DNA of 64,000 nt from Paragordius varius (lineage: Eukaryota > Animalia > Nematomorpha). Position numbers and translations under genes: made by a program. The stretch spans positions 4,030,001 through 4,094,000 of the forward strand of contig OZ176056.1 in assembly GCA_964247055.1 (NCBI GenBank). Direction: 5' to 3'. Shown here one piece after another: positions 1 through 64,000 of the stretch. Positions within the stretch are counted from its first letter, which is position 1. The number at the start of each line of letters is the position of its first letter. The notes under the pieces were generated by a model. The model made no database searches, was not told the DNA's origin, and was given only the letters and a program-made list of their open reading frames with translations.

Positions 1-309
1 TTAGATATCGGAAATTTTTCAGTATATTAGTGGCTCTAATGCCATACAACTAATATAAATGAACTGGCGAAAATGTGCAAAAGAGCTGATAATTTTAGTT
101 TTTTGGGTGGTAATATTAAAAATATTTAAAGACAATTTTTTTGTTAAAAGGTTCACAAAATTATTTGAATATCTTCACACAGATTGATAGTTGCGGTTTC
201 AGATGCACTATTTCAATCATAAAAAGATTAGTTTGAAAAATATAATAAATTTTATTACTTTTAAGGAATTTAATTTAGTTAACCTTCTTTTTTATATTTT
301 TCTATTAAG

Positions 310-3300
310 CATTATGCCCAAAAGATATACAAATCGGAACATCCCAATGTTAATAAAAGCTATGCAATAACTTATGCAGGAAAGGAATTTGAAGCTGGAT
401 TAAAGCATATGATTTTAGAAACATTGTTCAAAGCCAAAGCTCAAAGACCCAAGGCGCTTTGGGGTTACTGGGGTTATCCCAAGTGTACCAGGTTTAAAAC
501 ACAGATGACTTGATATACATAATTAATTTTATATATTACTTAGGTTATTACACAGTCTAAAGTAATTGGGCATTTTTATAGGATGGGCATAAAATCTTAT
601 TTCCTTAAACACATCCAATTCATAAAAAATTCACCCATGAACATTCAATTTATTCATCCTTAAATTTTAGTTTTTTAAGGTAAATAAAACCGAAGCGATA
701 TTACTTTAAACAAAGTTTAACATTTTTTCTCCTTTATGACTTTTTTCATAAATGTTGAAAAACATTTTTGAAAAGGTCAAATAGGTAATATTTCTTTCAA
801 AAAGCCTAATAAAGTTTCATTCAAATTGATTGAATACGCGAAAATATGTACGCAACCTTTATTTTGGCCAATGGCAGAAAGGAAAATATATGTTTTTTTA
901 ACATTCTGAATCAGGTTTACAACACAAATGACTTGGTGGGCCGGACATTCGGATTAAAAAATTCGATGGGCTGCATTCGTAAAAATATGGTTAATTGACA
1001 AATATTTTATTAGCTATAAAAGATAAGACTGTAAAAAATACCATTTATTTAAATAATTTTAGCTATTTTATTGCTGAAATTCGAGACTTATGCAAAAAAT
1101 TTGTTCAAGGACAGTTTTTTTAACATTAATTTTGCAAAATTTTATTTAAAGTTTTTCGCGGGCTGGAAAAATATTTCAGAGAGCTTGATGCGGCCACTGG
1201 CCACAGGCCTCGGACACCCTTGTTATAAGTAAATCAAAATGATGTTACTAAAAATTGGAGAGATGTAATATTAAATATTTTTTTGAATTTACAGGACTTT
1301 AAATGATTTACAATGTGATTCGGTTAAACGTAGACAAAACAATGAAATAAAATGGATGTTTCATCATTCCGAAGCCCTATTCCCCGCCATGTATTTGAAT
1401 GAAAAAGCCCTGCCTGATGTGGAACATCGTGGCATATTTATGATAAAGAGTACAAATTTCTAATTTTAAAATTTTAAAGTTTAAAACATATTTTGAGGAA
1501 TTATTTGTTTTCAGTGAAAATTATAATACTCATACAGACATATGAGACAAATATATATTTTCAAAGACAACCACTTGATTTTTCAATCATAAATTTTTGA
1601 TTACAATTGAATTATGTTAAAATTTACATTTTTATTTCTTATTTTACAAGTTAAAACAAAGAGTTAGTTTAAGTTTTAACATGTATAGGGCTGTATTGAA
1701 AAATATTTGTCTTATGTTGTTTTCTTTAAATAATTTTTTTTACTATTTATATATATATAAATATAGTGATGCTAGAAAGTCGCCGGGTTCGTAGACTTGT
1801 GTCAAAACCCCTACCTATTTATGCCTACATTCGTTACACGTTTCAGAATTCACCTATCTATTCATTTCTGACAGCGAGAGATTTCGAAAATAATATTGGT
1901 CAGGCAATCGATACCGGATTAAATGGGATTGTAAATACTATTATTTATAGAATATTATTTTTTAATTAATTAATGTTCCCTTATATCAGGGATGTCCAAC
2001 ACGCTTTTTATAAAAAATGGATTTCAATCAAAAATTTTCAATAATATATCATTCGAAATTGGACTCATAACAAATAAAAATGCCAACTATTAAAGTAGTC
2101 GCTAAGATTATATGGACACCTCTTATTTATATAGTTTTATCGCATATAAAATTGAAATTTTATTGGGCTGACCTCGCTATGAAGGAATGGAAATCGATTT
2201 TAACTTTTTTTTATTTGTTTGACTAAAATAGCAAATCAAAAAGAATTGTTTAAAACTAATGGACATAAATTTATTTGTAAAACACTCTGAAAAGGGCAAA
2301 TATTTTTATTTTCCCCTACCAACATTATGGTATTTTTTTGAAAACCCTTTTGAGTTTACACGTTTTCATATGAAAGTCGATTTAAAATTTCCATAATTGG
2401 GAATAAAATTTGATCCTAATTTAATATAAAAATTAGATGTTGTTAGGCATATATGCTAGAAGATATAACATATTGGACATAATTTTTAAAGCAATTTCCA
2501 ATATGCGTGAATTCGACGGTTTATATGATTTTAAAAAATGTTAATTATTCAAATATATCACTAAAACCATAACAGAGGTGTATACGGGCCAATTTGATTG
2601 AAAAATTATGCAATGTTTTTACAAATGTTAATTATTTTTTAGATTATTTGGGGTTCTCATTCAGATTTTGGCGATTGCGAAAAGTTAGCCGAATACATGA
2701 AAACTACGTTAGGGCCTATCGCTGCAAAAATGTTGAAGTACTCAAAGGGTAGGATACATATAATATTGTTTTGCTTCAATGGCTGTATTTTTTATACATT
2801 TTTGCGTATACATAAGTAATTATAATTGAATCTATAAGGAAAATTTTTTTTAAGATCGACCATATCTTGATTTAATTTATGGTATTATTAGGTATGGTTG
2901 AAAGGGTATAAAACAATAAAATATTAAGTCACATTAATTCAATGATGCTGAATATATCTATAACCTTAAGTTTTTTAATAAGATTCGTTGGTCTTCGAAA
3001 TTGACAATTTATATGTAACCATCCTATGACGAACGAATTTAATCTGTTGATATAAAATTTATTAAATTACAAATAATGTACCTTTTATGGTATCTTAATA
3101 TGTGTGCATACCGTTTTAACCATACTTCAAAATATCATGAAGCACAAATTCAACAAAACTTTGCCTAATTATAATCTAAGTAAAGTATTTTCAAGCATAT
3201 ATTTTAGGGGTGGTAATCTAACATATATTAAGTTACGCAATTTTGGCATTTTTACTTTTATTTCAAAATACCGTTTTGGGGTTTAGAAATCTAACAGTTT

Positions 3301-4776
3301 TGGTTCGAACTTAAAACTCTGATTTTGTAAATATATTAGCAACAATTTTCATGCAGAGTACACACAAAAATTTCTTGAAGAAATATATATATTCTATTGG
3401 AAAATTGTGTCAGGTTCTCATAAAATGCTTTTGTTTTAAGGCTTACGAGTCATTTGAAAAAGTAATTTCCACTGGTTATTGCTGTATTATTAGCGATCGG
3501 CGCACATTATTTTGAGAACAAAGCTTAAAGTTGAATACACCACACACTGTGTCAGATGCCTAACTGTTTTCATGGCTGAAAACATGTGTAGTAATAAAAT
3601 AAATACTATATAAATCAATGTGCAAATTTATACATAATATCACACATAACAGGGATTATAAAACGCATTTTGTTTATAATGCTTTTGGCTGGGGCTTTAA
3701 ATATCATTTATCAAAATAATATCTATTTTTGAGTTAAATATTGTCCAAAATTAGCCAATATTTTAAATATAAAAGTTTCATCCTATAGAAAGAGTTCATA
3801 TAGACATATTGACTCACATTACCGCTCTTACGCTAAAATAAATATTTATTATATTAAATTTAATGTGCGATTTTATTTATGAATTAAATACAGAGAAAAA
3901 CAGTGATAATGGTAAATATCCATATTTGATAAAAAAATTTATCATGGTCCTTTTTTCTTACATATTTTCTGATTTTACAGTCCATATCCATTCTAAAATC
4001 TAAATTTTATAAATCACCTAAATCCATAAGAGCATCTTTTTCATAATAGATACAGGTAATCAGAAGCCTCTAAATATATTTTGATAACTAGTAATTGAAG
4101 ATTTATTAATCGATAGAAGTTTATGTTAAAGTTTTTTTACAATATTTAATTTATAATATTCAACGCATTAAATCTAGCTTACGGATAGATATTTTAAGAA
4201 GCTCAATTTTTCACTTTATGGAGCCAAAAAAGGAAGTGTTAATAATGTTTGGCATGGTAAATCAAAAGTTGGATACTGTTTGATAAATTTTTTTTGTGGT
4301 CCATAATGGTTTATACAAGTGGTGCTGACCAAAAAGTTTAGGCCGCAGTCTCAAGGGCTGGGAATCATATACCTATAAAAGTTACAGAGCTGCTATTCGC
4401 AAATGCTGCCAGCCAATATAAATATATCAACAAAATGAACAAATAAGTCACGGCCATAAGCACTTTTAGTGTTACATGCGGCCCGTGGGCAGCGGTTTAC
4501 CTATCGCTGGTTTATAGAGTTTAAGACAAGTTTTAACCGAAATTTGTATTTTTAGCCAATATAAGTTTACATTTTTGCTTGATTATTATAATATTAATAT
4601 TTATAGCATGCAATGCCATAGTATGTAATTCCACGACCCAAACAAATAAACGATGCATAAATAGATTGTTTTTGGGTGAATCCAGTAAACATATACCTCC
4701 CAATGCATATGCCAAGTTTTGGGATATTCCAAATTACGATGAAATTGTCAACTTTCCAAATTATGCTTGTCGATGA
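310..4776 (+). CDS. Hyal: Hyaluronidase (glycoside hydrolase family 56), paralog A; 5' exons lie upstream of the window
   Basis: GT-AG exons 310-491, 1295-1449, 1767-1930, 2643-2748 and 4607-4776 join in frame. They give the GH56 motifs EFEAGLKHMILETL..RPKALWGYWGYPKC, QNNEIKWMF..SEALFPAMY, ESRRV..LPIYAY..DFENNIG, IIWG..C..LAEY..TLGP and CNAIVC..RC. Confidence 0.9.
912..1222. mobile_element. hAT-like MITE family 2 (CAGGGGTGTCCAA-type ends), decayed; paralogous copy at 17138-17443
   Basis: The ends resemble CAGGGGTGTCCAACAC..GGGCCGCA and GGCC..TTGGACACCCCTG. Related copies lie at 1987-~2124, 28257-28476 and ~44186. No TSD could be resolved. Confidence 0.6.
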
Positions 4777-5745
4777 AAAATTTAATTAACAAAAATCTTA
4801 TGTTTATGGTTAATAAATAATTCTTTTTGTTTTTCACATACATTACTTTCTGAATTGTGCGCATTTTTATAAATATTCCCAATAAAAAAATCTTTTTAAT
4901 AGTTGATTATCATTTTAGCGATATTAATCGATAAAGCTAAAATGTTTGTTCATGTATTATGCGATATGAAATATTCAAATTTTTGACACTAATTATTTTC
5001 ATTACCAAGGATCAGATTTTTTTAATGTATATGAACGGAATTTAAAATAATAATTTCGTTTAATATGAATTCTTCTTTGAACTAATAAATCGGCATTAGG
5101 GACATTATTTATAGTGTGGCTACTATTCCTTTTTAAACTTTGGTGATCATAAAACCCTCATATTTTAAATTCAATCCGGCTTTATTGTTAAATTTGAATT
5201 TATAAGGTTTTATAACCGAAATCATTTTACTACATCTTTTTTCCGATTACAAAACTGTCACTTGAGTATGACAATTGAAAAACCATTGTTCCCTGCTGAT
5301 GTTAATAAAGTAATAATTTATGCATTTAATAATTTTTGTCAATCTATATATTTATAAAAATGTAAAATGCTGGCTTTGTGATCTGTTCCGGAAAACCGAT
5401 AGACCCATAAAATCGTGTCTTTGAGACAATTTTCCGGAAAACGGGTTAGACCATTCAATTTCAATTATGATATTTTTTAGTTTTTTCGATTGCGCCCAAC
5501 ATAATCGGCTCGCTTTTTTAAATTAGGCCCTCTTTTTACCCGGGCCCCCTGATAAATTTTCAAAAATATTTATTTAATCAATTTTTCGCCCAAGGTATAC
5601 CGTAAAGTTTGGAGGATTCCAGGTATTCCCTGTTAAAAGCTAAAAATTTTAGTCGTGCGTTTTTTATATTGGCTGCCGGGTAAGGAAACCCTCTAAAATG
5701 CCATGTCGAAATAGGGAGACTATGGGGCTATATTTCATAAGAGGC

Positions 5746-6085
5746 TAATAACTGGGACGACAATGTAAAGGTAACAATAAATAAATTTATTATATATTGT
5801 ATATCACAAAAACAATGCTTATCATGATCTATATATATATATATATATCTAAGATAATTAGGTCTAATGTATTCACATATATCAAGGTGAGATGTTTGCT
5901 TATATACAATTATCTCAAGGTATAATAATAATATTCACAAGTGGTGGGGAGGTTATAATATAATAATAGTACACAGATAAGTTAATAGGTTAATGTACTA
6001 ATATATAACGAATGTTGTTTGTGTGGTTAATCTAGTCGTGTAATAAAAGATCTATTCAAATTAGCCTGTCAGTTACACTCTAACA
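5746..6085 (-). repeat. 3' LTR of the Gypsy element
   Basis: Direct repeat of 10027-10342 with a few substitutions, a ~30-bp indel and a TA-run length difference; adjacent to the PPT. Confidence 0.93.
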
Positions 6086-6098
6086 TCACTACCCCCTT

Positions 6099-9000
6099 CT
6101 AACGAAAGCGGGCAGGTTTCTGACGACTTCTTGTCGTGTACAGTCGTTCTTGTGTTTTAGCGGGGGAGTAAATTGCCTCAGGTTTCTGGGTATTATCATT
6201 ATTTGGACTTTCGGCTGTCGGAGTAATTGGTTCGATTTCGCCCCTTGAATTGATCGTGTTTGGTTGGGTTTCAACGATTGTTCCATCATCCGTGGCAGTG
6301 GTTACCTCCTCCTCATTTGTGATACTGGCAGTGGTCGGCTGTGGTTGTGGTTGTTGTACTATTTGGTCAGAGTGTTTCCTCACAACTTTGTGTTGGTCCT
6401 TGTCCCATACCTTGTATGAAAATAACCCTGTACGGTCCGTAATCTCTCCGGCGCGCCACCCTGGACTTAATTCATTTTTAATCATTACCTGGTCATTAAT
6501 GGCAAACTGCTGTCGGGGGGCCAGTGCATCTAACCATCTCTCCCTACTATTTAACCAGGTTAAGGGCGTATGGGGGGTGCGCTTGAAGATTAACTGGGCT
6601 GGGGTTTCTTTCGTTGTTGAGTGTATAGAATTTCTATACGCCCATAGGCTCGTGTTAAACGCTTCGTGGGTGGATATCCCATTTTTATTCTTTTGTATTT
6701 ATTTTTATTGTACCTCCTAACCTTTCTACCATCCCATTACTCTTAGGGTGGTAGGGGATAACCTTAATATGTTTCACCCCTAACGTACTTAAGGTTGACG
6801 TAAAATACTCATTACTGAAATACGAAGCGTTATCGCTCACGATCTCTCTTGCAAAGCCAAACCTTGCAAACGTTTCTTCTAATTTGTGGATTATTTTCGC
6901 TGCGGTTACCTTTTTCAAAATAAATCCTTCTGCCCATTTCGAGGCACTATCAATTATCAACAACCAATACAAACCGTCTACCGGTCCGGCTATATCAATA
7001 TGCAAACGCTCCCACTCAGCAACATTATGATCCCACTGATACGTGGCATTCTGAGTAACATTCGGCCTACTACGTTGGCACGATTCGCATTGACTACTGG
7101 TTTTTACCAGGTCATTTTCTAATTCTGGCCAATAACACGTAAATCTGGCCATCGCTTTCATGATCTCTACGTTGTTATGCCCGCTGTGTAGGTATCTCAC
7201 CACCTATTTTTGGAGGGGCTTCGGAATTACTATCCGATCATTTAAACTTAATAAGCCATATTGATATGCCAACTCGTCTTTACGGTTTACAAACTTTTCT
7301 AATTCTGGAAAACTCCAGTCATGGTTGTTTAACGCTTTAATTACTTTTTGTAATACTGAATCTAATGCGGTTTCTTTTCAAATTTCATCTCTGCTTAACC
7401 GCACGTTATGACAATTCAAAAATCTCAAATATCTGGTAACCGCATAATCTTCATCATAGGCAACGATCTCGTCAATCGGCCATCTCGATAAATAATCAGC
7501 TCTATTTTGAGCCCCTTTTTGATGACTTATTTCAAAGTCGTATTCATTTATCATATTAATCCACCTTAGTATTTTAGCATTTATCTCTTTTAAATTTCGA
7601 TCTCTATTTATTAACTTTGCTAAAGGTAAATGGTCAGTATATTATAAATTTTCTACCATATATGAAACTATGAAACTTTCGTAACGCAAATAATATTGCT
7701 TTTAATTCCTTCTCTATAGTGGAATAATTCCTTTCAGCGTTGCTACACTTTTGTGAGGCATACGCTATCGGTATGCTTTCACTATTAACTTCATGACTTA
7801 AAATACATCCGAATCCTAAATCTGACGCATCAGTTTCTATTATCAATTTCCTATTCGGATTATATGGTGTTAAAACACTTTTTCGCTTAACAAATTCTTA
7901 GCTGCTAACCAGCTTTTCTCATGTTTCTCGGTCCAACACCATCTCGTATTTTTACTAGTTAATTCATGTAAGGGCCGACTATCATTTGTAATTTTGGTAT
8001 AAAGCGTTCATGGAATGTCAAAAAACCTAAAAAACTACGTAACGACTTTTTATCTACCGCCCTTTTTAGTTCCTTAATTGCTTTGATGCTTTCACATGGG
8101 ATTATACCCTTTTTCGATATTTTAAACCCTAATTAGTTTACTGATTCTGCGCCCAATTTTATCTTGTCTTAATTTAAATCCGGACTTATCGAGACGACTT
8201 AATACGTTATTTAAATTGTTAATGTGTTCATTTTCCTTCCTACCAGTCACTAGGACGTCATCTAAATATACGCAAGTTCCCGGACTTTCAGCCAGCACTT
8301 GTTTCATCACTCTTTGGAAGATGATAGGTGCCGTAGCCAGTCCAAACGGCATGCGTTTGTTTCTAAAAAAACCTTTATGTGTTGAGATAGTTAACAATTC
8401 TTGACACTCCTCTGCCACTGGCATCTGGAGGTAAGCATCTTTTAAATCAATTTTCGTGAATGTGATACCTTCACCTATTTTCGATACCAACTCATCAAAC
8501 GTGGGGATTATGTGGGAGTCTTCTTGCAACCACTTATTAATCGTTACCCGAAAATCACTACATTAATTCGCCATTCGGTTTAAGTACATTAACCGTAGGC
8601 GTGGCCCATGTCACAGGTGTGGTGTTAGGATCAACCGGTTCTAAAATGCCTATCTTTTAGCCTCGTCAGCTCTTTCTCCACCTTTTCTCTCAATGGAAAA
8701 GGCTGCGACATGGCCATACTTTCGGGATCGCATTCGCTGCAATGCGAATTATTACAGGGTCCTTATAACACCCTAACTTATTTTCGAATAAATTTTTAAA
8801 ATTTTCACAAATCTCATTCAATTTAAGATAATTAACTTTAACCTGTCTCAATCTGGAATTTCGCCATCCAGTCCAGTCCACAGATTAGCGGGGCCATCCC
8901 CATCGTTTTGCTTAGGACACATATGTCCCCGGCCATTTGTTTACCATTTACCTGGACCTTGACACTTGCTGTCTCCCATCATTGGCACTGTGGTATTGTT

Positions 9001-9180
9001 GTACGATTTTACTGGGGGTGTCGGACTCAGCTTGGGTTTACCGATTTGCTCCCATGTGGCAAAGTTTATTACACTAATGTCCGAACCGGTATCATAGATA
9101 AAGTCTTTTTTTAACCCGTTTATTACTAGTGTTATCAGTAAGGGAGTTAGCGCCTTATGACGCACGTTAACTTCCTTCAA
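6099..9180 (-). pseudogene. pol: Retrotransposon pol (protease, RT, RNase H, integrase) broken by stops and frameshifts
   Basis: ORF pieces: 9180-8941 (FIYDTGSDISVI), 8529-8122 (KIDLKDAYLQ..MPFG..YLDD), 7846-7634 (IIETDASD..PIAYAS), 7203-6685 (HHCC, HIDIAGP, SDN, GMVER) and 6485-6099 (W.AG.I..G.FSY.V..RKHSDQI). Confidence 0.92.
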
Positions 9181-9190
9181 TAATTGCCTA

Positions 9191-9993
9191 TTGAAGTTGG
9201 GTCTTTGTTATTTGGCCACACACATTCTCGCAAAATGGTTCAGCTTTCCGCATTTGTTGCAGGATCGTCTCCAGACTAGACACTTGTTGGGTGGGTCTGT
9301 GGTGCCGCAATATTTACATGTGGTAGAAGATTTTATTATTGTTTGTCGATTGGATTTATTATGTTGTAACCGATTGATATTATTATTGCTGTTACTGTAT
9401 CGATTGCTATTGTTATTACTATTATTGTTATTCTGTTATCCAGCCCTAGCAGACTCATGTGCTAGTGCGAGATCTACGATTGTTTCTAGTGGGGCAGGAA
9501 TACCGTTTATCAAAGCATCTGGATACCTGGAATGGATATCCATCTCTAGTTGAGGCTGTCGCAGTCCTATTACGAATGCATCATGAATACGTTGTTCTAT
9601 GGCTTCAGTGAATTGAGCTTCTTCAGCTCCTATCTTGACACGCTCAAGGAATTGGGTAAAACTTTCACCCTCGTTGCGTACCAGCCTATAAAATTCAAAA
9701 CGACTTTGGAATTTTGATTTTGTCGGATTGAATATTTTTTTGCCTGTTTCCGTAATCTCCGCCCATGTGGCGTCTTTTATTTTTTTGGGGTATGGGTGTT
9801 GGTTAATCTTTCTTACTATCATGAATCCGCCATATGCTAGTATCGTTGATTTAAGCGTTCTTTCGGTTACTGGAATATCCTTTGCCTCGAGTACGTTGCT
9901 AATATACTCGAGGTACTCTTCAAATTTATTATTATCGTTATATTTTTCTATGGCTAAATTCGCAACACTAGTATGAGGAGCTGTGGTGTTCAT
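9191..9993 (-). pseudogene. gag: Retrotransposon gag with two zinc-knuckle motifs and a premature stop
   Basis: ORF 9993-9436 ends in TAA. The same frame continues through an N-rich linker to CKYCGTTDPPNKC and CNKCGKLNHFARMC. Confidence 0.85.
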
Positions 9994-10026
9994 TGGTTAG
10001 TCTGCCATACTCGTCTTGGCCACCAA

Positions 10027-10342
10027 TAATAACTGGGGACGACAATGGTAACGGTAAATAAATTTATTATATATTGTATATCATAAAAACAATGCTTTAT
10101 ATCATGATCTCTATATATATATATATATATATCTAAGATAATTAAGTCTAATGTATTCACATATATCAAGGTGAGATGTTTGCTTATATACAATTATCTC
10201 AAGGTATAATAATAATAATCACAAGTGGTGGGGAGGTTATAATAATATAATAATAGTACACAGATAGAATGTTGTTTGTGTGGTTAATCTAATCGTGTAA
10301 TAAAAGATCTATTCAAATTAGCCTGTCAGTTACACTTTAACA
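10027..10342 (-). repeat. 5' LTR of the Gypsy element
   Basis: Direct repeat of 5746-6085, followed on the minus strand by a TGG-starting primer-binding site. The PBS fits a tRNA ending GGCCACCA, as in tRNA-Ile (inference). Confidence 0.93.
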
Positions 10343-11966
10343 GAGGCAAAAATTTAAGTAGCGCGGTTTTTCAGGCTTAGCCCTTTATTAGGCCCTTCAC
10401 GGAAAAATGCGTCACCATCGAATATTTTAGTTTTAAGGCAATTTTTTTATAACTAATGAGAGCATATCATGAATTTAGGTATTCTTTGAAAAAAGGCAAA
10501 TCAAAATTGCGTTGTTTAGGAGTTAATTTTAAGAAAACTTATAAGGCCATATAAGGCAATTAAGTCGAACGGTTATTTTAAACTAGCTGTTAATTAGGCC
10601 CTTTACGCCTTAAAAATGCGCTATCATTTAATTATTTAGTTTTGAATCCTCTTTTAAAAACTAAGAACATATGGAGTGAATGATTCCAGGTATTCCCCTT
10701 ATAAAGAAAAAATTATGAAACGTCATTTTCTTATTGGACTCTGAGTAGGGGGCCACCCGCCTATAACTGCGCCATCATATCGATAAAGCGTGACTTTGGA
10801 GGCATGTTAGAAAATTTATCACGCCATATAATTTCAAATAGGGGGCTTGAAATATTCCTAAAAAGGCAAAAATTTGAATAGAGGGGTTTTATCAAATTAC
10901 CCCTTAATTATGCCCTTCCTGAAAAATGCGCCACCATAATGAATTTTCGGATATGAAGCATTTTTTTGAAATTCCACGAGAGCATATGGAATCAATTATG
11001 ATTCCAGGTATTACTCAAATTAAAGCAAATTTAATCGAGTGTTTTTTTGTATCACCCCTGGTTAGGAGGCTACCCGCGTAAACATCATATCGATACAGCA
11101 TGCCTTTGGAGCCAAATTTCAGAAAAACATTGAGTTCAATAAAGGCCTAATATATTTATTACCCTTAAAAAACAAATATTTTAGTATAGGGGGTTATTTC
11201 AATAAGTCGCTTTCTAAAGTTTTACGCCTTAAAAAATGAGCCGCCATAGAATGATATTTTCGTTTTAAAGCATATTTCCAAGAACGTATAGGATATAAAT
11301 CCATGATAATACCAGATATTCCCCGTATAAAGGCATAAATTTGACCCAACTTTTTAACCTGCCCCTGATTAAGGAGCCCGCCAAAAACTGCGATACTATA
11401 TAGAAATTGCGTTGTTTTGAAGCTAATTAACAGAATGAAGCCATATAACATCACTAAATGCTTGAAATATTACCCGTAACTAGTTAGCAGTTAAGGTCAG
11501 TCGTTTTAATTCGTTAATTTGGGGCTTTTATACCCTAAATATACGCCATCATATAAAGATTATTTAGTGTTAAGGTATTTAATAACTTATGAGACGATGT
11601 TATCAAAGATGAATCCAAATATTTGCCCGATAGCAAAGAAATTAACTCAACGTTCTCCATATAGGTCTATGGGTAGGGGTCAGGTTAAAAATTTAGACGC
11701 CATATAAGAATGGCTTGGTTTTGGAGCTAATTTCCAAAAACATAAAAAGTTATACGAGTTCAATAAAGGCTTTAAATACCATAAAAAGTGGTCAGTTTGG
11801 GGCATTATGAGTTTTATTAGTATGAATGCACGATTTTAAAAATTGAAGCACTGTTTTGAAAATCCTATAAGATCATATTTATTGAATAAAGTTTCGAAAT
11901 AGTCTATACATATGGATCATAATATATTTCCAGCGCTAACTTTGAATGAAACTTTGATAAATTTAA

Positions 11967-12845
11967 ATGATTTGGGAGACGCATATCAAACAGCTATTTG
12001 AAACTGATAACTTTTTTCAACACATCCAAACCAACCACCATAAAAGCGATAATGATAATATAATTAAATGGTTTAATTTGACCGCTCATGTAAGAAGCGA
12101 AAATAAAGGCCCAGTTTATGATATAAATGAATATCTTAACTTTCTACGGAATAACATGAAAACTGTAAATAGCAATACTAACCTAAACAATGGAGAAGAT
12201 CCTTTGTTTGATGGATCAGGGAATGGAGAGAAATGGCAAAATAGGGATTTTTTTATCCCAAACATTAATAAAACTAGCAGTCATCAATTAGAGGTTCTCG
12301 AAACAAAAAATCCTAGCAATCTTGAAGTAAAAGAACTAACCGACCAAATCGTAGAAAAGACAAAGGACAATCATGGTGTAATTAGCCTTTTAAATTCTTA
12401 CATACACCTGGCTTATGAAAATATTTGGAATTATCTTTTCGCCAAAAATACTCTTGATATCGGTACCCAAAATGAAAAAAATTTAGTTTTTCAAGATTAT
12501 TACAGAAATAATAACAATAATGCAAATCAGTATGATAACATACGTAATCAACGGTTTATGGAACCCTTGAACGAAATATTCCCCCTTTCCACACCTAAAA
12601 TTTTTAAAAAGTTAGGGATTGAAGAAAATGCCATATTATCCGCAGTAAATCTAAGATCATTCAGTATTTATGTTGATGCTCTAAGTCACATATCTATGGG
12701 ACAGTTTGTTTTGGGTCTTAATAATGTTGTCGCCCCTCATAATACGCATGAAGGTAATCACGGAGAAAACTTAAATGAAGTTAAAATGTTGGGGAGAAAG
12801 AATGCCAAAACTAACCTTGAAGAATCTCTCCTAATTAATGTATGA
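11967..12845 (+). CDS. Orphan 292-codon ORF (hydrophilic, Asn-rich), unknown function; probably an exon of a larger or truncated gene
   Basis: An 879-bp stop-free frame is unlikely by chance in DNA this AT-rich. It ends at a plausible donor AAT|GTATGA; a possible next exon starts near 13197 (VGPSDGNKVHF..). No family was recognised. Confidence 0.55.
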   Translation: MIWETHIKQLFETDNFFQHIQTNHHKSDNDNIIKWFNLTAHVRSENKGPVYDINEYLNFLRNNMKTVNSNTNLNNGEDPLFDGSGNGEKWQNRDFFIPNINKTSSHQLEVLETKNPSNLEVKELTDQIVEKTKDNHGVISLLNSYIHLAYENIWNYLFAKNTLDIGTQNEKNLVFQDYYRNNNNNANQYDNIRNQRFMEPLNEIFPLSTPKIFKKLGIEENAILSAVNLRSFSIYVDALSHISMGQFVLGLNNVVAPHNTHEGNHGENLNEVKMLGRKNAKTNLEESLLINV

Positions 12846-14958
12846 TATTTTTTTCAATCAAAAAATATTTACGGAAAATACTTTTTATACGGCACTGGTA
12901 ATCACTAAAAAAATTAAAATGGGTAAAAAATATGTTACTTGTCTCAAGGGCCGTAATATCGATAAAAATTTCATGGATGTTTGACAAGTTTGCAGAATAT
13001 TTATGCCCTAAATAAGTGTATTAAAAAATTATATATTACTTCTTTAGAATGGGGTTTTGATAGTTTTTATATAGACTATACTCATAATAAAGTTAAATAA
13101 AAGATTTTCCATTTTTTAGGAATGACCAATTATTCTTTTAAATATTATTACAAATCTATATAATATAGAATATATTAATTCCTTTTTTTATATAGGTTGG
13201 CCCTAGTGATGGGAATAAAGTCCATTTTGTTATATCGAAAGCTACAAATATTTTAACCCAAAATCACAATTAAACGCATTTTCGATTTGATTATTATCAT
13301 ACAAATATATGGAATACATCTTTTTAGATCATATATTCAATATCATCACATCTTCAATTTTTTTCAAAATAAATTAATCATTTATCCACATTAACAACAT
13401 ATCACTATAAACTGACTCTAATTACCACAATAAATAAGCTACAAATTATATTTATTGAATATCACTTATTAAATGTAAAATTACTCAACCACAGATTGTA
13501 ACGCGGTTCAGTTTAACGGTTCCGGATAAAATAAACTCTGTTTGAAAAAATATTTTAAGGAATTCTTTCCGATTCCATTCTTTTGTTGGTCGATCCGATC
13601 TTTATTTTGGTTTCATTTTTTCAAATCACGCATACCTTAATAATTGTGCTGCATTTATCTGAAAGTCAAAATACTTTTATATTTCAAATTTAACAAAAAA
13701 AACTAAAAGATTAAAAATAGTATTTTTGAGACGTTTGAAACCGTGGGTTAAATTTTAAAAATTGGTCTAGAACTATTTCTAAAAAAACTAGTGGCTTTTA
13801 AAATCACATTTTCCTGCATTTCAAAAACATGATTTGGCTTACTTTAAATAATTCACACTTTGTATTAATAAAAATCTTGTTAATATTAATTATATTGTGT
13901 AAACCCAATCATTTTGATAGAAAAATTAATAAAATTTAAATTATATTTGGACGTATAAAGTGCATGGTTCAAGGATATTTATTATTGAATATTCTATCTT
14001 GCTTAATTTATTTACAAAGATGGTTAATTCATTAATAATAAATTATATTAAAGATGTATATATAATAATACAGATATTCAAGGGCATTTTTATATTTATA
14101 TATTAATTATGTTTTTATTTTTTTAAACAAAAATCATAAGCCAATTCAATGCAATCCATAAAAATCATTTTGGATTATTTAATTTTATCATATTTGTATA
14201 ATTTTGCAACAATTGATTATCATTGATTGTTAGTAATATTGTAATATTTTAAAAAATAATCAACCAGCGTAATGATTTTATTATTGAAAGTATTGACTGT
14301 GGAAGTATTTGCTATTATTATAGTAAGACAATTTAATATTTCTTTTCTACATATTCAAACGTTCAAAATAAACTCTTAAACATTTCAAATTTATCCCCCC
14401 TTCTTTGGGCGATCGAATTAACCCTTAAACATCGTTTTTTTTGTTATATTTCCTTTAAATTCTTTACTTTTATTAAGAAAAAAAGGAAATTAAAAAATGT
14501 TATACTATGCCAAAAACAAATTTTTAGGTATTAATTTAATTTGGCCCAAGAAAAATAATTTATTTAAGGGAAAATTCGAAATTTTTGAGGGTGAATTAGA
14601 AATATTCGGGTTTTTTGCAACTAAAGCGATAATATACTTAATATTGGTTCAATTAACCCATTGGTATTTTATTTGTATCAGATAGTTTTTGAAAATTAAT
14701 CAATTACTACAAAAAAAATTGTTCTTATTTTAAACGCCATAAAAATAATTTTTAAATAACTTGCTTATTAAGATTAGAATAATTAGGTTAGGTTTTAAAT
14801 ATGATTCCTCTTTCACATAATTAAGAATGATTATAAAAATTTCGCGCATTCTAATCATTATGTCGTTTTTTACCCTAAAAAATATTTTTGAAATTAATAA
14901 ATTCCAGATTAAGTCTTATTTCTTTGCTTCAAAAATTAATATATCATTAAACTTTTAG

Positions 14959-17900
14959 ATCCAAACAATGATACCAGGTTCAAAAAGCGCTACTTTAAGC
15001 CCCTCCGACTTTCAAATCATTTGGAATGCACCCACAGAAGTTTGTGGAAAACGGTAAAATACTATGTCTCTTTTCTTACAAAACAATTTGGTAAAAATAT
15101 ATATTTTTGTCCATTTATTTAAATTAAATAATTTTGCAGAATATATTGACAAAAAAGGCATAGGTAAAAATGGTATACAAAACAATTAGGATATCATACT
15201 AAAATATTAGTTCTTAATGTATTTTGTGATTTGCATAAATTGAAAAAACCAAAAAATAATAACCGAATGTAAATCATTGAACCAAATGATATAAACGATC
15301 GTAACTTATCGTATATAACCAATATAAAATACTTCAACAATGAAAATCCCTGATCCAAAAATATTGTCAAGAATATTATATAGGATAGCAAGCGTTAAAA
15401 GGTTTAAATCATATTGGGCTTCGTATAAACCATAAAATCGAATAAAACATATTGCAATCAGTAGAATTTAAGTGTCAAAACTAAAAAATCACATTTTTTG
15501 GTACATTAGATATGGCCATGATTTAAATATCTCATCCTATGGGATCATTGCTAATAATGAAGAACGATGGAACGGGGAATTAATAAATTTGCTCTATATA
15601 ACACAAATGGGACTGTGGCCTCGGCTAATTGTAAGAAATGCCTGAAATAAATCTAGAGATACGCTAGAAATTGATGAAATAATCAACGACGGTCTTCCAC
15701 ACAAAGCTAATTTACAAGCACATTTTCAAAAATTACAATCTGATATTAACAAATATATACCTGATCCTAATTATTCGGTAGATATTCTAAATTATAATTA
15801 ATTTTATTGATTATAATTCTAACTTTTTATCATTGTTATTTTCACAAGGGATTAGCCGTATTTGATATGGAGGAATATTTACCTGATTGGAACAGCATGC
15901 GCTTTGGTCCCTACCTAAAATACAGGGTATTTTCGTAATATAACGTGCTCCCTTTATGCTCTATTTGAGTTGTAATTTTGAAGTTATAAATCATAATTTA
16001 TACAGTCCTTACAATTTGATTCATCAAATTATCCGTTTAACGACAATAATAATTGCAAATAGTTGGTATATGATGTTAAGTAATTCTGCTACTTCCAATT
16101 AACGGAATTTTACAGATATTAGTGGCTCTAATGCCATACAAGTACAATAAATGAACTGGTGAAAATGTGTAAAACAGCTGATAATTTTAGTTTTTTGGGC
16201 GGTAAACAGATTGAAAATATTTAAATTTACGACAAATGTTAATTATCAATCGGATATCTTCCCACAGATTGACAGTAGCAGTTTCAGATGCAATATTTCA
16301 CTCCTACAAAGATTAGTTTGAAAAATATAATAAATATTATTAAATAATGCAAGATTAACTTTTAAAGGAATTCAATTTAGTTAACAACCACTTCTATTTT
16401 ATTTTTTTCTATTAAGCACTATGCCCAAAAGATATACAAATCAGAGCATCCCAATGCTAATACAAGCTATGCTATAACCAATGCAGGAAAGGAATTTGAA
16501 GCCGGATTAAAGCATATGATTTTAGAAACATTGTTTAAAGCCAAAGCTCAAAGACCCAAGGCGCTTTGGGGTTACTGGGGATATCCCAAGTGTACCAGGT
16601 TTGAATCAGAAATGACTTGATATACATATTTTTAAACTATTTTTAGTGTCCTGTTATAAACCTACCTAAACGCTAAAATTTTTTTTATCGGAAAATGGAA
16701 TCTCGTTGGCTTTTTATTCATTAATTTAGCTACATCAGAAACACTATATGCCAATATAAGAATTTCGCTAATACAACAACTTGTCAGGCTTTAGGTTTTA
16801 TGGAAAACCAATAGGGTTTTTTTTAGAAAACTGGGATTGGCAAATAATGCAGCTCTTCTTGAACATGTCATAAAAATTCACTTAAATATTTCAAACAATC
16901 TATTTATCCAAAAATTATTTTAATTTTAAGCTAAATTAACTCGAAGCGATATTACTTTTAACAAAGTTTCACATTTTTCCTGCTTTATAACTCATTTTTT
17001 AAAAATATCAAATAATATTCCTTTCAAAAAACCTTGTTTAATAAAGTTTTATTCATGATTCAATATGCGAAAATATGCACGCAACCTATTATTTTAATCA
17101 ATTACATAAAGACAAATTATTTTTAGTTATTGTATAACAAGGGTTTACAACACAAATGACTTAGCGGGCCGCACATTCGGATCAAAACATCCGATGGCCG
17201 CATTCGTATAATATATGGTTATTGGACAAATATTATTTATAAAACATAAGACTGTAAAAATTACTATTTATTAATTTTAGTTAGTTAATTACCGAAATTC
17301 AAAAAGACTTATGCAAAAAATTTGTTAAAGAACAATTTTTTAGATTGATTTTGTTAAATTTCATATTTAAAGTTTCTCGCGGGCTGGACAAATATTTTAG
17401 AGAGCCGGATGAGACCACGGGCCACGGGCCTTGGACGCCCCTGTTGAAATCAAAATGATGTTACGAAAAATTAATTTGGAGAGATGTAATATTAAATCTA
17501 ATTTTTTATAAATTTACAGAACTTTAAATGATTTACAATGTGATGCGATTAAACGTAAGCAAAACAATGCAATAAAATGGATGTTCCATCATTCCAAAGC
17601 CCTATTCCCAGCCATGTATTTGAATGAGAAAGCTTTGCCAAACGTGGAACATCGTGGCATATTCATGATAAAAAGTAGAAATTGCTAATTTTGAATTATT
17701 TAAAGTTTAAAACATATGTTGGGCAATGATTTGTTTTACAGTGAAAATAATTATTCGTACAAAACATGGTATTATAAAGAAACAAATATATATTTTCAAA
17801 GACAACCACTTGATTTTTCAATTATCAATTATTTACTTACAATCGTATGATAGTGTTACCAATTTACATCTCTATTTCCTATATTACAGTTTAATACAGT

Positions 17901-20298
17901 GAGTAAGTTAGTTATAAAAATCAAGTTTTAAAAAGTATAGAGAGGTATTTGAAAAAAATATTTGTCTTTATGATATTTTGTCTGTATAATTTTAATTTTA
18001 ACTGCATATATATATATGATAAATAGTGATGCTAGAAAGTCGCCGGGTTCGACGGCTTGTGTCAAAACCCCTACCTATTTATGCCTACATTCGTTACACG
18101 TTTCAGAATTCACCTATCTATTCATTTCTGACAGCGAGAGATTTTGAAAATAATATGGGACAGGCAATTGATACCGGATTAAATGGGATTGTAAATATTA
18201 TTATTTATAAAATATTATTTTTTTATTTATTGTTCCCTTATATCAGGGACCAACACGCTTTGACAGGTCAAATATTATTATTTTCACCAAAATATACCTT
18301 GTACTCCTTTAAAAATCCTTTTTTATACTTTTTTATATTAAGGTCGATTCAAAATTTTGATAATTGGGAATAAGATTTGATCCTAATTCAATATATTAGA
18401 TATGTTAGGCATAAGAGGAGAGGTATGCTGGAAGAAGAAATAAAATATTAAACCGATATGATATGAAATATTGGTCATAATTTTTAACGCATTTTCTAAT
18501 ATGCAAATTTGACTATATGATTTTTAATAATGTATTATAATATATCACTAAAACCATAAAAGAGGTATATACGGGTCAATTTAATTGAAAAATTATGCAA
18601 TGTTTTTACAAGTTTTAATTATTTTTTAGATTATTTGGGGTTCTCATTCCGATTTTGGTGATTGCGAAAAGTTAGCCGAATACATGAAAACTACGTTAGG
18701 GTCTATTGCTGCAAAAATGTTGAAGTACTCTAAAGGTAGGATAAATATTATATTGTTTTTCTTCAAACGCTGTATTTTTTATGCATTTTTGCGTATATAT
18801 AAGTAATGATAACTGAATCCAAATATAAGAAAGGTTTTAAAGATTAGCGCGAACAGACTGCTTAATTTATTTTATGGTATTTTGTATGGTTGAAAAGGAA
18901 TAAAACAAAAAAATATTAAGTCACATTTCGATGATGCTGAATATATCTATAACCTTAAGTTTTTCAATAAGATTTGTTAGCCTTCGAAACAATTTATATG
19001 TAATTTCCATCCTATGACGAACGAATTTAATCTGTTGATATAAAATTTATTAAATTACAAATAATATACCTTTTATGGTATCTTAATATGCGTACATACC
19101 GTTTTAACCATACTTCAAAATAACATCAACCAAGTTTCAACAAAACTTTGCTTAATTATATCAAAGCAAATTATGCAATTTTAAAAAAATAATTTATTTT
19201 AAGGTCATAATTTAACATATAATAAAAATGTTGCAATTTTGGCACTTTTACGTTTATTTTAAAAATACGGTTTTGGGTTTTAACAGTTCTGATCAGAACT
19301 CAAAATTTTAATTTTGTAAATATATTAGCAATCTATTTTTTGTGTCATGCATAGTGCACTTAATCTTTATTGAAAAATTGTGTCAGGTTCTCATAAAATG
19401 CTTTTGTTTTAAGGCTTAAGAGTCATTTGAAAAGGTAATTTCCACTGATAATTGCTGGTTATATTAGCGGGCGTACATAATTTTATAAAAAAAGCTTAAA
19501 GGTTAATACTCTACAGACTGTGTCAGCTGCATCACCGTTTTCATGGTTGAAAACATGTGTAGTAATAAAAAAAATATGTTTATATAAATCCATGCATTTT
19601 ACACATAACACACATAACAGGGATTATATAATGCATCTTGTTAGAATATATATATATATAAATATCATAATGCATTTAACTGGGGAGGGGGGGAAGGGGC
19701 TTAAATATAATTTTTTAAAGTATTCTTAATTTTTATGGTGACTGTCCAAAATTAGCCAATATTATTTCAAATATAAAAACTTGAAATATACTATAAAAAG
19801 AATTCTATGTATATAATGGTTTATATAAGTAGTGCTGATTAAAAAATTTAGAAGGCCGTAATAAACATAAATCTTGTCTCAGGGCCGCGAACCATATACC
19901 TATAAAAGTTTCATAGCTGCTTGACACATTTGCAAATGCCGACAGCCATTATAATATTAACAAATTGAATAAATAATTCAGGGCTATAAAGCACTTTTAG
20001 GGCTACATGCGGCCCATGGGCAGCGGTGGTTTATAGAGTTTGAGACAAGTTTAAACCGAAATTGGTATTTTTAGTCAATAAAAGTTTACATTTTTGCCTG
20101 ATTATTATATTTATATTAATATTTATAGCATGCAATGCCATAGTATGTAATTCCACGACCCACAAAAATAAACGATGCATAAATAAATTATTTTTGGGTG
20201 AATCAAGCAAACATATACCTCCCAATGCCTATGCCAAGTTTTGGGATATTCCAAATTACGAAGAAATTGTCAACTTTCCAAATTATGTTTGTCGATGA
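14959..20298 (+). CDS. Hyal: Hyaluronidase (GH56), paralog B; in-frame TGA at 15643-15645, so possibly a pseudogene; start/signal exon not resolved
   Basis: Exons 14959-15053 (FQIIWNAPTEVC), 15510-15777 (NEERWNGE..MGLWP..NDGLPH..IPDPNYS), 15849-15926 (GLAVFDMEEYLPDW, catalytic D-x-E), 16417-16598, 17520-17674, 18027-18190, 18630-18735 and 20129-20298. Splice phases are consistent and the shared exons are collinear with paralog A. Confidence 0.85.
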
Positions 20299-20592
20299 AA
20301 TTTTTAATTATCAAATATCTTATGTTTATGGTTAATAAATAATTCTAAAATTGCCTTTTTGTTTTTCACTTACATTACTTTTACAGTTAATTTATGAATT
20401 TGACCCAATCTTATAAATATTCCCTATAAAAATAAATATCATTTTAGAAATAATATGATTATCATTTTAGCGATATTAATTGATAAAGCTAAAATGTCTG
20501 TTTATGTATTATAAGATAATTTTGAAAGAATTATATTTTTGACAATAACTTAATGTTATCAAGCATAAGAATTTATAATATATAAAAGGAAA

Positions 20593-22694
20593 TCTATATA
20601 TTTATAAAAATGGAAAGTGGTGGCTTTGTTGGAAAACCGGTAGACCAATTCAAATTCAAATGTCAAAAAAATAATATTTGAATGCCCCGACAATAGCTTA
20701 GCTCTTTTTTTAGGTCCCAAGTTCGGGTCCATTCCGTGTAAAAAACAGGTTTTTTTGAAAACACATCCACAAACGTGTTATTGAGACAATTTTCCGGAAA
20801 ACGTGATGGACAATTCAATTTCAAATATGTTTTTTTTACTTATTGATGATTGCGCCGAACATATTAGTCTCGCTTTTTTAATTTAGGCCCTCTTTTTACC
20901 CACTCCCCATGTAAAATGCCATTTTGTAAAAAACTAAGCCCACAAAAATAATTTTTTGAATCTATTCCATCAAAGTATGAGACCGTAAAATTTCAATAAG
21001 GATTCCAGGTATCTGTTAAAAGGCAAAAATTTTAGTCGAGCGTTTCTTTTATATTGGCTGCCGGGTAAGGAGATACCCGCTAAAAACTGCGTCGAAAATA
21101 GCGTGATTTTGGGGCTAAATTTAATAAAACCTATCAGGCCATATGAGTTCAATAGGTGCTTAAAATATTACCCGTAACAAGGCAAAAATCTAGGTCGTAC
21201 GTTTTTTTTAAATTAGCCGTTAATTAGGCCCTTCACGCCCTGAAAAATGCCCCACCATAGAAGGATATTTTAGCTTTGAGGCATTTTTCCAAAAAAATCA
21301 AAGCATATGGAATCAATCATGATTCCAGTTCTCCGTAAAAAGACAAAAAATTTATTTAAGCGCTCTTTTGGATCAGCCTCTGGGTAGGGAGCTACCCGAC
21401 TAAAACTGCGCCACCATATTGAAATTGCGTTATTTAGGAGTTATTTTTCAGAATACATATCCGGTCATATAAATTTTATAAGGGATTGAAATATCGATCG
21501 TAAAAAGGCAAAAAATTAAGTCGAGCGGTTTTAAATTACCCCTTAATTAGGCGTCTTGAAAAATGCGCCACCATAGAATGACTTTTTTGTTTTCAGCCAA
21601 TAATTCGAAAATCTCATTAGAGTATATGGGATCAATCATTATTCCAGGTATTACCCGAATTATAAATTTTAATCGAGCGTTTTTATATTTCGCCCCTGGT
21701 TAGGGGGCTACCCGCTTAAAACTGCTTCACCATATCGATACAGCATGCCTTTGAAGCCAAATTTCAGGAAGCTTATGAGACAATGTGAGTTAAGGGCTTA
21801 AAATATTTATTACCCCTTAAAAAACAAATATTTTAGATAGGGGTTATTTCATTGAGTCGCTAAGTAAAGTTTTACGCCCTGAAAAATGCGCCGCCATAGA
21901 ACAATTTTTTTAGTTTGGAAGCAACATTTCCAAGAACCAATGGGAACATATATCCATGATAATTCAAGATATTCCCCACATAAAGACAAAATTTTGCCCA
22001 ACGCTTTTTTTATACCTGCCCTTAGGTAAGAAACCCGCCCATAATTGCGTCATTATATAGAAATTGCGTTGTTTTGGAACTAATTAGAAAACTTATAAAG
22101 CCATATGTATTTGAAGTTCGAAATATTACCCGTAACTAGGTAAAAAAGGTGAGTTATTTATTAATCAATTTGGGACCTTTATACAAAAAAATACGCCATC
22201 ATAGAACGATTATTTAGTTTTGAGGCATTTGTTGAGATGATGGTACTAAAGATGATTCCAAATATTTTCCCTATAAAAGCAAAAAATTAACTTAGCGCTT
22301 TTTGCATAATAGGTCTACCGGTTTAAAACTGAAACGTCATACAAAAATGGCGTGGTTTTGGAGCTATTTCAAAAAACTTAAAAAGTCTTACGACAATAAA
22401 GGCTTTAAAAAATAACAATAATAAGTTAAAAATTACAGAATAGCGGGTTTTCCCTTTAGCCGTCACTTTGGGGCCTTCACACAGTAAACAATATATTAGT
22501 ACGAATGCACAGTTTTGAAACCTATATGAAGGACCGTTTTTATCCTATAAGATCATAGCTATTAAATAATGTTTCGAAAAAATCCACATATATGGATCAT
22601 TTTATTAAACATTTTTTTTAAAAAAGCGCCCCCTCCACCCCAAGAAGTCCGAAAAACTTCCTCGGGCTGCGTAACAGCACGAGATTTATGCTAG
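20593..22694 (+). mobile_element. Non-autonomous Helitron with internal tandem repeats (copy B, complete ends)
   Basis: 5' end is A|TCTATATATTTATAAAAATG. The 3' end has a GC hairpin CTCGGGCTGCGTAACAGCACGAG (22661-22683) followed 7 nt later by CTAG|T. This matches the A|TC...CTRR|T Helitron signature; no Rep/helicase ORF is present. Confidence 0.75.
20990..22400 (+). repeat. Degenerate ~320-bp tandem repeat (two related ~160-bp halves) inside the Helitron
   Basis: The anchor GATTCCAGGTAT..AAAGGCAAAAA recurs near 21001, 21321, 21641, 21962 and 22255. The equivalent anchors in copy A are near 5615, 10470, 10682, 11001, 11310 and 11611. Confidence 0.75.
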
Positions 22695-25683
22695 TCATTA
22701 ATAAATATCTTTCAGTTAATTTTCCAATTTTTTGTTTATCATTATTTTACGGAATTAATACAAAATTCCGTCATTTACCATTACAATATCATCTTTATCT
22801 TATTTTAACAAAAAAGAGTGCTTCTTATTTATTAAATTGATTTCTATGAAATCCCTAAGTAACTATACTCTAAATCTAGGCGAGTGCTAACAAGCACAAA
22901 ACTAATCTGCGATTACTATTGACCAAAGGGTTTCACATATCGTTTATAATTTCTGATAAATATTTCAATATTTTCTATTTATTTTCGTTTATCATTATTT
23001 TACAGAAACAACAAATATATTAAAAAATATAATCAATCCGTCATTTACCATTAAAATAATTTACGTTTAATATAAATTCTCTTTGAAGTAATAAATCGGC
23101 ATTAGGGACATTATTTTAAATTAGTTTGGCTACCATTCCTTTTTCAACTTTTAATTCGAGTAATATTGCTTTATAGGTATCATTTTTAACCCAAAAAATC
23201 TGACGGGCCGCACATAAAACATTTGTCGTATATAGAATTTAATTACCATTAAATATATTTTACAAATTTGATATTATTTAATATTAACAAAACATCTCAA
23301 GCTTATTTACTTGAATCATCAGTTTCTATGATATTGGAATGAGTCCAACTTAAATATTAAAATTATGGTTAGATAAAAAAATATAGCATATAACAGTTTG
23401 TTTCATTTAAACCTTTTTTGCAATAAAAACCGATTTGGATCGTATCAAAATGTATCTTTTTTTTCGGCATAATTGAGGTATGTTCAGATATTAAAATTAT
23501 TTTTTATACCATATTAATTGATCCTTTAAAGTATATACAATTAAAGTAAAACCGGAAGCCGGATACTCTTGTTGGAATTGTCTTTAGAATTTAAACTAGT
23601 TTTCATCGGGATTGTTTTTGATTTTAGGATGTATTTTGCGTTTGTGTGCTTTTTAAAATTATATCACATATTTTTCAAAAAATATTTATTTTTGATTTTC
23701 AAGAAATTTAAAACTTTTATCATTATTATATATATACATATTTAATATAAAAATGACTTTTTTTATATTCACGATATTATAATGCAGAGGTGGCGTTTAA
23801 ACTAATTATCTCATAGTTCATTTTAAATTTTATTTTTACCTTTGACAAAGATTATTTGTAGTGATCGAAAATTCACTTTAATAAATCCATTCAATTACCC
23901 TATTTATAATCTTAAAATACAATGTAGCCCAATTTTTTATTATATAATATAAAAATTATTTTTATTAGCAGCATAACTGTCACGTTAATATTTCATATTA
24001 ACATAGGTTGAATATTAAAATCCTTTTTATGAGTGTGATATTAGCCTAATAATTAATTTTAATCTCTAAATCTTTCAATTTTTCCTTAAATTTATTGATA
24101 AAATATAGTAAGATGCATATACATTAACAAATTAAGATTAGATTATATAAATTTGGCTTTAGGCAGTAAATACGATACGAGGTGTTAAAATATAATAATA
24201 TATATATATATATTTGCAAACAAGTATGCGTATTTTTAACAATTTTTCAATATAATTAATAATTAAAAAATATTTGTTCATTTATTTATAAAATAAAGTT
24301 ATAAAAATCTTTTTTTGAAAACACAAAATTAAGATACTTAAAATAGTTATGTTTGAAAATATATATATATCACTATAAAAAACACATAATAGTAATATTT
24401 GGTTAATTATCAAATTTTGGAAGTATGATATAATTATATATGCAAAAAATAAGAAGACATTAAAGTGTTTATCACATTGTTCATATGCAAAAATATATTT
24501 TTATATCATTATAATTTATTTAAAATCGTATTTTATGTATATTGTCAATATTTATTTATAAAACATCCATCTAATAAATTATAATAATCTAGTCAAAAAA
24601 TATATATTCTTGAAATCCATTTTCGACAACAGCTGATCTGAATTTTATTTAAAAATTTATTGAGAGACCATTCAATGTTTGCAATAGGTAATATATTTTC
24701 TCCAAAAATTAATTAACTTATTTATATTAGACCTAATAAAAATCAGCTGATTTTAATAATTTCCCTTTTAAATTGCTTAAATATAGTTAATAAAAATATT
24801 GGGTTAAATTATCTGATCATATATAAATAATATTTTATTTTTAAAAGTTAAATATTCTTTTTATAAAACATGTCACTTATAAATTATAATATTGATTAGT
24901 AAATAAGTGTATTAAGGTGAGTTGGAAATATCATAAATGAATTTTTGCTATGTCGCACTTTTTTGCCCTAGTTTTGGGGTATTATATAGCTAAATAATTT
25001 ACATTTTTTAAAGTTATTTTAATTAAAATTGATTTATCCAACATTGTTCACATGTATTGGATTAAAAAGCTTATATTTTTTACATTTTGTTACTTCTAGA
25101 GGCTAAAATTGGGACAGCTCTAAAACACGATTGAAATGAACAGCTGATATTAAATTCAAAATATATCAAATTTTTGCTAGTAAAATGTAGTTTGAAAGCC
25201 TTTTAAAGTCAATTATTTACATTTTCTAACCATCATATGCATTTATTTGCCTGTTACAGCATTTAAAAAAAGAACATAGAAATATGGGCGGCAAAAAAGT
25301 TTGGAAAGAATTTTTTAAAATTTACATTTTTTTAAAAAAAATTGTATAATGCGCCTAAACGACTAAAGAAAACATATAATTCGGTCAATACTTTTTAAAA
25401 TGGAAGTCCAATCATCTGGGATACAAACTCTCCAAAAGGTAATGGAGCTTAGACTTGTTTCAAAAAAATTAAAACCAAAATTGCCTTAATTTTATTAAAA
25501 ATTAATATTAGAGGAGAAAATTAATAAAAGGTTTAAGTAATTCCAACATTGATATGTGACCTGATGTGCGATATTTTTAACTACAAACTTACATTTTATT
25601 TTAAGCGTTGATATAAACATTTTAGGCTAAAATTCATGTACCCAAATTTTTACATTTAATTAAATATTTTTAGGTGGAATACC

Positions 25684-28600
25684 ATGAATCAATATTCCCC
25701 TCTACTGACACCCGGTATTTATATTTACTTTAATAAAATAAATATTTCAAAAATAATTTTACAATTTATATAATATTTCTTTTCTAGATAGTTTGAACGA
25801 GGAATTAAAATGGCCCGACTCTCCTCCCATTAACAGTACTTCATTAGCGGATGACTCAAAGAATATTAAACCAAGCAATATATTAGCTAAATTCGATTCG
25901 CCCACAGCCGATCTAAAATCACAAACTGACAAAGATATTGAAAAACGTTACAATAAATTATTTAAAAATGGAGATAATGCTGAACAATCTGTAGAAAAAA
26001 GAACTAATGTAACGGATACAGTCCATCCCCTCAACCAAAATATTAAAGACAGAGAGAACAATGCCAAAATACCCTCAGAGAAACCCGAAAAATTCAAGTT
26101 TAACCCAATAATGTCACAGAAACGCTTTGAAAATTATAAACCTCTTGTGCCCATTTGTAAGAACAAACATTGATTAATTATTAATTTATTTGTAAATATT
26201 AAAAATTTAGATAATTTTTTCAATATAATGTAGCTTTTTTTACAGCGATATAAGAAAGTTTGATAAGAGTTAAAATTTCAAAACTCAAATAATATACAAT
26301 AGTCTCAATAGGTTATAATATACAATAAGAATACTAATATTTTACAATTATTAGTGGTAAAAAATATTTAATTACATTAGTTTTCCCTTTGAAATGATTT
26401 ATATGTCAAGCGTTTCCAATCTGACCCAACTTATTTAATTCCTTTGAGCCATTTTATAGCTAATATATATTTATAAGTCAAATTAATTATATCCAATTTT
26501 TTTTTCTTGATCCCACATAAATCACAGTGCACACCGATAAAAGTGATAGCCACGCAAAACATGTAGATGGAAAAAATAATCAATCACATTCCAAGATAAT
26601 GGCTCCTAATAATGCGACTTTGGACCAGGCTAAGGTTAAACGACGAGAAAGCTTAACAGCACGCATAGTTGAAACATGGAAATCTGCCGGGAAAAAGGAC
26701 AAAAAGCACGTGGCATTAGCGAATGCACCATCCATAATTCCAGCGGGTAAAATTAGTCGACTCCGTCACGAAGATGCTGCCCACTCTCGGGAAGCTTTTA
26801 AGTATGTGATAGTTGAATATGATATTGTTAATACCATAGAGCTCTTGTTTTTTCCATTCTTTACCAAATATTTATACCCATTTAACGAAAAAATTAAATT
26901 TTTGATAAAATAAAGGATACATGACTGTATATATATGTATATATATATATATATTCATTTTGATATTTTTTACACAATCTTTGTGTGGCTCTTGTTTTAA
27001 GGTTTAATGAATGGTTAACATTTAATTATGTGCTTTCTAAAGGAAAAACTTTTACTCCAAATTGAGTTATCTCTACATGCTAATTCTTATCGCAATCGGT
27101 GTTTGTATACCCATGTCAGAAGCTATCGCAGAAAATTTTCCCAGAGACTATCATGAGGTAACTTCACCTAGAAAATATTGAGCAATATCTTGGTTAAAAT
27201 CTATTTTATATTCATATTTAAATTGTGCTAAATAATTTTAGATATTCTATTTATACCTTTATGGTATATCTGTGCTTTTTTTCACGTACGCTCACTTTTT
27301 CCTTATCCGTCATTATTCGAGGATGGAGAATTCTAGAAAAGCTTCAGTAGTGCTTTTATCTTCCCGTAAAAGTCATGTGGACCAAGATGCCGCCAAATTG
27401 TTGATCAAAAAACAACGAATCACGGAGTTTGAAAGTTCAACTGGAAGTTTTTATCTCAGAATGGGTGCTTTAGGTAAGATCAAAGCAAATACGGCGCCTT
27501 TTTTAGTTAATTTTTGCTAATAATTTAATAAGATAAGATCCGCTATAACCACAGTTTAAGGGTTTATTTTAGGTTGCATAAAATTTAAAAAAAATATAAA
27601 TGGTATTATAGAATATTTTAATTTTAGCTTTTGGTGCCGGCTCCATGATTTACTCAGGACTACAGTTCTCAGAATTTTTCGATGCAAATTTTACAAGCCG
27701 ATGTTTTGATATAATTAGTGGCCTGGTGCCTGCTTTCAATTTAGCCTTTACGTTTGTTCAAACCCATTTTATTTTCACGCATAGTAAGGTATAATTATTT
27801 ATAAACGAATGTTTAGACCACATTTTGAAGTTTTACAGGATAAATTTATTTTCAAATAATTGTAACAAATGTCGTTTTTAGATTTGTATTCACAAATTTA
27901 AAACTTTGGCACGGTTTGGTTTGGCCCATTTGATTGCAACGAATCTTAATGTTTGGGTTATAACCCTGGTCCGTCAAACCGTAGAAGAGATCGAATGGTT
28001 TAATCACGAACTCCAAGCTGCAAATAAAAATTTATCTATTAGTGCCGAACTCTCAAAATGTACTTAAATTAGTGAAATCCATATTTTAAAATGATATCGA
28101 ATGATATAAAATAAAAAATTTTAAACAGATTTATATTTTATACATATAAATGTATACATAGCTCCGATCTCAATAATCGCAGGGACAGATGCAATAATTA
28201 AGAATTTGACAGCCCCTATACAACACAGTGAGTGAAAATCATTTTAATTGTTTATACTGGGGTGTCCAACACAAATGGCTTCGTGGGCCGCATTATTGCA
28301 TCAAAAAATCCTATATGGGCAAATATTATAAGAATACAAACACCATTATTTATTTTCACAATTTTCTTCATATCCAAGAAAGACTTATTTAAAAAATTTG
28401 GTTAAGAAATCATGTTTTTGATATTGCATAGATATAGAGGGGTACATGAAACCCGTATACTGGTTGGACACCTCTGCTAATGTGTTTATTTTTATAATAC
28501 TCAATTTTATTCTGTGTCTCTTTTAATTCCAGAAATAGTCGAATTAGATTGTCAAAAATCACGTAGAGATGTAATAATGTCCAAAATAGTAGAGGATGCT

Positions 28601-31600
28601 GGTCCATTTCTCTACCCATGTACCATAGAATACAGTTTAATTTGTGCCGCCATATCCTATGTTATGTGGAAACATGTCGGGGAAGTCCCTAGATTTCGAA
28701 AGTTTGTTTTGCTATTAGAAATATTTTATCAAATACGGCAAATAAAATGAAATATAACGATTTCTACCGTTAATGAAATAAATTTTTATTTAAAGCTATA
28801 CCCTTTAATTTAAATAGATCGCGGAGAGCCCGTAATTCATACACTGTCAATTGCGAAGGCGCTAGTCAGGGTTTATTTGCGGGATTAATTGTATTAGTGT
28901 TCTCAATAGTCAGTCTTATCCTATTTTTTGTGCTGATAGAACGGCCCGAAAATTTCTTTTTTTCAGTTTACCTAAACCAGGTTTTTGTCAACACTTTTAT
29001 ATTTTTACAAATTATATTGCCAAATTTTATATTTACTACATACAATTCAAACTGAATGATATTTCATCATGTTTATTTCACAAATAATAGAAAATAAATG
29101 TTTTTCTTAAGGCTACATAAAATATATATTGTTAAATTTCTCTAACAATGAATTTCAAATGTATTTATTTACTCAAAAAAGCCATATATTATATTGATTG
29201 CCTATGCTGTTAGTTCGCAATTTAAAAAAATCAAATTATGTTACATATCTTAGGTCACCGAGATTGCCGTTTATTTCATAGCTCTGTGTGCATGTGTCAG
29301 GGCTTTCATGCAGATTAAAAAGCTTAAATTTGTGGAACTTATAGATCGAGAGCAGTTAGATAGCCTTTTACTATGTATATCAGTGGCGGGAGAATTGTTA
29401 TTCTCCACTTTTAGTATAGTTTCCTGTATGGGTGTAGTACCTAGCACACCACATGGAATGTCAACTTCTAACGGGGGCCACCAACACTCTGTAAATACGG
29501 CTCCATTAATTATTAAACCATACTATCCTACAGACTACATTTATTCAAGCAATTCCCCCCAAGATCCATATTATGAATCAAAATCGAATGATAACACGAA
29601 TTATGAAGATGAACTCATTAGGATTCTATCGGATGCGAGGTTAACCCGTTCACAACGGGAAACACAAAATGGTGATATCGAAACCGATAAATCAGTATCA
29701 AAGCTTGACCAATTCCTCAAAAGTAATGGACATCAATTGAATGTCACGGAACAAAAAATTTTACAACAATTCCTTACCATATTAAAGAAATTAAAACCAG
29801 AGATCGATTTAGCAAAAAATACTAAAAAGGATCATTATAATTCCCCTTCGTTTAGCACGCCTCAAAATATGGATTTGACTAAGGCTATAAAATATTTCTC
29901 CAATTATTTACATGCCTTCGAAACAAATTTCACGGCTTTAAATCAAAGTTTTTATAATCACACAAATGATAATAGTAGTTTAGCTCGTAATGTTAAATCC
30001 ATAACTTCTCATTACAATAAACGGGTGGAAGAGTTTGAACATCCCTCGAAGACTAAAATCTCATATAAAACTATCTTGCTGATATGTAGCTCATTGGCTA
30101 ACATTATACAAGCCATTACACAAACCGTATTTATATTGGATGCCCTAAACAGGTTTATTAAATTATAAAACAAATATATTTAGACGCATACAGTTAAACC
30201 TATTTTCATGAAAAACAGATGATGCAAATCTTTTTAGTACAAAATATTATATTTAGAGAGTAAGAAATACATTATTATTCAATCGATTGGCATAATTACA
30301 TAAATGGTTTTATTTTAAGGACTTAACTATTTTGATATTATTCAGTAACTAAAACTACATATGTGGACAAATAGTGTTATGTAACAATTGAGTGAAAATG
30401 GTTTTCCAGATATAATTGGCAAAATTTTTTTTAGTAACCATCACTCCTCAAAGTCACCCTAGAACACTATAAAATTTTTATACATTTCGAATTTACCTTA
30501 AAAACATATTAAGTATTTATGGCCCAATAAAACTCAAAATAAATTGAAATAGTTCTTTATAGCATAGTTTATTATTTTTTCCGTATTACGTTAGCTTTAA
30601 ACGAAATTATATTATATTTAAGTAATTTTTGATATTCAAATGCAAAATTATTTTAGGCGAAAATACAGTATACATTTTAATGTATGTTCAATAATTTTAT
30701 TGCCAGTCGAATAACATAAATGGTTTATCCAATGCGTAAAATACTGACCCACGAAATTATTTCGTAGTACACATATGAAAGAGGATTGACGTGAGAATTA
30801 ACATAGGCTGTAATTTGATGGATATTTTTTAATGTTAAAATTTGATAATATTATAGCAATTTATGTTAACATTTGTAATATTGTTGTTACGTATTTAGAT
30901 GCGGAATTAAGTTTTTATCTTGGATAAATTAATAAATAGTAAAATATGTATTTTAAGATATTTTATGTTAATTATTCCTAAATTTAATAATAAATTTTTT
31001 TCAACATGCTAAATACCTGTATTAATCAATCTTGGTATTATTATTTTATATAGTTAATACTAATTAAAAAACACAAGTAAATGTATATTTGTGAAAATTT
31101 AAGTAAATTTTAGATTTTTGTCTTTTATGTTTTGCATTATTAATTATTGATAATTTTTAAGTATTTCAGACATTTTCAGGTAAATTTCGGTTTTTAAATT
31201 TAGTCAAATTTAATTTTTTTTGTTCATTTTATGTAACATTGTTAATAGTAATCAATTACTACATATTTTGGGCATTATTATAAATACAAATAAAAATGCG
31301 GTTTTTAATAAATTTAGTAAAAAAATTTAGTTTTTTTTGTTTTTTAGGTTTTGCATTGTTAATTGTAATTAATTACTACATATTTTGGACATTATTATAA
31401 ATACAGGTAAAAATTGCGGTTTTTAACAAATTTAGTAAATATTTAGTTTTTTTTGTTTTTTAGGTTTTGCATTGTTAATTGTAATTAATTACTACATATT
31501 TTGGACATTATTATAAATACAGGTAAAAATTGCGGTTTTTAACAAATTTAGTAAAAATTTAGTTTTTTTTTTAGATTTTGCATTGTTAATTGTAATTAAT

Positions 31601-34600
31601 TACTACATATTTTGGACATTATTATAAATACAGGTAAAAATTGCGGTTTTTAATAAATTTAGTAAGAATTTAGTTTTTTTTTGTTTTTTAGGTTTTGCAT
31701 TGTTAATTGTAATTAATTATTACATATTTTGGACATTTAAATAAATACAGGTAAAAATTGCGGTTTTTAATAAATTTAGTAAAAATTTTAACATTCGTAT
31801 TTTATATCATTGTTATTTGTTATTAATTACTAAACATTTTGGACATTTAAAAAAACAGGTGAAAATCGAGGTTTTTAATAAATTAAAAAAATTTTAATTT
31901 TTTGTGTAACCTTGCTAATTTATTAATTACTATATATTTTTGATACATTGATATATACAGGTAAAAATTACTATCATTTGCGGTTTTTTAAATTTTTAGG
32001 AAAATTATTTTTTTGTTTTACATTGATAATTAATATATTAAATAGTTAACATATCTATGCATACAGGTAATATGCATGTGCGGTTTTATGTTTGACATTT
32101 TATTTATCAAAATCCAACTATGTACATTTTAACAAACACCTTATATCACCAAAGATTCAAAATAAGATCAAGATATATAAAACATCTTTTTAAGTATCTG
32201 AATATCGCCAAATATAAATATATTTATTTAAATTATAAATGTATAATTATACAAAATATTCTTAATATTATGTTTAAAATTAGCATTCTTCTTATTGATA
32301 TTACAGGTAACTTCTTTCTAATATTGATATACGATGCGGTGTGCGTTCATGATCATATCTTAAGGTAGATACTATCAACTAAATATAAGATAGAAAGGTA
32401 TATATTAATATTTTAGAAAATTGATACCTGGATTCTAGAAGTATTTTTATCATAATTTTAAATATTGGGGGCAAAAACATTCAAAGTTTGAAAGGAAACT
32501 AAATAAGGTTGACTTGGCTTTTAACAACTAAATTTGCAAAAAAATATTTTCTTCATGATAAAAATTAAAAAATGATACTTTTTGTTTTTGCGTTTTCGTT
32601 CTACCATCCCAAACTATATATCACCAATGACGTCAAATAAAAAATAGAAACAAATATTTTTTTTTCAAAAGCTTTGAATACAACAGCACTTCAAAAACTA
32701 AGCAGACAACACTAACATTAGTTGCTTTGGTGAAGAATTTCATATTTATAGTTTAAGATAGTAGAACGAAAACGCAAAAAAAGTATCATTTTTGAATTTT
32801 TTATCATGAAGAAAATATTTTTTTGCAAATTTGTTAAAAAGCCAAGTCCCTTTCAAACTTTGAATGTTTTTCCCCCCAATATTTAAAATTATGATAAAAA
32901 TACTTCTAGAATCCAGGTATCAATTTTCTAATATATTAATAAATACTTTTCTATCTTATATTTAGTTGATAGAATCTACCTTAAGATATGATCATGAAAG
33001 CACAACACAACGTACATCAATTTTAGAAAGATTACCTGTAATATCAATAAGAAGAATGCTAATTTTAAACATAATATTATGAATATTTTGTATAATTATA
33101 CATTTATAATTTAAATAAATATATTTATATTTGGCGATATTCAGATACTTAAAAAGATGTTTTATATATCTTGATATTTTGAATCTTTGGTGATATAAGG
33201 TGTTTGTTAAAATGTACATAGTTGGATTTTGATAAATAAAATGTCAAACATAAAACCGCACATGCATATTACCTGTATGCATAGATATGTTAACTATTTA
33301 ATATATTAATTATCAATGTAAAACAAAAAAAATAATTTTCCTAAAAATTTAAAAAACCGCAAATGATTGTAATTTTTACCTGTATATATCAATGTATCAA
33401 AAATATATAGTAATTAATAAATTAGCAAGGTTATACAAAAAATTAAAAATTTTTTAATTTATCAAAAACCTCAATTTTCACCTGTTTTTTTAAATGTCCA
33501 AAATGTTTAGTAATTAATAACAAATAAATATGATACAAAATACGAATGTTAAAATTTTTACTAAATTTATTAAAAACCGCAATTTTTACCTGTATTTATT
33601 TAAATGTCCAAAATATGTAGTAATTAATTACAATTAACAATGCAAAACCTAAAAAACAAAAAAAAACTAAATTTTTACTAAATTTGTTAAAAACCGCAAT
33701 TTTACCTGTATTTATAATAATGTCCAAAATATGTAGTAATTAATTACAATTAACAATGCAAAACCTAAAAAACAAAAAAAACTAAATTTTTTTACTAAAT
33801 TTATTAAAAACCGCATTTTTATTTGTATTTATAATAATGCCCAAAATATGTAGTAATTGATTACTATTAACAATGTTACATAAAATGAACAAAAAAAATT
33901 AAATTTGACTAAATTTAAAAACCGAATATTTACCTGAAAATGTCTGAAATACTTAAAAATTATCAATAATTAATAATGCAAAACATAAAAGACAAAAATC
34001 TAAAATTTACTTAAATTTTCACAAATATACATTTACTTGTGTTTTTTAATTAGTATTAACTATATAAAATAATAATACCAAGATTGATTAATACAGGTAT
34101 TTAGCATGTTGAAAAAAATTTATTATTAAATTTAGGAATAATTAACATAAAATATCTTAAAATACATATTTTACTATTTATTAATTTATCCAAGATAAAA
34201 ACTTAATTCCGCATCTAAATACGTAACAACAATATTACAAATGTTAACATAAATTGCTATAATATTATCAAAATTTAACATTAAAAAATATCCATCAAAT
34301 TACAGCCTATGTTAATTCTCACGTCAATCCTCTTTCATATGTGTACTACGAAATAATTTCGTGGGTCAGTATTTTACGCATTGGATAAACCATTTATGTT
34401 ATTCGACTGGCAATAAAATTATTAAACATACGTTAAAATGCATACTGTAATGTTTCAAGGATTAATATGAATCGTTCAAGGGGGTGAATTTGAGGTGTAA
34501 ATGGTATAAAATTTATTTTAAGGCAAGGTTATTTTAATGTAAATTACCATTAATTATTATTTTTGGCCAATTCAAAAATATTTGCATTGCTAGATTTAGT

Positions 34601-36108
34601 GTTACAGAGCATCAAGAAGTAACTAAACCCGGTCGACAAAGTGTAACTTTCCTGATTCTTTGTAATTTCGCACTTTGGGCCTTCAATACATTTGCTAATG
34701 AGCGGACACGAACAAACCCCATTCAAATCGAATTTTATGGTTATATTACATGGAATATCATAACACATATTTGTACACCTCTTTCCATATTTTACAGGTA
34801 TTACATATCAACACAAATTATTAGTAATGTTTTTTATTGAATCAAAATTCCTAATATCCTAAAAAAAATTTTTTTATAACATTTTGTGTCTGCAAAATTA
34901 TGTAGGTAAACTAAATTTTTATGTTCTATTTTTAACGGATATCTCTAAGTCTTAAATTTACACAACAAAAATTTAAAATGTATATCGACAATGCGTGAAA
35001 ATCATATAACAATTTTTTGAAAAGACACTATCATACTTTTATAAACCTTGATATTTTAATATCTATATTACAATTTAAACTTTGAGCATTTTACCAATTT
35101 ATTTCATTTAATTTTTATTTGCAAATCAATATTTAATGGTAAAATATATTGAGCTTGTAAAAAGCCCGTGATTAGATTTTTAAATAATCTTAAGTATTAA
35201 ATTGTTTATAAAAGATTTAGAGTGAATGAGTGTGAACAATTTTATAATATCATCTATCATTTATGCCCGCTAATTACACAACCTGTACTAAATAACTAAT
35301 ATACACTCATGACAATATTAATATCATAGCATATGTTATTAGAAATATGAACGGAATCTTTTTAAAAATCCTTAGCTATCCATAATTTGCATATATTCAC
35401 TATAAAGGATAAATGCGGTATTAAGATATTATACTAAAATTCTCATTTTAAAATGTTTTTAGAATCAAGATTTTGGCGTAACATTCCATAAATATTTGAA
35501 GATAAAATTTGTATAAAAAATATACAGTTTTGAGTCCCTTTATTAAAGGGTAAGGACTTTAATTGTATTCTGATATGTAAAGGCTTTAACACTCGCCTGC
35601 CTAGGGCTGACAGTGAGGATGAAAAAACTGCGTAGTTGGGTTTGAACTCAAGCACGCAGTCAAAGAGTTGGCCTGTTGCATTAGTGATTTAAAAAACTCT
35701 AAAGAAAATAATGGATGCGAAATAGTTTGAGATGAGGATATTTTTACAATACATTCTCTGCAAAATTTGTAACATGCGCCTTGAAAAGCATATTTTTGAA
35801 TTTGGCCCAATGCTAAAAATATTAAGATAATTAAATTTTAAATGGCCTGGTATAAACTATACAAAAGGTCAGAAGTGTCAATTTACATTCTGATGCCATG
35901 TAGGAAATTTTTCATTTTAATATTTATATTTTTAAAAATCGAGAGAAAAAATGGTGGTAATACCTTTTAGTCATTTAAAATACAGATTATGACCTTTCAT
36001 AATTCTCGTTACTGTATACATTTTATATCTTTTTATAGATATCATTCAACTGCATGTTTGGCGGAGGTGTGGAAACAAGCGTACAAAACACATATCGATG
36101 AAAATTAA
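25684..36108 (+). CDS. Otop: Otopetrin-family proton channel, 13 exons, ~976 aa
   Basis: Exons 25684-25714, 25788-26156, 26528-26801, 27043-27157, 27242-27473, 27628-27788, 27882-28059, 28162-28227, 28533-28701, 28818-28980, 29254-30152, 34594-34797 and 36039-36108 join in frame. Motifs: GSFYLRMGA.FG.GSMIY, ARFGLAHLIATNL.VW, PFLYPCTIEYSLIC, NC.GASQGLFAG, KPGRQ.VTFL, FYG..W..I..P..IFYRYHS. The start exon is less certain. Confidence 0.93.
28257..28476. mobile_element. hAT-like MITE family 2 copy in an otopetrin intron
   Basis: CTGGGGTGTCCAACAC ... GTTGGACACCTCTG inverted ends. Confidence 0.65.
30666..34447. mobile_element. Foldback-type element with giant terminal inverted repeats and Tc1/mariner-like ends
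   Basis: TA|CAGTAT at 30664-30671 and ATACTG|TA ending at 34449. Arms 30666-32618 and 32747-34447 are near-identical reverse complements around a 128-bp spacer. No transposase ORF. Confidence 0.85.
31255..31900 (+). repeat. ~115-bp tandem repeat inside the left foldback arm (about 6 units; about 4 inverted units at ~33480-33900)
   Basis: The unit ACATATTTTGGACATTATTATAAATACAGGTAAAAATTGCGGTTTTT recurs near 31260, 31378, 31494, 31605, 31722 and 31834. Confidence 0.85.
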
Positions 36109-36677
36109 TTTATGTAATTTTTTTTATAGTATTTTAATATATTTGACCATTTTATATGTACAAAAATATGTATTGTAGTAAATTAAACACAACTTACAAA
36201 TATATATTAATATGTGGTGCTCAAACTCCTAATAAATTGCGCAATATTTTAAATATTATCTATTATAATTATATTTCAAGGTAATTGCAAAAAAAAATTA
36301 TTTAATTGACAAAATGGATAAGAAAAAATTTTAACTATTTAATAATATGTTTTAATCACTACAAAGTATAATTGGTCTAATTCATTTAATGTCATAAAAT
36401 TAAATAGTTAAGAGACGTACGGAATTTTTATTTTGAACATATTCATATAAAAAACAGTTTAAGTCTGATCTTTTTCCTTTTTGTGATTTAAAATTTGCCA
36501 CCCAGGGCGGAGTCATGATAGAAAACTGGTCCAATCCATTTCAATGTCAAAATATTTTGATAAATTAGATATATACAAGAGCTCAAAAAACAAAAAATCT
36601 ATATGCAAATCAAATTTTTACAGTGTAAATTTATTGATAATAGTAACTACTAAAACATATACATATATACCAAAATG

Positions 36678-36708
<31 letters not shown>

Positions 36709-36750
36709 ATCAATGTTGGAAAGTTTTCAAATATACACGCCTTCCTAATA

Positions 36751-39700
36751 TCATTTATGATGTCCTCCACTTGATGAGGTCGGTTCTACGGCTATTTCAA
36801 ATTTATATTCCTGGTCACAACCCATGTAAGCGTCCGACATGAAAAAGAGTGTATAACTGGCCGTCGTCTTACTATGTTCCTTTTCCCCCGAGTTAGATGG
36901 TAAGTTGGGTATATTAGCTATGAAATCAAGTTTGGCCCGCACACGTTGCTGTAGCGTTAATCGTTTAATTGATATTAGGGCATTAGTTTTTTGATCACCA
37001 ATCACTAACCACCAACCTTCTTCACGTTTCTAAAAGTAAAACCATATATACCATTTACATTTTAAATTCACCCTTGAACAATTCAAATTCACCCTAATAA
37101 ATTATGTGTTTCGAACTAATATAACTCATTAATAATATGAAATAATCTTTATGGCATAATATATTATTTTTTCAGTATTATTTTACTTTAAAACAAAATT
37201 TTTATTTTTAAAAAATATATAAAATATAGGTAATTTTTGATCTTAAAAAACATATATTTAATTCGAGGGTGAATTTGAATTGTAAATGGTATATATAAAA
37301 CTTAAATATCTTTGACAAAAAATTACCCTATATCTCATATAAATTTAATTTGTGAAGAAAATAAAAACTTGTGGGAAAAATGGGGCCAAAACATTCCCAT
37401 ACATTTCGTCTTCGCGTTCCAAATTAACTACCACATTTACAGTGTCTCCCCTATAATAAAATGTGATAATGAATAAGGGTAAGAAATACAAAAATATATT
37501 AAAATTAAAAAATATAAGTGTAGAACACCTTTAAACTTTAAAATCAATTAGTTTTATAAATAACCTTTTCAGCGTTACAAATAATTTGTAATCGCTATAG
37601 TTATATGCAATTCGCCACAAACTAGGTATATATTTTTAATTATGATGGGTCAAACAGAAATTATAATTTATTCACATAACGATATTTAATAAATTTATAA
37701 CAGATGAGATTTTACAAAAAGCGCAATTCTCGATTTACAAAAAAAGTGACATGATGCGAATAACGAACATTTTCCAAAATAAAGTAAATATGAGAAAAAA
37801 CAATCCCATTTTCTTTTATTGGAACAAACAAAATTAATAAATTGATTTAAAAAATTATTTCATACTGCGCAAAAACTGGTATTTTCTTATGCTTAGACGT
37901 TTCATGGTCCGCATTTAATGATTCATCATCATCAGCGGTGGTATTTTCATCCGTCAAGACTTGGAAACGTAGTTCAATGTTTGGGTATCGATTACAAAAT
38001 TTGGCCACATCAACCATTTGAGGCTCACTCATTTGCAGCAAGGCATTGCGTGCATCATCTTCCAGTTCGGTGACATCAAAAACACTTTCTACCCCCTTAC
38101 GGCGTATAATATATATAAATATAATTTAGAATTTTATAAAGCAAGGTCGGTTTGATTTGACTAACCGATTGGTAAAGCGTTTTTTATTATATCATTTATA
38201 TGTATTTCTCCTGAATACAAATTACTCTACTTCCATGATAAAATTAAATATCATTTCAGAACCATAAATAAAAATTAATATAATCGTGTAATTATGTAAT
38301 AAACTATCCTGTTTATAGGCTTGAGTCTGACTGAACGGTAAATACAAAGAATATCACAAGTGATCCAGTCATCATTTTCTTAGTGAAAATGTGGAAATTG
38401 TTTTAACTAATTGCATTTGGCCAAAGCCCTAACTCTCTCTCTTATATAAACAATTTTCATCACCTTTTCTTGACACCGTTTTATGTGTCGGTCATCAAAA
38501 TGTAGATGTTCTAAATAACTGTTTTTAGTTAGATATAAACCCCATTTTACACATAAACCTTTCATAAACTTTATTAATTTTAAGCAAATTGCCAACGTTT
38601 TATGATTAAAGCATCAAAGTGTGGACTTTGTTTTAGGAAAATATATTTAGACAAAATTCCTTTTTGAATTAACAACTTTTACAAAAAATTAAATTTAACC
38701 TGTTCTTGACACCATTTAAAGAGTAAGGCATCAAAGTGAGAAATTTTTTTTATGGTACTTGTATTTTATTACTTATACTTCCCATTTTTAGTTTAACATA
38801 TAATCTACTTTTATAACATAATTCGTTTTTTATAATCAGATTCTTATGTTTCGTTTCGAAAAAAATCTCACCTGTTCTTGACACCGTTTTATTAGCGGGG
38901 CATCGAAATGGGGTATTTGTTTAAGGTAACTGTCTTTGTTCCACATAGCTTGGGTAACCATTTGACAAAGCTCCATACCAGCCAAAGCTGGCCATAACCA
39001 ACCATTGCTGGAACTGACATCAACACACGCTTGGATTAAACGGATACACTAAATTGATAAAATTTTAAAATTGAAATTTATTTTTAAAACATATAACAGA
39101 ATTATTTACCTTATAAAGATCTGAATTAAAAGTTTATTTTTTATTAACAAAAGAATTTTGTTTCATCTCGTCACACATCAAGCTTTATAAAAATATTTAG
39201 AGTAAAATTTGACTATTGTAGCCATTTTTTAATAAAATTTTGAATATTTATACTTAATTTCAGAGCCTTAACATATAAATGAGTTAAATTTTTTTATAAA
39301 TGTTAAAATTATTCTTGTTCTAACCAAACAATAAAACATTTATTTTAGCACATATTCGTAACTGTTAAGTTTAAAAAATATTTTTGTGGTCACCATATTT
39401 TAGCTAAATCATTATAATTATTCTTAATTCATTGAAAAAATTTATTACAAATTTATCAAAAATTAAGATACATTATTTCTAATAACGTACAAATGAGACA
39501 TATCTTTTTGCATAATGAGATGCATACCAAACATTGATATTTTAAATATTTGAATGATCTGATATGTAAAAAAAAATCAAGTTTCCATATTTACTAATTC
39601 CTTATTATGCAACTTGAGGTATTAATTTTAAAATAAGCTATAAAAATCTAGATAATTATTCCATTTACCATATTAAAATATTACCATCAGTTTAAAAATA

Positions 39701-42700
39701 AAAATCCAACCTTGGTTAATATTTCCTCAGTATCACTCTGTAATTCAGACGAAAGTTGCATACGTGATAAATGGGCTTGAAGCAAGAGATTTGTTTTGAC
39801 ATGCGGATCAGTAAATTTCGAACTACTAGTTAACTTATATTCCACTTTAGTAGCAAGCTGTTTTAAAAGAATACAGAAATAACTTAAAACATATAATATT
39901 AGAGTAAAAACTTTAAAACACTACATCTGTCATAAGTATTTTATACTTTATTCGTACTAAATTGTTTGGTGTTTATAAAAATTTATTACATTATATAAAT
40001 AAATACATTAAAAATTATTCAACATATTTAATACCTGTTTCAAGATATTTTCTTCATGGTGACGGATAGGGATATTATCATATTCCGAAGCATTACTTAT
40101 AATTTCAATCAAACCACGGAGTTTAGTTTTTGCCGAAAGGCTCATACTAAATAATTCTATAAACCCATGCAAAAAAGAGGATTTTAGAGAAATAATTGAA
40201 ATATATTTCATGAAAAATATTAAAACTTACAGTAGTATCAAAAAACTAAGTTTAAGTGATATCAAATAAGTAAAACTTTTAACCGATTTCTTAATCATAT
40301 TAATAAAACAATAAACCCTGAAAAACAAATATAGAAAACTAATTTAACCGTAATTAAATCCTAAAAACTCGGCGTTTCATAATACCAAACCATAAATTAA
40401 AATCAAAATTTGTTTTAAAGACAAAATAATTTTTTAAATATTAAACAATAAAAGCAATAAAATCAGAGAAACATACAACACAAAGTAACAATCATAATTA
40501 ACACTTAATTGATTGCTCTATGATTCCAGTTTCATTTTTTGAGTTTTACTAAAACTCAAAAATACCCATATATACAGGACTTTTTAAGCATTTAAAATCA
40601 AATTCTAACACATATCTTGATAAAATATATATCTAGAAATAACATAAAAACCCCAAAAGCACAAAAAAACCCAAAAAGTAAAATAATCGTACCAATCGTA
40701 GTATAATTTATGTAGTAATAAGCAGCAATCATTCCCAAATTCAGAGGGCTAACATCCATTTCATCCTCTACGGCTATACATTTACTTTGTTCCAAATCAG
40801 TTAACGTACTTTCCACCAACTCTGATAAATGGTCACTCAGGTGTCTATGCGTTATACCTGTAATAATTTGATATTGTCGTTAAAAATTAATTATCCAAGG
40901 TAAAAATTATATTTTTATCGAATTAATGTTTGAAAATTTTAAAAAAAATTTAAACTAAGATTATGAAAATCTGATATTCGATATGTTATGCAAGTTTATT
41001 AACTATATTTATGTAATTTATGTAGTAATTTGAATAATGATGTGAAATAATTAATTAATTTTATAATTTAACAATTTTTATTTTATATAATTAAATTTAT
41101 ATGTGTTTACAAATGTTATAGAGATATGGATTAATATTATATATAATTGTGTAATTTTGGTAAAAACTTTATTGAAACGGTTCGGAGTTCATAAAAAATT
41201 ACAAAAAATATTAAAATGAACAGACAAAACAAAAACTAAAATATTTCTTTTTTAAAAAAATTATTGTTTACAAAAAAGATAAAAATAAAACTTATCATTT
41301 GTATTATAAATTAGGGAATAGAGATAAAATATTATTTCACCTAATTATATGCTTAAAAATTTGTAATTAAATAGTTTATGTGTGAAAAATCAAGGTTAAA
41401 TTATAATTACTTTTTATTAAAATATTTGCCTTTAAGTATGACATTTGTCTATTGTATAATTTAAATGAAACTGGAATCCTGCGATTAAATTTGAACGTAT
41501 TTTTATCAATACAAATTTAGTTGTAAGAAATTGCTGTATACCATTTAAAGTAAATCATAATGTTGCAGTTTATATGACTATAAAACTTAATGCATAATGC
41601 AATTTGACAAAAACCCAGGCACCATGTAAATTTATAAACCATTTCTTCCCTATTTTTTTACCTCAAACAAAAATATATAAACAAAATTAACTAAATATAT
41701 AATATCATCCTCATAGTATTATAAAACCTTGTAAATTATAATAGTTTGGGTTTTGTGTCATACGGCGATACAGGAAAGTCCATGTTAAATAATCGACGGC
41801 ATCTTGTTTGTTTTCCACTGTTTTTGTCACAATTTCAGCATTAAAATGATCATGGAGACATGCATCCAAATGACTTTCAATCGGTAACGGATCGTATAAA
41901 AATTTCTTGAAAAAATCTTTCTTACTCGTTTGACAGAGTAATAGGCATTTAGCGGGTGCCCCTAAAAATTTGAAGATAATAATGTTTAATTGCCATTTTT
42001 TCAAATGTTTCTTAAGGCTGGGTAATATATACTGTTAAAATTAACAGTATAGGCTAATAATTTTATATTTACAATATCAAAAAAATTTTACTACACGAAA
42101 ACACATACGTATATTATTGACTTATGTACCAAAAATTGTAAGCATTAAAGAATCAAACAAATTATTATCTAAATAGTGTTGACAATATGTGCAATATAAA
42201 ACATATAAATACATAGATTTCAAGTAATACTCTTTTCAAAAAAGACTTGTGTATAAAAATACAACATATATTTTATTCATATTAATACAGACTTCACATT
42301 TTAGGAAATGACACATATAATATACCTTTTACAGCTCAAATTCACCCTTGAAAATTCAAATTCCCATAAACAATGCAAATTCACGCTCAAACAATTCACA
42401 TTCACCCTAAAATAATTATGTGTTTTTTAAAATCAAAAATTACCTATATTATTTTTATAATTTTATGAAAGAATATATTAATGAAGAGTTATATTAGCTC
42501 GAAAACAAAATTAATAAGGTGAATTTGAATTGTTCAAGGGTTTAAATTGTAAATGTTATATTAAAATAGATTTTTATTTGGATATAAACCCTGATATATA
42601 AGTATTTGGTTTCTAGATATATAGTAAACATTTTTTTAATAAAAATTGTATTTTTTTATAAAAATACTTTTATTTAAAAATACAAATTATGAGTACCACA

Positions 42701-45700
42701 ATGCTAAAAATTTTAGATAATATTGTTAGCATTAATTTTGTCACCCATTCAAAATAATATGACTTGGCTTTATTCAAAAACTCCCACAAAAACATTCATT
42801 ATATCCTCCCTTCCCCCTATAAAAAATCAAAACCATTTTCGATTGAACTACACAAAAAAACGAACCTTTTGATATGACAAATCTAGCACGTCCCAACATT
42901 TGCAAAATATCAGTAACTGGATAATCAGTGTACGCATGTATTCGCCCATCATAAAATTGAGTATCTACAATCACGAGTAAATGTGCCTGCAGGGTTGATA
43001 AGTGCCAAGCTAAAGACCTTACTGCTATAAGGACCTGAAAGGAAATAATTTAAATTTAATTTGAATTAAAACTGTAAATTACTTGACTTACACTAAAAAA
43101 ATGATATTATACGGACAAAATGTAAAAATATAAAGACAAATTTTTTTTTTAAAAAAAGACAACCATTTTTTTATAAATCTTAATTTTTGACATAAAAATC
43201 ATTTAATTGAATTCCTAAAATACATAATTGATTGTGTTACCAATATACATCTTTATTATATAATACCCAGTTTAAAACAATAATTTATGACTAAAATAAA
43301 CAAGATCTAAAATGTATGGGTGTCTTTTAGAAAAAAATATATGTCTCTATATTATTACGTTTTGTCCGTATAATTTCAATTTTGACTTATATAGAGCGGG
43401 TAATATCTATTTTTATAGTAAAATTTACAATTAGAAAAAAACCAAACGTAATATCTAAAAGATATTTAGCCACACTTAATTTTCTTATTTTTACAGCATA
43501 TAATATATGATTATAATAATAAAAATAATATAGTAGGTTGTGAATTTACGTCTCGATTTCGCATTTTACGACTTAAAACATTAAATTAAATAAAAAAAAT
43601 GGGTTTAAGGGTATCTTAATATATATATATATATATATATATTAATTATCATAACTTCAAACTGTATATTTATAGATAAAATTTTTACTTGACCAGTTAG
43701 ATATAAATATATGACCAATTTATATTTACAATAATAAAAATCAATAAAATTATAAAAACATTAAATTATATACACTGTGTAATGTTTAAATAAATTGTTT
43801 TATATCATGTAAAAATTCTAAAAAACTTATTTGAAAAATAGTTAATTTTATTTTTATTTATATAATATTACGTTTGATTGATGATTCATTAATACCACGA
43901 TACTGCATTAATAAGCAGCGGTCAGTCCGGTTTTTACTTAAAAAGCCAAAAATCCAACCCTAATAATGTCTAAATTATGCCCTCTTTAGAAACAAAAAAT
44001 TTAATTAATTTAAAGCAAATATTCAATAATTTAAATAAATATAATAATTCCATATTTATTTTGAATTAAATCATTTGAATGACTCAAATCTGATAATATT
44101 TAGTCGTATTTGATAATTTCGGACTTTATATTTTATAATCTGAAAAGTAAATAAATTTAAATCCGATCAACTGTATATTTAATTCAGAGGTGTCCAACAC
44201 ATATGAAATATATATATAAATAATTTATTAGATATAACAACATAAGACAGTGTAAAACGCAAGCGAAATGTAACAATTATTTCTAGTTCTTACCAATCGG
44301 ATGATTAACTTATATTAATGAATTGTTAAAAATTATATCAATTTCATTAATTTTGTAAGACTATTTTTGCCAGAAATGAAATTATAAATTATTCGCGGGC
44401 CTCTTACTTTAAATACTGTGAGTTTCTTACCCCAAATAAGAAAGGAAAACAAAATATTTTAAAAGAAAAAAAACCTGTATAGCTCCAGCCGAATAAAGAT
44501 GTTTCACAATTTTTTGTTCAATGGTGGAAAGTCCTTCATGCATATAAGCTACCCCATGGGCCATAGTTTCTTTCAAAGTCTATAATATAATAGTTTTTTT
44601 ATATAGAAATAAACAATATATTTCCATTGAAATACAAAAAAAAGTACTAAAAAAATTTGACAAATGTTGGATATTTTTCAAAAAACTTAATGAAAACTGT
44701 AAATTAGTGATAATATTGTGAGATAAATTCAGCAAGAATCTGATTTCTGTGAATGATATTTAATAATAAAAAACTAACCTTTAAAAAATTTTTTTTTACT
44801 ATTTTGACATATTCCTCTCTGAACGTATTATTTGAAAATTCCCGTGTGTATAATTTTATATATATATATATATTTTATTTACAGTTCCAATTCACCCTTG
44901 AACAATTCAAATTCACCCTAAAAATAAATTGTGTTTTCGATTTAATATAACTCATTATCAATATGAAATATATCTTTATGGCATAGTTTATTATTTTTTA
45001 GTATTATTTTAATTTAAAACCAAATTATTTTTTAAAAATAAATAAAAATATAGGTACTTTTTAATCATAAAAAACAATAATTTATTGTAGGGTGAATTTA
45101 AATTGTTCGAGGGTGAATTTGAATTGTTCAAGGGTGAATTTGAACTTAATGGTATAAATGAGATTTTTTTAAAAAACAGTATTATATACCTTGTCCTGTA
45201 TTTTAGCTAGGTAGGGATCTAATTCAGCCAAAGTTATGTGAGGTCCAACAAAGTTACGATCTTCGGCAGAGGCCATACTAAGGATTTCACACGCAGTTAC
45301 TTTACTTTGTTTTCTATATTTATAAATAGGTTTTTTAATAAAATATCTGTATTAAAAAGTAACTAAAAGAACTGTTTTAAATATATATTACAATTTTTTG
45401 CCATTAATCAACAAATTTATAGGTATTGAACTATAAAAGATAACATTGAACAATAAAAAAAATCCAAAAAATTAAAAAAATGTTTGGAATCTCTTAATAT
45501 TTAAATATCTTTAAAATATTTATCGTTAAATAATAAGGATAATTTTATATTAATCTTTCAATATTCAAAAGATGTTATTTCAAAAGATTTAAAAAATAAA
45601 TTGATAAAAATATCATACCTATCAGCAACGAAAACTAGGACATTTCGTGCAGGGTTAGGTAAACTTTCTTTGAAACCAATACTACCCGGTCTACGGGAGG

Positions 45701-48700
45701 GGTATGCGGCATGCTTCAAAATACCCAAATACAAGGGTTTAGCCATGGCCAGGAGTCGAGATGGTGTGTGTGATATGTTAAAACCCTAAGGGAAAAATTT
45801 ACAAAAATAGGATTTAAAAAAAAAATTATTTCGGCAGCACAAATGTTAAATTCGGCAACAAAGTTATTTCTAATACAAAATTTATAATGCGATCGATTAG
45901 TATCTATTAATAAATCAATGTTATATAAATATATTAAAACAGTAAGAAACAAAATACTGTCGTTAAAAAGTTCATTTTAAAATTTTTTTTAGATCTGATT
46001 CAATTATTAATTTAACTTAAATAAATATATAATAACATAATTCCATTACTATTTTTCGAGACATATATTAACGATAAAAATCCCTAGGAATGAAATATTT
46101 GCGGTTAAAAGATAATTAAAGAAATTTTATATCTGCACCAAAGTAATTTGATTAGATGTAAAATTTTCTAATAATTCCAATTTTGTAAAACATATTTTAT
46201 ACCACCAATAATTACGTTATTTATAAATTAAAAAAAATATTAAAACACTGGATACAAATAATATTTGCTTTAAATAGGAGCTCAAAAGTTTTTAAAAAAC
46301 TCGATAAAGTCAAAAACAACAAAAGTCAATAAAACCAAACAATCTTACGTACCTGGAGTAGTTTAAAAAAATGAAATTAATGTAGTTTGAGTTTACAATT
46401 TCGCTTGATTAATAGACTTCACCATAATAAATCATATATAGATAAAAAATGATACATGGTTGATTGTCACTATACTCAAACACTTTAATATAAGCAAAAT
46501 ACTCAAATTCTTTGCAATATACCTGGATGTGAGTTTCCAAAGGTACCGGTCTAGTGTTTGGGTGAAAGTTAAAGGTATTTTGAGTCGGACAACCTAACCA
46601 TTGACCAACATCACGTGCACATGCTAAGCTATAACTTAGTGCTATAATACGCATCCTTGGAGCGGATGAATTAGAAAGAGTGTTTGCTTTTGATGAAGGG
46701 TCTGATGCATTTTGAGATTGAGACTGTTGTTGTAATTGAGAACTAATGTATCTCATACGAGAACATATAACTTCAATGTGTGGCTAAAATATATATATAT
46801 AATTTGGTGGTACATTTTTCTAGATTCACAGTTTAATATTCAGTTTTTTTGTGATTAGACTTCACCCAATATAGATATTGATGAAAAAAATTCTTTATAA
46901 TGTTAACTCAAATCTCAAAACATTTCTAGATTATATGCGTAAAATTAAAAGACAAATTTACAAAAAACAAATCGAAAATTTAAATACAGCTAAAATGCAT
47001 TTTTTAATAAATTGATATTATATTTTTAACAATACAAAGTACATTATACTAACTATATATAAATGTAATTTAGAATGATAAATTACTATCATTTTCACCT
47101 ATATTCTTGCAAAACTATTTGATTTATACATTATAAAACTAAAACCAAATGTTGCGTTAACAAAAAGAGCTAAAAATATTAAATATTCATATTTCATCCA
47201 AAAAGTTAAAATTTTTCTTTAAAAAATTTGGAAATTATTACCCCCTCAGGTCCACCCATTAAATGTAATTCATCAATGATGAACAGTCGAACATTTTGAA
47301 TATTTTTTCTTTGTTTCCAACGTCTGGATAAAATGTCCCATTTCTCAGGCGTACCAATTATAATATTTCCCTAAATAATAATTTAACTTTTAAGTTTAAG
47401 TTAAATTAATATATATATATATATATATATTTAAAATATTTCAACATATATTATAGTTATTTAAGTAATTAATAAATAGACTCATAAAATATGGTTGAAT
47501 ATAATTTTTACTTTTGCTAATAATTTGAGATCAGTCGCCGTTTCTCCGGTCAAAATTACAACTTTCTTGTCTAACAGTGTACCAAATTTGTGTGACCAAT
47601 CTGTATGAACCTAAAAATATGAAAAATGAAAAAAAACTTGCGCGTAATTCAAAGCAAAAAAAGCTAGTTTCGAAAACCGCCAGATATTATTTTTTTAGAA
47701 AATTATATTTTGTTATTTAAAGAAGGGGTGTAGTATTCAACACGCTTTTTTCGTTACACAAAAATGCTTTAAAAATGTTAAAAATAAAAAAATTATATCA
47801 ATTTCAAAAATTAACTACTATTTAAAATATATAATCATCTAAAATTAAGTTTGAAATGAACAAATAAAAATAATCATAGCAGCCCGCGACCTAGATTCAA
47901 AGAATACAATCTTTCACTTAATAAAATATAATTCCTTTGATTCGAAAATATTTACCGTTTCATATCCATAAAATTAATTTTCAAATTGAAAAAACTGTTT
48001 ATATCCATAAAACCAAAATCTGTAACCAAAATCTAAAAAAATAGTGGGAAAAAAGGGGTATTTTACCAATTTTCCCATTTTGTTACCGAAATCTCAAAAA
48101 AATTCAATATCCAAAAAATTGTTTAAATTCCAAAACGTACATATATATATAAAAATATATACCTGTTCTGCCAATGTTTCATGAGGTGTTATATATACAG
48201 CTTTAACATCACCCCCGCCATGGGTTGTTGTTGAATTCGAAAATAACCGGAGTAAGGCAAACTCAGCACAAACCGTTTTTCCACTGCCTGTTGGAGCGCC
48301 AACCAAAACATTATCATCCGAATTGTAGAGAGCATTAAAAACTGTGTGTAAAATACAATAAATATAGTAACAAAAAATCGAAAACTTATGTATGTTTTTT
48401 TACATTTTAAAAAATAAAATTTATTATAACTATATATGATGAAAATTAGAGGTCTTTTCCTTCAAGCTTAGTGTGTTTATTTTCTCGAGTAACCCATATG
48501 AGACGATTAAAGTATTCATGTGAGAATATATAAAAATTTTTGCACTAATAGTAATATATAAACAGCTAGCTTTTCATTAAAACAGTGTATAATACAATAA
48601 TTACACTACATAGTATAAATTATATTAATGGTAAAGTCACAGTTTTATATATAAGGGAAAGTTAAAAATTACTAAATTTAAATTCCTATTTTTTAAATAA

Positions 48701-51700
48701 ATTAGCCAATGAAAGATATAAGATTGTTATAATACATAATTTTAAATGTCTTAAAACCAAAATAACTAACCCTGCTTAAAAAGGCTAAATAAATCATCTC
48801 AAAAAACGTTAACTTTTATTTACAATAAAAATTATAGCTAAAAAACCAAACTCTTTTTCAAAAAATTTAGCATATTAATCTACTTTTTTAAAGTATATAT
48901 TGGCAGGCATATATTTATTTTTTTAATTTGGTTTATCTAATCTGACCTAATACAATATTCAAAATTCAAACTTGAACCATTTTTAATCAAAAATAGTCAC
49001 AAAACTATAACCATAGAGAAAAAATATGATTCCCGCAATATTAAAGCCAAAAACGGTTCAAGTTTCATCCTAAATTATATATACCATTTACAGTTCAAAT
49101 CACCCTAAAAATAAATTATGTGTTTTTGAACTAATATAACTCATTATTAATACAAAATATATCCTTATGGCATAGTTTTTTTATTTTTTAAGTATTATTT
49201 TAATTTTAAACAAAATTTGATTGGTTAATTTAAAAATAGGTAATTTTTAATCTAAAAAAACATAATTTATTTGAGGGTGAATTTAAATTGTTCATCAAGG
49301 GTGAATTTGAATTGTTCAAATGGTATATTAACTAAAACTAATCATCTATAAAATAGAACCAATTGTATCAAGGTAAAAAAACCTACCTTGAGTTTGTATA
49401 GGATTAAAGTATGTAATTTTATCCTTGTAAAGGACTTCAAAACTTGGATCTCTCAGCGCAGATACTGGCAGGGGTTGTAAATCCAATAATTCCGTTGGTG
49501 GAGCAAACTTTTCAGGCAATAATAAATGACGAAAACTGACGGGTAACAAGGTTTCTGATGCTATAAAACATAAAGGGAAAAATATCGATAAAATTTTATT
49601 GAGTAATTTAACATTAATAAAACCAAGTTTTTGGAGTTAAAAAACTTATAAAATAATAGGGATAATAGACATAAAAGATATTTTTTGTTTAAAATCTTAA
49701 TTTTTTATGAATTTACAATAATTTTTAAAAATTCAAATTATAAAAGATATGGATTACCTAGCCATTTGTCTGAAACTACACGTATAAAATATTGTGGAGG
49801 CAAGGGTTCAAAAATTGGCACAAAAAATGTAATTATATGTTCATCTTGAGCGTATTTCCTACAATCAGGAAGTTAAAAAATTTAAAATTATTTTGGAAAC
49901 TATATTAATATATAACAAAATAAAAAATAATTATATTTAACTACAAAATAAATTCTTTTTTTTCTCAAAAACAATGTAACTTTTTTTTAAAATAAATTAT
50001 GAAAACTTACGCCTTCAATAAAAAGTATTCGTAATGCAAAATCAATTCTCCATCAACATCTTCAACAATGATCCAAAATGACTGTATAAAAAATATATAA
50101 AATAAAAATTTTTTATTAAAAATTGTTAACAAAAGAACATTAACAGTTGGCTTACTTCAGTGTTCCCATGTATTTTTTCCTCCCAAATGAAATCGGGTGT
50201 TATCGTTAGTTCTATACGCAGTGTAGATCTAGTTATGGGCTAAAAAGTCATAAAATCTATTAAAGTCGAATATTAGCAAGAAATTGTTATGAAATAAATC
50301 ATTATAAAAATTAACATATAAAGTTTTAAAACAACTACTCTGTAGATTTAAAATATATTATGTAAAAATACAACATAATATCCAAAAATTTTGCAATATG
50401 TTACATTTAATTAATCCAATCACAAATTGGGAAAAAACTAATTAAAACAAAAAATTGGCCTCATATTTAATAAAAAAAATACCCTGCATATGAGTAGCAA
50501 GTTCAAATTTTGATGTCCAATAAGCAAATTTATAAACAAAAAACGATAAAATCAATCAAATTTTAGGGTAACATCTCATTTAAAAGCTTATTTACAATAC
50601 ATATTCAAAAATTTTACCCTAATCTAATCTTTCTTAACATTCTGTATATGTAGGAAATTAGTTCTACAGTATGCATTATGGATAATAAAATATAATAATG
50701 TCAAATTGGTTTAGAGCTAAAAACATCCAAACAAATCCACCAATCAATATTTTTACTAAACCTTACATTTGCAAAAGAACAAAAGATTTAAAAATACGAA
50801 AAAAAGGTTATAAATTACCTGTATATGAGTAGCTAGTTCAAGTTTTGGTATACAATGTGCAAATTTATGTACAATCTTTCCTAGCTTAGCGGGCACACGT
50901 AACAGTTCAGTTATTTCACGGGCCTCCAAATCCAACAGGCGTGTCCAATGAAAATGTTTTTTCTCAAGTTTTTTCACGAGTGATTCATTCATACCCGCTG
51001 TACTAGCCGCCTGGGTATTAACCGTAGGTGAGAATAGCAATTGACGAAGTGGGCACATTGAAGACCATTGTCTAAAAAAATTAAAGTTTTGAAAAGTTTT
51101 AAAAAGTTTTTTTTGTGGTATTTTTAGCGGAAAAAAAATCGATAGTTTTTCAAAAACAATATATAGAATTATGATAAAAAAGTCGTGTCATAAAATCAAA
51201 TTATACAAGGAATTAAAAGGAAAATATGGGAGAGATTGTTTAGATTTTTGTAATGAATTGAGGGATATAAGAATTTTTACAAAATAATTTATCGATAATT
51301 TTAATTTACGATTGCAATTTTAATTGGTTTTTTTAAACAATATATTACGCCATATTTCGGCACACACCGCTTAATGGAATAAGTAATCAAAATTTATTAA
51401 CATAAAAAAATGTGTAATAATTTTCAGTAAACCATTAAAGTATAATTATAATTTTAGTATCAGTAATGTTATAAATCAAACGGGCTCTTTTAATTGTTCA
51501 TTAGAGAAATAATTGAATTTTATAAAAAAATATATTTTTGTTAAAATTTTAAATAATTATGACTTGTATATATATATATATATATATCTAAAATTTCTAC
51601 ATTTAATAACTCTTTGAATGCCCCCCAAAAAACGCAAAATTAAAATTCAATCTAAATATAAATACCTTTGTGAGACCATTTTGGATAAATTTAGGCATTT

Positions 51701-54700
51701 AAGGGCAAGAGCTGCCCAACCCTTAACAAGCGCAATCTCAAACAAGGCTCGACAAAGGCGACCCGCACTTTGTGTCACATACGTTGTATCAGCTGCTAAA
51801 CTAAAACCCTCAAGTTTTAGGCGTGATATGTAGGCTTGGAGTAAAACATTAATCTGTATTTGCATATATATACCATTTACAATTCAAATTCACCCTTAAA
51901 CAATTTTTTTAACAATTCACCCTTAAACAATTCAATTCACCTTCGATTAATGCAACATCACCTTAAAACAATTCAAATTTACCCTTAAACAGTTCAACAT
52001 CACCTTCAAACAATCCAAATTCACCTTCAAACAATTCAAATTTATTTCGAACAAACATCACCTTCAAACAATTCAAACATCACCCTTGAACAATTCAAAT
52101 TCACTCTTAGAACGATTCAAATTTACCCTTGAACAATTCAACATCACCTTAAAACAATTCAAATTCACCCTTGAGCAATTTAAATTCACCCTTGAACAAT
52201 TCAAATTCACCACCTAAATGAATGATGTGTTTTTTAAGATTAAGTATCACTTATATCATATTACCTATATTTTTTAAAAAGGAAATTTTATATGTAATCA
52301 AAAAATACACTGAAAAAATAAAATACTTTCAATAAAAATACGATTAATTTTAATGATGAATTATTTTAGACCGAAATTTCATAATTTATTTTTAGGATGA
52401 ATATAAATTGTTCAAGGGTGAATCTGAGTTCAAGGGTGAATCCGAATTGTAAATGGTATATATTAAATAGGAAAAAAAGCAAAAAAATAAAATAAGGGTG
52501 AATATTTTAAATTTTATTGTATACACTAATCTTATTGTATAAAAAAATCTAAAATTGCTAAATCCAAATATGAAAAAGAAATTTCGGCTTTATTGTATAA
52601 GCTGTTTAAAATAAATAAAATTGGTTGATTTAATTAATATAAAAAAATAAAAAATGTTAAAAATAGGGTTAATAGCCGAATGTTTTCCTTTAAAATATCA
52701 TATATATTCAATAAATTAAATTATCAATTGTGCTTTTTACAAACTAAATCAAACATAGGCTGGCTTTGTAAAGGGGTTAATGTCGACGCGATATTATAAT
52801 AGAGAGTAGGGGGGACGGAATATTTAAATATACCATCAATTCAAATTCACCCTGGAAAATTCGAATTCACCTTTGAACAATTCAAATTTATCCTAAAAAT
52901 AAATATGTGTTTTCAGGCTAATATAACTCATCATAATAAGAAACATATTATGGCATAAATTATTATTTTTTTAGTATTGCGTTAAATTCAAACGAAATTT
53001 TATTTTTTAAAAATATAAGCTTTTAATTTTAAAAAACACAGGTTATTTTAGGGTAAATTTGAATTGCTTAAGGGTGAATTTGAACTGTAAATGGTATACA
53101 ATAAGTGTTAAATTTATTTGTATGTTAAAAACGAATTTTATATAAATATTTTAAAAATAAATTTTAAAAAGCTTATATTTATTTTTTTACAAAATAAAAA
53201 CTAACCTTGGCACTGGATTCTTCAATATTTTCTTTAATGGGTATGGGTACACGTTCAAGTAATTTCGTTAATTCCAATTTTTCCTCCTAAACGTAGAAAA
53301 TAAATAAGACTGCTATAAAATAATTTTAAAAAAATATATTTTAAATATCATGATAAAATACTTATAATAACAAAGCGTAAAAAAAAGTAAAATACAAAAT
53401 AAATCCTTTTAAAAACAGCCATACTTTTTTAATTCTAAATTTATCACAACCTTTAAGATTATAATTGAAATATGTGATTAATAGTATTACCATTTATTAT
53501 AAGTAATACCTATTTTGCGACCTACAATAAATTATAATTTATTAGTATTTAAAATTATAGTTGTCTTTCAATTTTACGTTTCGTCTTTATAATTATTAAT
53601 CATTATTGAATTTAAAATAAATTTCACCACAATATTATTTTATAGATAAAAAAGACTTACATCTCGAACCGTTATATTTTTAAATTCTGAGGACAAACTG
53701 AATACGCGAAACAATTCAATGTCAGACAGTGTAGGTTTCAGTAATTGATTATAAGTTGCCATACTTTCATTAGTACAATAATATTGGGAGGCTATGCGTC
53801 CCAACTCAGTTACCTGTATAAAACAATTTTATTTTTATGAATAAATAATACATGGATTAATTAAAATAAAAAAAGATAAACCTGATATGTTTCAAATTAA
53901 CATTTTTTGTAAAAACAAAACCCAGTAATTTCTATAATGTTATGATTATAATTGTACACTATGAAATATAGCGTGATATATAAACAAATGTCTGTCTTTA
54001 TTCATCTAAAACAACAGTTTAAGGATATATATTTAAAATATATGAGTATTAATGTAGGGCGTTTCTAATTTTTACCTAAACTAAAAATACAAAATTAATT
54101 TAAAATATATTCCATTTCACTAAGAATAGGATAGCTATAAAACAAAAGTTAATGTTGGCTTAATAAAACAACATCTTTTAACTCAAAGAAAATCAAATAT
54201 ATCCAAAACCTATAATCGTAAAAATTAAAAAAAAATGTGTAAAACCTGAAAAGTGCCAGTCCGTTTATCATATTTTATGAGGTTAGTTTTATCAAGTCTG
54301 TGTGCCGCAGTATGGACCAAATCAGTCCTACGTTTTTCTAACAAGGGGTCAGTATTGCTTGCTTCAGCATTATCTATGCCATAAAGACTGGGATTACGTA
54401 ACATACGGACGTATAGATAGGTATAAGCTAACCATTCTTTAGCTTCTGTAATATCACGCACTGTGCCCAACACAACTTCGGCACACAAAGAATCAGGGAG
54501 GCGTGAAATTAATTGACTTTCAATGGGTAACTGGTGTGGATAGTATAAAAAAAATGATAATTGTATATATGTAAAATAATAATATTTTTTTAACTAATTA
54601 TGTCAGATTATCATAAACTTTAGCGCCGTTTTTTAATTCATCTCGTAATCGGGTTATTTTAAAACGTGGGTACTATTAAACGTAAGGAGCCAAGTATAAA

Positions 54701-57700
54701 AAAAATTATTCATTAAAAAATAGTTTTTCTCAAAAAATATTCCACTCAATTGGAATATGCATTAAATTAGATTTTTTGAGTGGGAAAATGTTTATAATTA
54801 TCATACGTATAAACCGTTATTATAGTAATAAACAAAATTTTGTGGAATTTTAAGATCCAAATATTATAAAAAGGATCAATTAAATATAAAATCGTATTTA
54901 TATAAGCACAATTAAAATATATCTGTGTAATACTAAATAAAAAATTATATTAAATATTTTTTGCCCGATTTATATGCTAAATATAAAAAATGTCACTATA
55001 TATTGGTGGTGCTCTATATATAAACCATTCTTAAGTATTTTTAAAATTTCAAAAAGTATATACTTGTTGATTAAGCAGAGATAAATAGTATTGGAGTTCG
55101 GTGTGACTGGTAATGAGTATACCTAACCCTTTCGTGTCATATTGTGGACGTCCAGCTCGACCAAACATCTTTGACAAAAAAATAGTAAAAATTGAAAAAT
55201 ATTTTTAAAATTTATAAAATAAATTTTTTTATTTGAACTTTAAGTAGTTAAAAATGTATAACTGTTGTAATTTAAAAATATAAAGGTTGACATGTCAATT
55301 AAAATTAAATATGGAAAATTACGTTGAGTAATTCATTAGAAATCGATTAAAAATTAAATAAAAATTTATCTCAATTTCCAGAGTAAATAAATAATGTTAA
55401 AATTTTATGACTGGTCATTTTTCAAAACAATTTATATCATTAATTCCAAGAAATCAAAAAAGATGTAAAAAATCATGGATAAATTATACAAAAAGTTAAA
55501 AAAAGTCACAAAAATTAGATTTTTTCCTATCATTTTGATTTGCTAAAAAAATATTTGACCTGTAAAACATCAAGGGCAGGTAATTCGACCCATCGACCCT
55601 TCTCGGGATCATAAATTTGTGTTCCCTTTATAATAACTGTATGTGCAGGTAAATTAACACCCCAAGCCAAAGTTGAAGTACTAACCAAAAGTCGTACATG
55701 ACCATCAGCAAATAAATCCTCCACTAACGTACGATCAACTCTGATGATGCGAAAAAAAATGTTTTCAAAACAACATATTATTTTTCAATAAATCAATTAA
55801 ATTTAACATAATTCATAATATTTTTTGTTAAAAATAGGCTGAGAATCTGCCTTAATATTTTAGCATATTACTCATTGGAGTGGAATTCAATAAATTTATC
55901 TATTTTATGTTTATCATTTATAAATCAAATGTATGGGTACAATGATGCAAAAAAAAAATTTAATAAATCAATTAACTTAACAAAATTTATAATATTTTTT
56001 TGTTTAAAATAGGCTGAAAAGCTGCTTCAAATATAAGCATATTACTCGAGTAGCCAAGATTCATGAAATTTATTTGTTCTAGTATTATTAATTATAAATA
56101 AATAATGTTGGAAAAAAAATGTTTTTAAAACAACTTACATAGATTTTAATAAATTATTTTAACAAAATTAAAAATATATATACTATTTTTGTTAAAAAAG
56201 GTGAGAAACCTCAAATTTTAGCATATTACTCATTGGAGTGGCCAAAATTTACTAAATTTATCTATTCTATTATTATAATTTATAAATAAAATGTATGGGT
56301 ACAATGATGCAAAAAATGGTTTTAAAACAACTTACATAGATTTTAATAAATCAAAAATCAATTTTAACAAAGTTTAAAAAATATATATAATATTTTTTGT
56401 TAAAAATAGGTTGAGAAGCTTCAAATATTTGCATATTACTCATTGGAGTGGCCGAAATTTACTAAATTTATCTTTTCTATTATTATTAATTATAAATCAA
56501 ATGTATGGGTACATGGAAAAAAATGTTTTTAAAACATCTAACATAGATTTTAATAAACCAAAAATCAATTTTAACAAAATTAAAAATATATATACTATTT
56601 TTTGTTAAAAATAGGTGAGAAAACTCAAATTTTAGCATATTACTCATTGGAGTGGCCGAAATTCACTAAAATTTTTATCAATTATAGCTAAAATGTATGG
56701 GTATAATGTTGGAAAAAAAATGTTTTTAAAACAACTTACAAAGATTTTAATAAATCAAAAATCAATTTTAACAAAATACATAAAATTTTTTAAGCATATT
56801 ACTCATGCCAAGATTTATAAAATTTATACATTCTATTATTATCATTTATAAATAAATAATGATGGAAAAAAATGTTTTTAAAACAACTTACATAAAATGT
56901 ATAAAGCCGCCCGAATAACCTAAAGAATGTAATAATTTTTTAAATTATATACAATATTAAAATATTTGTTTATATAACTCTATTTTAATTTCTTACAACA
57001 ACATAACTTTTTTTTCTCCTAATTTTTAGTTATTTATATAATTTTACCATAAAAAAGTATTTTTTATTACCGAGTCATCCCTGCATGATGTATAGCAAAT
57101 CCATAAGGGAGTAAATCCTTTAGCTCATAATTTTTCACCTAATAAAGCAAATAAATAAATTGATATTTAGATAATAAATATAATTATAACACGTTAAATT
57201 TAAATATTTTATATTTTCGCTTCAAAAGTATCAAATTGTTATTGAAAATTTGGATTATACATCTATATATTTTTACATTTAGGCAAAAATCTTTTAAGGC
57301 TCTATATAAATTATATGGACAATACTATATATATATATATTTAAGTTTTTTGTCAAAAATCATGTACTAACCCATAATATATTTCTAGACAAAAGCCTTT
57401 AACTTAAACACCATAATTTTAAATTTTGCCCTAAATTTTACACCAAAACAGAATTAATAAAAAAAAATACAAAGTTTTTTATCAATTTTTCGCACTTGTT
57501 TAGATTTTAACAGTAAACATTTTTTATAAAAATCTAATTATTAATTGATAATCGATTAATAACTGTAAAATTTCGCACGATACTAAATGATCTTTTTTCT
57601 AAAAAATTTTGCCCTAAATTTTAACCCAAAAAGGGTTATTAAAAAGGATATTTTCATTTTTTTATATAACATTTTCACACCTGTTCAGATTCTGTCCTAA

Positions 57701-57971
57701 GTATTTCTGTAGATGCTGATGTTTCACCCCTCATAAATGAACCTAGGGTATCTTTTTCCAAGCATGTATCCCGGAGGTATCGGGCAGTTTTACCCGTTTC
57801 TTTACGTGAATGCACGAAAATTAAAATCTAAAAAAGAAAAATGATTTAGCAATTCAATATTTAGTAAAAAAATATTTTTTAAAATAGTTTTTTTTAATTT
57901 AGAATTATTTTTGTCAGCAAAATGAATATGAAAGAAATGAAAATAATGAATTAATTATTTAAATTTATATA

Positions 57972-58041
<70 letters not shown>

Positions 58042-61000
58042 TACATTTAAATAAAATTTAATAAAGGTACTTTTTAAATTAATAATGATAATACAATCCA
58101 AATTTATAAATTTTTTAAATTTTTCACAATTATATATTTATTTAATTAATTTGTAGGAAAAACAAAATAAATATCTCGGTATTTTTCAAATTGATGATAC
58201 AGTTCAAACCTGTAAACTTTTTTTATTTTTTTCATCAAATCAAATATTAAATTTAACATTTTAGGTGTTGATTAAATCTTTTATGAATGAAATATATTTA
58301 ACACACAGAAAATTATTTTGTTAGTGAAATATATAAAAAAATTAGGATTTAATTAAATATGAAAAAAACTTTATAAAAAGCCAAGATAAAAACCTGATTT
58401 GTTCCAGCATTTTCCATGACTTTCTCATACAATACTTCATTTATAATTTTGAGTTTTTTAAGTCCACTCTTTTTCTCAGCTATTCCAACGTAAGTTTGTT
58501 CAAGCGGAACCGGACGATATGAATTGTCAAAATAGAATAATCCTTTATATATATGATGTAACAAAAATAAAGTTAAATAAATTTAAAATAATTTATTTTA
58601 GAATTAAACTGAGTTTTTTTAAAATCGTTTATAAAAAAGAACCTTTTGAAAGATCAACCCGCATAAAGGTAGCCACATCCTTATAATTTGGTAATGTAGC
58701 ACTCAATCCAATTAATCGTACGTTATCTTGTGTAGTTTCAATGTTACGGATAGTTCTGTCAAACATATTCAAAATAATAAATTAATAAGTTGAGATTAAA
58801 ATTGAATATTAGATTATTTCAAAAAGTGTTTTTTGTTAATAAAGGGGAAAAAAATCAAAATGAAAAATAAATATATAAAAAAACCTAGCTATAAGACATT
58901 CCAAAACAGGCCCTCTGTCATCGTGTAACATGTGGATTTCATCCTAAAGAATATATTATATTTCATTCTTTAATTAAAACAAAAAGATTAATAAATGAAT
59001 AAAAAAATTTCAATCATTAGTTTACCTGAAAGTAAATTTATGAAACGTACAAACTAATTAGCTTATAGTCCTTATTTTCATATCCTTATATCAAAATTTA
59101 TAAATCTATTAGTTTTTTACAAAGCGAATAAAATTCGTGATGTTAACTATCCAAAATTTAGCTATTAAAAATTTTATACTATTAAATAAAGCTAAAACGA
59201 AAAAAAAATATATTAAAAGGACACTTAAATAACACATATAAATTAAATTTAGCCAGAGAAAGTTTTTCAATTATTAATTTAATATTTTCATATATATTCG
59301 ACATTTATAAAAAACAGCGATTTATATAAAAAAAATTCTAAAAGAAATAACCATTATAATAAGTCTAACAGATTGGGTATATGTCCTTTCACCACTCTTT
59401 CGCGTAACTATATCCCATTTTTCAGGCGTGCATACTATAACCTGCGTAGCTGAAATTTGTTCTTTATTGAGTTGCGAGTCCCCAGTTAATTCGGCAACTT
59501 TAAGGTTATAAACACCAAGACGCTATAAAAAAGTTTTTTTTGATGATTATTTAATTGATTGATTAAAAAAATTTAAATATCCGCAAACAACATTTATAAA
59601 ATTTGGAAATTAAGTTGGGAGTCCCCGGTTAATTCGGCAACTTTTAGGTTATAAACACCAAGACGCTATAAAAAGTTTTTTCGATGATTATTTAATTGAT
59701 TGATTGATTGAATATATAATAAAATGAAAAATTTAAATATCCACAAACAATATAGCTGAAACATAATTATATATATTATAAAATTTGTTCTTTATTTAGT
59801 TGGGAGTCCCCAGTTAATTCGGCAACTTTTAGGTTATAAACACCAAGACGCTATAAAAAGTTTTTTAATGATTATTTAATTGATTAAATAATTAATAAAT
59901 ATTTTAAATATCCGCAAATAATAAAGCCGAAATACAATATATTATAAAATGTTTAAATTGAGTTGACAGTCACCGATTAATTCAGCAACTTTAAGGTTAT
60001 AAACACCAAGACGAAAATTAATAATGCATTTATATTAATAATTTACTGAAAAAAAAGGCTATAATATAAAAATTAAAATATATATATATATTTTCATTAT
60101 AAACTTTTTAAATTATACAGTATATTAATTAACAAAAAGAGATTATATTTTTTATATGTTTTGCATTAGAAACAAAAAAGTTGGCCATTTGTAATCCAGA
60201 AAGATATTTATACATAAATTATAACTGCATTCTTTCTTCTAACAAATTTTATAATAATTTAATTTAACATTTAAAAAGACTTTATGTATTAAAATTTAAT
60301 CAAATTCACATTTAAAAATAAAAAAGTTGCTAACTTTTGAAAAGTTTCCAACCATTTCTTGTACCAGAGATTTCATGGGTGCAATATATATGACTTTGAA
60401 GTCATCGGCATTTATACTGCCATCTGCATTTATATGCTTTCCAATTTCACGTAACATAGCGAGCAAAGCTACGTTTGTTTTACCAGCTCCCTATAATATA
60501 TATAATATTTATAGTAAGAAATATACGGACAAAACTTATAATTATAAAGACATTTTTTTGTCATTTATAAACTGGAAATTTTTATAACTCATTGTTTTAA
60601 ATTGCATAAAAAAGGAATAGAGATGTATATGGGTAAGACTGTCAATTACATGTTTAACAATGTTATATAATTTATATAGGAAAAATTAGGTTTAATAATT
60701 AGGCATTCTTAAAAAATATTTGTCTTTATATTTTTACGTTGTGTCTGTATAATTTCAATTTTTAATATATAATAAAAAAATTCTTAGATTTAATTTAATC
60801 TATATACTTATCAATTGATAATTTTGAATGTTAAGTTACATTATAATAATACATTATTTACAAACTACTAAAAAAACGAAACTTTAATTTTATATTAATA
60901 AATAATAGGGATATTATGGGAAAAATCATTATAAAATTAAACCGAAATTTTCATTTTTAAACAGCATATTAATATAAAAGATCTTCTATAAAGACAAGGT

Positions 61001-63642
61001 TTAAATTAAAGATCACAATTTTATATGTCTAAATAACATTTAAAAGTAAAAATAAATAAATTTGATGTTACCAAACTTAAGTTTCAACTCAAATCTCCTA
61101 GTTTTGTAAAGGACATCCAATATTTTACACTTTAAACTTTTCCTTCAAATATACTATACAAACAAACTTTGCCATTTTATATTTAATTTAAGAATCCCAC
61201 ACCAAAGAATCTTAAAACTTTTTTCTCTTCAATTATATATATATACCATTTACAGTTCAAATTCACTCTTAGACAATTCAAATTCACCAATTTAATTTTA
61301 CCCTTGAACAATTCAAATTCACCCTGGAACAATTCAAATTCACCCTCAAATAAATAACATGTTTTTTAAGATTAAAAATTACCTATATTTTAATATATTT
61401 TTAAAAAATAAAATTTATTAGTTCGAAAACACATAATTTATTTTTAGGGTGAATTTGAACTGTAAATGGTATAAAATATATTTACCGTAGGTGCACAAAG
61501 CAAGATATTTTCATCCGTTTCTAGCACAGTTTGAGCCAATTTACTTTGAATGCGATTCAAAGTTTTGAAACCTTTGAAGGCTGGTTGGACATATTTTGGC
61601 AGCTTTTCAATGGGTAACAAGGTTTCACCCTCGGCAAATGGTTTAGGCTTAAGTGCTGGAACATGGACTTCTTCATAACCTTAAATATAAAAGTAAAAAA
61701 TTTGATTTTAAAATTTGAAATAAAAATTTTTTTGGGGGAATATATTGTCATGTTCAATAAAATCCATATATATAGTAAAAAAGTAAAATTACAAGTGCTA
61801 AAATGTAAAACTAAAAAACAATATTTGTTTTTTGGGTTTTAACAAAGAATTATATATAAAAATTATAAATACCTTTAACATATTCAATTACATATTGAAA
61901 AATTTCAATTTTAGTTAAAAATATATTTGAGAGTTGGAAATATGGTTGACATTATAATAATTATAGGAATATATATATTTTTGCCATTTTAAAATTAAAC
62001 ATTTTTTTGTAAAAACTACAATAAAAATTGGCAAATTCAACTCTTTTCTCATAATTGTTAGTGTGAAATTAATGTAATATTTTATGGAAATCATCAATCC
62101 CATTCATTAATATAAAAAATTTTAAAATAAAAACTTTTTTTCTGTTTTCGAAAAGATCCGTCAGGCAGGTGACACTTTTTGTTAGCCATTAAATGCCCAC
62201 CTTGGGGAAATGATAAATCTTCCAAGTCCAATAATTTTCTGTGCATCTATTATCATTCGATCGATAAAAAAATATTTTTAGAAAATAAAAATTAGCAAGC
62301 TTTTTTTTAATACGCATATAAATATCTATTGGAAAACATTTTTAAAAAAATTCATTAATTTTAATCAGTATACTTGATTTTCGATTAAAAAATACAATAA
62401 AAAATGTAAAAAATATAAAATAATTTAATTATAAAATAATTTAAATATAAAATAAATTATACATTTTCCAGGGCGGTGCTCTCAGAAACATCCACATTCT
62501 TAATTTCTCTGTCAATTTCAGATTGCCGATATGCCGCTCTGCGTTGTTTTTCCTCCTATAATTTTAAAAAAATATTATAAAAATATAAATAATGATTAAA
62601 TGTATAAAAAATAAATAAAAATATATAATTAATTAATAAATATAAGGTGGTTTATTAAAGAAAGTTTTAGCGCTAAAAACGAAGCAAAATCTTTTACATT
62701 TGTATATATGAGTATAAACTTTATAAAGTACTTATCAAAGGTAAGAGTTTATTATTTAGAAAACCAACCATTCTTGAAATCCTTAATATTTAAAACACAA
62801 CCAATATAAATTGAATGTTTTACCAATTTAAATCTCCATTAATTATTTCAAGGTTCAAAACTTAAAATTAATTTTAATTGTTTTTTTTAAAAAAAATAAG
62901 GGTTTCATATAAAAATTCGTTTACCCTTATATGCACCGTTTTTATTAAATTTTATTTTTTAATCAAATAAAAAAGCAATCACACTTTAAGCTGATATTCC
63001 ACACATTAATAATTTAAATAAATCTAAAAGAACAAAAAAAAATATTCCAACTATAAAGGAACAAAAAATTAAAAATCATTTAAAAATTTTTTCTTATAAA
63101 AGCAGAACAAAAAGACAAACTTTAATAATATTTTCTTGTTCGAATTCCCTCAGTTGTGTAAGAATACGGGCCAAATCATCATTTGCCTTCATAGTTTCTT
63201 CAATTTGTTCTCTTTCAGTTTCACTTTGTGCTTGAGCCAGTAATGTGCAATATAAAACTAAAAATGGTTAATTAAATTTATTAAAAGATACATCTTATAA
63301 TAAAAAAGGTATATTTCATCCATTAAAATAATTCATTTGCAGTAATGGATTAATAAAATAAAATAATAATTAACGCTGTATGAAAATGATATTATTAAAC
63401 ATTCATTTCTTAAAGGAAAATATATGGAGAGCAGAAATTGTAGATAATAATTTATATATTTAAAAATATATATATTTTTAAATAAAAGATTTTAAAAATT
63501 GAAATTTCTCTTAAATAAGATAAAAACAAAAAATATTAGGTTATTGTAATAGCATATTTCGCAATTTTCGTACATCAAATATTTATTTTTTAAATACTAA
63601 TTATATTGAAACCATTGATTGGCAAAAAAGCCTATTAAAAAT

Positions 63643-63681
<39 letters not shown>

Positions 63682-63883
63682 ATTTATTCATTTTGAATAG
63701 ACCACATTGTATGTAATAAATAAATTTAAAATGGTTAAGAGATGAAAAATTACTCATTTTTCGATACTTTCGGAGTATTTTGATAAAACTAAAACGATCA
63801 AATCCCAATAGAAGGACCAATCTATTCTCACAATCCCTCTCATCGTCCACCGAACTTTTTAGGATATCCAAAATTTCATTTGC
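36751..63883 (-). CDS. SNRNP200: U5 snRNP 200-kDa helicase BRR2; 39 exons in the window, N-terminal exons beyond the right edge
   Basis: Exons 63754-63883, 63121-63257, 62463-62555, 62135-62246, 61486-61679, 60335-60490, 59352-59522, 58885-58943, 58643-58755, 58394-58542, 57681-57827, 57071-57138, 55560-55740, 55064-55168, 54246-54530, 53661-53813, 53206-53286, 51666-51853, 50819-51071, 50156-50239, 50011-50081, 49758-49858, 49387-49560, 48163-48341, 47512-47610, 47242-47370, 46523-46783, 45619-45785, 45190-45313, 44475-44579, 42866-43034, 41728-41961, 40693-40857, 40035-40156, 39711-39857, 38872-39048, 37866-38095, 37369-37450, 36751-37029. All are GT-AG. Two helicase cassettes (APTGAGKT/DEIH and [12 protein letters not shown]), Sec63 units, and the terminal [15 protein letters not shown]. 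Confidence 0.97.
37051..37289. mobile_element. MITE family 1 (TA|CCATTTAC..GTAAATGG|TA) with 21-bp subterminal repeats
   Basis: Inverted ends CCATTTACA..TTCAAATTCACCC / GGGTGAATTTGAA..TGTAAATGG flanked by TA; the internal segment is shared with the other copies. Confidence 0.85.
42325..42556. mobile_element. MITE family 1 copy
   Basis: Same TIRs, slightly decayed; interior in reverse orientation. Confidence 0.8.
43106..43374. mobile_element. MITE family 3 (TIR ATTATACGGACAAAA); related copies at ~60519-60753, ~1528-1740 and ~17750-18000
   Basis: ATTATACGGACAAAATGTAA..AAAGACA is mirrored by TGTCTCT..TTACGTTTTGTCCGTATAAT. The interior (AAAGACAACCA, GTTACCAAT.TACAT) is shared between copies. 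Confidence 0.65.
44875..45152. mobile_element. MITE family 1 copy
   Basis: ACAGTTCCAATTCACCCTTGAAC left arm and three GGGTGAATT units in the right arm. Confidence 0.8.
49084..49323. mobile_element. MITE family 1 copy
   Basis: TA|CCATTTACAGTTCAAA ... AAATGG|TA. Confidence 0.82.
51873..52456. mobile_element. MITE family 1 copy with an expanded left-arm array (~15 units of TTCACCCTTGAACAATTCAAA)
   Basis: Intact TA-flanked TIRs; the tandem 20-21-bp unit runs from ~51885 to ~52215. Confidence 0.88.
52833..53094. mobile_element. MITE family 1 copy
   Basis: TA|CCATCAATTCAAATTCACCC ... GGGTGAATTTGAACTGTAAATGG|TA. Confidence 0.82.
55742..56900. repeat. Intronic tandem array, six to seven units of ~160-210 bp
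   Basis: The anchor GCATATTACTC occurs at 55863, 56037, 56221, 56431, 56635 and 56794. Confidence 0.85.
57972..58043. repeat. (TA)n microsatellite
   Basis: About 70 bp of near-perfect TA dinucleotides; shorter TA runs occur throughout the window. Confidence 0.95.
59476..60013 (-). repeat. Four tandem copies of a BRR2 acceptor plus exon start
   Basis: CGTCTTGGTGTTTATAACC..GTTGCCGAATTAAC.GGGGACTC (minus strand) begins at 59522 (real exon), 59665, 59850 and 60013. Confidence 0.92.
61246..61469. mobile_element. MITE family 1 copy
   Basis: TA|CCATTTACAGTTCAAATTCAC ... GGGTGAATTTGAACTGTAAATGG|TA. Confidence 0.85.
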
Positions 63884-64000
63884 CTGTCAATATAAAATAA
63901 AATATGTATAAAATTAAATATTCTACTTGTAATGATAAAAATTAAAGTAAATATTTTTGTTTTTATATATATGTATATAATCTTGAATGTCATATATATA

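Follow-up and report, generated by a model that had tools for sequence, protein, structure and literature searches.

We consider it very probable that the foldback in the window, by which we mean the whole 64-kb stretch of DNA analysed here, is one insertion of a non-autonomous, noncoding, foldback-shaped DNA transposon with Tc1/mariner-type ends in a MITE within an otopetrin intron, that its arms have been homogenised, and that the host gene most likely carries it as an inert passenger.

Structure of the foldback and its insertion site

Apart from the foldback, the window contains no large inverted repeat. Positions 30664–34449 read TA, CAGT…ACTG, TA, with both TA dinucleotides counted in, and the element proper spans 30666–34447 (3782 bp); the limits given in the preliminary description were right almost to the base. 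Global alignment gives a left arm of 1956 bp (30666–32621) and a right arm of 1704 bp (32744–34447), in place of the earlier figures of 1953 and 1701. Between them lies a nonpalindromic spacer, the prospective hairpin loop, which the alignment sets at 122 bp (32622–32743) rather than 128 bp. The arms account for 97% of the element. Where their bases align they share 97.9% identity (1666 matches and 35 mismatches), and the gaps between them are a single 228-bp block and eight indels of 1–15 bp. The block amounts to about two 117-bp subrepeats, a unit that Tandem Repeats Finder locates in 6.3 copies on the left (31195–31907) and 4.2 copies on the right (33456–33936), which bears out the two extra units of ~115 bp first read in the left arm. 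No Rfam family was found in 30000–35000 at E ≤ 1.

At the left terminus the sequence reads …aaaa TA CAGTATACATTTTAATG…, with the arm itself beginning at CAGTATACATTTTAATG, and the right terminus, where the right arm ends …CATACTG, is the reverse complement of the same. Both tips read CAGTAT(A/G)CATTTTAA…. The bases past the TA are unlike on the two sides, and TA alone is common to both flanks (30664–30665 on the left and 34448–34449 on the right), as the two copies of a putative target-site duplication. Nearly every sampled end in the family likewise abuts TA and then unrelated flank, tip-truncated copies excepted. The TA flanks and CAGT tips of Tc1/mariner type that had been noted at this locus can thus be read at both ends and in other copies.

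What did the element land in? To the left, at 30438–30663 (approximate ends), lies part of a MITE that predates the foldback and whose family has TATA|CCATTTACAG-type termini, and on the right, the other part occupies 34450–34504 and ends …GTAAATGG followed by TATA. Genome-wide, a first look gave 631 candidates for the former and 227 for the latter, and both parts were placed by alignment to intact paralogues. Rejoined with one TA, the two flanks give a continuous alignment with intact MITE paralogues that runs straight through the insertion point; the MITE halves reported earlier are both present, and they rebuild an intact MITE when joined. The paralogues that serve as empty sites, from which we infer a 2-bp TA duplication, are only ~70% identical and are paralogous rather than allelic. 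The TATA|CCATTTACAG termini of the MITE recur on a palindromic autonomous Tc1 element of the same genome. We suggest that the foldback landed at a TA inside this older MITE within the otopetrin intron. The transposase that moved it in trans was presumably of Tc1/mariner type and would recognise the shared terminal ~19–27 bp.

The otopetrin exons were matched to PF03189 one by one, and matches flank the foldback on both sides. The 3′ part of the upstream exon (29308–30152, + strand) is an open frame covering PF03189 positions 290–329 and 333–365, and the downstream exon (34594–34797, + strand) covers positions 365–434. The codon for position 365 (R) is split as AG|…|A between 30151–30152 and 34594, so that the donor falls at 30152|30153 and the acceptor AG occupies 34592–34593. 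The location in an otopetrin intron, proposed from the first inspection, is therefore confirmed and refined to a GT..AG intron of 4441 bp at 30153–34593 (+ strand), which hosts the nested transposons. Between the foldback and the 5′ splice site are 511 nt, and between it and the 3′ splice site 144 nt. No second otopetrin locus was detected in the genome. The contig is AT-rich, with ~25% GC.

The family and the evolution of its arms

The preliminary description had proposed a genome-wide search for copies, and this was productive. The 27-base tip motif, allowing ≤3 mismatches, has 124 + 122 = 246 matches in the 110.6-Mb genome, and the 19-base tip, allowing ≤1 mismatch, has 569 + 562 = 1131; the reversed control gave 0 for the longer motif, and the control for the shorter one was also 0. 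Among these TACAGTATGCATTTTAATG termini, some pairs sit only 180–216 bp apart, and others span more than 5 kb, such as C1:3467034–3473691 and C6:6953030–6962313. From these counts, we estimate that the subfamily of the window element has at least 120 copies and that more than 500 elements carry the same tip. Nine further full copies, 3.5–5.9 kb long, have the same layout, and nearly all of their sampled ends are TA|CAGTATGCATTTTAATG beside unrelated flanks. The spacer is kept at 87–94% in six of the nine and is found in either orientation. The 117-bp array varies from 1 to 25 units per arm, with unequal arms in 7 of 10 copies, and the earlier view of long, modular TIRs with a variable tandem array holds across these ten copies. 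No ORF >130 aa is present in the nine full copies, and when 29 Tc1-like ORFs were run by tblastn against 19 family loci, neither a match nor a transposase remnant came up. The window foldback is one ordinary copy of a noncoding family with hundreds of copies.

Could the palindrome be an assembly artefact, made by a mis-join or by a read that folded back into a chimera? Long palindromes are known to arise as faults in long-read libraries, but the arms here differ by 35 substitutions and eight small indels in addition to the 228-bp block, and a unique spacer of 122 bp lies between them. Furthermore, the TA|CAGT boundaries are exact, the flanks rebuild the MITE, and roughly 120 other loci share the architecture, with the conserved spacer in either orientation. 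An artefact, which the preliminary description had already argued against, is effectively refuted by these features, and we assign it a negligible probability.

An autonomous partner with the same TIR, the other object of the proposed search, was not found. A whole-genome profile search gave 135 matches to DDE_3 and 61 to the mariner Transposase_1 domain, and 0 each to pogo DDE_1 and HTH_Tnp_Tc3_2. The foldback tip, or any similarity to the element, is absent from the best 30 of the 135 DDE_3 loci. When coordinates were compared by eye, only one of the 196 transposase-domain matches lay near any of 100 listed termini: a DDE_3 fragment at G000:C11:458760–458945, 1.6 kb inside a right end at C11:460565. 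This coincidence is compatible with chance, since about one or two such cases would be expected.

The arms of individual copies resemble each other in a patterned way. In the arm tree, 6 of the 10 copies have their left and right arms as sister branches with support. Comparison of the window element with its closest copy gives 29 informative sites, 21 of which are copy-specific and common to both arms, in columns 146–1537 (the outer 1.5 kb), and seven arm-specific sites, all in the innermost ~215 bp. In a tree of the inner 220 bp, WIN_A pairs with L017_A (support 97/94). Fixed arm-type differences were not found across the whole family, and the arm-specific core signal is limited to the closest copy pair. 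As judged from these alignments and trees, the arms evolve in concert, with a homogenised outer part and a core that is not homogenised. Arm-to-arm copying would run from the tips inward and halt before it reaches the core. The pattern itself is seen in the sites; for its mechanism, we suggest either intramolecular gene conversion or fold-back synthesis in which the element serves as its own template while a gap is repaired or the element transposes. In each arm, the 117-bp array grows and shrinks independently.

A more general proposal is that Tc1/mariner-type transposons in this lineage are systematically made palindromic and kept so by self-templated fold-back synthesis during break repair or transposition, in which a nascent strand would copy one arm and the core, snap back, and rebuild the other arm from itself, and that transcribed intronic copies would double as hairpin-RNA sources policing the family. 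Fold-back synthesis would explain the copy-specific outer 1.5 kb alongside old arm-specific differences in the core. It would also account for the palindromic form of all the unrelated families here, coding and noncoding alike, and for the lack of a visible conventional partner. We think this proposal, taken as a whole, unlikely.

Hairpin RNA and the otopetrin transcript

Under the preferred reading, a single insertion of a non-autonomous element, the foldback would be transcribed in the otopetrin pre-mRNA, fold to a ~1.5-kb stem, and be removed with the intron. The folding prediction puts the minimum free energy at −2400 kcal/mol, where shuffled sequences come to about −620. The structure is thus well outside anything chance would give, with 1503 long-range pairs and unbroken helices of up to 345 bp. 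The hairpin potential claimed earlier is therefore upheld, although the ~1.7 kb of dsRNA is reduced to a predicted stem of ~1.5 kb, about 1500 pairs. The folded stem would bring the original intron ends together. A cruciform or rearrangement hotspot, also suggested at the outset, is plausible for such DNA; with a 122-bp spacer and arms of unequal length, a cruciform would extrude less readily.

Does the duplex act on the gene that carries it? The preliminary description had inferred that it could serve as a Dicer or ADAR substrate and silence or edit the channel transcript. For a measurable effect of this kind speak the very stable predicted hairpin, with its perfect helices of up to 345 bp, and the presence in the genome of two genes with paired, Dicer/Drosha-like RNase III domains; moreover, with a sole otopetrin locus detected, an effect would be unbuffered by any paralogue. 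However, the duplex is wholly intronic. Small RNAs cut from it would correspond to the transposon family rather than to otopetrin exons, and editing, limited to intronic bases, would leave the protein sequence as it is. A genome search for the A_deamin (ADAR) domain, run without a positive control, detected none. Such hairpins are also evidently tolerated, since the subfamily has at least 120 copies and more than 500 elements carry the same tip; hundreds of similar hairpins are thus borne genome-wide. We regard silencing or editing of the otopetrin transcript as very unlikely, and this part of the earlier account is not sustained. It could instead be argued that the host exploits the hairpin as a source of siRNA, with transcription of intronic copies such as this one acting in trans to repress all of the TA|CAGT family. 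A near-perfect long hairpin does lie within a transcribed gene, and a large family with no active partner detected is what would be expected if the family were silenced, but nothing sets the window copy apart from the other copies, and we hold this to be highly improbable.

For otopetrin, the foldback is most likely an inert passenger that would be spliced out without harm. In C. elegans, an intronic Tc1 is outside the SOS splicing pathway triggered by ITRs and leaves with the intron (PMC12779559). The single locus matters little, being a tolerated intronic insertion in the one otopetrin gene that could be detected in this genome. It is useful because its limits are clear, so that it can serve to study the origin of foldbacks with Tc1/mariner ends and the upkeep of similarity between their arms; in this copy, homogenised outer arms give way sharply to a core that is not homogenised. 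A genome with hundreds of such elements would also be a good place to ask whether long intronic hairpins cost anything.

Comparison with known systems

On its sequence features, the window element is classed as a non-autonomous, foldback-shaped transposon with ends of the IS630-Tc1-mariner type. Its long TIRs make up most of the element (1956 + 1704 of 3782 bp), they are modular, with a variable subrepeat (the 117-bp unit, 1–25 per arm across ten copies), and the copies are mostly noncoding, as judged by the ORF scan of nine full copies and by tblastn. The TA flanks, with the duplication deduced from paralogues, and the 5′-CAGT tip are those of IS630-Tc1-mariner elements. The Foldback label applied in the preliminary description thus stands as a structural description but not as a lineage, since a 2-bp TA duplication excludes membership of FB/Tm1 (9 bp) and of Galileo/P (7 bp). 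An IR/DR arrangement, as in Sleeping Beauty and Tc3-like Tc1 elements, was also rejected: the tip motif is not repeated inside the arms above chance level, when the terminal 40-mer is compared with the rest of the arm, 124 of 300 shuffles score as high, and 84 of 200 do so in the comparison with the 117-bp array.

Drosophila FB and Meloidogyne Tm1 have composite TIRs of variable-length tandem subrepeats and are mostly noncoding (PMC3169594). These elements, which are linked to Mutator-Phantom, have 9-bp duplications and subrepeats of 13–15 bp (Tm1) or short ones (FB), whereas the window element has TA, past which the bases of the two flanks differ with no 9-bp duplication, and 117-bp units. 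Galileo makes 7-bp duplications; its transposase is of P type, and its TIRs reach no more than ~1.2 kb. By contrast, the window element has a 2-bp TA, with flanks that agree in TA alone and show no 7-bp duplication, CAGT tips, and arms that are 97% of its length. Galileo, a Drosophila element of the P superfamily, has long, internally repetitive TIRs with a repeat number that is unequal between the TIRs, and its copies are mostly non-autonomous (PMC3573991). The likeness to the window element lies in these repetitive long TIRs and in the subrepeat number that differs between the two arms of one copy.

The C. elegans fold-back element Tc4, of IS630-Tc1-mariner affinity, likewise consists almost entirely of two long inverted arms and resembles the window family in having noncoding copies plus an (expected) coding variant; the window family would also share its cut-and-paste chemistry of the ITm type. 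Tc4 has arms of ~0.8 kb and duplicates a TNA trinucleotide. The window family differs in its arms of 1.7–1.9 kb, its variable 117-bp array, and its TA flanks, and no coding variant was found. Tc4 has been treated as an element whose transcripts form ITR duplexes (PMC12779559). The palindromic Tc1 elements of the same genome differ from the window family in having a pair of transposase ORFs, of 341 or 339 aa, and TATA|CCATTTACAG… termini, and there is no sequence similarity between them and the foldback family. They are nevertheless also arranged head-to-head, they move as a unit, and some of their variants are common to both arms.

Structure, host intron and nested insertion

The repeat finder returned collinear inverted segments at 30664-31221 and 33892-34449, continuing inward, and these are the only inverted repeats of at least 100 nt within 8 kb of each other in the whole 64-kb window. 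The left end reads ...aaaa TA CAGTATACATTTTAATG, and the right end, as its reverse complement, reads ...acat TA CAGTATGCATTTTAACG. Since the coordinates 30664-34449 include the TA on each side, the element proper is 30666-34447 (3782 nt). Global alignment of the arms gives lengths of 1956 and 1704 bp around a 122-bp spacer (32622-32743), with 1666 matches, 35 mismatches (97.9% identity), one 228-bp gap and eight small indels. Across the outer ~1.6 kb the arms match at 98-100%, and identity declines to 93-95% over the ~350 bp nearest the spacer. Their unequal length arises because a 117-bp tandem unit is repeated 6.3 times in the left arm and 4.2 times in the right (Tandem Repeats Finder). The ends, arm alignment and repeat counts show that the coordinates and arm figures of the preliminary description were essentially correct. 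Its interpretation as a foldback-type structure was also right, given the long arms, the TA and CAGT ends and the family copies.

When the Otopetrin profile was run against all six frames of the assembly, it gave six exon-sized matches, all at the window locus on the plus strand, and no second otopetrin locus was detected; the host gene appears to be the only one in the genome. The otopetrin exons were inspected singly, by reference. The upstream exon ends ...AAC AG/GT at 30152/30153. The downstream match opens with R-F (profile positions 365-366); translation continued past the end of the upstream exon arrives at these same positions, so that the codon is split AG/A. This places the acceptor AG at 34592-34593 and the first base of the downstream exon at 34594. 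The intron is therefore 30153-34593 (plus strand, 4441 bp), and the intronic position given in the preliminary description holds. The foldback occupies 85% of the intron, which leaves 511 nt between the 5' splice site and the element and 144 nt between the element and the 3' splice site.

Elsewhere in the window, a degraded LTR retrotransposon occupies 6250-9993 on the minus strand. Its integrase zinc-binding and core domains are at 6685-7200, its gag-like frame is at 9436-9990, and it falls where the window has its one GC-rich (39%) stretch. The region from ~37800 to 64000 on the minus strand we take to be a long multi-exon gene, the short open frames of which resemble a putative BRR2/SNRNP200-type helicase.

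Both flanks of the foldback belong to an abundant MITE family (631 and 227 candidates). When the flanks were rejoined by script, with one TA kept, intact paralogues aligned straight over the junction. Thus, the halves pointed out in the preliminary description are those of a pre-existing MITE of ~283 bp, into which the foldback inserted, and which now extends from roughly 30438 to 34504. The MITE termini, TATA/CCATTTACAG... with ~21-bp subterminal repeats, are those of a 3.2-kb palindromic autonomous Tc1 element, and this identity reveals the partner family of the MITE, which is different from the foldback family.

Family copies and concerted evolution of the arms

The assembly comprises 110.6 Mb in 44 contigs and is AT-rich (~25% GC). 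A first look with the terminal 558 bp gave 366 candidates. Forty of these were scored, at 90-95% identity to it, and many are arranged as inverted pairs separated by 3.5-5.9 kb. The tip motif of 27 bases, TA and the 25 that follow (≤3 mismatches), has 124 forward and 122 reverse matches, against 0 for the reversed control, which corresponds to about 120 elements of the foldback subfamily. The outermost 19 bases, TACAGTATGCATTTTAATG (≤1 mismatch), gave 569 and 562 matches genome-wide and zero for the control. These 1131 matches make the short tip ~4.6 times more frequent than the subfamily motif. Some inverted pairs of it are merely 180-216 bp apart (e.g., G000:C1:7196703-7196887, C1:13786073-13786264 and C2:4826561-4826740), so the tip belongs to a broader set of elements, some of them MITE-sized.

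The architecture recurs in nine other full copies, and nearly all of their sampled ends read TA/CAGTATGCATTTTAATG, followed by unrelated flanks. The spacer is kept at 87-94% in six of the nine, in either orientation. None of the nine has an open frame >130 aa, and when 29 Tc1-like ORFs from the same genome were compared with the foldback copies by tblastn, none matched. The search for further copies suggested in the preliminary description was thus productive, and its argument against a read fold-back artefact holds: the foldback is a transposon copy, neither an artefact nor a local duplication.

Among ten copies, the 117-bp array varies between 1 and 25 units in an arm, and in seven of them the unit number differs from one arm to the other. 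When a tree was built from the outer 540 bp of all 20 arms, the left and right arms of an element came out as supported sisters for six of the ten copies, the window copy among them (100/99 support). The arms were compared with those of the closest copy, G000:C5:10946267-10949838, which is 94% identical to the window copy. At 21 of 29 informative sites, the variants are private to one copy and present in both its arms, and these 21 are confined to alignment columns 146-1537. Another seven are arm-specific, with both copies alike, and lie wholly within the innermost ~215 bp. Likewise, in the inner-220-bp tree the arm upstream of the spacer in the window copy pairs with the matching arm of the closest copy (97/94 support). 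The arms therefore evolve in concert, from the tips inward, and in the recent past this has not reached the core. The family as a whole has no fixed arm-type difference, so over longer times the core has been homogenised too. As to how the arms are copied, we infer one of two processes. During gap repair or transposition, a nascent strand could copy one arm and the core, fold back and template the other arm on itself; alternatively, ordinary intramolecular gene conversion could have the same result.

Transposase search and palindromic Tc1 elements

Transposase-domain matches genome-wide number 135 for DDE_3 and 61 for mariner, and the domain search found no pogo-type DDE_1 in the genome. Neither the foldback tip nor any foldback similarity is present in the 30 best DDE_3 loci. 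Of all these domain matches, only a 186-bp DDE_3 fragment on contig C11 is near a listed terminus, 1.6 kb inside a right end; with so many matches and termini, chance alone would give about one or two such coincidences. Hence, the autonomous partner envisaged in the preliminary description did not emerge from this search, which found no transposase with foldback tips.

During the search, we met 3.2-kb palindromic autonomous Tc1 elements. The first family (G000:C2:4375636-4378834, C9:1405918-1409168 and C1:13995004-13998257; loci L034-L039) has two head-to-head transposase ORFs of 341 aa each, with a 298-aa frame in one arm of one copy. Its arms are 98-98.7% identical and its termini are TATA/CCATTTACAGTTCAAATTCACCC. 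Six sites separate the two arm types in all three copies, showing that the palindrome is mobilised whole. Seven copy-specific sites common to both arms indicate some arm-to-arm copying. A second family (G000:C11:1382023-1388546, C8:314154-320637 and C3:7586993-7593494; loci L042/43, L046/47 and L051/52), with true ends beyond these coordinates, has arms >3.1 kb of 99.7-100% identity, a ~260-bp spacer and a 339-aa (or truncated) transposase frame in each arm. A multi-copy family with very long open frames, up to 1351 aa (G000:C4:6686164-6686538, C4:13826009-13826383, C1:11736863-11737243 and others), matches DDE_3 weakly and below threshold (profile 8-132, ~25 bits), and may represent a large family of transposase-like genes.

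Predicted hairpin RNA and relation to known foldback elements

The predicted RNA fold of the 3782-nt element has an energy of -2400 kcal/mol, vs about -620 for five shuffles. It contains 1503 long-range pairs, and its helices run without interruption for 345, 223, 167, 150 and 150 bp. The structural premise of the dsRNA idea in the preliminary description is thus sound, if the intron is transcribed. The further proposal, that the duplex could silence or edit the otopetrin transcript, is weak. The duplex is wholly intronic, so its small RNAs would match the transposon family, not otopetrin exons, and A-to-I editing, if any, would fall within the intron. Moreover, a fragment-wise search of the assembly, run with no positive control, detected no A_deamin (ADAR/ADAT1) domain; small exons may account for this negative. 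Paired RNase III domains were found genome-wide at two loci, both on contig C4, and no Rfam family matches the foldback region. If anything, the hairpin would bring the splice sites back to their original distance of ~657 nt. Since there are hundreds of such hairpins in the genome, a tolerated passenger is the default reading, and an effect on otopetrin is unsupported.

The foldback is a newly found family member of an already known kind of element. Its TA flanks and CAGT tips fit the IS630-Tc1-mariner superfamily. The Galileo F subfamily likewise has unequal tandem arrays between its arms. Drosophila FB and Tm1 belong to foldback lineages with 9-bp target duplications (PMC3169594) and Galileo/P to a lineage with 7-bp ones (PMC3573991), whereas the foldback described here has TA flanks, which, with the CAGT tips, exclude it from both.
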